Source: Amoebidium appalachense (taxonomy: Eukaryota; Protista; Ichthyosporea). Taken from it: a stretch of DNA of 5,370 nucleotides. The translations under genes and the position numbers were made by a program. Location: positions 1 through 5,370 of the forward strand of contig CAVNZM010000125.1 in NCBI GenBank assembly GCA_963693365.1. The letters run 5' to 3'. Every line of letters begins with the position of its first letter. The stretch's first letter is position 1. Positions 1 through 5,370 of the stretch are shown here, one piece after another. Under the pieces are notes generated by a model. It was not told the origin of the DNA and ran no database searches. It saw only the letters and a list, made by a program, of their open reading frames with translations.

Positions 1-70
1 GGGGGGAGCCAGGTATTATTTGTATCTTTTATTGAAATTTAATTTTAATTTATTTTCTTATTTTAATCTT

Positions 71-227
71 CATTAGTGAGGAATTTCAACACTAAGCTCG
101 TTCTAAATGCTAGGATACTCTCCTGGCTAGGAATGCTCCGGGGGGAGTTAGGTATTATAGCTAAACCTTAAATTGACAGTGACCATTTTTCAGCTATTTA
201 AGTGAGACAAAGTTTGTTACATGCACC
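71..227. repeat. Structured direct repeat, copy A (period 216 bp)
   Basis: Colinear with 287-442: cattagtgag..aatttcaa..taaatg..atactctcc..gggggagttaggtatt..gacagtga..ttttcagc.attta..ttacat.cacc. A partial third copy (ggggggagccaggtattat) lies at 1-19. Confidence 0.9.
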
Positions 228-286
228 TTATTTTCAAGTAAAATTTAGTGTATTTTCATAGCAAGTTTATTCCTTTTCTTAACCGC

Positions 287-442
287 CATTAGTGAGTAAT
301 TTCAATACTTAGCTCTAACTAAATGGTAGAATACTCTCCGGGTTAGCTTGCTTCCAGGGGGAGTTAGGTATTCGAGCTAAATCTTTAAATGACAGTGAGC
401 ATTTTCAGCCATTTACTAAATACAAAAATTATTACATTCACC
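287..442. repeat. Structured direct repeat, copy B
   Basis: Diverged copy of 71-227. It ends next to the 3' end of the SSU rRNA. Confidence 0.9.
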
Positions 443-449
443 CAAGGAC

Positions 450-2045
450 ACTCCTGATTCCTGCACGATCCCATGCGAGTTTGGGCTCCTCAGAGTCCAA
501 ATTCACCTTGTACGAGTAAGGAGAATTTTCCAAGAGTCTCTAAAAAGCCTTCTCGCTAAGAGAAGAGTCTTATGCTCTTGTCATCATACGACGACAAGCT
601 CGTTGGAAACTCGCAACTCGCATTCTGAGCCAAAGAATGTAGCATCCATGCCTTCTATACTCTTAAACATGAGTTTATTAAGATTCTACGTTTTGATCTA
701 CAAGGCTCTCATACCATTAATACACGAGTGTTAGGACTCCATGACTGCTTCAGGTTGTTGGTGTACTCTATTCCGCTGAGACATGTCAGCGGACTGACGA
801 AAACCTGGCTGCATTAACTGTCGTGGTGCAAGATTTCTTCCAGGTGGAACGAATAGTCTTAATGTTTACATCAAGAGCTATCTCTTACTTTCGTGGGTAC
901 ACTCCGGGTGTGACTATTAGCTTTATTCTCTTTATTACCTTACAACTTCTTTATCTCGATTCTCCTTACGGATCAACGTTTACCTAGAATGGGCATCCCC
1001 GATATTTTTCTTGCGCTTATACTACGATACTACACATGGCACTTCATACCGTTTGCAGCTCAAGCATTGTTCACCAGAAGACCTCGTGGAGGGTTTCAGT
1101 TAATTCTTCCAGTATATACAATTGACTTATGTGACCTCTTTACATAGCCCGTGTCATTGTTTGGGTTCCAAACCTAATATTACAATTATTAGTGGTTTTA
1201 CTTCTGAGACGCAAAAGCCTACTAGACAAATTTCACAACGACTTATTTAAGATCACAAATACTAGGCTTGCGGATAGTACTAGACTATTAGATTAGTAGC
1301 AGACTCGATGATTATACCTCCAATACACAAATGTATGCTTTTCTCTTACAACCTTATTTACGCGCGTAGTTTACACTTACTTATACCAGAACTAACTAGA
1401 GGCTACCCATTAGCTAAAGGAATTTACCGCTTCCAGCTTTTATAGAGTTTTTATCTGTTGATCTGGAAACTTCTAATTCATTTATTCAATCGACTTGTGA
1501 GACATTGATCCTGTCATTGAGTTCAGCATGCATTCCAACTACTCTTTTAGGCCTAGCATATTAGTAATGTAGCCAAAATTAATTACTAAATTAGCGGCTT
1601 TTTATGGCACTTATAAATCTTCATTCAATGTATTATCTTAGTTTGGATCTTGAAGTATTGAGTAATCTATACAAGTAACATTCTGTAGCTATAACACCAA
1701 GTTGGTAATGCACTAGTCTTGGGAGTGCCTTTCGACTTTGCTAACTAGCTCAATCTGGGGTTCACCCTACATTCTTAATCTATTTATATATGCAATCCTT
1801 TACTTTTTCTGGTACAGATAAGAGGATTAGGTAGTAACTCTTTACCATCCTATGTGCTCCAATCTAAACTTGATACACCTCTCGAGCCGCGTCGGTGCAA
1901 TATTACTTGAGAGCTCTTGTTCCAATATTAATCTAACACCAATAGCTCATGATCGCACTATCAGTAATCTTGGGACTTGAACTCGTCCACGTGGTTAATC
2001 TTACGATATCTATTTACGAGACCTACTAGTTGCTAATACTATTGT
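450..2045 (-). rRNA. rns: Highly divergent small-subunit rRNA, mitochondrial type; ends approximate
   Basis: Degenerate antisense SSU landmarks occur in the correct order over ~1.6 kb: tcaccttgtacga (~503; cf. TACCTTGTTACGA), ccattaatacacgagtgt (~714; cf. CCATTGTAGCACGTGTGT), ctgacgaaaacctggctgca (~794; cf. CTGACGACAGCCATGCAGCA), aagatttcttc..cgaat (~830), cgtttac (~977), attcttccag (~1103), atttcacaacgactta (~1230), tttacgcgcg (~1357; 530 loop), attccaactact (~1532), ctaactagctcaatc (~1741; cf. CCAACTAGCTAATC), gacttg..gtggttaa (~1974-1998). Confidence 0.8.
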
Positions 2046-2269
2046 AATTAATAGTCAACTTTTTGCTTAGTTGGCTCACTACCTTATCCAATGTAGAGAA
2101 ATGTTAGTAACAAGACTTGATATGTGAACACCCAACAGACAAAAGCTAAGACTAACAACTCGTACAAAAATCCCGGATTTTATTAAAAATTTTCGAGCTA
2201 GGCATGAATAAGTGCCTGTTCCTCTCTATACTAGTAACAGCAAGTACAAAGAGATCGCCTTGGAATCCT

Positions 2270-2470
2270 GAAGGATAACAAAACATTTAAAAAAGACAAA
2301 CTTAATTTCATGTGGCTTTTCTGTTAGGCTAACAAAACATTAGCTGTTGGTACTATATATGTAGCTCTTATTACTTGGTGATTCTTTCCTAGTATGATAG
2401 AGTACTTTCAATTTTGAGACCCCTAATTTGACACCCGTTTTATAGGTAATCAAGTACGAGAGGAAGACGA
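2270..2470 (+). rRNA. Possible divergent LSU rRNA fragment (domain V-VI-like, with sarcin-ricin loop motif)
   Basis: Exact AGTACGAGAGGAA at 2453-2465, preceded in the expected order by GGATAACA (2273), catgtggct (~2309), agctgtt (~2343) and tgagac (~2415). Matches other than the SRL are short. Confidence 0.3.
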
Positions 2471-2703
2471 AAAATAATAAAGTAGAGGGGTTATCGTTCG
2501 CCCTTATAAGATGGGGTATTACACCATTAGGTACTATATCATGAGGTACTAAAGGTTTTGAAAAGACCTTAGACCTACATGGTAGCATTGAGACATGCTA
2601 GCTAGCCAAGAATTCCTTGGTTACCGCACAAATGATGTCCTTAAATGTCACAGCGGGACGTATTCTTCTTCCAATGAAACGTATCCTTTTCACAGAGGAG
2701 AGA

Positions 2704-2900
2704 TTAATAAATGAAAATTAAGAAAGCAATTATTAACACAAATAACACCACAGCTTCAGTTAAAGCAAAACCTAAGATAGGGCTATAAAATAATTTCTAT
2801 AAATAACATTTAATAATGTTGAGAATATTATTCTAACCCCAACACCAAATAATCCAATAGTAATTAATCCTGCTACAATAAAATTAAATTCCTGTACCCT
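2704..2900 (-). pseudogene. atp9: ATP synthase subunit 9 (c) pseudogene
   Basis: One frame reads (AGG)VQEFNFIVAGLITIGLFGVGVRIIFSTLLNVIYRN. A shifted frame reads LFYSPILGFALTEAVVLFVLIIAFLIFIY*, matching the Atp9 ILGFALxEA signature. AGG stands where ATG is expected, and a frameshifting deletion follows RN. Confidence 0.9.
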
Positions 2901-2955
2901 GTTAATTAATATTTACATCTATATTCTTGAGAGAGTGAAACAAATAGCATTTTTC

Positions 2956-3021
2956 AAACTTAGCAGAACTTGAATATACAGAATTTCAAATTCTATGCTC
3001 TACTAATCGCGCTCTAATCTT
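2956..3021 (-). pseudogene. Degenerate tRNA, probably Phe-derived (loop TTTGAAA is ambiguous GAA/TGA); no insertion
   Basis: D-arm-like GCGCGATTAGTAGAGC, stem TAGAA/TTCTG, T-loop TTCAAGT. The variable loop is missing and stems carry mismatches. Confidence 0.6.
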
Positions 3022-3041
3022 TTGAGAAGGTACTATATCAT

Positions 3042-3247
3042 TAGGTATTGAAGAACTCTCGTCGGGAAGGGTCCAACTAGAGAGATCCTGCGCATTCAGG
3101 AAAAATTCTGCGTACTTAGGAGAGAGTCTGCGCACTTAGAAGGAACCTTATCGCCAGACAGAAGTCTATACTCTTGCCTTAACTGGCAAACACACCTACA
3201 GCCAAAGACTAAAAAGGTCAGTACTCTACCAATTGAACTAAATACCT
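3042..3247 (-). tRNA. trnK: tRNA-Lys(UUU) interrupted in the T-loop by the long element
   Basis: Acceptor AGGTATT/AATACCT, D-arm GTTCAATTGGTAGAGT, loop CT-TTT-TA. The anticodon stem is partly mismatched. Confidence 0.8.
3059..3192 (-). mobile_element. Long T-loop insertion (family L), 134 nt, three 20-bp subrepeats
   Basis: Homologous to 3683-3802, 4035-4174 and 4886-5004. Confidence 0.8.
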
Positions 3248-3269
3248 AAAGAAATTAATTACATAAGAT

Positions 3270-3370
3270 CGATAATACCCGGATTTTAACCCAGAACCAT
3301 TAACGTGACAAGTTGTCTTGCCGTGGTAACTATGGACGTTCCAATGCTTTACCAATTAAGTTACATTCTC
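3270..3370 (-). tRNA. trnD: tRNA-Asp(GUC) interrupted in the anticodon stem
   Basis: Acceptor GAGAATG/TATTATC. Removing 3315-3342 restores TTAAC-TT-GTC-AC-GTTAA. Confidence 0.85.
3315..3342 (-). mobile_element. 28-nt anticodon-stem insertion (family A)
   Basis: GGAACGTCCATAGTTACCACGGCAAGAC; homologous to 5159-5186 and 5302-5329. Confidence 0.8.
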
Positions 3371-3403
3371 GCACTCAATTAACTGAAGATTGAGTTTTTA
3401 ATC

Positions 3404-3513
3404 CATATATTTAAAAACTTGGTACCTACGGAAATCAACGGAACTTTCGCGGTGCTCCAACCTTCGACCGTATTTTTATGAGGAACATGCTCTAACAATT
3501 GAGCTAAATACTG
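3404..3513 (-). tRNA. trnM: tRNA-Met(CAU) interrupted in the T-loop by the short element
   Basis: GCTCAATTGTTAGAGC, CT-CAT-AA, GAAGG-TT[37]CAAGT. The first two acceptor pairs are mismatched. Confidence 0.8.
3422..3458 (-). mobile_element. 37-nt T-loop insertion (family S)
   Basis: One substitution from the consensus GGAGCACCGCGAAAGTTCCGTCGATTTCCGTAGGTAC. Confidence 0.85.
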
Positions 3514-3560
3514 AAGCTATTATTATACAAACATAATAAATCATATACGATTAAATGAGA

Positions 3561-3645
3561 TTCTTCAGAAAGGACTTGGTACCGACGGAAATCGACGGAA
3601 CTTTCGCGGTGCTCTAACCTTTAACCCTTCGTTTAACAAACAAAG
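3561..3645 (-). pseudogene. trnN: 5'-truncated tRNA-Asn(GUU) with the short T-loop element
   Basis: TTTGT-TT-GTT-AA-ACGAA, then AAAGG-TT[37]CAAGT-CCTTT-CTGAAGA. No adjacent D-arm or 5' acceptor strand. Confidence 0.7.
3579..3615 (-). mobile_element. 37-nt T-loop insertion (family S)
   Basis: Two substitutions from the consensus. Confidence 0.85.
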
Positions 3646-3665
3646 GATATAAGTGTGAATACCCG

Positions 3666-3857
3666 CCAGAAAAATAGGACTTTCGCTGGGAAGAGTCCAA
3701 CTAGCTTAGGAAAGATCCTGCGCAATTAGGAAAGATCTTGCGCACTTGAAAGTAACCTTGTCGCTAGACAGAAGTATATACTCTTGTCTTAATCAGCCAA
3801 CAAACCTATAACCTCTCATTTCCAAAATGAGTGCTCGACCAATTGCGTTATTTCTGG
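3666..3857 (-). tRNA. trnP: tRNA-Pro(UGG) interrupted in the T-loop by the long element
   Basis: CCAGAAA/TTTCTGG, CTCAT-TT-TGG-AA-ATGAG, ATAGG-TT[120]AAGT-CCTAT. Confidence 0.88.
3683..3802 (-). mobile_element. Long T-loop insertion (family L), 120 nt, two subrepeats
   Basis: Homologous to the other three L copies. Confidence 0.8.
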
Positions 3858-3886
3858 GAGATCTAGCTAAAGATTAATTAGAATAA

Positions 3887-3966
3887 CCGAATAAGGCAGA
3901 ATTCCAATCTACTGTTCCTCAATGAAGTTATTTTCAAGAGAGCTTGCTTCCAAAGCGCCTCTTTCG
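3887..3966 (-). tRNA. trnS: Degenerate tRNA-Ser(UGA), no insertion
   Basis: CT-TGA-AA loop, long variable region, GTAGA-TTGGAAT-TCTGC. Several stem mismatches. Confidence 0.65.
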
Positions 3967-4017
3967 AACATATCAAAAAGGATGTAGCATCAAGGATACA
4001 AGTATAAGAATTTGTAA

Positions 4018-4229
4018 TAAACATAATAAGACTTCCGCCGGGGAGGACCCAACTTTAGTAGGAAGGGTCCAACTAGCTTAGGAGAGATCTTGCGCACTTA
4101 GGAGAGATCCTGCGCACTTGGAAGGGACCTTGTCGCTAGACAGAAGTCTATACTCTTGTCTTAACCGACTAACAACCTTACAACAATAGTATTTGCTATA
4201 CTAGACTTTACTAATTGAGCTATATCAAC
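4018..4229 (-). tRNA. tRNA with GCA at the anticodon position (Cys-like), long T-loop element, mismatched acceptor
   Basis: GCTCAATTAGTAAAGT, TAGTA-TA-GCA-AA-TACTA, T-stem GTAAG/CTTAT. Position 33 is A rather than U, so identity is uncertain. Confidence 0.6.
4035..4174 (-). mobile_element. Long T-loop insertion (family L) with an extra 21-nt segment, 140 nt
   Basis: Standard L body at 4056-4174 plus ccgccggggaggacccaactt at 4035-4055. Confidence 0.8.
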
Positions 4230-4258
4230 AAACTAATCATACAAAGGAAGGAAGTAGA

Positions 4259-4330
4259 TGCAACATAGTGGAATTGAACCGCGATTATTGACATGAAAAA
4301 TCAAAGCCCTAACCATTAGACTAATGGTGC
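4259..4330 (-). tRNA. trnE: tRNA-Glu(UUC), uninterrupted
   Basis: GCACCAT/ATGTTGC, GTCTAATGGTTAGGGC, TTGAT-TT-TTC-AT-GTCAA, T-loop TTCAATT. Confidence 0.88.
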
Positions 4331-4351
4331 GAAGAAGAGTAAATAATAAAA

Positions 4352-4467
4352 CGAAGAGAGTGAGACTTGGTACCTACGGAAATCGACGGAACTTTCGCGG
4401 TGCTCCAACTCACGAATCCAGAATGTAAAATTAGCAATTTGAATGTTTTACCAAAAGCAATCTCTTC
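4352..4467 (-). tRNA. trnS: tRNA-Ser(GCU) interrupted in the T-loop by the short element
   Basis: Perfect acceptor GAAGAGA/TCTCTTC, TT-GCT-AA loop, long variable region, GTGAG-TT[37]CAAGT-CTCAC. Confidence 0.85.
4370..4406 (-). mobile_element. 37-nt T-loop insertion (family S)
   Basis: Consensus copy, identical to 4760-4796. Confidence 0.85.
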
Positions 4468-4509
4468 TCTATTATCTTCTTGATTATCTTTGCATTACTA
4501 GTATAGTGT

Positions 4510-4583
4510 AGTGTAAGAGTGAAGTTAAACCACTAACCTTTGACGCCACAAATCAATAATCTAACCAATTGATCTACTTACAC
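4510..4583 (-). tRNA. trnH: tRNA-His(GUG), uninterrupted
   Basis: GTGTAAG/CTTACAC, GATC/GATT D-stem, TTGAT-TT-GTG-GC-GTCAA, AGTGG-TTTAACT-TCACT. Confidence 0.92.
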
Positions 4584-4605
4584 ATAGATATGTAACACGA
4601 TAACA

Positions 4606-4715
4606 TAGAGAGAGAAGGATTTGGTACCTATGGAACTTTCGCGGTGCTCCAACCTTCGAACCTTAGAAGGATATCATTTACAGTGATACGTTATTGATCA
4701 CTCAGCTACCATCCT
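4606..4715 (-). tRNA. trnY: tRNA-Tyr(GUA) interrupted in the T-loop by a shortened S element
   Basis: TATCA-CT-GTA-AA-TGATA, variable arm CCTT/AAGG, GAAGG-TT[27]CAAAT-CCTTC. Confidence 0.85.
4624..4650 (-). mobile_element. 27-nt deletion variant of family S
   Basis: Lacks 10 nt between the two internal cggaa direct repeats. Confidence 0.85.
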
Positions 4716-4741
4716 GAAAGCAATGCTAGGTTATGTAATAG

Positions 4742-4860
4742 TATCTCTGGTGAGACTCGGTACCTACGGAAATCGACGGAACTTTCGCGGTGCTCCAACT
4801 CACAAGACTATTTATCATTGTATCCTAAGTACAATTCATTGGCCAATTCAACACAGAGAT
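4742..4860 (-). tRNA. trnL: tRNA-Leu(UAG) interrupted in the T-loop by the short element
   Basis: Perfect ATCTCTG/CAGAGAT, TTGTA-CT-TAG-GA-TACAA, long variable arm, GTGAG-TT[37]CGAGT-CTCAC. Confidence 0.9.
4760..4796 (-). mobile_element. 37-nt T-loop insertion (family S)
   Basis: Consensus copy. Confidence 0.85.
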
Positions 4861-4868
4861 GATAAACA

Positions 4869-5059
4869 AATTGATAGCAGAACTTTCGTAGGAAGGGTCC
4901 AACTAGCTTAGGAGAGATCCTGCGCACTTAAGAAAGATCTTGCGGACTTGGAAGGGACTTTGTCGCTAGACAGAAGTCTATACTCTTGCCTTAACCAGCA
5001 AACAAACCTACAGCCGTAATCTTGTAAGAATTATGCTTTACTAATTGAGCTAAACACCA
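4869..5059 (-). tRNA. trnV: tRNA-Val(UAC) with long T-loop element; acceptor strands do not pair
   Basis: GCTCAATTAGTAAAGC, TAATT-CT-TAC-AA-GATTA, GTAGG-TT[119]AAGT-TCTGC. Acceptor TGGTGTT vs TATCAAT. Confidence 0.78.
4886..5004 (-). mobile_element. Long T-loop insertion (family L), 119 nt
   Basis: Homologous to the other three L copies. Confidence 0.8.
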
Positions 5060-5095
5060 GAAGGACATAAAAGAAAATACCTATGATGAGACTTG

Positions 5096-5132
5096 GTACC
5101 TACGGAAATCGATGAAACTTTCGCGGTGTTCC
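5096..5132 (-). mobile_element. 37-nt T-loop insertion (family S)
   Basis: Three substitutions from the consensus. Confidence 0.85.
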
Positions 5133-5158
5133 AACCCATAACAAATTCATTGGAAGTG

Positions 5159-5186
5159 GTCCTGCAGTGGTAACTCTGGACGTTCC
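5159..5186 (-). mobile_element. 28-nt anticodon-stem insertion (family A)
   Basis: GGAACGTCCAGAGTTACCACTGCAGGAC. Confidence 0.8.
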
Positions 5187-5238
5187 AAATACTCTACCGA
5201 TTGAGCTACAGAAGTGTGAATAGGTACTGAAATAGCTG

Positions 5239-5275
5239 GTACCTACGGAAATCGACGGAACTTACACGGTGCTCC
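5239..5275 (-). mobile_element. 37-nt T-loop insertion (family S)
   Basis: Two substitutions from the consensus. Confidence 0.85.
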
Positions 5276-5301
5276 AACCCATAACAAGCTTATTGGAAAT
5301 G

Positions 5302-5329
5302 GTTCTGCGGTGGTAACTATGGACGTTCC
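5302..5329 (-). mobile_element. 28-nt anticodon-stem insertion (family A)
   Basis: GGAACGTCCATAGTTACCACCGCAGAAC. Confidence 0.8.
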
Positions 5330-5370
5330 AAATACTCTACCAATTGAGCTACAGAAGTGGGAATAGGTAC

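Follow-up and report, generated by a model that had tools for sequence, protein, structure and literature searches.

The window, that is, the whole 5,370-nt stretch of Amoebidium appalachense DNA analysed here (contig CAVNZM010000125.1, positions 1 to 5,370), carries on its minus strand an array of tRNA-like genes next to an atp9 pseudogene, and 12 of these tRNA-like genes are interrupted by 14 inserts, which fall into three families: A (27-37 nt), B (28 nt) and C (118-138 nt). The mitochondrial anticodon set, the long-arm tRNA-Tyr and the adjacent mitochondrial atp9 mark the array as a tRNA cluster of fungal mitochondrial type; both atp9 pieces match mitochondrial c subunits, and the N-terminal piece has fungal matches only, which are weak (E 0.03). 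The features are as follows.

about 5228..5358, minus: tRNA-Gly(UCC) copy 1 (Gly1), truncated tandem duplicate without 3' T-stem or acceptor strand
5302..5329, minus: insert B, 28 nt, Gly1 anticodon stem 29/30
5239..5275, minus: insert A, 37 nt, Gly1 T-loop 55/56
5078..5215, minus: tRNA-Gly(UCC) copy 2 (Gly2), two inserts; ARAGORN 105 after removal
5159..5186, minus: insert B, 28 nt, Gly2 29/30
5096..5132, minus: insert A, 37 nt, Gly2 55/56
4870..5060, minus: tRNA-Val(UAC), damaged acceptor stem; ARAGORN 87
4887..5004, minus: insert C, about 118 nt, Val, after position 55
4742..4860, minus: tRNA-Leu(UAG); ARAGORN 105 after removal
4760..4796, minus: insert A, 37 nt, Leu 55/56
4606..4715, minus: tRNA-Tyr(GUA), long variable arm; ARAGORN 100 after removal
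4624..4650, minus: insert A short form, 27 nt, Tyr 55/56
4510..4583, minus: tRNA-His(GUG), no insert, T-loop without C56
4352..4467, minus: tRNA-Ser(GCU); ARAGORN 100 after removal
4370..4406, minus: insert A, 37 nt, Ser(GCU) 55/56, same sequence as the Leu copy
4259..4330, minus: tRNA-Glu(UUC), no insert, the sole empty T-loop matching the A target
4018..4229, minus: tRNA-Cys(GCA), damaged; ARAGORN 80-85
4036..4173, minus: insert C, about 138 nt, Cys T-loop, one additional 20-nt unit
3887..3966, minus: tRNA-Ser(UGA)-like, no insert, degenerate; ARAGORN 82
3665..3857, minus: tRNA-Pro(UGG); ARAGORN 95
3684..3802, minus: insert C, about 119 nt, Pro T-loop
3561..3672, minus: tRNA-Asn(GUU) remnant, D-arm not recognisable
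3579..3615, minus: insert A, 37 nt, Asn 55/56
3405..3512, minus: tRNA-Met(CAU); ARAGORN 90
3422..3458, minus: insert A, 37 nt, Met 55/56
3270..3370, minus: tRNA-Asp(GUC); ARAGORN 100 after removal
3315..3342, minus: insert B, 28 nt, Asp anticodon stem 28/29
3042..3247, minus: tRNA-Lys(UUU), G at 55, U at 37; ARAGORN 92
3060..3192, minus: insert C, about 133 nt, Lys T-loop
about 2960..3023, minus: Ser(UGA)-like remnant (16th gene), degenerate, no insert
2704..2913, minus: atp9 pseudogene, split over two reading frames, central loop missing

Seven copies of A, three of B and four of C were recovered, against a chance expectation of 0.00 for each family in 200 shuffles, which bears out the 14 insertions, three families and 12 interrupted genes of a preliminary description of this DNA. 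Its placing of eleven inserts at one T-loop position also held, since 11 of the 14 begin directly 3' of U55 and the other three lie in anticodon stems; of its 16 tRNA-like genes the interrupted 12 stood, but the sixteenth (3023 to about 2960) remained uncalled by ARAGORN down to threshold 70. Gly1 duplicates Gly2 in tandem, so its pair of inserts cannot be counted separately, and 12 independent insertions across 11 isotypes remain. The probability that all 12 would fall within tRNA exons is 1e-7 for the whole window and 0.036 for the array alone, and the common insertion position is a stronger signal than this confinement to exons. A profile search of the 5.4-kb window revealed no further close copy of A, B or C (0 of 14 close copies lie outside tRNAs), so that the reported absence of copies elsewhere holds for close ones, although positions 596-481, beyond the array, may hold a weak C-like stretch of ~60% identity. 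The suspicion of a hidden Gly tRNA around it was not confirmed, since the region, scanned blind, yielded an unrelated Ala structure.

Copies are not uniform within families (A 86-100%, B 89%, C 77-91% identical), and the acceptor stem pairs across both exons at 7 of 7 positions in Leu, Ser, Pro and Lys. Both observations argue against an assembly artefact in which repeats were misjoined into tRNA genes, which we regard as very improbable, even though the array comes from one assembly and has no relative among the metagenome, viral and prokaryote collections. The exact A pattern had 0 matches in metagenome contigs, and the 60 single matches found there with a gapped A-junction pattern were all put down to chance, none having a full 5-pair T-stem or a blastn match to the window; viral contigs yielded 0 and 1 chance match, prokaryote genomes 0, and blastn searches of phages, plasmids and E. 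coli turned up at most short weak hits. These searches say little, because the collections are not eukaryote genome sets.

With the inserts in place ARAGORN called two genes, and after removal of A and B it called seven, as foreseen in the preliminary description, which had expected tRNA scanners to miss such genes. The in-silico deletion it had proposed, run here with ARAGORN, restored cloverleaves in part: five of the 12 genes passed the default threshold (Gly2, Tyr and the previously cited Leu, Ser-GCU and Asp), but lowered thresholds were needed for Pro (95), another of the cited cases, and for Lys (92), Met (90), Val (87) and Cys (80), Asn was not found above 77, a level that chance hits also reach, and no threshold tried gave a call for Gly1. 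Removal of A left a canonical T-loop at six of seven sites with no tRNA base lost, and both A and B are inserted bluntly after UU. None of their 10 junctions has any room to slide (0 nt; the figure for all 14 inserts is 0-1 nt), and a target duplication is therefore absent. The 3' boundary of C is ambiguous, and none of the parses tried restored C56; removal of C gave a canonical T-loop in no gene and brought none of the four C genes to the ARAGORN default threshold, which counts against the intron reading. Boundaries at 59/60 for A or C gave ARAGORN levels equal to or lower than those at 55/56.

Within T-loops, A occupies six of seven GTT^CRA motifs, whereas the same motif outside T-loops on the same strand carries A in none of four cases (Fisher P 0.015). 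All seven A copies can form a continuous hairpin stacked on the T-stem, the inner helix is paired in every copy that possesses it, and among six full-length copies 6 of 8 substitutions hit unpaired sites, which make up 12 of the 37 positions (P 0.017), two of the eight substitutions stemming from the dead Gly1 copy; no compensatory change was seen in this helix across the A copies. Folded alone, the inserts have no advantage over shuffles (z -1.9 to +0.7). The continuous hairpin and the distribution of substitutions could mean that A is kept in the mature tRNA as a tolerated extension of the T-arm, with the genes bearing B or C being dead. U55 and C56 contact the D-loop at the tRNA elbow, however, and a retained A would remove these contacts. 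Retention is also hard to square with the relationship between A and B, which are rotations of one ~23-nt unit: rotated A from Tyr and B from Gly1 match at 22 of 27 columns, a score equalled in 0 of 200 shuffles, the rotation being significant in only three of six pairs tested. B lies inside anticodon stems, including that of an A-bearing gene, where its retention should abolish tRNA function, and we consider the persistence of A in mature tRNAs improbable. The rotation hints at a circular intermediate; a tandem DNA array could also be its source.

The inserts were compared with the known classes of intron and mobile element. A bulge-helix-bulge (BHB) motif, defined as a 4-bp helix of exon and intron ends with 3-nt bulges on both sides at the tRNA-restoring boundary, is absent from A and B, whose junctions form 0-2 of the 4 central-helix pairs in 10 of 10 cases; read at 59/60, A gains a 4-bp helix but has a 2-nt 3' bulge. 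The C copies form 4, 3, 3 and 2 of 4 pairs at 55/56 with weak flanking helices, and 3-4 of 4 at 59/60, but there ARAGORN loses Val and Lys. Group I introns have a P3-P9 core that is at least about 100 nt long, a U before the 5' site and a terminal G, whereas A and B span 27-37 nt, end in C and have no Rfam match; C may end in G, yet it is a tandem repeat without a group I core match. Group II/III introns have GUGYG...AY ends, a domain V and a domain VI with a bulged A, whereas A and B start GGARC and finish AC, with no Rfam group II match and no consistent bulged A by inspection. Neither a target-site duplication nor an insert-end pair among the 10 inverted repeats reported points to a transposon or MITE. 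That none of the known splicing signatures sought (BHB, group I, group II) was found for A or B argues against introns.

C is built of tandem repeats, and its copies vary by 20-nt units and have drifted mostly through C>T and G>A substitutions, with no clear signal of CpG-type nuclear decay among them. A decayed tRNA or 5S fragment as the origin of C is unsupported: in a test for a t-element or SINE-like source the Cys copy matched no tRNA family in Rfam at E ≤ 10, and the best match of C to the 16 tRNAs was no better than shuffles. Kinship of C with A or B likewise found no support by sequence comparison.

The surroundings of the array bear on its condition. The preliminary description had named an rRNA and atp9 among the regions free of copies. 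The rRNA, read at 430-2700, is unsupported, with no Rfam rRNA family at E ≤ 10 and comparisons with E. coli 16S/23S reaching z ≤ 1.5, and atp9 is a pseudogene broken by a frameshift. Of the 41 stop-free fragments that reach 35 aa, 37 were scanned for protein-coding content, and none had a Pfam hit near cut-off. Lesions besides the inserts are present in Val, Cys, Asn, Lys and Gly1, which speaks against the intron reading, as does the lack of visibly higher conservation in exons than in inserts (between the two Gly copies 6 of 69 positions have changed outside the inserts, and 8 of 65 within them). From the damaged exons, the truncated Gly1 duplicate, the frameshifted atp9 and the unsupported rRNA we conclude that this copy of the cluster is decaying.

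Such decay would also suit repeats that are never spliced, that is, a non-autonomous element striking T-loops and anticodon stems, or homology-guided gene conversion between tRNA genes, inactivating genes that tRNA import, or the earlier death of the cluster, had made dispensable. This is a substantial possibility, with which the C>T and G>A drift and 20-nt unit variation of C, the likeness of Leu and Ser over T-arm plus insert (53 of 54 nt) and the slightly greater similarity of 5' flanks among family-matched genes (0.57 vs 0.48, P 0.034) are consistent, but the flank signal disappears when A and C targets only are compared (73/210), the same DNA motif carries no insert where it occurs outside T-loops, and no driver of spread was detected within the window. 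Mitochondrial RHE, DHE and GC clusters are likewise short, GC-richer, hairpin-forming repeats in organelle DNA and stay in the RNA (PMC2800124, PMC2670323); as far as these sources go, however, they lie mainly in spacers and other tolerant sites and shun structurally important ones, the opposite of close A, B and C copies that all sit in tRNAs at fixed positions, and the 5.4-kb window displays neither intergenic spread nor strong self-folding of this kind.

With a probability of roughly 0.45 we favour the reading that the inserts were short mobile introns, removed from precursor RNA while the cluster worked and spread through an excised, probably circular RNA, in a copy that is now decaying. 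In its favour stand the blunt A and B junctions, the T-loops regained on removal of A, the T-loop preference of A, the place of B in anticodon stems, the A/B rotation, the substitution bias of A and the comparable introns of Thermoproteales. The choice between introns and a selfish element posed in the preliminary description thus still has both sides alive, but it had overlooked the decay of the cluster, the A/B rotation and the imprecision of C. If the sequence patterns have been read correctly, the target would be the folded tRNA rather than a bare DNA motif, and some nuclease and ligase would act at 55/56 or within the anticodon stem to cut there, directed by the junction helix and not by a standard bulge-helix-bulge. 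The excised piece may then circularise, reopen at either of two points to give A or B, enter another tRNA and, through either reverse transcription or gene conversion, become fixed at the DNA level, whereas C would be a separate, older element with an eroded junction. Loss of cluster function would have come later, as a relic, a transferred copy or a set replaced by import. We hold more tentatively that A and B represent an undescribed class of 27-37-nt mobile mitochondrial tRNA introns without ribozyme core or BHB, cut at U55/C56 and in the anticodon stem, circularising and reinserting in rotated form, so that most tRNAs would have depended on an organellar splicing activity.

Splicing of these inserts would imply an undiscovered mitochondrial activity that cuts and joins RNA, and would make the rotated A/B pair a direct handle on tRNA intron movement, whose mechanism one review describes as unknown; if unspliced, they would reveal a selfish element that strikes one tRNA position with base precision and would record the loss of an organellar tRNA set. 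As standard finders detect two of the 16 genes, comparable arrays could pass as 'tRNA genes lost'.

Our literature search, with subscription papers mostly outside its reach, found no description of an array like that of A, B and C. The prevailing view is that organelles have no short protein-spliced tRNA introns. The case of Mycogone perniciosa is said to comprise two introns, with no array-wide invasion. A review mentions it as a previous finding of fungal mitochondrial tRNA introns that belong to no assigned class (Deng et al. 2021, via PMC8393795, as summarised there). Another statement in a review describes organelles as without tRNA introns of the archaeal or eukaryotic type, which counts against introns here. 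A fungal mitochondrial fragment transferred into orchid mitogenomes, where fungal-type tRNAs stand beside pseudogenised protein genes (PMC11827590), offers a possible model for the context, although the accessible text describes no interrupted tRNAs. Short T-arm introns in a eukaryote are shared with the Guillardia theta nucleomorph and the Cyanidioschyzon merolae nucleus, and excision of the D- and T-arm introns of G. theta was demonstrated by RT-PCR, by a mechanism given as unknown (PMC4090602, PMC13578239); those introns are nuclear or nucleomorph, however, and in the parts of these sources available no single repeated family over many isotypes is described. In Thermoproteales, near-identical introns occupy non-canonical positions in different tRNA isotypes (Fujishima et al. 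2010, via PMC4090602, PMC4033280). These archaeal introns are bounded by BHB motifs, whereas A and B have none at the restoring boundary and lie in a mitochondrial-type setting, and 55/56 is not among the positions as described in the accessible text; yet, as far as that text goes, the transposed introns of Thermoproteales resemble the present array in their short, near-identical inserts, their varied isotypes, their placement at 29/30 and in the T-arm and the double interruption of some genes.

The preliminary description had reported repeated, tRNA-specific insertions, and this proved correct: the inserts fall into three families, A, B and C, at counts above chance, and every A and C copy starts directly after T-arm position 55. 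Like the tRNA array itself, they lie on the minus strand of the window:

Family A: minus strand, 7 copies, 37 nt each (27 nt in Tyr)
Family B: minus strand, 3 copies, 28 nt
Family C: minus strand, 4 copies, 118-138 nt

B is located between tRNA positions 29/30 in the Gly genes and 28/29 in Asp. Shuffle comparison gave a chance expectation of none for such families, and profile searches of the window found no further close copies. In the unedited window, ARAGORN and Rfam detected only His, Glu and, weakly, Asp. Gly1, a truncated tRNA-Gly(UCC) copy (5228..5358), is a 143-nt tandem duplicate lacking the 3' end, and independent insertions are therefore counted as 12, in 11 isotypes. The breakpoint of this duplication (window 5228-5238) lies exactly at the end of insert A, with 5-nt microhomology, and given this placement insert A may have seeded the Gly rearrangement. 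We conclude that the insert pattern is real and unusual.

The accompanying claim that cloverleaves are restored on insert removal did not hold for every gene. In silico removal raised the ARAGORN default calls from 2 to 7, and restoration was graded by lowering the ARAGORN threshold stepwise on the insert-free genes:

ARAGORN level at which each insert-free gene is called
105: Gly2 (second, doubly interrupted tRNA-Gly(UCC) copy, 5078..5215), Leu
100: Tyr, Ser-GCU, Asp
95: Pro
92: Lys
90: Met
87: Val
80: Cys

On the same stepping, insert-free Asn was called at 77, a level that chance hits also reach, and Gly1 without its inserts gave no call at any threshold.

A and B are both preceded by UU and end in AC, without target duplication, and begin with GGARC, the first base being altered in one A copy. 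Removal leaves a canonical T-loop at six of the seven A sites, the seventh being the truncated duplicate. T-loops with the motif GTT^CRA are filled by A in 6/7 cases, whereas identical motifs elsewhere on the array strand are filled in 0/4 (Fisher P 0.015), indicating that the bare DNA motif is insufficient. In the fold predicted in context, the A hairpin can stack on the T-stem, with both junctions 1 base pair apart inside a 4-bp helix. Among the six full-length A copies (Tyr left out), 6/8 substitutions fall at unpaired positions (P 0.017), two of the eight belonging to the dead Gly1 copy, and no compensatory change was found within insert A. A and B have two modules in common, in swapped order: rotated A from Tyr matches B from Gly1 in 22/27 columns (as good in 0/200 shuffles), and the rotation reaches P<=0.05 in 3/6 A-B pairs. 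The best reading is that A and B represent a single unit of ~23 nt with two opening points. In an uninterrupted Ser(UGA)-like gene, the start of the T-loop (3905-3912) resembles the A junction, with G at 56; this may have arisen by a single substitution, or an alternative cut may have produced it.

Family C, for which relatedness to A, B or tRNA was not detectable, has a unique ~55-nt head followed by a tail of 20-nt tandem units of variable number. C removal did not restore C56 at any boundary tested. At its 3' end, C can form 4, 3, 3 and 2 of 4 pairs with the target T-stem or, if the insert is read at 59/60, pair with the insert start instead; both pairings resemble a bulge-helix-bulge (BHB), the splicing-endonuclease signature, yet are incomplete. 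C>T and G>A changes account for most of the drift among the copies. A possible diverged fifth copy, about 60% identical, lies at window 481-596 (minus strand); all four C queries picked this locus under the first scoring, and against shuffles the match was significant for Pro (0/200), borderline for Cys and Lys and not significant for Val. Inspection by eye shows a D-arm and anticodon loop resembling Gly(UCC) just upstream, but no tRNA around the locus was confirmed by a splice scan.

The atp9 sequence beside the array (2704..2913, minus strand) is a pseudogene, readable only in two frames. Aligned to mitochondrial c subunits, the first piece covers residues 8-38, with weak matches to fungal c subunits only, and the second covers about 45-72; the central loop is missing. 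The 2.3 kb previously read as rRNA lost that assignment, having no Rfam rRNA match, resembling E. coli 16S and 23S no more than shuffled sequence does, and giving no Pfam hit near cut-off in the 37 of 41 fragments scanned; its strong folding signal is confined to 2501-2650. For the two kilobases at 430-2500, both an rRNA and a recognisable protein gene were rejected on the Rfam, E. coli 16S/23S and Pfam comparisons. Lesions that have nothing to do with the inserts are present in several tRNA exons. Because of the pseudogene, the unsupported rRNA and these lesions, we conclude that this is a decaying cluster of a mitochondrial and probably fungal type. The anticodon stems of Glu (4259-4330) and His (4510-4583) are identical, and U replaces C61 in Val, Met, Lys, His and Ser(UGA); either decay or U-to-C editing could account for this. 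Two further features were recorded:

28-442, stub at 1-19: tandem 216-nt repeat, 76% identical
2501-2650, plus strand: run of short hairpins, folding z -5.1

The 216-nt repeat is unrelated to A, B or C and has no Rfam match or folding signal; by eye it contains Phe(GAA)- and Leu-like arm fragments, and might represent decayed tRNAs with a fourth insert. Folding of the hairpin region was not significant on the minus strand over a longer stretch, and a stretch of 26 nt within it (2529-2554) is similar to the Lys gene at its 3' end (3028-3053).

We favour the inserts as candidate mobile introns, with a probability of roughly 0.45 from the sequence, because insertion is base-precise without loss or duplication and depends on T-loop context, B sits inside anticodon stems, the spread covers 11 isotypes, and the rotated A/B unit is explicable by an excised circle. 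An insert would be cut out of a tRNA precursor, circularise and re-enter another tRNA, the re-inserted copy then becoming fixed in DNA. A close rival, to which we give a substantial though minority chance, holds that the cluster is dispensable and that the inserts are a targeting repeat that is not spliced, or a gene-conversion cassette; it is suggested by the want of any known splice signature, the imprecise C boundaries, and exon drift about equal to insert drift (the Gly duplicates differ at 6/69 positions outside and 8/65 inside the inserts). Equal drift is, however, likewise expected of real introns in a later-abandoned copy, and the window thus does not separate introns from unspliced repeats. 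The T-arm plus insert of Leu and Ser share 53/54 nt, suggesting a contribution from conversion whichever model holds; flank similarity between genes is weak overall.

Group I, II or III introns were ruled out as the identity of A and B by Rfam and by boundary rules in the published excerpts available. As far as the available portions of the sources describe them, the pattern works like the transposed tRNA introns of Thermoproteales (PMC4090602, PMC4033280) and is reminiscent of T-arm introns in the Guillardia nucleomorph (PMC4090602, PMC13578239), but A and B lack the BHB and therefore fall outside this intron family. The insert distribution is the reverse of that of mitochondrial hairpin repeats, which, in the sections available, keep clear of important sites and are not cut out (PMC2800124, PMC2670323). 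Orchid mitogenomes illustrate that fungal tRNAs can end up beside dead protein genes after transfer (PMC11827590). No comparable interrupted tRNA array was found in the literature searched, and the inserts match no tested family. On the basis of one decaying copy, they are best classed as a new form of either mobile tRNA introns or repeats targeted to tRNAs, in a setting of organelle type. The nearest precedent may be Deng et al. 2021, cited in a review (PMC8393795) for possible tRNA introns in fungal mitochondria that belong to no known category.

Follow-up and report, generated by a model that had tools for sequence, protein, structure and literature searches.

A degenerate 20-bp repeat array replaces C56 in the T-loop of four damaged tRNA genes in apparently mitochondrial-type DNA

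Within the 5,370-nt stretch of DNA analyzed here (the window), next to a broken atp9 gene, four damaged tRNA genes are interrupted in the T-loop by a non-coding element, L, which consists of a degenerate array of 20-bp units and two small hairpins and replaces C56. We consider it probable that L is a small mitochondrial mobile repeat whose entry into the T-loop relied on DNA repair at short matching ends, and that it was copied between similar T-arms and never spliced out. All four copies lie on the minus strand. The Val(TAC) gene (4869..5059) carries a 119-nt copy (5004-4886), the Cys-like (GCA) gene (4018..4229) a 140-nt copy with an extra terminal 21-nt unit (4174-4035), the Pro(TGG) gene (3666..3856) a 120-nt copy (3802-3683), and the Lys-like (TTT) gene (3042..3247) a 134-nt copy with three core units (3192-3059). 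Pairwise identity among these copies is 80-91%. Each is directly preceded by positions 54-55 and directly followed by R57-A58-G59-T60, and the initial annotation, which had placed four copies of 119-140 nt after 54-55 with C56 replaced in these same genes, was confirmed at all four loci. C56 is missing in all four L genes and kept in all seven genes bearing a second, shorter insert, S (Fisher p 0.003). Positions 54-55 read TT in only two of the four L genes; they are GT in Cys and TG in Lys.

The internal build of L is dominated by the 20-bp unit. We counted 2, 2, 2, and 3 units in the four copies, each matching at 15-20 of 20 positions, in agreement with the two or three copies reported previously. 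Periodicity at a lag of 20 exceeded that of all 500 shuffles in each copy, and the periodic zone is wider than had been described, since the flanking segments are themselves in-phase degenerate units (11/20 and 13/20 in Val). An extra terminal unit, not an additional core unit, accounts for the greater length of the Cys copy. In the Val copy, the array spans 4881..4947 (plus-strand numbering) and takes in the five bases assigned to T-loop 57-61; its units also occur in longer arrays on other contigs. The non-periodic end of the same copy (4957..5004, plus-strand numbering) contains the two small hairpins, TAGAC/GTCTA and TTGCC/AGCAA. The TAGAC/GTCTA hairpin, previously attributed to L in general, is perfect in two of the four copies and carries an uncompensated break in each of Pro and Lys. 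Two 5-bp stems can be drawn in L, the first perfect in two copies and the second in one, and two separate hairpins appear in one of the four predicted DNA folds. Given fold z values of -0.6 to -2.4 and a covariation term of +1.25 across the copies, L shows no sign of structure under selection.

Features expected of several familiar element classes were sought. No open reading frame of at least 50 amino acids lies inside any L copy and no intron or ribozyme match was returned by Rfam at E values up to 1, so the earlier statement that L has no reading frame or group I/II hallmarks held. Only 2-4 of the 12 terminal bases are complementary and no target-site duplication was found at L: the flanks on the two sides differ in all four cases, and comparison with an L-free paralog shows one base lost and none duplicated. 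Terminal inverted repeats and a target-site duplication are thus both missing, unlike in a MITE. The G+C content of L is under half by inspection, and 500-nt windows across the whole stretch range from 0.34 to 0.42. A reading of L as a decayed tRNA was discarded, as it drew a low-scoring ARAGORN call at 80% and no Rfam match.

The genes that host L are damaged to different degrees. Acceptor stems pair at 19 of 28 positions over the four genes, and T stems at 19 of 20. Pro is the best preserved host (acceptor 6/7, T stem 5/5). The Lys-like gene has a fully paired acceptor (7/7) and a weak anticodon stem, the Cys-like gene has A at position 33 and an acceptor paired at 4/7, and the Val acceptor pairs at 2/7. 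The Val 3' acceptor strand pairs at 7/7 with the 5' strand of the Cys-like gene. A Val/Cys swap of tRNA 3' ends, with p about 0.05 by shuffling, is suggestive only. TA stands at T-stem positions 50-51 in all four L genes and in one of the 11 other tRNA genes (p 0.004). Altogether the window holds 15 tRNA genes, some of them mispaired and none with an encoded CCA.

The window resembles mitochondrial-type DNA in decay, a call based on one pseudogene together with tRNA features. The pseudogene is a frameshifted remnant of atp9 (ATP synthase subunit 9), split over two reading frames at 2704..2900 on the minus strand; it was the single credible Pfam match among 16 long and 40 short frames, four weak matches (E 0.05-0.22) being discarded. 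This mitochondrial-type, pseudogene setting did not feature in the initial annotation. About 2 kb of the window is without any match. A by-eye reading of rRNA at 500-2300 did not rise above shuffles (p 0.25) and had no Rfam rRNA match. When compared with phages and plasmids by blastn, the window gave short, weak matches only, and 450-2400 had no match in E. coli. Public contigs carry a separate dispersed repeat, located here at 546..603 (plus strand), next to a wide variety of flanks; it weakly resembles the hairpin end of L. Two of eight pairwise tests gave p 0.005-0.01 and a profile comparison showed no likeness, so kinship between the two sequences is not established.

Public contigs contain both L units outside the window and tRNA T-arms free of L. 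Record 20 of X6 (3808 nt) matches 4881-4943 with one difference and then continues into further units, and loose ends before 4881 go on as units in three X6 and five X1 contigs. L units thus occur at other sites, which goes part of the way toward the outcome (L copies widespread at unrelated sites) that the initial annotation had named as counting against its own reading. A full copy is present in X1 record 1 and X2 record 10, which match 4881-5006 with eight differences and have further units in front (joint 4936 to 4881). The bases at its two ends agree with T-loop 54-55 and 57-61, and, judging from where the match stops at 5006, it apparently lies outside a T-arm. The depth of this copy in X2 is about half (4.6 vs 9.0), and lower still in X1, so its source may be a second haplotype or a relative. 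An L-free Val-like T-arm with the loop TTCAAGT, in which C56 is present, was found in X6 record 25 and at X1 and X2 loose ends. This gene differs in both its 3' end and its flank, and the empty sites are paralogs rather than alleles of one locus; the comparison covered the Val-like gene only. With occupied and empty versions of a site and L units at several loci, L behaves like a mitochondrial dispersed repeat in the broad sense. No contig in any of the four runs skips L in Val at any joint inspected, and no joint among those listed skips L or S; assembled contigs are uninformative on splicing.

These observations suggest how L could have reached its present positions. A donor of the form TT...AAGTT may have been exchanged with the T-loop TT-C-AAGT through microhomology, replacing C56, and exchange on such matching ends would explain the single identical junction of all L copies. 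L would then have spread to further tRNA genes through gene conversion on the common variable-loop/T-arm flank, a step that would account for the T-stem bias of its hosts. The host genes are presumably pseudogenes in a decayed duplicate of the mitochondrial DNA, with L-free paralogs providing function. Crossovers between L copies may also exchange tRNA 3' ends. The acceptors of Pro and Lys, still well paired, are an observation that counts against this reading.

Seven S copies share this location. The 37-nt copy in Leu(TAG) (4760..4796, minus strand) lies between positions 55 and 56, as do those at 5239-5275, 5096-5132, 4624-4650 (27 nt), 4370-4406, 3579-3615, and 3422-3458. Insertion of S is clean, whereas that of L costs C56, and S hosts show four different T-stem 5' strands. 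The previously noted recurrence of the Val and Pro junction CGAAAGT inside S was seen in six of the seven S copies; the last four letters of this motif are T-loop positions 57-60. Whole-element comparison of L with S did not exceed chance when flanks were left off (p 0.11-0.71) and was not significant with 5-nt flanks (p 0.06-0.33). A junction-only test, aimed after the fact, was low for Val (p 0.003) and Pro (p 0.009) and gave 0.58 and 0.89 for the other two copies; by eye, the first 17 nt of S can be aligned with the terminal unit of L. The proposal that L and S are linked by targeting or ancestry therefore survives in part. All four L and all seven S copies follow position 55, but shared ancestry is not shown by these alignments and a shared mechanism is doubtful. 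In X6 contigs, S also occurs with non-T-loop flank (loose ends behind 4797 and 3459), and S-free paralogs with other flanks exist for Leu (X6) and Tyr (X15). A third small repeat family is located in anticodon stems, which together with the non-T-loop flank of S indicates that tRNA genes here have been struck at other places too. The S motif had no match in viral contigs, and neither did three L patterns. The S motif gave six metagenome and three genome matches, all nine single and with unrelated flanks, which were taken as chance.

Because S, unrelated or weakly related to L, sits at the same bond with many T-stems, gene conversion alone is insufficient and a break hot spot or targeting factor has to be weighed. 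L and S could each have arrived separately through the action of a single factor that cuts or stalls at T-loop 55/56, whether a structure- or sequence-specific nuclease or a reverse transcriptase switching templates on tRNA, perhaps starting from one repeat unit. We regard this idea, which goes back to the initial annotation, as unlikely: the break after position 55 in 11 of the 15 genes, the varied T-stems of S hosts, and the partial fit of S to the terminal unit and to the Val and Pro junctions speak for it, but the chance-level likeness of the whole elements, their dissimilar junctions, the S copies and the third family at other sites, and a window that encodes neither a nuclease nor a reverse transcriptase speak against it. 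A broader version, in which a T-loop homing system cuts or primes at tRNA 55/56, is exploited by two or more unrelated mini-elements (among them L and S), successively disables tRNA genes, and drives duplication of mitochondrial tRNA clusters and swapping of 3' ends, is conceivable but doubtful. The possibility that the window derives from mitochondrial DNA copied into the nucleus, with L, S, and the other repeats decaying along as nuclear or pre-transfer insertions, would fit the joint decay of a protein gene and tRNA genes and the roughly 2 kb of unmatched sequence. It appears improbable given that the L-free Val-like paralog has the depth of the window's unique DNA in X6 (22.3 vs 21.3) and that run X4, at just 17 million letters, covers the window at about 250, as would suit a high-copy replicon; summed contig depth, it should be said, does not equal copy number.

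L might instead be a tRNA intron of a new kind, whose removal at 55/56 or 56/57 would leave a 7-nt T-loop lacking C56. Bulge-helix-bulge introns of archaea and red algae do occupy non-canonical T-loop positions in several tRNA species, with related sequences across genes. The initial annotation had argued that excision would leave a non-canonical loop, which is right as regards C56; shortening the cut by one base, however, yields a loop of 7 nt, and such a loop is possible in both registers. Three of the four uninterrupted genes of the window likewise lack C56, so its loss alone does not exclude splicing, and the T stems of L genes are nearly intact. In the 55/56 register the 4-bp central helix of a bulge-helix-bulge pairs at 4, 3, 3, and 2 positions, but the inner helix pairs at only 1/3 in all four genes; in the 56/57 register the central helix pairs at 0-1/4, and over both registers together the inner helix reaches 0-1/3 in all eight cases. 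The full motif, in which 3-nt bulges and outer helices flank the central helix at both splice sites, is therefore absent from the four copies in both registers. A U before the 5' site and a terminal G, as in group I introns, fit three of four copies in one register only, the body being the 20-bp array, and the ends of L (TGTT/GTT and CG/CGA) differ from the GUGYG and AY expected of group II introns; neither class, marked by a P3-P7 catalytic core and a domain V respectively, had an Rfam match. With no covariation, varying length, further lesions in the host genes, a dead atp9 alongside, and C56 retained in L-free paralogs, splicing is very improbable. L thus departs from the archaeal and red-algal introns in its incomplete motif, decayed hosts, mitochondrial-type setting, and L-free paralogs.

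As a mobile repeat, L has counterparts in other organelle genomes. The mtDNA of Allomyces/chytrid and Schizosaccharomyces harbors double-hairpin elements (DHEs), which lie between genes and within rRNA genes and are reported to stay in transcripts (bioRxiv 10.1101/2022.12.06.519325; PMC2800124). As far as the accessible text of those reports describes them, they resemble L in being small non-coding repeats with no flanking duplication, and may further share with it a mitochondrial setting and a pair of hairpins. They are GC-rich (screened at >75% GC; bioRxiv 10.1101/2022.12.06.519325), whereas L is near the window's composition, and L further differs in its weak hairpins, 20-bp array, and tRNA T-loop location. 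Glomeromycota short inverted repeats, yeast GC clusters, Neurospora PstI palindromes, Podospora MUSE1, and sponge repetitive hairpin elements are, like L, dispersed, presumably mobile, and recombinogenic, with several families per genome; they occupy intergenic, intron, rRNA, or some protein-gene sites, and the accessible portions of these papers do not describe repeated use of a T-loop bond or replacement of C56 (PMC3787672, PMC7218506, PMC2800124). Cyanobacterial small dispersed repeats (Elhai et al., 2008, via PMC2884548) have ~20-bp units, tandem in varying number and possibly mobile; likened here by description only, they belong to a bacterial chromosome, whereas L is a 119-140 nt composite. 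Nor does the window resemble the long bacterial and cyanobacterial tRNA arrays (L-arrays; PMC8421152). Its gene order differs from that of the Nostoc PCC 7120 trn operon, its tRNAs show same-amino-acid identities of 0.43-0.71 and a G+C of 0.32-0.39 vs 0.54, and no HNH gene matched in the window; an L-array reading was rejected on gene order, kinship, and HNH alike. Within the text of openly accessible papers, we found no T-loop-inserted repeats in mitochondrial tRNA genes, and two motif strings were present in no paper searched.

L appears to be a variant of known mitochondrial dispersed repeats. What is unusual about it is only the preference for one T-loop spot. Small mitochondrial repeats are usually reported away from functionally critical RNA; here, two families hit most tRNA genes of one cluster at one bond, and empty paralogs permit comparison with filled genes. 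The movement of mitochondrial repeats has been left open between DNA transposition and RNA intermediates (PMC2800124, in its accessible part), and a T-loop bias, if real genome-wide, would offer a direct handle on it. If the elements are merely passengers in dead copies, they make a tidy, modest case of organelle genome decay. Annotation misses such clusters: ARAGORN finds two of the 15 tRNA genes in the window. As a further sign of decay in the L hosts, after in-script removal of L it recovered none of the four L genes at the default score, two at 90%, and three at 80%, and removal of S restored three of seven genes at default.

The four copies of L, the longer of the repeats that interrupt tRNA genes in the window, all lie on the minus strand, in the genes for Val(TAC) (119 nt, 5004-4886), Cys-like(GCA) (140 nt, 4174-4035), Pro(TGG) (120 nt, 3802-3683) and Lys-like(TTT) (134 nt, 3192-3059), and share 80-91% pairwise identity. 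Each copy is placed after tRNA position 55 and before R57-A58-G59-T60, and C56 is absent from all four host genes. The copies, sizes, site and C56 loss described in the initial annotation are confirmed in every case, and its description was accurate apart from the corrections below. The variable 20-bp minisatellite that it reported was also recovered, with two units in Val, Cys-like and Pro and three in Lys-like; lag-20 identity (0.41-0.49) lay above all 500 shuffles for each copy. On the plus strand, L consists of 20-mers that keep one phase: a terminal unit comes first, then two or three core units and a degenerate unit, and the end is formed by ~48 non-periodic bases containing two 5-bp stems. 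The TAGAC/GTCTA hairpin proposed earlier is perfect in two copies but imperfect in the other two. The first five bases of the terminal unit correspond to T-loop positions 57-61 on the other strand. Neither terminal inverted repeats nor a target duplication accompany L. In single-strand folding it scores slightly below shuffles (z -0.6 to -2.4); the covariation term of its consensus fold is positive, and 2 of 35 pairs show a double change.

The shorter repeat S (37 nt; 86-100% identity among six full copies) occurs at 4760-4796 and in six other copies in the window. L and S use the same bond and leave different signatures. Insertion of S loses no base, and C56 is kept in 7/7 S genes and in one of four uninterrupted genes. 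TA stands at T-stem positions 50-51 in all four L genes versus 1/11 others (p 0.004); the T-stems of S hosts are of four types. Whole-element likeness between L and S was not significant, and a search with an L profile recovered no S copy. Of the common targeting or ancestry suggested previously, the shared bond stands, but sequence likeness and the C56 signature do not support it. The CGAAAGT match between L junctions and S is real for Val and Pro, although T-loop bases supply four of the seven letters and the test was post hoc.

The nearest kin of L, as far as the accessible parts of the source reports describe them, belong to the dispersed hairpin repeats found in mitochondrial genomes. L works like the DHEs, Glomus short inverted repeats, GC clusters, MUSE1 and sponge hairpin elements portrayed there, but differs in being a composite with a minisatellite and, unlike the DHEs (bioRxiv 10.1101/2022.12.06.519325), in not being GC-rich. 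Our literature search turned up no account of repeats targeted to the T-loops of mitochondrial tRNA genes, though subscription papers or supplements may contain one. L is probably a variant, not earlier reported in the literature searched, of known mitochondrial dispersed repeats.

We propose that a donor with the ends TT and AAGTT could have been exchanged with TT-C-AAGT, replacing C56, and that this one event would have been followed by copying between genes with 10-12 common bases of variable loop and T-stem. A single exchange plus copying between similar T-arms would explain both why the junction is fixed and why the T-stems are biased, with no need for a dedicated enzyme. Use of the same bond by S remains unexplained under donor exchange, and it favors the main rival, a break hot spot or targeting factor at the T-loop bond, which we nevertheless regard as unlikely. 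That a T-loop homing factor serves unrelated mini-elements is likewise unlikely. It is very improbable, from sequence features, that L is a tRNA intron: this reading fails bulge-helix-bulge, group I and group II tests, and splicing would be unnecessary where intact paralogs exist. As the initial annotation had noted, L contains no ORF or group I/II hallmarks, and Rfam gave no match to it.

The window or part of it is present in 20 public sequencing runs, none recorded as RNA, of which six were compared, all as assembled contigs. These readings rest on 30-letter loose ends (contig sequence leaving a window match) among the matches listed, to which other organisms or haplotypes may contribute. 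No alternative letters appeared over long unique window stretches in the listed pieces of 4/4 runs. Among the matches listed, a Val-like gene without L has the loop TTCAAGT and differs in its 3' end and flank (runs X6, X1 and X2); its depth in X6 is 22.3, versus 21.3 for unique window DNA. S-free paralogs of Leu (X6) and Tyr (X15; acceptor fully paired) were likewise found among the matches listed. A full L copy matching 4881-5006 with 8 differences has more units before it (X1, X2; lower depth), and the match spans the bases of 57-61 and 54-55, ending short of G53. The matches listed also include longer arrays, in contigs of up to 3808 nt, that embed the left 63 bases of L. Additional L copies linked to T-arms are listed as well: one in a second Val-like gene, one beside a Pro-like T-arm flank and, in X2, a variant without the hairpin end. 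S was also seen with a non-T-loop flank among the matches listed.

Acceptor-stem pairing is incomplete in all gene groups (19/28 in L genes, 37/49 in S genes, 24/28 in uninterrupted genes), indicating that decay is general and not limited to L hosts. With L removed in silico, ARAGORN recovered none of the four genes at its default score, two at 90% and three at 80%; with S removed, the default score recovered 3/7 (Leu, Tyr, Ser). Without S, Leu(TAG) and Ser(GCT) are well formed (acceptor 7/7, T stem 5/5). The acceptor strands of Val pair at 2/7 positions, and its 3' strand (4869-4876) pairs 7/7 with the Cys-like 5' strand (4223-4229; p ~0.05). A Val-type 3' end also lies beside L units at a second locus with another flank, at single-copy depth (X2, X6). 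These pairings and contigs suggest that tRNA 3' ends were swapped via L-L recombination. Separately, the gene at 5221-5358 has a 3' strand that pairs 7/7 with the Lys 5' strand, a possible end swap.

A third family (28 nt, GGAAC...AC; 3315-3342, 5159-5186 and 5302-5329, minus strand) interrupts the anticodon stems of Asp(GTC) and of two Gly/Trp-like genes, each time following TT. This family and the short S copy have a short module in common (p 0.009-0.09). At 5094-5370, a tRNA gene with both S and 28-nt insertions is duplicated in tandem (143 bp), and duplication therefore accounts for the spread of at least one S copy. Summed depth is far greater over S and the 28-405 and 546-603 repeats than over L, and S is also far above unique DNA. 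Another dispersed repeat, on the plus strand at 28-189 and 244-405 with the end of a third copy at 1-19, shows many variants and a high summed depth in 4/4 runs; on the other strand, a 37-nt part of it resembles the L core unit (p 0.05). The repeat at 546-603 (plus strand) has two hairpins, high depth and diverse flanks, and is weakly like the L hairpin end.

Fifteen tRNA-like genes, annotated by landmarks, occupy the minus strand of 3040-5370, whereas ARAGORN called His and Glu only. CCA is encoded in 0/15, the variable arm of Tyr is long, and the anticodon set is of the one-per-family kind. These genes may resemble fungal mitochondrial tRNAs; the array is unlike the Nostoc trn operon in gene order, sequence and G+C. 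A 30-residue frame at 2707-2796 matched Pfam ATP-synt_C (E 0.0011, short of the curated cut-off), and this frame and a second one at 2775-2912 each matched one half of mitochondrial subunit 9/c among PDB entries (best E 0.0004 and 0.0012). The best PDB matches of the N-terminal frame are presumably yeast structures. Since the halves sit in different reading frames, the minus-strand remnant at 2704-2900 represents a broken, frameshifted atp9. We infer that the window is a decayed duplicate of mitochondrial-type DNA; a nuclear copy is less likely. The single-copy stretch of ~2 kb at 620-2700 is rRNA-like by eye, but its similarity to rRNA did not rise above shuffles, and it gave no Pfam or Rfam match. 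An Asn(GTT)-like gene (3561-3670, minus strand) contains S and lacks a recognisable D arm. The heptamer A[AG]TACCT occurs eight times on the minus strand (17, 156, 372, 2535, 2550, 3034, 3049 and 5228), at tRNA 3' ends and within repeats.
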